Assembly (NCBI GenBank): GCA_013166835.1
Contig: JABLTI010000043.1
Coordinates: 1-23,103 of the forward strand
Direction: 5' to 3'
Length of the DNA stretch: 23,103 nt
Origin: Promethearchaeati archaeon
Lineage (GTDB): Archaea; Asgardarchaeota; Heimdallarchaeia; JABLTI01
Numbering within the stretch: position 1 is the first letter of the stretch; every line of letters begins with the position of its first letter. Positions 1 to 23,103 of this stretch are shown here, piece after piece. The notes beneath the pieces were generated by a model. It made no database searches. It was given only the letters and a program-made list of their open reading frames with translations, and was not told where the DNA came from. The position numbers and the translations under genes are program-made.

Positions 1-1
1 T

Positions 2-268
2 TACTAAACCAACAATACCACTTGGATTATCTTTTAACCTCTTCCACGGGAACAACTTGCGAATTATGCGTTTTTGTTCATTCTTATATTCATTTTGTGG
101 AAGAATAACAACGAAAACTTCCCATAATCCTTCGTCAATCGTATCTATCCAATCATCTACTAACTCCTTAGTTTCACTATACATCCCAACCAATTTTTTA
201 TCAACGGGATCAATTAGATCGAATAAACCTTGACGATCGCTTACTTCTAGGAGCCTTATCTGTATCAT
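2..268 (-). CDS. GNAT-family N-acetyltransferase-like protein, 3' end runs off the window (not in ORF track)
   Basis: Manual translation from ATG at 268 gives an open frame to the window edge: MIQIRLLEVSDRQGLFDLIDPVDKKLVGMYSETKELVDDWIDTIDEGLWEVFVVI...PSGIVGLV. The M-x-x-I-R...D-x-x-x-L-x-x-L start and the IVG-x-V strand are typical of GNAT folds; the acetyl-CoA motif A would lie outside the window. Confidence 0.55.
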   Translation of the reverse strand, partial: MIQIRLLEVSDRQGLFDLIDPVDKKLVGMYSETKELVDDWIDTIDEGLWEVFVVILPQNEYKNEQKRIIRKLFPWKRLKDNPSGIVGLV

Positions 269-387
269 AACTTTTCAATATAAATAGGTTAAACTATTTA
301 ATAAAAATAATCTCTAGTGAGATTTTTTCTTATTTATTTTCCTAATTCACCAAAACTTTTTGAGGTAGGAAAAGTTAGCAATAAAAT

Positions 388-1425
388 ATGGCTGAATTTG
401 ATTCTATACTTATCTTGGCTATTATTTTACAATTAATTTCAACTTCAGTAAATTACATCGGGATGACTATCCAGAAAAAAGCAGCAATCAAAATACCAAA
501 AATTGGTCCAGAAACTGGGTATCGTAGGTCTCTCAAAAATCTGATAATAAATAAAGCCTGGGTTTTTGGTCTTGGATTAAATGCTTCAAGTACATTTTTT
601 GCAGCAGGCGCTTTTGCCTTAGCTTCAATAACTATTATTCAACCATTGTATGGATTTGGCCTTATTGTTTTAGTTATTTTTATTCGCTTTTACTTAAAAG
701 AAAAAATTACTCGTTTAGATATTTTTGGAGTATTATTTGGTGTTATTGGAATAGTTGTAATAGGTATTACTGCAAGATCTTTACCTGTTGTTTCATATAC
801 AGATTTGTTAGATTTGTTCTTACATTTCAGAGGCATCATATTTTTTGCTGTTTTTTTATCCATTGCTTTAATTTCCTATATAGTTAGTGAAAAAACAAAA
901 AAAACTACTTCCTTGATTTTCTTAGTTATCTCATCTGCTATCTGGACTTCAACTCAAAATATTTTCAATAAAGCTGTAGCAACAGCTGTTCGTGATGCTG
1001 GTTTCATAGGTGCTTTTTTTGGTGAAGCTTGGTTGTATTCTTGGAGTTTTGTTTTGTTATTTCTATTAGTTAGTATCATTGGAATTATTATGCTAAATAT
1101 TGCTTATCAGCAAGGACATGGAGTTATTATTCTGCCAATTTGGACTGCAATACAGGTTATTGTGCCAGTATTATCCGGAATCATTGTATTCAGAGAATGG
1201 CAAATAGGGCCTAGTGGTTACGTTGGATGGGAAATCGCTGTTCAATCTGTAGGGATTTTTGTAATGCTTGCTTCTATTGTTGTTTTATCCATCAGTAATG
1301 GTCGGAAGGAAGAATTCAGCAAGACATTATCTCCCGTCGTTGATAACGGAGAATCAACCGAAGTTCTGAAATTAAACTCAAAAGAAGACACAGTTACACA
1401 AACTGAACTTAACAATAATAATTAA
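388..1425 (+). CDS. DMT-superfamily membrane transporter, NIPA (Mg2+ transporter)-like
   Basis: 345 aa with about 9 hydrophobic segments. Motifs G-x-x-IQKK, W-x-x-G, A-x-I-x-I-I-Q-P-L and LKEKI...G-V...G follow the NIPA/DMT pattern; hydrophilic C-terminal tail. Confidence 0.7.
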   Translation: MAEFDSILILAIILQLISTSVNYIGMTIQKKAAIKIPKIGPETGYRRSLKNLIINKAWVFGLGLNASSTFFAAGAFALASITIIQPLYGFGLIVLVIFIRFYLKEKITRLDIFGVLFGVIGIVVIGITARSLPVVSYTDLLDLFLHFRGIIFFAVFLSIALISYIVSEKTKKTTSLIFLVISSAIWTSTQNIFNKAVATAVRDAGFIGAFFGEAWLYSWSFVLLFLLVSIIGIIMLNIAYQQGHGVIILPIWTAIQVIVPVLSGIIVFREWQIGPSGYVGWEIAVQSVGIFVMLASIVVLSISNGRKEEFSKTLSPVVDNGESTEVLKLNSKEDTVTQTELNNNN

Positions 1426-1485
1426 AAAGGAACAAAATAGAATCCGATTGAAGATTTAAAAAAATAAACAATCTGAGGTTGAAAA

Positions 1486-2298
1486 ATGTTTAGTGGACCA
1501 CTTCGTTGGGCTTCTAGTGAAGGAGTGTTTCTTTTTCAAGTTCCTGATGATGAGCACTTGCTCTCAACAGAAATAGTAATTTTGCTTTCAAGCAGTTTAT
1601 ATGCCATTCAGATATTCTTCAACAAAGGCCAAATCAAGTTCAACAACGAAGATCTTAATATTATCAAATTAAGTTTCCATCCACCATACACAACACAAGA
1701 GGATGAAGATGAGAAAAAAGGATACGTCATCCATAGTGCATTTAAAGATGGTATATGTGTTCAAAGCATTTTTCTCGCAGATCAAGCAACAAATCAGCTA
1801 AGTGAATTTGAATCAGCTTTTCTAGATTCCGTTGTAAATAATTTGTTAGAAACCCTTGTAAAAGAGGGTCGCAGTGTTTCCGACATTCCCTTTCTTAAGG
1901 ATAGAAGGGTTATTGATGAAATCGAGGAAATGCTTCACGAGATAGATACCAAGTATCAATCACTAGCTGCGAGTTGGTCATTAGCAGTAGGTCCTGATGC
2001 GGAAACAACTCGATTTGATTTTCCTCATGTTCTATATAACGGTAAAATTAGAGTTGAAGAATTATTTTATGATCTCGGGGATCGAGCAATTGAATCTTTC
2101 AGTCAGCTTCTTATGAGTAATGAAGAAAAAAATGTTCTTTACAAAATCGCTAAGAGTTTGGTGAATCTTTCCGGATTATTATATGAAAACCAAAAAACTG
2201 ATTCAATAAAAGAAGACAAGTTAAATTTCAGTCACTCTGAGATAATTCTAGAATCAACAATCACAAAGAGATTATTCAGACTAGATGTTCGATCTTAA
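1486..2298 (+). CDS. Hypothetical protein, probable longin-like domain(s)
   Basis: 270 aa, SD GAGGT upstream. The hydrophobic pattern of the first ~160 aa reads beta-beta-alpha-beta-beta-beta-alpha-alpha (SEGVFLF; LLSSSLYAIQIFF helix). The ORF is real; the fold is inferred. Confidence 0.5.
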   Translation: MFSGPLRWASSEGVFLFQVPDDEHLLSTEIVILLSSSLYAIQIFFNKGQIKFNNEDLNIIKLSFHPPYTTQEDEDEKKGYVIHSAFKDGICVQSIFLADQATNQLSEFESAFLDSVVNNLLETLVKEGRSVSDIPFLKDRRVIDEIEEMLHEIDTKYQSLAASWSLAVGPDAETTRFDFPHVLYNGKIRVEELFYDLGDRAIESFSQLLMSNEEKNVLYKIAKSLVNLSGLLYENQKTDSIKEDKLNFSHSEIILESTITKRLFRLDVRS

Positions 2299-3162
2299 TC
2301 CAGCCCACTTACCATAATGCTCTACAAGTTTTTCACGACATTCTTCAAGAGATTTCTCCCTATCACGGAAGAAAATCTTTGAAACACCTCTTTGTATCCA
2401 AATGTCCGTTGGAGGGGCATCTAATTTTCCTAAACCATACAAAAGAAACATATCAGCAACTTTTGGTCCAATCCCCTTAAGTTTCAGCAATTCTTTTTTA
2501 GCTGCTAATGTTGGCATTGCACGCATTTTTTCAAGACGTATTTGATAATTGGCAATATCTTCAGTGCTCTCAATAACATATTCTTCTCTATATCCGAGTT
2601 TAGCTTCTTTTAGAAGATGCTTATATCGATAGAGTTTCTTTGGATCTGGAAAAGAATATACCATAAAATGATCTGTTGGGAATTTATCTCCCATTAATTC
2701 TTTAATTCTTCTTGCTTGTCCAATCCATTTCCAAACAGAACTATTTTGGGTTAAGATTGATGAAATTAAACTTTCGAAAAGATCATGTGCACATGTGAGC
2801 TTTATTCCTTTACAATAACTAAATGATGGTGCAATTGGATCTTTCTTAAAAATCTCATAGAATTCGAGCAAGTTCATATGAAGTCCAAAAGTTCTTCGCA
2901 TTAAATTTCTCATTTCTTTAATATCATTTTCACTTAATGGCATTGTATGTGCTGCTAGCTCCACAATAAGCTTTGAACCTTTTTGGAAGAATCTCGTAAC
3001 TACTTTCCTGTCTGTCTTAGGTATATTGACAACCATATAATATCTGCTTAATTTGTCACTTCGAGGAATCGGAAAAGAGCTATGCCCTGTTTCTAAAGTA
3101 TGTTTTAAATTGAATGGCCCTTTTGTTGTAAGATTTAATGTAATCCAATTATCCATAACCAT
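2281..3162 (-). CDS. HhH-GPD DNA glycosylase (Ogg1/AlkA-like), C-terminus possibly truncated
   Basis: FESLISSILTQN, LGYR, HhH motif LLKLKGIGPKVAD (Lys at the position used by bifunctional Ogg1-type enzymes), P-T-D-x-W catalytic Asp; ends YGKWAGLRSNI. Confidence 0.88.
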   Translation of the reverse strand: MVMDNWITLNLTTKGPFNLKHTLETGHSSFPIPRSDKLSRYYMVVNIPKTDRKVVTRFFQKGSKLIVELAAHTMPLSENDIKEMRNLMRRTFGLHMNLLEFYEIFKKDPIAPSFSYCKGIKLTCAHDLFESLISSILTQNSSVWKWIGQARRIKELMGDKFPTDHFMVYSFPDPKKLYRYKHLLKEAKLGYREEYVIESTEDIANYQIRLEKMRAMPTLAAKKELLKLKGIGPKVADMFLLYGLGKLDAPPTDIWIQRGVSKIFFRDREKSLEECREKLVEHYGKWAGLRSNI

Positions 3163-3247
3163 TGTTCATTTCCTTCTAACAGATGGGAAAATTATCTAAT
3201 CAAAAATACTTTTGGAATATATACATAACATGAGTATTCTTGTAAAA

Positions 3248-4282
3248 TTAGCCAATAATGTTTCTTACTCTCTCTTCGTACTTGAAGAAAGCTTCTTGGA
3301 TTTTACTTAGAAATACTCCACTTTCCTTGAATTTCTCAGTTGAATAGTCCCGAGCACTTACGGCGAAAGCCATCATTCTCGACGCAGCATACACTTCATA
3401 GAAAAAGATCCTATTACTAATTTCAGGTAGTTTAACCTTTGTGATGTAATCATTATAGAATTGGTGACGGTAATTATTGAGCTCAGGATAAAGTGAAAAG
3501 AAGAACAAAGTCCAACCTGCATCAAGAGCTGGGTCACCAAGTCTCGAGTATTCCCAATCAATTAATCCTGTAATTTTAGCTCCTTGCACCATGATATTTC
3601 TGGGCTGGGGATCACCATGCAATAATGAAAATCGCTCTAGTTTTAATTGTTTCTTGAAAGATATAAACCATTTAGACAATGGTTCAATGTAATATCCTGC
3701 TTTTCTCAAGAAGTTTAGAGATCTTGTAATATCATTAAGAATAAATCTATCATAAGGAATTTCTTCCTTAATTATTCCTTTAGGTGTTTCAACTCCAAAA
3801 TTCTTGAAACGGAAATTATGTAAATTCACCAAATATTGTGCGAAACTAGAAATGAATCTTTCAAAATCATTGGGTGAATACCGTTTTATTGCTTTCTCAA
3901 GAGTTTCCCCTGGAATTCTTTCAATTATTGAAAAAGGATATCCGAGAATCTTTGGATTCACTTCCAAAACATAAGGTTTTGGTACTGGAATAGGGGCATC
4001 TTGTAATCTCCCCAATTTCCGAAATTCTCTTTGAGGTTTAAGAGGGTCATGTTTTTCTGGGTAAATACGCAAAACAACACTTTTTCGAATTTCTCTATCC
4101 ATAGCTTCAAACAAGATATCTAAGAAATAGACTTTATTTGACATCCCTGTTTGAATTTGCTCTGGAGTTTCAATGGATAAAAGCTTTGCATTCTGAGGTA
4201 TAAGAGTCCAAATCTTACCTGTATCAAAAAGATAGCTTTTGAGTCTTGATTGAATGTCTTTTACAGGTAGAAGTGGTTTCAT
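3248..4282 (-). CDS. Aminoglycoside phosphotransferase/choline kinase-like (APH family) phosphotransferase
   Basis: G-M-S-N-x-V-Y, VLR, PVPKP, Brenner motif HGDPQPRNIM and IDWE...GDP-x-x-D. Confidence 0.88.
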   Translation of the reverse strand: MKPLLPVKDIQSRLKSYLFDTGKIWTLIPQNAKLLSIETPEQIQTGMSNKVYFLDILFEAMDREIRKSVVLRIYPEKHDPLKPQREFRKLGRLQDAPIPVPKPYVLEVNPKILGYPFSIIERIPGETLEKAIKRYSPNDFERFISSFAQYLVNLHNFRFKNFGVETPKGIIKEEIPYDRFILNDITRSLNFLRKAGYYIEPLSKWFISFKKQLKLERFSLLHGDPQPRNIMVQGAKITGLIDWEYSRLGDPALDAGWTLFFFSLYPELNNYRHQFYNDYITKVKLPEISNRIFFYEVYAASRMMAFAVSARDYSTEKFKESGVFLSKIQEAFFKYEERVRNIIG

Positions 4283-4419
4283 TTCTAGAACCCCAATACA
4301 TCATAATTTTTTTTTACTAAATATCAAAATTTAACCTTTTTAAATTGTTCAGTATCTCTATTTTCTCTAACTTTATTTTGTACTCTAATTTTAAGAGTTT
4401 TCTATTACTGATTTTTTTA

Positions 4420-5301
4420 TTAGATTGAGTCTAATAACTCAAAAATTGTTTTACATGCTATTTTTGATGTGATATGGTTAATATCCTGCTTTGGATTTAC
4501 TTCCACTATCTCAAAGCATTTTATATTTTTAGCTAGAAGATTGATAACTTCAAATAATTCTCTTGTTGTTAGTCCTCCTGGTTCAGGTACACTAACACCA
4601 GGAGCAAATGCCGGATCTAAAACATCGATATCTAATGAAACATAGATATTTTTTTGACGTTTTTTTATCTGTCCTAGAGCTTCCAACGTTTTCTCTCTAT
4701 TCTGAAAAGTTTTAGCATCGATAATATTCATTCCCTGTTCTTTACAAAACTCAATTTCCTCTAAACCTAAATTGTGTCCTCTGCTTCCAATAAAATAAAT
4801 CTTTTTTGGATCTACAAAACCTAAATCTATTATTCTTTTTAGCACAGTTGCTCTTGTGTATTTTTCTCCAAATGGGTATTCATTCATTAAATCTAAGTGG
4901 GCATCTAGCCAAACAATACTATCGATTTCAATATCACCTTTCATTATCCCTTTAGCAGTTCCCAATGCTATGGAATGATCTCCACCAAGTATTATTGGCA
5001 AAGCCTCTTTTTGTAAAATTTCTTGAACCTTTGCACTTAATCCTTTCTGCATTTCATCATAGTTCAAATTCTCAGCAAGATCCATTAAATCTAAAACATT
5101 GTGTTGGTGAATACTCTTGTCCGATAAGGATTGTCCAGAGAAAAAAGAAGAGAACTCGCGAATCTTCTTTGGAGCTGTCGAAGCACCCTTTCGATATATT
5201 TTTACATTATCTTCGTACGGAACTCCAATAATAACAGCATCTAAATCAATTGCTGAATCTATTTCTTTAACAGGAAAAGTTCCGTAAAATGGCTTAGACA
5301 T
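4420..5301 (-). CDS. speB: Agmatinase (arginase/ureohydrolase family)
   Basis: GGDHSIA, DAHLD, SLDIDVLDPAFAPG...PEPGG and EIVEVNP metal-binding motifs. The family is secure; agmatine as substrate is inferred. Confidence 0.85.
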   Translation of the reverse strand: MSKPFYGTFPVKEIDSAIDLDAVIIGVPYEDNVKIYRKGASTAPKKIREFSSFFSGQSLSDKSIHQHNVLDLMDLAENLNYDEMQKGLSAKVQEILQKEALPIILGGDHSIALGTAKGIMKGDIEIDSIVWLDAHLDLMNEYPFGEKYTRATVLKRIIDLGFVDPKKIYFIGSRGHNLGLEEIEFCKEQGMNIIDAKTFQNREKTLEALGQIKKRQKNIYVSLDIDVLDPAFAPGVSVPEPGGLTTRELFEVINLLAKNIKCFEIVEVNPKQDINHITSKIACKTIFELLDSI

Positions 5302-5457
5302 TATTTCTCAGCTCTTCTTATTCTCTTTGGAGATTTAATGAATTTAAGTATATTTCAAGTAATCATTTTAATGCGAATTATTTGGGAAAAGCATCAGAAT
5401 AAAGCTTGAATAACTTTTTTACTTCATACAATTATGTTTCATAGGTGAGTGTAGCAA

Positions 5458-5934
5458 TTGATAAAAGAACACATTTTTTCTATAGAGATTCCTCATCCTA
5501 CAGAGAAGATATGGTCCCTTATGCAAGACTACAATCTCTGGAAGCAATTTACCCAAGCAATAGTTATTGATATTGAAATCTTGTATCCGGGAGACAAAGA
5601 TGGTAATGGTCTAATTAGACGTGTCCATTACAAGTTACCCTGGGGATCACGTTGTTCTCTTGAGTTAGTTACTGATGTCAAACCAAATGTTGGCTATACT
5701 TATACAATGATGAGTTTGAAACCTGGACTGGATACTAATGGCTTGATTCGTTTAGAGAAAATTGAGGGTGGAAAAACTCAAGTGCATTTCGAGGAACGTT
5801 TTAACCTAAAGAAATTACCCTTACTCTATCGTCTACTGGGTAAACGTTTATATAAATTCATCAATAAACGAAACGAAGAAACTTTCCGAAATCTGTCTAC
5901 TTGGTTAGATGAACATCCTGATTACTTGAAATAA
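5458..5934 (+). CDS. SRPBCC (START/polyketide cyclase-like) family protein
   Basis: TTG start with AGGTGA SD. I-x-x-P-x-E-K-I-W-x-L-x-x-D start, G-x-x-R strand, YTY strand and long C-terminal helix. Confidence 0.75.
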   Translation: MIKEHIFSIEIPHPTEKIWSLMQDYNLWKQFTQAIVIDIEILYPGDKDGNGLIRRVHYKLPWGSRCSLELVTDVKPNVGYTYTMMSLKPGLDTNGLIRLEKIEGGKTQVHFEERFNLKKLPLLYRLLGKRLYKFINKRNEETFRNLSTWLDEHPDYLK

Positions 5935-6098
5935 TGTTTTGTAAATTGGAATAATACTTTTCTCTCATTTCTAAAATCAACAATTAATCTTATTAAAGCA
6001 TGAACTATTTTCTTGACAAAAGAACTTTTAACCTAAAACTTTCGTACTTTAATTAACAATGAAAGTATTAGACTCTCATCTATATTGGTGTGTTACTC

Positions 6099-7337
6099 AT
6101 GGGTAAGCCTAGCAAAAAAGAAACAAATGAACCAGATTTACAGGATTTAGGGGGATTAATTCGAGCAAGCAACATTTTCCTTTCTCAAGCTTCAAGAACA
6201 AGAAAGGCATTTCTTAATCAAAGTGAAGAACTAGTAAAATTATACAATCTTTTAATTGAAACCAAAAAGAAAAGAAATGTTGTTCATGTAACTGGTATGG
6301 GAAGAAGTGGAAGAGCTGTTGAGTTTTTTGCTGAAATGCTAAAGGATTTAGGATTTCATGTATCTGTTATAAGTAGAACTTTAGCTTTACCCGTTTCAGC
6401 TAATGATGTTGTAATTGCTTTTTCAGGCTCTGGGAAAACCATTACTACTGTGGCAAATGTAGGCGTTTGTGTTGATGGTGGAGCAAATGTTGTCATTGTT
6501 ACTCAAAATGAAAAATCCCGTTTGGGTCGTCTTGCAGATATTTGTTTAGTAGTACCCAAATCTAAGAAGCTTCAACGTGAAGAAGAACATCTTGAAATAG
6601 AAACAGACAAAGGTTTTGTCCTTTCATTAAGTCAAATTTCAGAAGAAATGAAGGGCTCATTATCACCAATGGGTACTTTGTTCGAATTATCTGCATTACT
6701 TGTTTCAATTGGATTGACAGGTATGCTACGCAATGATGAAAAACCTGAGAGAGCTTTCCAAAGCACTTTGGACACAGTAATAGATAACGCAGAGAAAGCT
6801 GCACAACAAATTGTGAAAAATAAGAAAACACAAGATGAAATTGTAAGAGTTCTTGATTTATTCTTAGATCTTAGTCCCGCTTCATCTAAGAAAGTTTTCT
6901 GGATCGGCGCTGGTTTAAGTGGTATCATCGCATCGATGCATGCTATGAGATTTCAGCATCTTGGTTACAACATACACCTCCAAGATGATTGGCGTTTTAG
7001 AAAGAAAAACGATATAATTGTTGCTATTAGCGGTAGTGGAAGCACACCATTTACAAATGGTTTCATAATTGAAGCCAAAAAGAAGAAAATGCTTACAGTT
7101 GGTTTCACATCTATTATTGACTCTGAATTTGGTTCTAACATAGAATTTTTGGTCAAAGTTCCAGGACGATTGGATCCTGATAGCTGGTATAATCGAATGT
7201 CTGAATCCAAACCATTCATTGAAACACAATTTGAATTTGCTGTTGCGATTGTTATTGAAAGCATAATAGCTCAACTTGCAGTTCATAAAGGAATTACAGA
7301 ATCTGAAATGAAAGGTCGACATGCAAATATCGAGTAA
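6099..7337 (+). CDS. Tandem SIS-domain protein; internally duplicated 6-phospho-3-hexuloisomerase (PHI/HxlB)-like
   Basis: Two SIS units: GMGRSG / SGSGKT / PMGTLFE and GAGLSG / SGSGST / ETQFE, ending in the PHI-type tail MKGRHANIE. ATG at 6099 follows GGTG at 6087-6090 and is preferred over GTG at 6090. Confidence 0.85.
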   Translation: MGKPSKKETNEPDLQDLGGLIRASNIFLSQASRTRKAFLNQSEELVKLYNLLIETKKKRNVVHVTGMGRSGRAVEFFAEMLKDLGFHVSVISRTLALPVSANDVVIAFSGSGKTITTVANVGVCVDGGANVVIVTQNEKSRLGRLADICLVVPKSKKLQREEEHLEIETDKGFVLSLSQISEEMKGSLSPMGTLFELSALLVSIGLTGMLRNDEKPERAFQSTLDTVIDNAEKAAQQIVKNKKTQDEIVRVLDLFLDLSPASSKKVFWIGAGLSGIIASMHAMRFQHLGYNIHLQDDWRFRKKNDIIVAISGSGSTPFTNGFIIEAKKKKMLTVGFTSIIDSEFGSNIEFLVKVPGRLDPDSWYNRMSESKPFIETQFEFAVAIVIESIIAQLAVHKGITESEMKGRHANIE

Positions 7338-7405
7338 GGAAAGTTTGACTTTACACAAACACTTAATTATTACTGCCATACACAACTTTATCGAGAGTAT
7401 TTACA

Positions 7406-7804
7406 ATGCCCCCTGATCGTGAATTAGATAGTCTTCGTGAAAAACGAAAAAAAGAACTACTTGCACAAAACATAAAGAAAGAACTTGCTCAAAAGAAACA
7501 AGAAGAAGAAACTAACCAATTGAAGCAAAGACAAGTTAGAGCAACTGAAATCGTTAACAAAGCACTGGAACCAGAAGCTGTTGTTTATATGAATTGGCTA
7601 ACTAAATCAAATCCTGCTATTGCTTTGACAATTAAAGATACAATAATTTTACTCATTCAAAAGAAGATGCTACGAAAGCAATTATCCAAAATCGATATTT
7701 TGAAAATAGAAAGAGAATTAACTGGTGTTGATTCAAAGATTCAGGTAAAACGAAGAGGGCAAGAAATAACAGATTTAGATGAAAATTTGAAATCAAAGAA
7801 ATAA
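7406..7804 (+). CDS. PDCD5/TFAR19-family (dsDNA-binding) protein, divergent
   Basis: D-x-E-L-x-x-L-R-x-K-R-x-x-E-L start, Q/E-rich helix, L-E-P-E-A, P-x-x-A...I-x-L-x-Q and the basic K-I-x-V-K-R-R strand. Confidence 0.75.
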   Translation: MPPDRELDSLREKRKKELLAQNIKKELAQKKQEEETNQLKQRQVRATEIVNKALEPEAVVYMNWLTKSNPAIALTIKDTIILLIQKKMLRKQLSKIDILKIERELTGVDSKIQVKRRGQEITDLDENLKSKK

Positions 7805-7823
7805 AAATCCATCATAAATTATG

Positions 7824-8780
7824 TTAGCTTTTCATGACACTTCCATAAATTATTCTTTCAATTTCCTTAATTATTCCTTTTATTGTGGGTGTTGCTGTTC
7901 CTACGCCATCTTGAGATTCAGCTTCAAAAATGAATAAGCCAATATATGCTAATTGTCTTTTCATACTTCGATTTCTAATAGCTTCTATCCATACTAAATG
8001 TGGTTGTGCATTAACCCATCCGTATTCATTTCTTTCTTCTAGGGCTAAGCTAATTTTCCAAAATATTGATGGTAAAGTGTTGTGAATGTTTGTTAACGTT
8101 TCTTTAGCAATATCATCTACTATAAAATTGTAGATACCCTCTCCTCGTTTATTATACATAGCAAAACCTGTACAAGATGGAAAAACTGTGGTAAATTGTT
8201 CAAGTATTTTTTTAATTTCAGCTTTTTGTTCTTCAATAATTTCAAGTTCTTCAGAAGGAAACTTTATTGTATCGTGTATTTTTTGAACCGATTCATCAAC
8301 AAGAACTTTTAATTTCTTGTCCTGTTCCAATCTATCTAATTGTCCCAAATAATGAGAAATTTCTGTGTCTAAAGCATCAATAGATACTTTTCCGTCTCTT
8401 TGTTCAACTTTTTCTTTGACAACAAAAAGCTCCATTGCAAACAAAACTAAATCCCCAGCATCCGCAAGATTAATCTTTAATGCTTTTGCAATTATTGATG
8501 AATTTGCTTCAGCAATTTCTTGAATTGTCATATAACCGAGATCTGTTAATGCTTTATTGATTCCCTCTGGATTATCCCCTTGGAATTGTTCTTGAATGTT
8601 CTTCATATGAGCTTTAAGTGCTGTAACAAATAGGCTTTCAGCAGTTGAAATACTTGAATCCAAGATATTCATAATGGTTGGTGGGAGAATTTCCACTAGT
8701 TCTGGTATAGTATTATAACCTGCATCACGTAATCTTTCTAAATAGATTTTTTTTAATTCAGCATCCTTTTCCTTTGACAT
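7824..8780 (-). CDS. Hypothetical protein: two RadA-N-terminal-like HhH modules plus C-terminal roadblock/LC7-like domain
   Basis: Repeats LRDAGYNTIPEL (aa 17-28) and LTDLGYMTIQEI (aa 78-89). C-terminal IKKILEQF...P...GFAMYNKRG...VG...IKGIIKEIERII matches the roadblock helix-strand-strand...helix pattern. Confidence 0.6.
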   Translation of the reverse strand: MSKEKDAELKKIYLERLRDAGYNTIPELVEILPPTIMNILDSSISTAESLFVTALKAHMKNIQEQFQGDNPEGINKALTDLGYMTIQEIAEANSSIIAKALKINLADAGDLVLFAMELFVVKEKVEQRDGKVSIDALDTEISHYLGQLDRLEQDKKLKVLVDESVQKIHDTIKFPSEELEIIEEQKAEIKKILEQFTTVFPSCTGFAMYNKRGEGIYNFIVDDIAKETLTNIHNTLPSIFWKISLALEERNEYGWVNAQPHLVWIEAIRNRSMKRQLAYIGLFIFEAESQDGVGTATPTIKGIIKEIERIIYGSVMKS

Positions 8781-9034
8781 CGGAAATCCAACCAGCTATA
8801 GTAATAAATGGATGTTTCACCTATAAAATATTAATCGCCTGGATTATTATTCATTTTGCTTATGAAAAAAGAACTAATTTTAATTAATTTGGAAACTAAT
8901 AATACGCGCTAATCTTTATGCCAAAAAAACTTAAAAATTAAAGTAAATAGACAAGTTTTCACTAAGTTAATGAATGTAAGTCATTAAATATTAGTATAAC
9001 AGAATATTTACTGTGGTTTAAGTAGGTAAACTTA

Positions 9035-9805
9035 ATGGATTTTTATACTGACAATTTTTCAAGTATCAACGCCCCTCCGGCAGTAGAAATTAACATTCGA
9101 CCTAATATACTTTATACCGATGAATACTCCTACTTAACAAAAGATGAATTAGAAGTTTTATTTCTATTAGCAACTACAGATATGTTTACTGAAGGCTTAT
9201 CTTCTTTTTCATTTTCTGGCATAAAACGTCAACTTGGAAAACATCAACAAAAAATAACTAAAGCTGTAAATAGACTTCTTTCTAAGAATTTGATTTGCAA
9301 AAATAGTATTGGATATTCCATTTCTTCCAAAGGAACTGCTGTTCTCTCAGAGGTAATTAAGGTACAAAATGCAGTTGATTTGCATCAATCTACAGATGAT
9401 TTCTTACAACAAAGAATTGTCTTCAATGAAAACCTACCTCTTAATGAAATAACTAATTTATTAGTGGGTAAATGGTTTGGATCATTTCGTTATATCTCCC
9501 ATACCGATGGAAAAGATTTGATTGTTCGTTGGCAATTAGTTGACAGTCGTGCTTCTGCAACACTACATGTTTTTGATGACGAAGCAATCTTAAGCATTAT
9601 ACCAGATAAACACGATTCCCAGAAATTCTCGTATGAACAAGCGCTAGATGATCTTTCAAGGTACTTTTTTGAAATTCTCTCTTCATTAGGTGTTAATGCT
9701 GTAATTGAATACGAAGGGTGGAGGAGAAGTTCGCTTTCTGAAATAGATTTCCAACAAAGATTCTCAGCCTGGTTGAGTAGTCATAATAATTTGGTTGAAA
9801 ATTAG
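9035..9805 (+). CDS. Winged helix-turn-helix protein with C-terminal alpha/beta domain (putative regulator)
   Basis: FSFSGIKRQLGKHQQKITKAVNRLLSKNLI...GYSISSKG is a wHTH pattern; the second domain carries L-x-G-K-W-F-G-x-x-R. SD AGGT upstream. Confidence 0.7.
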   Translation: MDFYTDNFSSINAPPAVEINIRPNILYTDEYSYLTKDELEVLFLLATTDMFTEGLSSFSFSGIKRQLGKHQQKITKAVNRLLSKNLICKNSIGYSISSKGTAVLSEVIKVQNAVDLHQSTDDFLQQRIVFNENLPLNEITNLLVGKWFGSFRYISHTDGKDLIVRWQLVDSRASATLHVFDDEAILSIIPDKHDSQKFSYEQALDDLSRYFFEILSSLGVNAVIEYEGWRRSSLSEIDFQQRFSAWLSSHNNLVEN

Positions 9806-9965
9806 CCTAATCTTTTTCAAAAAACAGTAATCACTTATCATTCTTTACTAACAAAAAGTTTATTTTTAAAGAGTTTGTGAAAAATTCTTGCATTACTATT
9901 ACTTAGTCATTTTAAATAATGATATCACATGTAATGTTAAAGAAATTAATTTGAGGTTGAAATTC

Positions 9966-10610
9966 ATGCAACCAACAGATATTGAAAAACAACTAGCAAA
10001 GGGAACAACAACAGTTGGTCTTAAATGTAAAGACTGTGCAATCCTTGTTGCTGACATGAGAGCAAGCATGGGAAACTTAGTTGCTTCGGATCATGCAAAG
10101 AAAGTTCATCAATTGAATGACTTCTCTGCTATTACAATTGCCGGACTAGTTTCTGACGCTCAATATATCATCGATATTATGCAAGCTCAAATTCGTTTAT
10201 TCGAGCTTGATCGAAAACGACGACCAAAGACTTCTATGATTGCTAATCTTGTCAAAAACATGCTTTATGGTCAATATCGTGCATACTTCCCATTCTATGT
10301 TCAACTAATTGTTGGCGGATGGGATCAAAAAGGTCCTCACATATTCTCTTTTGATATGGCAGGTTCATTATCAGAAGATGACTGGTTTTCATCTGGATCG
10401 GGTTCACCAATGGCTTTTGGTGTTCTTGAAGCCATGTATGAAAAAGATATGACAGAAAAAGAAGGACTAAAAGTAGCATTGAAAGCCCTAAAATCGGCCA
10501 TAAAAAGAGACACAGCTACCGGTGACGGTATAAGGGCTGTGGTAATTGATAGTAAAGGATTCAGAGAACTATCAAAAGAAGATATAATTGAACTAGGAGG
10601 AGCCATCTAA
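9966..10610 (+). CDS. psmB: 20S proteasome beta subunit (Ntn-hydrolase), predicted active
   Basis: True start is ATG 9966 after SD GAGGTTGA. 13-aa propeptide ending in G, then T1-T-T-V-G, D17, R19, K33, SGSG and RD-x-x-T-G-D. Confidence 0.96.
   Translation: MQPTDIEKQLAKGTTTVGLKCKDCAILVADMRASMGNLVASDHAKKVHQLNDFSAITIAGLVSDAQYIIDIMQAQIRLFELDRKRRPKTSMIANLVKNMLYGQYRAYFPFYVQLIVGGWDQKGPHIFSFDMAGSLSEDDWFSSGSGSPMAFGVLEAMYEKDMTEKEGLKVALKALKSAIKRDTATGDGIRAVVIDSKGFRELSKEDIIELGGAI
10595..10600 (+). promoter_or_regulatory. Shine-Dalgarno site of psmA embedded in the 3' end of psmB
   Basis: AGGAGG ends 11 nt before ATG 10612; the psmB stop (10610) and psmA start are 1 nt apart. Confidence 0.75.
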
Positions 10611-10611
10611 A

Positions 10612-11319
10612 ATGTTTTCACAACCAAGTCAATTCGGTTATGACAAAGCTACAGTTATCTTCTCTCCTGACGGTAGAATTATACAAGTAGAATATGCTCG
10701 CGAAGCTGTAAAAATGGGCAGTACTGCTGTAGGTATAAAAACAGATCAGTATGTAGTTTTAGCTGGACAAAAACGTACTTTTGAACTCATAGAATCTGCT
10801 GATAAGGTTTTCAAAATCGATGATCACATTGCATCAACATTTTCAGGCTACTCAGCTGATGGACGAGCGTTACTCCAAAGAGCAAGAATCGAAGCACAAA
10901 TAGAAAGAATCACTTATGGTGAAGTGATTGATCCAGAAGTACTTTCTGAAAAAATAGGTGACTATTTACAATCCTTTACACAATACGGCGGTGTACGACC
11001 CTTTGGTATTGCTGTCTTATTTGGTAGTGTCTATGAACGCGAAACTTCTTTGTATTTCATAGATCCTGGTGGGGCTATTTTCAGCTGCCTTGCTACCGCA
11101 ATTGGTTCAAACGAAGCAGCAGCAAAAGAGGTTCTAAAGAAAGGTTACAAGAGGAATCTTACCAAGAAAGCAGCAATTAAATTAGCTCTTGATGCTCTCA
11201 AAGCAGCTGTAGAGGACGATGAAACCGTACTTATCGCTGAGATGGCTATTATTGAGACAAAAGATGGATTAGTCCAAGTTTTAAGTCAAAAAGACATTGA
11301 TGAGATCTTAAAATCATAA
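10612..11319 (+). CDS. psmA: 20S proteasome alpha subunit
   Basis: GYD...FSPDGR-x-x-QVEYAREAV signature, K-V-F-x-IDDHI, TQYGGVRPFG, DP-x-G and A-x-AIG. Confidence 0.96.
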   Translation: MFSQPSQFGYDKATVIFSPDGRIIQVEYAREAVKMGSTAVGIKTDQYVVLAGQKRTFELIESADKVFKIDDHIASTFSGYSADGRALLQRARIEAQIERITYGEVIDPEVLSEKIGDYLQSFTQYGGVRPFGIAVLFGSVYERETSLYFIDPGGAIFSCLATAIGSNEAAAKEVLKKGYKRNLTKKAAIKLALDALKAAVEDDETVLIAEMAIIETKDGLVQVLSQKDIDEILKS

Positions 11320-11330
11320 TCTCATTAATC

Positions 11331-11378
11331 CCTTTTTTTCTTTTATTTTTTTCAATTATCATTTATCGATATTTTTTC
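11331..11378 (+). terminator. Oligo-T tract, probable intrinsic terminator of psmB-psmA
   Basis: CTTTTTTTCTTTTATTTTTTTC begins about 12 nt after the psmA stop, between convergent genes. Confidence 0.6.
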
Positions 11379-12095
11379 TTAGCTTTTGATTTTTCGTAGT
11401 AAATTAGGTAAATCTTTTAGAAAAGGTATGATATAGTTTGGCTTTAATTGTTTGAAAGAATGCTGTACTACTTCTTTGAATTCCCCCAGAATACCAACGC
11501 TTTTAACATTTGCTTTTCTACTTGCAATTATATCAGATGGCATATCCCCAATATACAAACATTCATTTGTAGATAATCCTAATCCTTTGACTCCTCTCAA
11601 AATTCCTTCGGGATGAGGTTTTACATGAACACAATCCTCTCGAGTTATTAAGACATCAAATTCCTTTAATATTGGAATTTGTTCTAATGCTTTATTAATA
11701 ACCTCTCTATTTGCTGATGTAACCAGTCCTAATTTGTAATCACTTGCTAGAAGGTTTAAAGTATCAATTACTCCTGGTTGAGGAACAATAATCATTTTGC
11801 ATTTGTTATACATTATTCCTCCTTTAATCACAAATTTCATTCTTTGAAAGAAATTTAATCCCGGAATATTAGAAATTTTGGCAATCATTTGTGGTATATA
11901 TAATGGATTTTGTTTCTCTGGTGCTGTAAGGAGTTTTTGAGCTGTGTTAAAAAGTGCATCAAATACTACTTCTCTTTTAATATCTGGTTTTACTTTCTTC
12001 AATGCATAAAGATAAGACCAACCCACTCGAGCCATTAAGGACGAAATAACTCCATCGAAGTCTAATAGTAATCCTTTAACAGTGTGAGTAGTCAT
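11379..12095 (-). CDS. HAD-IA family hydrolase (phosphoglycolate phosphatase-like)
   Basis: DFDGV motif I, GLVTS motif II, KPHPEG motif III and YIGD-x-x-x-D motif IV. Confidence 0.9.
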   Translation of the reverse strand: MTTHTVKGLLLDFDGVISSLMARVGWSYLYALKKVKPDIKREVVFDALFNTAQKLLTAPEKQNPLYIPQMIAKISNIPGLNFFQRMKFVIKGGIMYNKCKMIIVPQPGVIDTLNLLASDYKLGLVTSANREVINKALEQIPILKEFDVLITREDCVHVKPHPEGILRGVKGLGLSTNECLYIGDMPSDIIASRKANVKSVGILGEFKEVVQHSFKQLKPNYIIPFLKDLPNLLRKIKS

Positions 12096-12277
12096 TTTGA
12101 ATCCTCTTGAACATCATTTTTGTTTAATTTCACATTCATTAAAAGTTATAGTTATGTTCATTTTTCTCTCCAGTATAAGAATTATGATTCAAAAAATTCA
12201 TTGTCGAAATATTCATTTAACTATACCTAACTTAATCTACTACAGTGATTTCAAAGTAAAGGAAGTGAAGGGAAAAT

Positions 12278-13135
12278 ATGTCTGAACACGAGAAAACACT
12301 TACGGAATACATTCATGAACTCAAATCAGAAGATGCAAACGTTCGAATTGAAGCTGCTGTAGCTCTTGGAGATTGGGGAAATGATCGAGCGGTCACTCCA
12401 CTTATAGAGGCACTTTTACATCCAGATGAAAATTTAAGGCGTACCTCTGCTAGAGCACTAAAAGAAATTTCCAATAGGCGTTCAATTGAACCATTAATTA
12501 CTGTCCTTCTAGATGATTCTTCTGCAGAAGTAAGAGCAGAAGCAGCATTTGCTTTGGGATATTTTACCAGATTTGATTTTGAAATTGATGATTTAATCTT
12601 AGGATTAAAGGATGAGCATTATTTAGTTCGTCAGAACGTAGCTTTTGCTTTAGGAAAAATTAAACGACGAAAAGCAGTGAAATCCTTAATTGATATTCTG
12701 AAAACTGATGATAATTACCATGTAAGAGAAATGGCTGCTTGGGCTTTGGGTGAAATCAAAGATAAACGTGCTACTGAAGTATTAATCTCTGCGTTAAATG
12801 ATGATCGATTATCTGTTAGGAAAAACGTTGCGTATGCATTAGGTCGGATACAAGATAGTGCGGCAGCTAATGCATTAAAGTTACAAATGATAAAGGAAGG
12901 CGAATCCAAGGATGCTTCTTGGGCACTCTCTAAAATTCTAAAGAAAAAGGACGCAATATCTGCCTTGAAAGATGCCTACAAGAAGATGCGAAAAGAGAAT
13001 TTTATTAATGATTGCATTGAAATCTGTAGAACTCTCTATAATTTAGAGAGTAAATCTGCAGAGAAATTCCTTAAAGAAATGTTAGAAGATGAAGAACTCT
13101 CACAATATTATGATGCACTAAAAACTGTGTATTAG
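12278..13135 (+). CDS. HEAT-repeat (PBS lyase HEAT-like) protein
   Basis: Six clear ~31-aa repeats (VRIEAAVALG, LRRTSARALK, VRAEAAFALG, VRQNVAFALG, VREMAAWALG, VRKNVAYALG) plus one degenerate repeat. Confidence 0.92.
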   Translation: MSEHEKTLTEYIHELKSEDANVRIEAAVALGDWGNDRAVTPLIEALLHPDENLRRTSARALKEISNRRSIEPLITVLLDDSSAEVRAEAAFALGYFTRFDFEIDDLILGLKDEHYLVRQNVAFALGKIKRRKAVKSLIDILKTDDNYHVREMAAWALGEIKDKRATEVLISALNDDRLSVRKNVAYALGRIQDSAAANALKLQMIKEGESKDASWALSKILKKKDAISALKDAYKKMRKENFINDCIEICRTLYNLESKSAEKFLKEMLEDEELSQYYDALKTVY

Positions 13136-13156
13136 CCCAGAACAAAGAACTTTTGA

Positions 13157-13846
13157 TTACTCGTCATCCTTATCGACTGAAACAATAACTGTGTTAAGAA
13201 CGTCATCTAATAATGGTCGATCCTCTGGTTCAAGAGGTGGCCCATTAATTATTTTTGCTTCTGTTATTTTGGGTGGTTCCCCTAAATCTCTTGCTCCTCT
13301 TCTAGCGGGAGCAGCAGTAGCTACTCTAGATTGTGAAATTGCTCGAGTTAATTTAGATTCGAGTTGATCGATTCTTTTTATTAATTGTAAGACTTCTTCT
13401 TTACTCATTTCAGCTGTTTTTTGTCCTGTGCTTTGTTCACCTTTCGGAATAATTTTACTAAACTTCATTCCTAATTCTTCGATTTTCTGAATTATTTTTT
13501 CATTAGCTTCTTCAGACAATTGATGAACGATTTGAGCATTAGACCCGGATTCAACAGGAGGTTGTGGTCGAAATTGTTCTTTGACTTCTACAAAGTATTC
13601 CCACAATTCATTCAGTTTTGTAGTTGCAGTGTCATCTGACCCTGAGAATGTTTCCGAATAAGTGGGAGGTGGGGTTTTCGCAGAAATTAATCCAAAGTGT
13701 TTCTCATGAAGAGCAGCGATAGATTTTGATAGAATGTCAGAAGTTGAAGGATAACGAGTTAGTAAATCCTCGATTTGATCTTTGGTCTCAGAATTATACT
13801 CATACTCGAGATAAAATTTCAATTCTCTTGTTCTTCGACCACTCAT
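13157..13846 (-). CDS. Hypothetical protein: N-terminal ribbon-helix-helix-like motif, coiled-coil segments, Pro-rich linkers, acidic tail
   Basis: ATG 13846 with GGAG upstream. LKFYL strand, then ETKDQIEDLLTRY and PSTSDILSKSIAAL helices; heptad VLQLIKRIDQLESKL; ends VDKDDE. Confidence 0.5.
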   Translation of the reverse strand: MSGRRTRELKFYLEYEYNSETKDQIEDLLTRYPSTSDILSKSIAALHEKHFGLISAKTPPPTYSETFSGSDDTATTKLNELWEYFVEVKEQFRPQPPVESGSNAQIVHQLSEEANEKIIQKIEELGMKFSKIIPKGEQSTGQKTAEMSKEEVLQLIKRIDQLESKLTRAISQSRVATAAPARRGARDLGEPPKITEAKIINGPPLEPEDRPLLDDVLNTVIVSVDKDDE

Positions 13847-13930
13847 CAATACAATGCTCCAGTTTGTAGTTTACCTGCAATTAGACAATAAATTCTATTT
13901 CTACATAAGTATTTTACGATTTAAAATCAA

Positions 13931-13964
13931 AAAGGCATTGGTTTTTCATTGTTCAATTGCCTTT
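13931..13964 (-). terminator. Imperfect hairpin followed by T-rich tract downstream of the lipoate ligase gene
   Basis: AAAGGCATTG (13931-13940) pairs with CAATTGCCTTT (13954-13964) with one bulge; the minus strand continues TTGATTTT. Confidence 0.45.
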
Positions 13965-13985
13965 CTTCATTCATGTTTTTAGCTC

Positions 13986-14768
13986 TCATCGTTTAAATAA
14001 CCATTCTTCATCTTTAAATAATTCATGAGCAATTCTATTTGCATTTTCATGTTCCTCATCTGAAATCTTTTCATGAATTAATTCAATATCCAAAACAGAG
14101 CTAAGACCATTAATCATAGCATTTCTGATTTTCTCAAATGATGGGGCAACACCTAATTCATCCTCTAAGCTTGAAACTCGCTCTTTTGCAGAGGATATCA
14201 TTTTCGCTTTGAATTTCTCATCAGGAACAACTAATAATGAAAACATTTTTTCTACATTTACTTTCCTAAGAATTGTTCCGTGCTGCAAAATCACTCCACT
14301 CTTTCTTGTAAGAGCACTCCCTGAGATTTTCTTGCCGTTACTCTTTAAGTTAATATCATTTATTGGTTTGAATTCTGCATCTATCCCTAATTCTGTTAAG
14401 CCAAGTACAACCCCTCCACAAATTTTCTCATATATCTTTGGTATATCTCGAGGTAATCTTGGATCATCGTCAAGACAATTCACTGAATACGTTAATTCCC
14501 CTTCAAAATCGTGATATACTGCCCCCCCACCTGTTATCCTTCTAATATAATTCACTTTTTTCTCTTTACAATTCTTAATATTCACAACTTTATTCATTGA
14601 TTGGAAATAACCAATTGAGACAGCAGAAGGTTTCCAACGATAAAGCCTAATAGTATTTTTAGCTTCGCGTGCTGCCACAGCTTCTTGAATCGCTTTATCT
14701 AATCCCATGTTGTAATAACAATCCGCAGCATTTTCTACCCAAATCAATCGCCATTTTTCTTCGGACAT
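13986..14768 (-). CDS. lplA: Lipoate-protein ligase A family, stand-alone catalytic (N-terminal) domain
   Basis: NM-x-x-D, RLY-x-W-x-P-x-A-V-S-I-G-Y-F-Q, RRITGGGAVYHD, NDI, GKKISGSA and QHGT; 260 aa with no C-terminal accessory domain. Confidence 0.92.
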   Translation of the reverse strand: MSEEKWRLIWVENAADCYYNMGLDKAIQEAVAAREAKNTIRLYRWKPSAVSIGYFQSMNKVVNIKNCKEKKVNYIRRITGGGAVYHDFEGELTYSVNCLDDDPRLPRDIPKIYEKICGGVVLGLTELGIDAEFKPINDINLKSNGKKISGSALTRKSGVILQHGTILRKVNVEKMFSLLVVPDEKFKAKMISSAKERVSSLEDELGVAPSFEKIRNAMINGLSSVLDIELIHEKISDEEHENANRIAHELFKDEEWLFKR

Positions 14769-14840
14769 AAAGTTACATTCCTTGACTGAAATATGAAAAC
14801 ATTGAACTTTGAAGATAAAATATTATCCTCTAGCTCAAAT

Positions 14841-15287
14841 TTAGAATTGAAAACCCCAGAAATACCACACGTATAGAATAGTAGATCCAATACTTAACAA
14901 AGTACCAACAACAGCAAGTAGGATTGACTGTCTGATTTTGGGACTGGTACTACCAAGTTTTTTCGCATTCATTGCATAAATTATTGTTAAAATAAGGAAT
15001 ATTATACCTGTCGGACCACAAAAAGTTAACCAAGCAAATGACCAAGCTAACTTTAATTTTGCATCAGCTTGTTGCTGCTGTGTAGCTGCTCCTATAACTT
15101 GAATAATTTGTTGTCTAGGAGTACCAACATACTGCTGGGTTGATGGTTGACTATAACTTGGCTGTTGTGGTTGTGCATAGGAGCTTTTCTTTACAGTAAC
15201 ATCACTTCCGCAAAAACCACAGAATTGTACTTCTTTTTCTAGAATTGCTCCACAATTTGGGCAAATTATGAATTTTTCTTCAGACAA
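14841..15287 (-). CDS. Zinc-ribbon membrane protein (Zn ribbon, Q/P-rich linker, two hydrophobic segments; CD225/DUF4190-like)
   Basis: TTG start; CPNCG-x8-FCGFCG; YAQPQQPSYSQPSTQQY linker; two C-terminal hydrophobic segments separated by a basic loop. Confidence 0.75.
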   Translation of the reverse strand: MSEEKFIICPNCGAILEKEVQFCGFCGSDVTVKKSSYAQPQQPSYSQPSTQQYVGTPRQQIIQVIGAATQQQQADAKLKLAWSFAWLTFCGPTGIIFLILTIIYAMNAKKLGSTSPKIRQSILLAVVGTLLSIGSTILYVWYFWGFQF

Positions 15288-15388
15288 TTTTTTATCCCCT
15301 GAGTAAGGAATGTTTTTCCCATTGAGTTTCTATCATAGATATGGGTGCTTTATATATCTTGCTTTTCAAATTTAAAAAATGATTTTCT

Positions 15389-16384
15389 CTAAATGGAATC
15401 AATAAGAGATTTTCTTACAACAGCAATATCCTCTTCAGTAAGTTCACTTGGAAAATTATACATATCTTTTCCAGGGGATTCATTGTAAAAGGGTCTATTA
15501 CAATGAGGACACCCGCTAGTTCTGAATGGTTTTCCATAAGAGATAATTTTTTCTAGTTCCTCTTTCTTAATACCAAAATCAAGAATCTGGTCTCTTTGTT
15601 CAACCTTCTTACTAAAGGTAATTTTTGAAAAGGATGTTTTTCCTGCATTGATTAAATATCGAGCCAATTGTATTCTTCTATAGCTTTCAATATCTGGTTG
15701 TGGATGTTTTTCCAATGTTGTTCCCTTTACTGGGGTAAATGCAAATAACCCAACAGTAATATTTTGATCATAGAATTTCTGTAAAAATTGGATTGCTTCT
15801 TTCTCAGTTTCCCCTAGTCCAATAATCAAGTGTGTGCTAACAAATCTTTTACCAAAAATTTCCAACGCATCTTGTATTGATTTTTCCATCATTTCCCAAG
15901 AAATATCTGATCCTCTCTTTTTACCTTTGATTTCGTTATAAATTTCAGGAGTAGCACAATCAAATGATATTCCAACTCTTGAAACTCCAAAATTCTTCAT
16001 TTTCAAAAATATTTCTTTTGTCGTTGGATAACAACAAACAGTTAGCGGTGTTGATATTTTGCTTTCAGAGAATTGACCAATTATCTCCAATAAATCTTCA
16101 GTGGAATTTTCATATCTAATTGTTTGAATACATATTCGTTTCAATCTTGTTTCTCGAGTAATTATCCCCTCAATAATTTCATCAAGATCATACGTTGGCC
16201 ACAATACTCTCGAGAGTCCATCTCTTCTACCTTCACTTTCTTTTGCTTGAGGACAAAAACTGCAATTTGACAAACAATTAGTATTAGAATACATTAGCAA
16301 ATAAGCTGTGGTTGGTTTAGCTTGCAAAAGTATTTTTTCCAAACCAAGTACTGCTGCTGTTCCTATTGAAGCTCTTATTTTCAA
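15389..16384 (-). CDS. lipS2: Radical SAM protein, archaeal lipoyl synthase subunit LipS2-type
   Basis: CLSNCSFC (CX3CX2C), PTTAYL, LSRV-x-WP, HLIIGLGET, LFAFTP and the C-terminal TSGCPHCNRP matching the TXGCPXC(N/D)RP motif described for Thermococcus LipS2; two genes from lplA. TTG start with GAGGT SD. Confidence 0.85.
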   Translation of the reverse strand: MKIRASIGTAAVLGLEKILLQAKPTTAYLLMYSNTNCLSNCSFCPQAKESEGRRDGLSRVLWPTYDLDEIIEGIITRETRLKRICIQTIRYENSTEDLLEIIGQFSESKISTPLTVCCYPTTKEIFLKMKNFGVSRVGISFDCATPEIYNEIKGKKRGSDISWEMMEKSIQDALEIFGKRFVSTHLIIGLGETEKEAIQFLQKFYDQNITVGLFAFTPVKGTTLEKHPQPDIESYRRIQLARYLINAGKTSFSKITFSKKVEQRDQILDFGIKKEELEKIISYGKPFRTSGCPHCNRPFYNESPGKDMYNFPSELTEEDIAVVRKSLIDSI

Positions 16385-16410
16385 GAATTTACTACCTCAA
16401 TATTATGCAA

Positions 16411-17067
16411 TTAGGTTTCATTTAATTCTTGATTTAAATCAGGTATTATTTTAAGTAACTCTTCCAAATCAGAGATTACTATTTTTGATTTAGAGATCTT
16501 ATTAAAATCTTCTCGAGAAAACATACCCGTTTTACCAATAAATACTATATCGTTGTTTTGTGCTCTTTCACAGTCTTTTAAGGAATCGCCTACATAAACT
16601 AATTCCTCAGTACTAAGATTAAATTCTTCTTTAATGAAATCAAAATGATCCTTCCCTTTTTCAAATCCCATTCTATATCCTACAATTTGATCAACAATTA
16701 ATTCTTTTTCTTTGCAATATTTCTCAATAATAGGTTGAGTTGTCGAACTAGAAATTGCTACAAGATAACCCTTTTCTCTAAGTAGATCAATTGTGGATTT
16801 AGCATCTTTGAATAATGGCAGATCAAATATACTTTCAATTTTTTCTTTCTCAAATTGAGAAATTACCAATTTATTGTTCGGATTATCGGGGAATATTATT
16901 TCCATTTGCTGTTCAAAAGGTAATCCGGTTGTGATCTGATATTTTGATCTTGCATCCTCTGTTTCTAGCTCATAGTGTTTCACCATTAATTTGACAGCAA
17001 TTTCCTCTAATGTAGGCATAGTATCAGCTGTTGTGCCATCAAAATCTAATGTGACTAGTTTAATCAT
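16411..17067 (-). CDS. HAD-family hydrolase
   Basis: DFDGT-x-x-D-T motif I, ISSS motif II, K motif III and YVGDS-x-x-D motif IV. Confidence 0.9.
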   Translation of the reverse strand: MIKLVTLDFDGTTADTMPTLEEIAVKLMVKHYELETEDARSKYQITTGLPFEQQMEIIFPDNPNNKLVISQFEKEKIESIFDLPLFKDAKSTIDLLREKGYLVAISSSTTQPIIEKYCKEKELIVDQIVGYRMGFEKGKDHFDFIKEEFNLSTEELVYVGDSLKDCERAQNNDIVFIGKTGMFSREDFNKISKSKIVISDLEELLKIIPDLNQELNET

Positions 17068-17234
17068 TTTTGAGCTCCTTATTATGTAATAATTTTCTTT
17101 AATTACTCCTCTTAATTGAATCTTTGGTTTAAAATGATGGTTTAGGAATTATAAGAAGTTTAATTCATGATAATAGGGAAAAAATCTAAAAGGAAAAATA
17201 AGAACCACACATAGCATCATTTGGTGGTTCTCAA

Positions 17235-18248
17235 ATGAATAAAGTAGTTGTAATAACAGGAGCATCCTCTGGCATAGGGCTATCTCATGCTATTTTTCTT
17301 ACAGCCAAAGGATATACAGTCTTTGGAACAAGTCGTAGAAGTCAAGCACTTGATAATAAGCAATTAAAAGAGGATTTTGTTAGAGATCATACGAAATGGA
17401 AATTCGCAAATAAAGAAAAAACCATTGTTAAACCCACAAAAAATCTTATCCCCAAAAAGATCGAAAAAAACTTAGATGAATTAATTGACAAAATTAGATT
17501 TTTCAATATGGATGTTACCTCTGATGATTCCGTTGAAAAAGCTATAAGCGAAATGGAAATTGAAGCAAAAAAAATCAATGATCGTGGAATTGATATTCTG
17601 ATTAACAACGCGGGTATTAGCTTTTTCAGAAGTGCAGAAGTATTGTCCATGGAAGATTGGAAAACAACATTTGACACTAACTTGTTTGGTATGGTACGAG
17701 TTGCAAAAGCTGTTTTACCACAAATGAGGGAAAGAAGAGAAGGACGAATAATTAATACAAGTACACTAGGAGCACTAGCAGTTATACCATTTCAATCTCA
17801 TTATTCCGCATCAAAGATTGCAATAAAAGTTTTTAGTGAAGGATTGCGTGTCGAGGTTAAAAAATTCAACATTAAGGTTTCAACAATTCTCCCAAGTGAT
17901 ATTAATACCGCATTCAATAAAAACATGCATGCGATTTCAACATCAATGGATCCTTCTACAGAATCAGTGAATTTAGAGAAAATGATTAATCAATCTCCTA
18001 CAACTCCCGATTCACCATACTATAAATATCTAAATCCCGTTTGGAAAGTCATAGTGAGGAATTTGATTGTTGCTCCTCCACCTTTAGTGATTTCAAAGAA
18101 ACTTCTTAGGATTATTAAAGCTAGAAAACCTCGAGTAAATTATCATGCAGGAGATCCCATTCAAAGAATCTTAGTTTTCCTCATTCGTCGAGTAGTAACG
18201 GATGGATTAGTTGATTGGTTATTACCTTTATACTTCGGTCTTAAGTGA
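17235..18248 (+). CDS. Short-chain dehydrogenase/reductase (classical SDR, probably NADP-preferring) with a long insertion
   Basis: TGASSGIG, GTSRR, DVT, LINNAG, N-x-S, YSASK catalytic motif; hydrophobic C-terminus. Confidence 0.92.
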   Translation: MNKVVVITGASSGIGLSHAIFLTAKGYTVFGTSRRSQALDNKQLKEDFVRDHTKWKFANKEKTIVKPTKNLIPKKIEKNLDELIDKIRFFNMDVTSDDSVEKAISEMEIEAKKINDRGIDILINNAGISFFRSAEVLSMEDWKTTFDTNLFGMVRVAKAVLPQMRERREGRIINTSTLGALAVIPFQSHYSASKIAIKVFSEGLRVEVKKFNIKVSTILPSDINTAFNKNMHAISTSMDPSTESVNLEKMINQSPTTPDSPYYKYLNPVWKVIVRNLIVAPPPLVISKKLLRIIKARKPRVNYHAGDPIQRILVFLIRRVVTDGLVDWLLPLYFGLK

Positions 18249-18305
18249 GTCAATCCACTCTGGAAAAACATATTAGATTAAAAAATACTGTTTCAGAGTG
18301 AGAAA

Positions 18306-19187
18306 ATGAAACTCTTCAGAAAGATTCACACTTACTTGAAAATGGTTTTTCTTTATTTGACTAAGAGAATCGTGAGAAGAGAAGATTATCGAGAGGAATA
18401 CAACATAGCTGCGTCCACGTATCATAATTGGCTTAATAAAATGAATAAGCACACGAATACGATTCTCAAGATAGATCACTTAAAAAATCGAAAGAATATT
18501 CACATTTTGGATTTTGCTTGTGGGACTGGGTATATCTCTGGATATGTTTTGTCAGAATTAAAAGATGCTACAGTAAAGATAACTGCAGTTGATATTTCAG
18601 ACAAAATGATTGAACTAGCAAAAGACAAAATTTCAGATAGTCGATGTTCGTTCATCGTTCAAGATGGCACAGATTTTCTTTTTGGGGAGGAAGATGAGAA
18701 ATATGATGCGATATTTTGTGGTTATGCATTACCGTATTTTAATCAGAAAAAAGTAATTAAAGAATTCCATCGAATTTTAAAGAAAGATGGCACAGCTCAT
18801 TTTATAACAAATTGTAAAGGTACTTTGAAAGGAATTGATGAGATCTACATTGATACGATGAAAGAATACCCATCATCTTTGAACAAAATTATGGAGATAC
18901 GATACCAATTACCTAAAAATCAAAATGAATTAAAATCTTGGTTTAAGAGAAGACAGTTTTCAATCATTTTTCTGGATACTGTTAAGGAGATAGTTAGTTT
19001 TAGTTCTCCTGAAAATTTATACAATTGGTTAAAGAACACTGGAGCAATCGCTGGAACTGGGCATATCTTTACTGAAGATGAGAAAATTGTAGAATCCATT
19101 ATTGATAAAATCAAGAATCGATGCTACTATGAGGATAAATATTGGATAAATCATAAATTCATCCAAGGAATATTCAAAAAAGAATAG
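18306..19187 (+). CDS. Class I SAM-dependent methyltransferase
   Basis: ILDFACGTG motif I, AVDIS-x-x-M, YDAIFC and RILK-x-x-G. Confidence 0.92.
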   Translation: MKLFRKIHTYLKMVFLYLTKRIVRREDYREEYNIAASTYHNWLNKMNKHTNTILKIDHLKNRKNIHILDFACGTGYISGYVLSELKDATVKITAVDISDKMIELAKDKISDSRCSFIVQDGTDFLFGEEDEKYDAIFCGYALPYFNQKKVIKEFHRILKKDGTAHFITNCKGTLKGIDEIYIDTMKEYPSSLNKIMEIRYQLPKNQNELKSWFKRRQFSIIFLDTVKEIVSFSSPENLYNWLKNTGAIAGTGHIFTEDEKIVESIIDKIKNRCYYEDKYWINHKFIQGIFKKE

Positions 19188-19282
19188 CTTCAGAAACACC
19201 ATTTATACTTCAAATATAATTTACATTCCTTTTTTTAAAAGGAAAGAACCTTTATCTTTCTAAGAGTAATTACTTTTTTGAA

Positions 19283-20323
19283 GTGAGTACGATGATAACT
19301 AAAGATGAATCCAATGAAGCACTTAAGGAAAAAATCCGTTATATGAGTATAGATGTCTTTAGAGGTTTATCTATTGCAACTATGGTTTTTGTTAATACGA
19401 TTGCTTCTTTTAATAACACTCCCGCCTGGTCGAAACACGCAATAGATTTCGGTTTGACTTATGTTGATTTAGTTGCTCCTTTCTTTATATTTGCTATAGC
19501 TTTAACCTTCAAAATGTCTTTCGCTAGCACTCTAAAAAGAGAGGGTAGACTACAAGCCTATATAAAATTCATTCGAAGATATGCTGCTCTTCTTGGTTTT
19601 GGTTTGCTTGGTGGAATTTTCATTTCCCCATCTGGGATAAATTTTGGTTGGGGAGTATTACAGTCAATTGGAATTGCTGGTATCTTTACTGTTTTTTTTA
19701 TAGAGGTTCCTCGATTCTATAGATTCCTTATTGGGCTTTTGTTTTTAGAAATTTATCAATTTGTTATTGGACTCACAGTTAATATTGATGGGGTGTTCAT
19801 GACTATTAGTGATTTAGGTTTTATGGATCCTCATGGAGGTTTTATTGGTGGTTTTGGTTATGGAATAATGATGCTCCTTTCAACAACAATCGTTGATGAT
19901 TTCAGAGAAACTAAGAAATTGCTTTTCTTAATCTGCGGATTTATTTTCACAGTTTCTGGAGTTAGCTTACACTTCATTTGGGTTGGTTATGGATTCCCTT
20001 CTTATGGTGGACTGTCAAAACTTAGAGTTTCCTATTCCTATATCTTGTTGACAATTGGTTTAGCAGCATTATCGTTTTGGTTAATTTGGCTTCTTTATGA
20101 TCACTACAAAGTTAAGAAAAATAAAAGCTACTTTCTGCAACCTCAAGGGAAGAATTCCTTTTTCCTTTTTATCTTTCAATCAATATTCTTAGGTTTATCA
20201 ATTCTATATTTAAAAAAGGATTCACATGTAGCTCTTGTCTTTTTCTTTGGATTTCTAAATGTAGCAATAATATGGTTACTATCGCTACTCTTGGATAAAA
20301 ACAAAGTCTATATTACAATATAA
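19283..20323 (+). CDS. HGSNAT/NagX-like (DUF5009-type) transmembrane acyltransferase
   Basis: R-x-x-S-I-D-V-F-R-G...M-V-F-V-N, H-A...G-L-T-x-x-D-L-V-x-P-x-F-x-F and GVLQ-x-IG motifs; about 10 hydrophobic segments. The start may be ATG 19292. Confidence 0.82.
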   Translation: MSTMITKDESNEALKEKIRYMSIDVFRGLSIATMVFVNTIASFNNTPAWSKHAIDFGLTYVDLVAPFFIFAIALTFKMSFASTLKREGRLQAYIKFIRRYAALLGFGLLGGIFISPSGINFGWGVLQSIGIAGIFTVFFIEVPRFYRFLIGLLFLEIYQFVIGLTVNIDGVFMTISDLGFMDPHGGFIGGFGYGIMMLLSTTIVDDFRETKKLLFLICGFIFTVSGVSLHFIWVGYGFPSYGGLSKLRVSYSYILLTIGLAALSFWLIWLLYDHYKVKKNKSYFLQPQGKNSFFLFIFQSIFLGLSILYLKKDSHVALVFFFGFLNVAIIWLLSLLLDKNKVYITI

Positions 20324-20338
20324 AAAAAAGAAGGAGAA

Positions 20339-20355
20339 AGCACTCACTGAGTGCT
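20339..20355. terminator. Perfect inverted repeat between convergent genes, candidate (bidirectional) terminator
   Basis: AGCACTCA-C-TGAGTGCT. The minus strand continues TTCTCCTTCTTTTTTTT and the plus strand continues GTATTTTT. Confidence 0.6.
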
Positions 20356-20363
20356 GTATTTTT

Positions 20364-22559
20364 CTAATCTTGTAGATCTTTGATGAATGGCAAAACTTCA
20401 TTAAATAACCATTCAGGCCAGAGTTTCTTAGCTATATCGAGTTTGATAACACCGGATTTGTGGTTCCATCCACGTTTCTCATAGACAGCATCCTGTAACT
20501 TATTATATTGTTCTTCTCGGTGCTTACGAGTAATGCCATGTCGTTTTTCAATTGGCATTTTTTGTACTTCTTCAAGGGTCTTTCCGAGAATTTCAACTAA
20601 TTGCTTATCATATCGTTCCATTCTACTTTCATATTCTTCAAGAGTAACAGGACCAGCGGATCGATAAGGAATATTACTATCATCGATTCTTCGACCATGT
20701 CCAAGTCTTACTTGGAAGACTCTTTGGAATTGATAAACACGTTGACTTATGTGCACTAGACTATCTTCTCTTTCTTGAGGGGTCTTACCCATTGGAACAC
20801 CTGTAATAGATTCGAATAGTGTTGCATAGTTTTGTACATGATCTGGTACTTTATGAGGAGCATCACTGTCTTTGTTATCTTCAGGAACAACATCATTCCA
20901 TGGAAGCTTACATAGTCCATTTAATGAAAACCATGTCCGCCAGTATGGGAACCAGCAAAGAGCTTCAGCTTTGTTTTCGAATGTTGGCATGTAATTGTGT
21001 ACCATATCTAAGAAAATCAACCAGGCTTCGTCATGTTGTGGTCCTTTAAGGGTTAACCCGTAACCACCTTGTTGAGCAAGTGATTCTTTGGTAATATATT
21101 CACTATATTCAAGTCCCTTGTGTTCCATTCCAATGTCTTGACAGAATTGTTCTTGTTCAGGTGTTAGATTATAATTTGATTTGAAGTACTTCTTCATCTT
21201 TTTAATGCCTCGAGCAAAGACTAATGCAAATTCATCTTTACCTAGAGCAATACGATGCATGATTTCCATGGTAGCTTCAAAATTACCAAATTTAAGATCA
21301 AGACCACTTGTTTTTTCCTTGTCCAAAATACCTGCTTCATAGCATTCCATTACAAAACCTAATGCAGTTCCAAAGCTTATAGTATCTAGACCATAAGTGT
21401 CACAGTAAAAGTTTATTTCCACAACATGTAATGGGTCAAAGATTCCTAAATTGCTGCCAACACCTGCGATTGTTTCATATTCGGGTCCATCAACAAGTAC
21501 TTTTTGTCCTTTATATGGACCTGTTTTTAACTCGAAAGCTTCTACACAATGTGAGCAATTAATTGCACAACCACGCCAGCATCCATCCCAACCTTTGCCG
21601 GTATTAGTAAAGATTTTCTCATATACATCACCCCAAAGGGTTTTATCTTTACCATCATCATCTCTTCCATATTTGAAGTTGTAAGTTGGTAATAGGTCAA
21701 ATTCACTCATAATTGATGGAAGATGTGCTGTACCTATAACTCTCATTTTATTCTGTTCTGAATCAAGTTTTAGAATTTCCTGTGAGTGTTTTCGACCAAC
21801 TTGCTTTGCAGTATCTTGGTCTTTGGGATGTTGTGATTCCAAATTAACAGATGGAGAATGAGCAACAATAGCTACTATGTTTTTGTTTCTGAAGACTGTT
21901 CCAGTACCACCTCTACCTGCTTGTTTTAAGTGGTTTGCTTTTCTTCTATTATCCCACCAGGAGAAATTTAAACAACCAAAATAAGAATGATCAGCTCCGG
22001 GACCTGCAGATACTACACTGACAAATATTCGATCGTCTTTTCCGGTTTCTTTGTCAATAGTTCGATATTTCTCATTTAATTGTTCAGCTAATAAGTGTGA
22101 TTCAGTTGGTAGATCACCGGCTGGTTCAATCCAGACCTTTTCTTGTGTTCCATCAATTACAATCACCACAGGTTCTTTAGCTTTCCCAACTATTCTGAGA
22201 GCATCAAATCCTGAGTATTTCATCCATGGGCCAAAGAACCCTCCAACATTGGAATCAATAACGATATCAGTTAAAGGAGAAATTGCAGTTACTATAGATT
22301 TTCCTGCACCTGGATATCCTGTTGTACCACCAAGCGGACCACTTGCAATACATAATGGATTCTCGGGTTCATCCCATTTAACTATACGGTTTTTTGGCAA
22401 ACTTTCCCACATTAACCATAAGTCATAACCTTTACCACCAATGAAAATTTCTCGAACTTTTTTATCGACATCGTTTTCCTCGATGGATAACTTAGCAAGG
22501 TCAATATGCAATGTTTTATCGGTATAACCCTTCATTACATCTTGACGTTTATATGACAT
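20364..22559 (-). CDS. aor: Tungsten-dependent aldehyde:ferredoxin oxidoreductase (AOR/WOR family), long form
   Basis: IGG-x-G, SPLT...DSN-x-GG, AGRGG-x-G, C-x3-C-x3-C, PEYET, D-x-Y-G-L-D-T-I-S, GLC and Y-x-x-RGW. Start is ATG 22559 or 22577. Confidence 0.93.
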   Translation of the reverse strand: MSYKRQDVMKGYTDKTLHIDLAKLSIEENDVDKKVREIFIGGKGYDLWLMWESLPKNRIVKWDEPENPLCIASGPLGGTTGYPGAGKSIVTAISPLTDIVIDSNVGGFFGPWMKYSGFDALRIVGKAKEPVVIVIDGTQEKVWIEPAGDLPTESHLLAEQLNEKYRTIDKETGKDDRIFVSVVSAGPGADHSYFGCLNFSWWDNRRKANHLKQAGRGGTGTVFRNKNIVAIVAHSPSVNLESQHPKDQDTAKQVGRKHSQEILKLDSEQNKMRVIGTAHLPSIMSEFDLLPTYNFKYGRDDDGKDKTLWGDVYEKIFTNTGKGWDGCWRGCAINCSHCVEAFELKTGPYKGQKVLVDGPEYETIAGVGSNLGIFDPLHVVEINFYCDTYGLDTISFGTALGFVMECYEAGILDKEKTSGLDLKFGNFEATMEIMHRIALGKDEFALVFARGIKKMKKYFKSNYNLTPEQEQFCQDIGMEHKGLEYSEYITKESLAQQGGYGLTLKGPQHDEAWLIFLDMVHNYMPTFENKAEALCWFPYWRTWFSLNGLCKLPWNDVVPEDNKDSDAPHKVPDHVQNYATLFESITGVPMGKTPQEREDSLVHISQRVYQFQRVFQVRLGHGRRIDDSNIPYRSAGPVTLEEYESRMERYDKQLVEILGKTLEEVQKMPIEKRHGITRKHREEQYNKLQDAVYEKRGWNHKSGVIKLDIAKKLWPEWLFNEVLPFIKDLQD

Positions 22560-22660
22560 TTTAACCGATAGGCACATCTAAACACATCGAAACTCCCTAG
22601 ACATATCGTTTCTTCTTACAATTTTTAAGAATAAATGTACAAGAAAATCTTGAGAAAGTC

Positions 22661-22688
22661 AAAAATGTAAAATTAGATTTACATTTTT
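22661..22688. promoter_or_regulatory. Perfect 11-bp inverted repeat between the deacetylase stop and aor (operator or terminator hairpin)
   Basis: AAAAATGTAAA-ATTAGA-TTTACATTTTT. Confidence 0.5.
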
Positions 22689-22689
22689 T

Positions 22690-23103
22690 CTAATATAAAT
22701 AGGGTTGAGCCGTACGCCAAAGAATCTTATTGTATGCTTCTGCAAATTTTACTCCTGCCATTCGTCCATGCATCATGAGTTGAGCGGTTATATAATCCTT
22801 AACAGGCCATTGACCATATGCTTCGATATAAACGTCAATAACAGACATTATTTTCTCATATTGATTTGAAACATCAACAAAAAATGGTTTATCGGAATTC
22901 CCAACAGCGAAGTAATTTGTATACAAACCTATTGGTTCTCTATGAGGTAGATGTTTGTGGTCATCGTTCTTATATCTCGCATATGATATTGCATCTAAAG
23001 TAATGTTATAGGTATATCGATGATCAGGATGGCCAATTCCAAGCTGAGGTGATTGTGTCCAAGTGATGATTATGTCGGGTTTTATTTCTTTGAAATGTAC
23101 TGC
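22690..23103 (-). CDS. PIG-L/LmbE-family deacetylase, 5' end outside the window
   Basis: The frame of the 78-aa track ORF is open to the window edge: AVHFKEIKPDIIITW...GHPDHRYTY...FVDVS...G-x-x-x-G-V-x-F-A-E-A-Y. KPD-x-x-IT, HPDH and AE-x-F/Y are PIG-L family hallmarks. Confidence 0.85.
   Translation of the reverse strand, partial: AVHFKEIKPDIIITWTQSPQLGIGHPDHRYTYNITLDAISYARYKNDDHKHLPHREPIGLYTNYFAVGNSDKPFFVDVSNQYEKIMSVIDVYIEAYGQWPVKDYITAQLMMHGRMAGVKFAEAYNKILWRTAQPYLY

Follow-up and report, generated by a model that had tools for sequence, protein, structure and literature searches.

The question raised by this locus is what a protein that joins two HhH modules to a roadblock domain might do in an Asgard archaeon. 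Roadblock proteins and small GTPases number in the dozens in Asgard archaea, and their pairings and cellular jobs are mostly unassigned. A protein such as P0001, which is present in a single copy and in every sampled genome of its family, is a tractable handle on this problem, in that the partners of each of its ends would place one roadblock circuit. P0001 is encoded in the 23,103-nucleotide stretch of Heimdallarchaeia DNA analysed here (the window). A first-pass annotation, made from the sequence alone, described it as an unusual fusion of two RadA/Rad51-N-like HhH modules, a charged helical linker and a roadblock-like domain, and proposed that it is an adaptor linking nucleic-acid or protein recognition to roadblock/GTPase signalling. 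The features of the gene are as follows, the domain names being those that profile comparison and structure prediction suggest.

8780-7824, minus strand: open reading frame P0001, 318 aa, HhH-HhH-helix-roadblock, without a P-loop
8607..8756, minus strand: HhH module 1, aa 9-58, RadA-N/HHH_5 type
8421..8573, minus strand: HhH module 2, aa 70-120, acidic, mean net charge -4.6
8241..8414, minus strand: acidic helical linker, aa 123-180, predicted long helix with invariant residues
7845..8234, minus strand: predicted roadblock domain, aa 183-312, complete form with both terminal helices
8016..8060, minus strand: invariant patch W241, K242, I243, L245, Y253, G254 and W255 (36/36)

The gene and its range

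P0001 is a genuine, conserved gene; its minus-strand reading frame is unbroken over 318 aa and the plus frame is full of stops. A word-based search finds 44 relatives at 47-93% identity, and a full HMMER search (1.84 billion representatives) finds seven, of which the most divergent full-length protein is 39% identical. Thirty-five of the 44 were aligned with P0001 (alignment A1, 36 sequences), with nine near-duplicates or fragments excluded. The gene is under purifying selection: five pairs have dN/dS values of 0.05-0.18, and a sixth, close pair has 0.36. With identities of 39-97% the family is a shallow one, and part of the residue invariance described below thus reflects kinship. Where named, the homologues are mostly labelled Heimdallarchaeota or Asgard, and one cluster member is labelled Gerdarchaeota; three have other labels (Zixibacteria, Thorarchaeota and Bathyarchaeia), which we read as putative misassigned bins.

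Among 400 Asgard genomes searched with the A1 profile, all 12 of the window's family (Gerdarchaeales-type) have a strong match, which in one genome is only partial, at the end of a contig. No full-length P0001 is present in the 388 genomes outside this family, many of which are incomplete, and weak matches in ten of them (E 4.5e-6 to 7.4e-4) are mainly to the HhH modules. A profile of the C-terminal domain alone has two weak matches outside the family in the same 400 genomes, at E 6.7e-4 (with internal stops) and 0.003. Judged from these searches, P0001 is confined to one family of Heimdall-type Asgard archaea. The window's genome has a single copy by A1 profile search and no paralogue of the C-terminal domain. 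Six shorter forms are all on contigs of 0.8-1.5 kb and are likely to be fragments, and there are no longer fused forms among 6092 candidates, which is weak evidence. One RNA run (share 0.13) has contigs over the neighbouring genes and none over the P0001 reading frame, and is uninformative. A sigma-70 promoter scan gave fewer sites than shuffled sequences, the sigma-70 model being unsuited to archaea.

P0001 is flanked on one side by a convergent PDCD5-like gene and on the other by a divergent winged-helix gene, the latter followed by proteasome beta and alpha genes. The PDCD5-like neighbour is present at 10 of 10 genome loci and 6 of 6 metagenome loci, and the winged-helix and proteasome genes at 9 of 10 and 4 of 6, respectively, with the remainder cut by contig ends. 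The whole region is syntenic within the family, so the synteny of P0001 reflects vertical inheritance and not an operon. Outside the family, neither the winged-helix gene (18 loci) nor the PDCD5-like gene (19 loci) has a P0001 module match within ~1.5 kb.

Neither Pfam nor NCBIfam gave us a family that covers the protein as a whole, P0001 alone having no Pfam match at E≤0.1, and we found no paper on an HhH/HHH_5 plus roadblock architecture in Asgard archaea in a full-text literature search that has most subscription journals outside it. Parts 106-108 of the 158 parts of supplementary file 3 of PMC12962969 have no row recognisable as P0001; these rows carry identifiers only, and the family may therefore sit in such catalogues unnamed. 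The architecture is real, restricted to one family and apparently undescribed. The first pass overstated its novelty, since domain shuffling of this kind is known and GTPases combining HhH, Rag and roadblock domains are widespread (see below). Passages of an earlier survey list 130 roadblock-superfamily asCOGs in Asgard archaea and describe roadblock and longin multidomain architectures there as often lineage-restricted and shuffled (10.1101/2020.10.19.343400); both parts of P0001 are modules that Asgard archaea shuffle freely.

The C-terminal and N-terminal domains

The C-terminal domain is not reached by the Pfam roadblock model. P0001 has no Robl_LC7 (PF03259) match and its locus is outside the ten such matches (seven above cut-off) of the window's genome, and Robl_LC7 is absent among 25 of the 44 Pfam families listed for the 36 members. 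The assignment comes from structure. In an AlphaFold2 model of P0001 (mean pLDDT 71.9; mostly 72-90 over aa 181-310), aa 183-312 have the topology helix-strand-strand-helix-strand-strand-strand-helix, with a helix at 183-199, strands at 203-210 and 215-220, a helix at 223-249, three further strands and a helix at 287-312. The strings quoted in the first-pass annotation are in the reading frame, and the model gives the order of elements that it had proposed. The central helix is 27 residues long and uninterrupted between strands 2 and 3. The complete roadblock topology, including both terminal helices, is defined in passages of PMC10933270, which also note that in profilin half of the roadblock central helix is replaced.

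Foldseek searches with the C-terminal domain place MglB or Asgard roadblock chains in all of the best ten rows (E 3.5e-4 to 8.3e-4). A VIA-align structure ranking over 48,161 chains has only roadblock-type chains in its seven best rows, with the roadblock tail of the Rag-like Asgard GTPase LokiRagO (8yl2) as the top match (Z 13.1, rmsd 2.4, 116 aligned) and LokiRagM (9m28/8zla; Z 12.5), MglB (12.3 and 12.2) and Roadblock3 (11.8-12.1) close to it; these rows are tied among themselves, and their lead over GAF is ~1-2 Z units. The first 21 rows of a second VIA ranking are roadblock, Rag or Ragulator chains and one Mon1-Ccz1. ESM Atlas scores are all below 0.9 (Robl_LC7 cluster 0.81, MAPKK1_Int cluster 0.80) and count as leads at most. 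The model thus shows a full roadblock fold, and we regard this anatomy as highly probable; the first-pass roadblock call holds by fold, the rankings not favouring the PAS or GAF fold that would have overturned it. That the domain is instead a minimal GAF- or profilin-like sensor is quite improbable. GAF reaches Z 11.0 (rmsd 2.9-3.3, 123-127 aligned) and profilin 10.2-10.3, and the missing Robl_LC7 matches would fit such a sensor; however, the best rows of both searches are roadblock-type, and the uninterrupted central helix together with both terminal helices corresponds to the roadblock definition in the passages of PMC10933270 cited above.

One of the closest comparisons is with MglB and Asgard roadblock homodimers (3t1r, 6hjm, 9jue, 7f8m; PMC3199381, PMC10933270), with which the model shares Z scores of 11.8-12.3 (rmsd 2.6-2.7), a five-stranded sheet with the central helix on one face and the N- and C-terminal helices on the other, and a peak of conservation on the dimer elements. 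The invariant patch is in the C-terminal half of helix 2 and in strand 3; passages of PMC10933270 give these as the roadblock dimerisation elements, and passages of PMC3199381 describe MglB as dimerising through them and binding MglA on its two-helix side. Unlike these proteins, P0001 has a 180-residue N-terminal part, no Robl_LC7 match, only 10-17% identity, and no GTPase beside its gene. Further invariant residues of the domain are C203, H261, W264, E266 and R269.

P0001 has no catalytic or nucleotide-binding domain. No P-loop is visible in the sequence, as the first-pass annotation noted for Walker A, and the locus is outside the 17 G-domain matches (Gtr1_RagA, PF04670) of the window's genome.

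The linker was described in the first pass as charged and helical. It is indeed acidic, the net charge averaging -5.9 in 36 homologues, and it is not a mere spacer, because six residues (E140, H143, R150, I168, I172 and P175) are invariant in 36/36; model confidence is low here (pLDDT 35-43 over aa 123-169).

The two N-terminal repeats (L-x-D-x-G-Y-x-T-I-x-E-[LI]) are present as first annotated, centred on G21 and G82 with a spacing of 61 aa. They align over 40 residues with a score of 49, compared with a mean of 21.7 (sd 4.1) for shuffled sequences, none of 1000 of which equals it, and a profile-profile comparison of repeat 1 with repeat 2 gives 86% probability. HHH_5 (PF14520) matches 16 of 36 family members at E≤1 (best 8.4e-6), and a homologue at 39% identity, P0047, exceeds the HHH_5 cut-off (36 bits vs 27) with two stretches. 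When 4 family members were compared with NCBIfam, all had RadA models as their best matches, in each case at the N-terminal region and only at profile positions 7-83 of 311-316. Each module matches a profile of Heimdall RadA-paralogue N-termini (28 sequences) at 92-95% (hhalign; shuffled-column maximum 7.7%). Matches to HhH modules appended to other Asgard proteins are at 96-98%, but that set was chosen with the P0001-family profile and the comparison is circular, so that it shows only that the module is promiscuous. These profile comparisons show the repeats to be predicted RadA-N-type HhH modules (HHH_5) with degenerate hairpins. The first-pass name "RadA/Rad51-N-like" is thus sound for the type of module and not for its donor, as generic appended HhH modules match at least as well.

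The departures from RadA are in the hairpins. A Gly-hydrophobic pattern is expected in both hairpins of the RadA/Rad51 N-terminal (HhH)2 in passages of PMC1964548. In P0001 the first GhG hairpin is missing, being replaced in module 1 by a continuous helix, and the first-hairpin Gly (in the register of the GVG of the genome's RadA) is found in 0/33 sequences for module 1 and 0/36 for module 2. The second-hairpin Gly is present in 16/34 for module 1, with Ser/Ala next, and in 0/36 for module 2. The same passages give K27, G52 and K60 as DNA-binding positions of Sso RadA, the basic residues K27 and K60 being needed for dsDNA binding. Mapped by spacing, these positions fall -5, +20 and +28 residues from the central Gly; at the three places the RadA of the window's genome has K, E and K. 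Module 1, which is near neutral in charge, has R/K at the K27 position in 33/33, Gly at G52 in 16/34 and K/R at K60 in 21/35; P0001 itself has R, D and S, and K10 is invariant in 33/33. Module 2 has K at K27 in 1/36 (K/R one position earlier in 35/36), Gly at G52 in 0/36, and at K60 D/E in 36/36 and K/R in 0/36. Since the basic positions are partly kept in module 1 and acidic or lost in module 2, module 1 could bind DNA, and module 2 is unlikely to do so. P0001 also differs from RadA/Rad51 in having no RecA core.

Structure adds little for this region. The N-terminal model (pLDDT 74) has no Foldseek match at E≤0.001 and a best VIA Z of 5.4, with no HhH chain among the best 50 VIA rows; an HhH fold stays compatible. 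PDB sequence searches gave nothing significant, the best relevant match being the N-terminus of RAD51C (E 0.093). The weak rows are led by NusA (top in Foldseek, E 0.45-0.82 over 101-116 columns; non-significant), RAD51 and RadA. The NusA AR1-AR2 domains resemble the P0001 pair in being tandem modules of the same type, at least one of them acidic, with the weak rows running over both repeats, and passages of PMC4937328 describe the AR domains as binding proteins. Unlike NusA, P0001 has no other NusA domain, and its module 1 is near neutral.

We also note two other occurrences of such modules. A RadA paralogue in the window's genome (G000:C77:50881-51873; L059) has an N-terminal domain that likewise has degenerate GhG hairpins, and orthologue-like matches across the class. 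Unrelated Asgard proteins carry up to four appended copies of the P0001-type HhH module (L025, L027, L030, L033, L026, L029, L032; G000:C58:9020-12382), and we take ribosomal protein L32e, topoisomerase VI subunits and membrane proteins to be among these carriers.

Origin and possible roles

GTPases with an N-terminal HhH, a Rag-like G domain and a roadblock tail (HhH-Rag) were confirmed in other Asgard genomes, and the best PDB sequence match of one of them is LokiRagO. With two HhH-Rag proteins as queries (E≤1e-15) and counting only matches that cover the N-terminus, they are found in 29/31, 11/22 and 2/2 genomes of three families of the class (loci L196, L201, L265-L311). There is no match in the window's family (0/12 genomes), and in three other families (1, 3 and 12 genomes) the queries match the G domain only. 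The 17 PF04670 matches of the window's genome are all missed by profiles of the HhH-Rag heads, and for five relatives, among 30 of 52 PF04670 matches fetched, no HhH head is present in the reading frames caught by a P-loop pattern, with five loci uncaught. P0001 resembles these GTPases in its N-terminal HhH, and differs in having two modules rather than one and no G domain.

A simple explanation, that P0001 is an HhH-Rag GTPase that lost its G domain, is unsupported: its modules match HhH-Rag heads at a profile-profile probability of 0.1-27%, and its C-terminal domain matches their tails at 0.2-2.8% (hhalign). The best match to the tails of ~300-aa Rags is 17%, over 29 columns and in register. 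Given this failure of profile kinship, the pairing of HhH and roadblock seems to have arisen more than once, with the proviso that deep divergence could hide kinship. Such repeated joining, seen in P0001 and, it seems by an independent route, in the HhH-Rag GTPases, is a hint of a recurring link. If instead the HhH pair is just one more appended module of a single lineage, P0001 is a catalogue entry, a roadblock family missed by Pfam.

Our preferred reading, to which we give a probability of about 0.45, is that P0001 is a lineage-specific, non-enzymatic adaptor that dimerises via its roadblock domain and docks via its HhH pair. The domain would dimerise through the invariant helix-2/strand-3 patch with itself, with a stand-alone roadblock or with the tail of a Rag-like GTPase, and dimerisation of this kind is likely. 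It would put P0001 into the roadblock/small-GTPase network of the cell; the odds that its partners are small GTPases or other roadblocks are about even, and the GTPase link itself is one we only infer. The long helix would hold the HhH pair apart from the dimer, leaving it to dock on a macromolecular target, mainly by protein binding as in NusA AR1-AR2, as the acidic module 2 suggests, with module 1 possibly adding a weak non-specific nucleic-acid contact. The structural ranking with roadblock and MglB chains, the invariant residues on the MglB dimer elements, the acidity of module 2 with all three RadA DNA-binding positions lost, and the (non-significant) NusA rows are consistent with such an adaptor, and the seven Robl_LC7 proteins above cut-off and 17 Gtr1_RagA matches of the genome are candidate partners. 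Against it, the 23-kb window has no GTPase or stand-alone roadblock gene, the neighbours of P0001 being housekeeping genes; the C-terminal profile has no sequence link above random controls to the ten GTPase and eight roadblock reading frames compared from the same genome; the family is shallow; structure searches give nothing significant for the N-terminal fold; and the partial retention of K27, K60 and G52 in module 1 fits DNA binding equally. Roadblock domains are common in prokaryotes, as a passage of PMC12962969 states, and the fold alone shows no function.

A role in DNA or RNA binding is the alternative that this retention favours. The HhH pair would grip nucleic acid non-specifically, in association with chromatin, repair or RNA, and the roadblock domain would only dimerise or sense a small ligand, as does the sensor of a one-component regulator. 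The basic residues of module 1 at K27 and mostly at K60, together with the invariant K10, point this way, as do the GAF and IclR sensor domains at Z 10.8-11.0 (IclR 10.8) and the invariant C203, H261, W264, E266 and R269, which could line a pocket. A PDCD5-like DNA-binding protein and a winged-helix protein are encoded nearby, which also fits; however, these genes are unlinked to P0001 outside the window's family. Both modules are also without the first GhG hairpin, module 2 has an acidic residue at K60 throughout, P0001 itself has Asp at G52 and Ser at K60, and the whole protein has a pI of 5.0, and on balance we consider this alternative doubtful. Competition with RadA or its paralogue, in which the tandem modules would mimic RadA N-termini and take their partners or cap the filament, is very improbable. 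In its favour, RadA models lead the NCBIfam matches, and the RadA-paralogue N-terminal profile ranks P0001 third in the genome (E 0.014), behind the paralogue and RadA. But the appended HhH modules match equally or better (in a set selected with the P0001-family profile), F-x-x-A, the polymerisation motif, is absent after either module in A1, and no recombination gene adjoins P0001.

The distribution of the HhH-Rag GTPases suggests a further alternative, in which P0001 is a G-domain-less descendant or stand-in that pairs with the Rag-like GTPases still present in the family and acts as their constitutive or inhibitory subunit. The domain order is identical apart from the G domain, the tails of LokiRagO and LokiRagM are the best structural matches, and the window's family is without HhH-Rag while three others have it. 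The profile probabilities to heads and tails are nevertheless far below the 92-98% seen with RadA-type and appended HhH modules, and the three families with neither protein make the pattern not strictly complementary; we regard this alternative as improbable. A broader version, which is unlikely, would have P0001 replace the HhH-Rag-roadblock GTPase of its relatives, pair with a Rag- or MglA-like GTPase and tether this switch through the HhH pair to the recombination machinery, the ribosome or DNA. If true, eukaryote-like small-GTPase signalling would be coupled directly and physically to a machine that processes information, and this in an archaeon closely related to eukaryotes.

Other genes of the window

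Several other genes deserve mention. Next to P0001, the PDCD5-like DNA-binding protein (7406-7804, plus strand) is under the family cut-offs, and in a sister family its counterpart presumably adjoins ubiquitin-like and E1-like genes. Upstream of it, 6090-7337 (plus strand) encodes a tandem-SIS protein with best matches to 6-phospho-3-hexuloisomerase models. The winged-helix-type protein (9035-9805, plus strand) is unannotated and has relatives in 92 of 400 Asgard genomes; its gene adjoins the proteasome beta/alpha pair in the window and also, in the opposite orientation, at L109 and L115, and it is near small-GTPase-like reading frames at L114, L117, L119 and L123.

Two more unannotated proteins are conserved in the window's family. 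One is a 270-aa orphan (1486-2298, plus strand) with no Pfam or NCBIfam match, the N-terminal half of which appears longin-like by eye in its strand and helix pattern. The other is a 230-aa protein (13157-13849, minus strand), to which reading frames in a sister family are weakly similar (E 1e-3 to 1e-4); these are also found near the PDCD5-like gene, and at L140 and L154 they immediately precede a Rab-like GTPase reading frame.

Follow-up and report, generated by a model that had tools for sequence, protein, structure and literature searches.

The window analysed here, a 23,103-nt stretch of DNA from an archaeon of the class Heimdallarchaeia, carries two adjacent genes for the beta and alpha subunits of a 20S proteasome, preceded by a gene for a putative winged-helix protein. 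The relevant features are:

8976-8992, + strand: AGTCA+TATA element (GTAAGTCATTAAATATT) 5' of the winged-helix gene, rank 10 of 3182 in the matrix search described below
9035-9805, + strand: candidate regulator of 256 aa, with a putative N-terminal MarR-like winged helix and alpha/beta C-terminal domain
9902-9918, + strand: predicted psmBA promoter, AGTCA directly 5' of the TATA-like TTTAAATA (9911-9918), rank 1 of 3182
9953-9959, + strand: GAGGTTG, SD-like sequence of psmB, invariant across nine aligned loci of this genome's family
9966-10610, + strand: psmB, 20S beta subunit, 214 aa; propeptide 9966-10004, Thr1 codon at 10005
10595-10600, + strand: AGGAGG, SD-like site for psmA within psmB, 11 nt 5' of the psmA ATG
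10612-11319, + strand: psmA, 20S alpha subunit, 235 aa, assigned to a 'pair-type', probably paralogous lineage
11333-11339 and 11346-11352, + strand: two T7 tracts, probably forming a U-tract terminator of archaeal type, ahead of a convergent HAD gene that ends at 11379

Beta contains Thr1, Asp17, Lys33 and a 13-aa propeptide, all as read in the initial annotation; the Gly-Thr1 junction and the SGSGS and RDTATG motifs are present as well. It scores above the cut-off of TIGR03634 (227.1 vs 224) and below that of the bacterial TIGR03690 (94 vs 191.9). Alpha exceeds the cut-offs of PRK03996 (262 vs 219) and of the Proteasome_A_N domain, PF10584 (43 vs 27.7), and stays below that of the bacterial TIGR03691 (20.6 vs 139). 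It also falls short of the TIGR03633 equivalog cut-off (248.5 vs 287.35), which is in line with a divergent paralog. Residues Y10, D11, P19, Y28 and K65 are invariant in 17 pair-type sequences; we take the first four to be the Tyr-Asp-Pro-Tyr cluster of the gate and K65 to be the lysine of the activator pocket. Pair-type alphas further share an invariant Gly52, a two-residue-shorter loop and an IIQ-type motif, and the short loop occurs in unrelated alphas too. The best PDB matches of both chains are archaeal 20S structures (3h4p, 1pma, 1j2q/6he5, 9s34).

In comparison with archaeal PsmA and PsmB, the catalytic triad, the propeptide, the presumed gate cluster and pocket lysine, and the RP loop are retained. 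The differences are that the two genes are adjacent, outside the exosome superoperon and not next to aCPSF1, that in this alpha YDK replaces YDR and the loop ahead of the pocket lysine is two residues shorter, and that the PAN of this genome ends in FFV.

Bacterial prcBA genes also stand in beta-then-alpha order. Since the order is the same, acquisition of the operon from actinobacteria or Nitrospirae was considered. Such a transfer can practically be dismissed: as already supposed in the initial annotation, both sequences look archaeal, with HMM scores far over those of the bacterial models and top PDB entries of archaeal-type names followed by eukaryotic subunits; their nearest groups in trees built without bacterial sequences are other Asgard subunits. 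Unlike prcBA, psmBA is archaeal in sequence and resides in a genome with PAN and PAC2. The common order, suited to assembly from alpha-beta heterodimers, is most likely convergent.

Most named relatives at 80-99% identity carry the label Heimdallarchaeota. Two 86%-identical alphas come from entries labelled Bathyarchaeia (L047) and Thorarchaeota (P0037), which are probably mislabelled; L047 also shows the same gene order.

The number and context of 20S genes were determined in the whole genome (3.56 Mb, 84.75% complete). Only two PF00227 matches exist, psmB and psmA. The exosome superoperon is assembled (SBDS, Rrp4, Rrp41, Rrp42 and L37ae, identified by eye in the ORF list), with no alpha gene in the 7.3 kb upstream of SBDS, and no beta gene precedes aCPSF1. 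According to the available part of PMC3095777, these are the usual archaeal contexts of alpha and beta, respectively; psmBA lies apart from both, and its description as a self-contained pair is supported. Elsewhere, the genome encodes a single PAN, a Cdc48 and three PAC2 proteins.

The same arrangement is standard in the class. A same-strand tandem of 20S genes is present in 58 of 61 Heimdallarchaeia genomes; among the families compared (f1-f7, f1 being that of this genome) it occurs in 11/12 genomes of f1, 18/18 of f2, 21/22 of f3, 5/5 of f4, 1/1 of f5, 0/1 of f6 and 2/2 of f7. Two of the three exceptions are located at the end of a contig; the third comes from a genome with 83% completeness. 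All tandems of the class typed by sequence are beta then alpha. This order was found in none of 29 genomes of other Asgard classes (19 typed by sequence, 10 judged by coordinates only), which include one alpha-then-beta (G069) and one alpha-alpha tandem (G076). While 3-6 matches to 20S genes were counted in all 92 Asgard genomes of other classes, Heimdallarchaeia mostly have 2-3. Some named loci duplicate genomes of the set, and related genomes are not independent.

At 84.75% completeness this assembly alone leaves room for a missed 20S gene, and the alpha is under the equivalog cut-off (248 vs 287), so a second, specialised particle beside a canonical one had to be weighed. It is very improbable: the SBDS and aCPSF1 loci are assembled without 20S genes, none of the 12 f1 genomes has a second full alpha or beta (a third match in two of them is one split alpha and one weak fragment), both single-contig f2 genomes have the pair and no further 20S genes, and Hodarchaeales have one beta. 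We consider it very likely that psmBA is the sole 20S core operon of this archaeon, in the arrangement standard for its lineage. The initial annotation had proposed a paralogous second 20S particle bearing on the onset of subunit diversification, together with a count of gene copies and contexts as a check. The proposal falls on that count, because these are the only alpha and beta genes found in the genome and their adjacency is the class standard; as to diversification, the class has fewer 20S genes, not more. Judged against the 3-6 subunit genes of other Asgard genomes, the Heimdallarchaeia lineage is reduced in 20S genes rather than diversifying.

Several arrangements of 20S genes were seen in passing. 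In f2, psmA is directly followed by a gene for a metallo-beta-lactamase-like protein of about 343 aa (L062:5900-6931, L063:6310-7341, L073:6564-7598), echoing the usual link of beta with aCPSF1. G076 has two canonical-type alphas in tandem (L133:2414-4022) and a third alpha at SBDS. Genomes of f16 have a pair-type alpha and a related beta, adjacent as alpha then beta in G069 (L122:170-1707) and, in G079 (L120), encoded on opposite strands some 6 kb from each other; a PAN match at E<=1e-110 was obtained in neither genome.

To which alpha lineage does the gene belong? The alpha homologs of f3 and f7 are named Hodarchaeales. An alpha lies directly before SBDS in f3 (22/22) and f7 (2/2) and in no genome of f1, f2, f4, f5 and f6; SBDS itself was found in 60 of 61 class genomes. 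Both alpha types occur together in f7 (2/2) and f3 (21/22), with a single beta in Hodarchaeales. Quick trees, with SH-aLRT as the only support, were constructed from 58 of 77 alphas and 58 of 67 betas after near-duplicates were dropped; pair-type alphas are on long branches. In the alpha tree, 15 pair-type alphas of the class and those of f16 and f20 are separated by a branch with support of 97. The second alphas of f12 and f21 fall on the same side and all 22 SBDS alphas on the opposite one. With other archaeal and eukaryote-like sequences added, as suggested in the initial annotation, the split has a support of 92. The AU test rejects relocation, in which sole alphas group with the f3 SBDS alpha (p=1.2e-7), as well as duplication of alpha inside f3 (p=5e-5); monophyly of the class pair-type alphas is merely not rejected (p=0.068). 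Pair betas and f16 form one group (support 98), and the G012 beta labelled CPSF is a pair beta adjoining a different MBL gene.

These data bear on the possibility that ordinary archaeal psmA and psmB were brought together by rearrangement, with no paralogy involved. Identity to Methanobrevibacter alpha is 33-37% for pair-type alphas in genomes that retain the canonical alpha, which are the more diverged, and 40-50% for those that are the sole alpha; the f1 alpha, at about 50%, is as similar to it as SBDS alphas are, and long-branch attraction could join pair-type alphas. Such a rearrangement is nevertheless improbable given the coexistence of both types in f7 and f3, the AU rejection of sole alphas grouping with the f3 SBDS alpha, and the derived characters of the pair type (Gly52, shorter loop, IIQ-type motif). 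The alpha of the window neither precedes SBDS nor groups with SBDS alphas. It is probably an old paralog of the SBDS-linked alpha, and the canonical alpha would have been lost in this and other families. The paralogy claimed in the initial annotation probably holds for the history of alpha, whose counterpart coexists with it in Hodarchaeales, and not for a second particle. Trees and contexts are most simply explained by a class ancestor in which the one beta became linked to an old second alpha.

A relation of pair-type alphas to eukaryotic alpha6 was also considered. For a Hodarchaeales pair-type alpha from f7 (G051, L074:2338-2589), the first 84 residues, a region picked after the likeness was noticed, match PSMA1 best in the PDB (39.5 bits, gap-free). 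This was not repeated by the window alpha or an f3 alpha, nor by the C-terminal part or full-length profiles, and orthology with alpha6 (PSMA1) is very doubtful. In a tree without any alpha6 sequence, eukaryotic rows that are presumably alpha2-5-like, typed by characteristic motifs, fall on the canonical side.

The initial annotation described a 1-nt gap between the genes, an SD inside psmB and an oligo-T stretch read as a terminator, and all three sequence features are present: the psmB stop TAA ends at 10610 and is followed by a single A and the psmA ATG from 10612, AGGAGG lies at 10595-10600, and the two T7 tracts follow psmA. AGGAGG occurs 5' of 39 of 2381 genes of this genome (1.6%) vs 0.16% of random coding 16-mers, and runs of at least seven T after 226 of 2381 stops (9.5%) vs 49 of 20000 coding windows. 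Relative to coding DNA, both signals are thus enriched approximately 10-40 times at gene boundaries. No 16S gene is present in this assembly; in three of five relatives searched, including one genome of the same genus, the 16S 3' end is GATCACCTCC(T), the matching anti-SD. No hairpin terminator was found by a sigma-70/hairpin scan, which was uninformative overall.

The psmB-psmA gap is +1 nt in 8/8 f1 loci, 1-4 nt in five f2 loci, 6 nt in f5, 11-12 nt in f3, 7-16 nt in f4 and 56-66 nt in f7. An SD-like sequence (GGAGG or similar) is kept at the junction. It is situated within psmB in f1 and f2, in differing reading frames, and the internal GGAGG of f1 doubles as Gly-Gly codons. Translational coupling of psmB and psmA is plausible in f1. 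It is not a property of the whole class, because the gaps are 11-16 nt in most f3 and f4 loci and 56-66 nt in f7. As far as the accessible text of PMC10666635 goes, a native +1-nt pair is coupled in Haloferax, coupling is gone by about 22 nt, and termination-reinitiation pairs are enriched for heteromeric complexes. As a candidate pair of this kind, psmBA resembles the known ones in its +1-nt spacing and upstream SD and differs in that the spacing is longer in four other families of the class.

Metatranscriptome contigs from four runs cover psmB and psmA, with one of 872 nt spanning their junction; the downstream HAD gene has no contig. Contig starts at 9943 and 9950 are a weak hint only, and contigs prove neither transcript nor strand.

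Further, we examined sequences upstream of psmB. Nine aligned f1 regions display an invariant TAGTCATTTTA ahead of a TATA-like box, and the same string was found again before PAN of a relative. AGTCA directly 5' of an A/T run precedes psmB in six families. A matrix trained on 19 psmB promoters of other genomes was applied to 3182 genes of this genome. psmB ranked 1, two PAC2 genes 6 and 7, PAN 9 and the winged-helix gene 10; the presence of three proteasome helpers among the nine top ranks other than psmB has a hypergeometric p near 1e-6. The other five genes down to rank 10, unconnected with the proteasome, comprise a PAS kinase, FtsY, a C_GCAxxG protein, a TPR protein and an unknown; a trypsin-like protease ranks 12. 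Windows scoring at least 12 number 10 in sense vs 5 in antisense orientation. The element is not present at the third PAC2, thermosome, DnaK, Cdc48, SBDS and TFB promoters of this genome.

Class-wide, 21 of 24 psmB loci score at least 12, 19 of these being training sites; in two of the three others the best site (23.3) sits at the winged-helix gene heading the unit. Scores of at least 11 were obtained for 8 of 28 PAC2 loci from four families, four of them f1 orthologs, and for 0/28 in antisense (two of 30 loci, without upstream sequence, were dropped). At the same threshold no site was detected at 16 SBDS alphas, 24 psmA starts and 80 subunit genes of other Asgard classes. Only one of 27 other PAN loci has the motif, one PAN window (G048) being misplaced. 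A strict pattern had 17 matches in three other f1 genomes: three at psmB, four at PAC2, one each at PAN, the winged-helix gene and a DnaJ-like gene, and seven unrelated or within ORFs. In five non-f1 genomes it had 10 matches, three of them at psmB promoters (training sites) and none at PAC2 or PAN. A loose pattern was rarer than its reverse in 12/12 genomes, with 30 sampled matches mostly within ORFs, and looser patterns were no commoner than reversed controls.

It is likely that AGTCA is a functional element shared by psmBA and helper genes. It is class-wide at psmBA and scattered at PAC2, and a regulon is best supported in f1. Because an element of the psmB type ranks high also at PAC2, PAN and winged-helix genes, the motif distribution suggests a dedicated, proteasome-specific regulon in this archaeon. 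A general heat-shock element was rejected, as thermosome, DnaK and Cdc48 rank 231 to 2004, and so was a generic promoter element, AGTCA being only 29th of 815 pentamers before T-rich runs.

Some minor observations concern these promoters. The DnaJ-like gene carrying AGTCA-TATA (G005, L271:280-1395) was recognised by eye, and its ortholog in this genome scores 5.7. A perfect inverted repeat surrounds the element upstream of psmB in f5 (L287), and two f4 psmB promoters (L010 and L016) carry AGTCA twice in tandem, at a distance of 11 nt. Among pentamers before T-rich runs in intergenic regions of this genome, CCGAT is the most enriched (4.5-fold; 11 sense, 6 antisense), possibly another promoter element. 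PAN of this genome (C50:13736-14950) ends in FFV; the penultimate residue is Phe, not Tyr, in 15 of 24 class PANs and Tyr in two of five f1 genomes. Covariation of the PAN tail with alpha type was rejected, since the two f7 genomes, which retain the SBDS alpha, also have Phe and no clean pattern emerges.

Two candidate factors for AGTCA are the linked winged-helix protein and a second TFB. The winged-helix protein (9035-9805) has no Pfam or NCBIfam match. Its model (pLDDT 79) best matches 3nrv of the MarR family (Z 7.2, below the confidence level of 8, rmsd 1.3, 74 residues); Foldseek returned MarR-type winged helices at E >0.001, and Atlas neighbours at 0.92-0.94 carry MarR or HTH assignments, in most cases for a minority of their members. 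The gene is found in 59 of 61 class genomes, usually in a single copy, and within 6 kb of psmB in 48 of the 57 in which both were found (f1 12/12, f2 17/17, f3 18/20, f5 1/1, f4 0/5, f7 0/2). The f4 and f7 families keep the AGTCA motif though the gene is unlinked there. Six of 29 other Asgard genomes have it as well, one as a weak partial match, and there it sits either on a different contig from the 20S genes or over 19 kb away from them. The AGTCA+TATA element at the winged-helix gene scores at least 11 in 7/11 f1 loci. An autoregulated factor would fit, because the gene is linked to psmB and carries its own copy of the element; that this protein reads AGTCA is a tentative proposal, for which we see roughly one chance in three.

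Winged-helix dimers usually bind palindromes, and the AGTCA element is not consistently palindromic. It lies immediately 5' of TATA, at the position of the BRE, in a genome with two TFB genes, and might instead be a strong or variant TFB recognition element, possibly of the second TFB, or a by-product of strong promoters. In Sulfolobus, a TFB paralog has a regulon of its own, according to the available part of bioRxiv 10.64898/2026.09.06.749720. On the other hand, AGTCA differs from the BRE given in the available part of PMC10746257, G/C(A/T)AAA, the element is rare (10 genes score at least 12) and not present at thermosome, DnaK, Cdc48, SBDS and TFB promoters, and a copy lies 5' of the linked winged-helix gene, which would be expected under autoregulation. 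We hold the TFB explanation to be a serious possibility, somewhat short of even odds.

Proteasome genes are under common control in eukaryotes, by Rpn4/PACE in yeast and Nrf1/ARE in animals. The resemblance of these systems and of archaeal Phr to the proposed regulon lies in a cis-element common to proteasome or assembly-chaperone genes, and no homology to Rpn4 or Nrf1 is claimed. In the available part of PMC10746257, the Pyrococcus Phr heat-shock regulon includes PbaA, 20S genes are not heat-induced in Pyrococcus, and Phr binds a palindrome, unlike the AGTCA element, which is not a steady one and is located at psmBA, not at thermosome or DnaK.

From gene content, gene order, conserved residues, the phylogenetic split and the distribution of the motif, we infer co-transcription, coupling, assembly and regulation in the following form. 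One transcript would start at the AGTCA-TATA promoter and end at the U-tract. Ribosomes finishing beta would reinitiate on alpha over the 1-nt gap, aided by the internal SD. Near-equal amounts of beta and alpha would yield an alpha7beta7beta7alpha7 barrel of homo-rings with the Thr1 active site, possibly assembled through alpha-beta heterodimers, a route open to archaeal subunits as well according to the available part of PMC4541365. The 20S core would be fed by the single PAN and by Cdc48. The class ancestor would have placed its only beta beside an old second alpha paralog, and Hodarchaeales would have retained the SBDS-linked alpha, with loss of it in this and other families. Core and helper genes (PAC2, PAN in some genomes, the winged-helix gene) are probably co-induced as a small proteasome regulon. 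We assign this reading as a whole, a housekeeping 20S operon with a paralog alpha and a shared promoter element, a probability of about 80%. A bolder extension, with an autoregulated winged-helix factor acting on AGTCA of psmBA, PAC2 and PAN as a counterpart of Rpn4/Nrf1 and with mixed alpha rings on a single beta in Hodarchaeales, appears unlikely.

The enzyme is thus an ordinary archaeal proteasome core and its gene order a class trait. Hodarchaeales are recovered as sister to eukaryotes in the accessible part of PMC10307638, a placement disputed in that of PMC12222021. Of the Asgard genomes searched, those of the class proposed nearest to eukaryotes have the fewest 20S genes, one beta with one or two alphas; this speaks against the eukaryotic 7+7 expansion having begun there by accumulation. 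The two-alpha, one-beta system of Hodarchaeales offers a setting for testing hetero-ring formation, and mixed alpha rings, if they exist, would be a living model of the first step to hetero-alpha rings. AGTCA gives a defined DNA site with two candidate factors. If real, the regulon would be proteasome-specific in an archaeon, of which no description was found in the literature searched. The psmBA order and AGTCA motif of Asgard archaea likewise appear nowhere in that literature, including the available parts of PMC8665760, PMC13247210 and PMC10307638; supplementary gene tables could list copy numbers.

Other genes of the window were also inspected. Positions 6090-8780 encode a tandem-SIS HxlB-like isomerase, a PDCD5-like protein and an unassigned 318-aa protein with a weak match to the RadA N-terminus, in an order that is the same in two f1 relatives. 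A HEAT-repeat protein (12278-13135) near the operon, without the promoter element, is also present in two f1 relatives. At 13986-16384, a lipoate-protein ligase and a LipS2-family lipoyl synthase (over cut-off) have a zinc-ribbon membrane protein between them.
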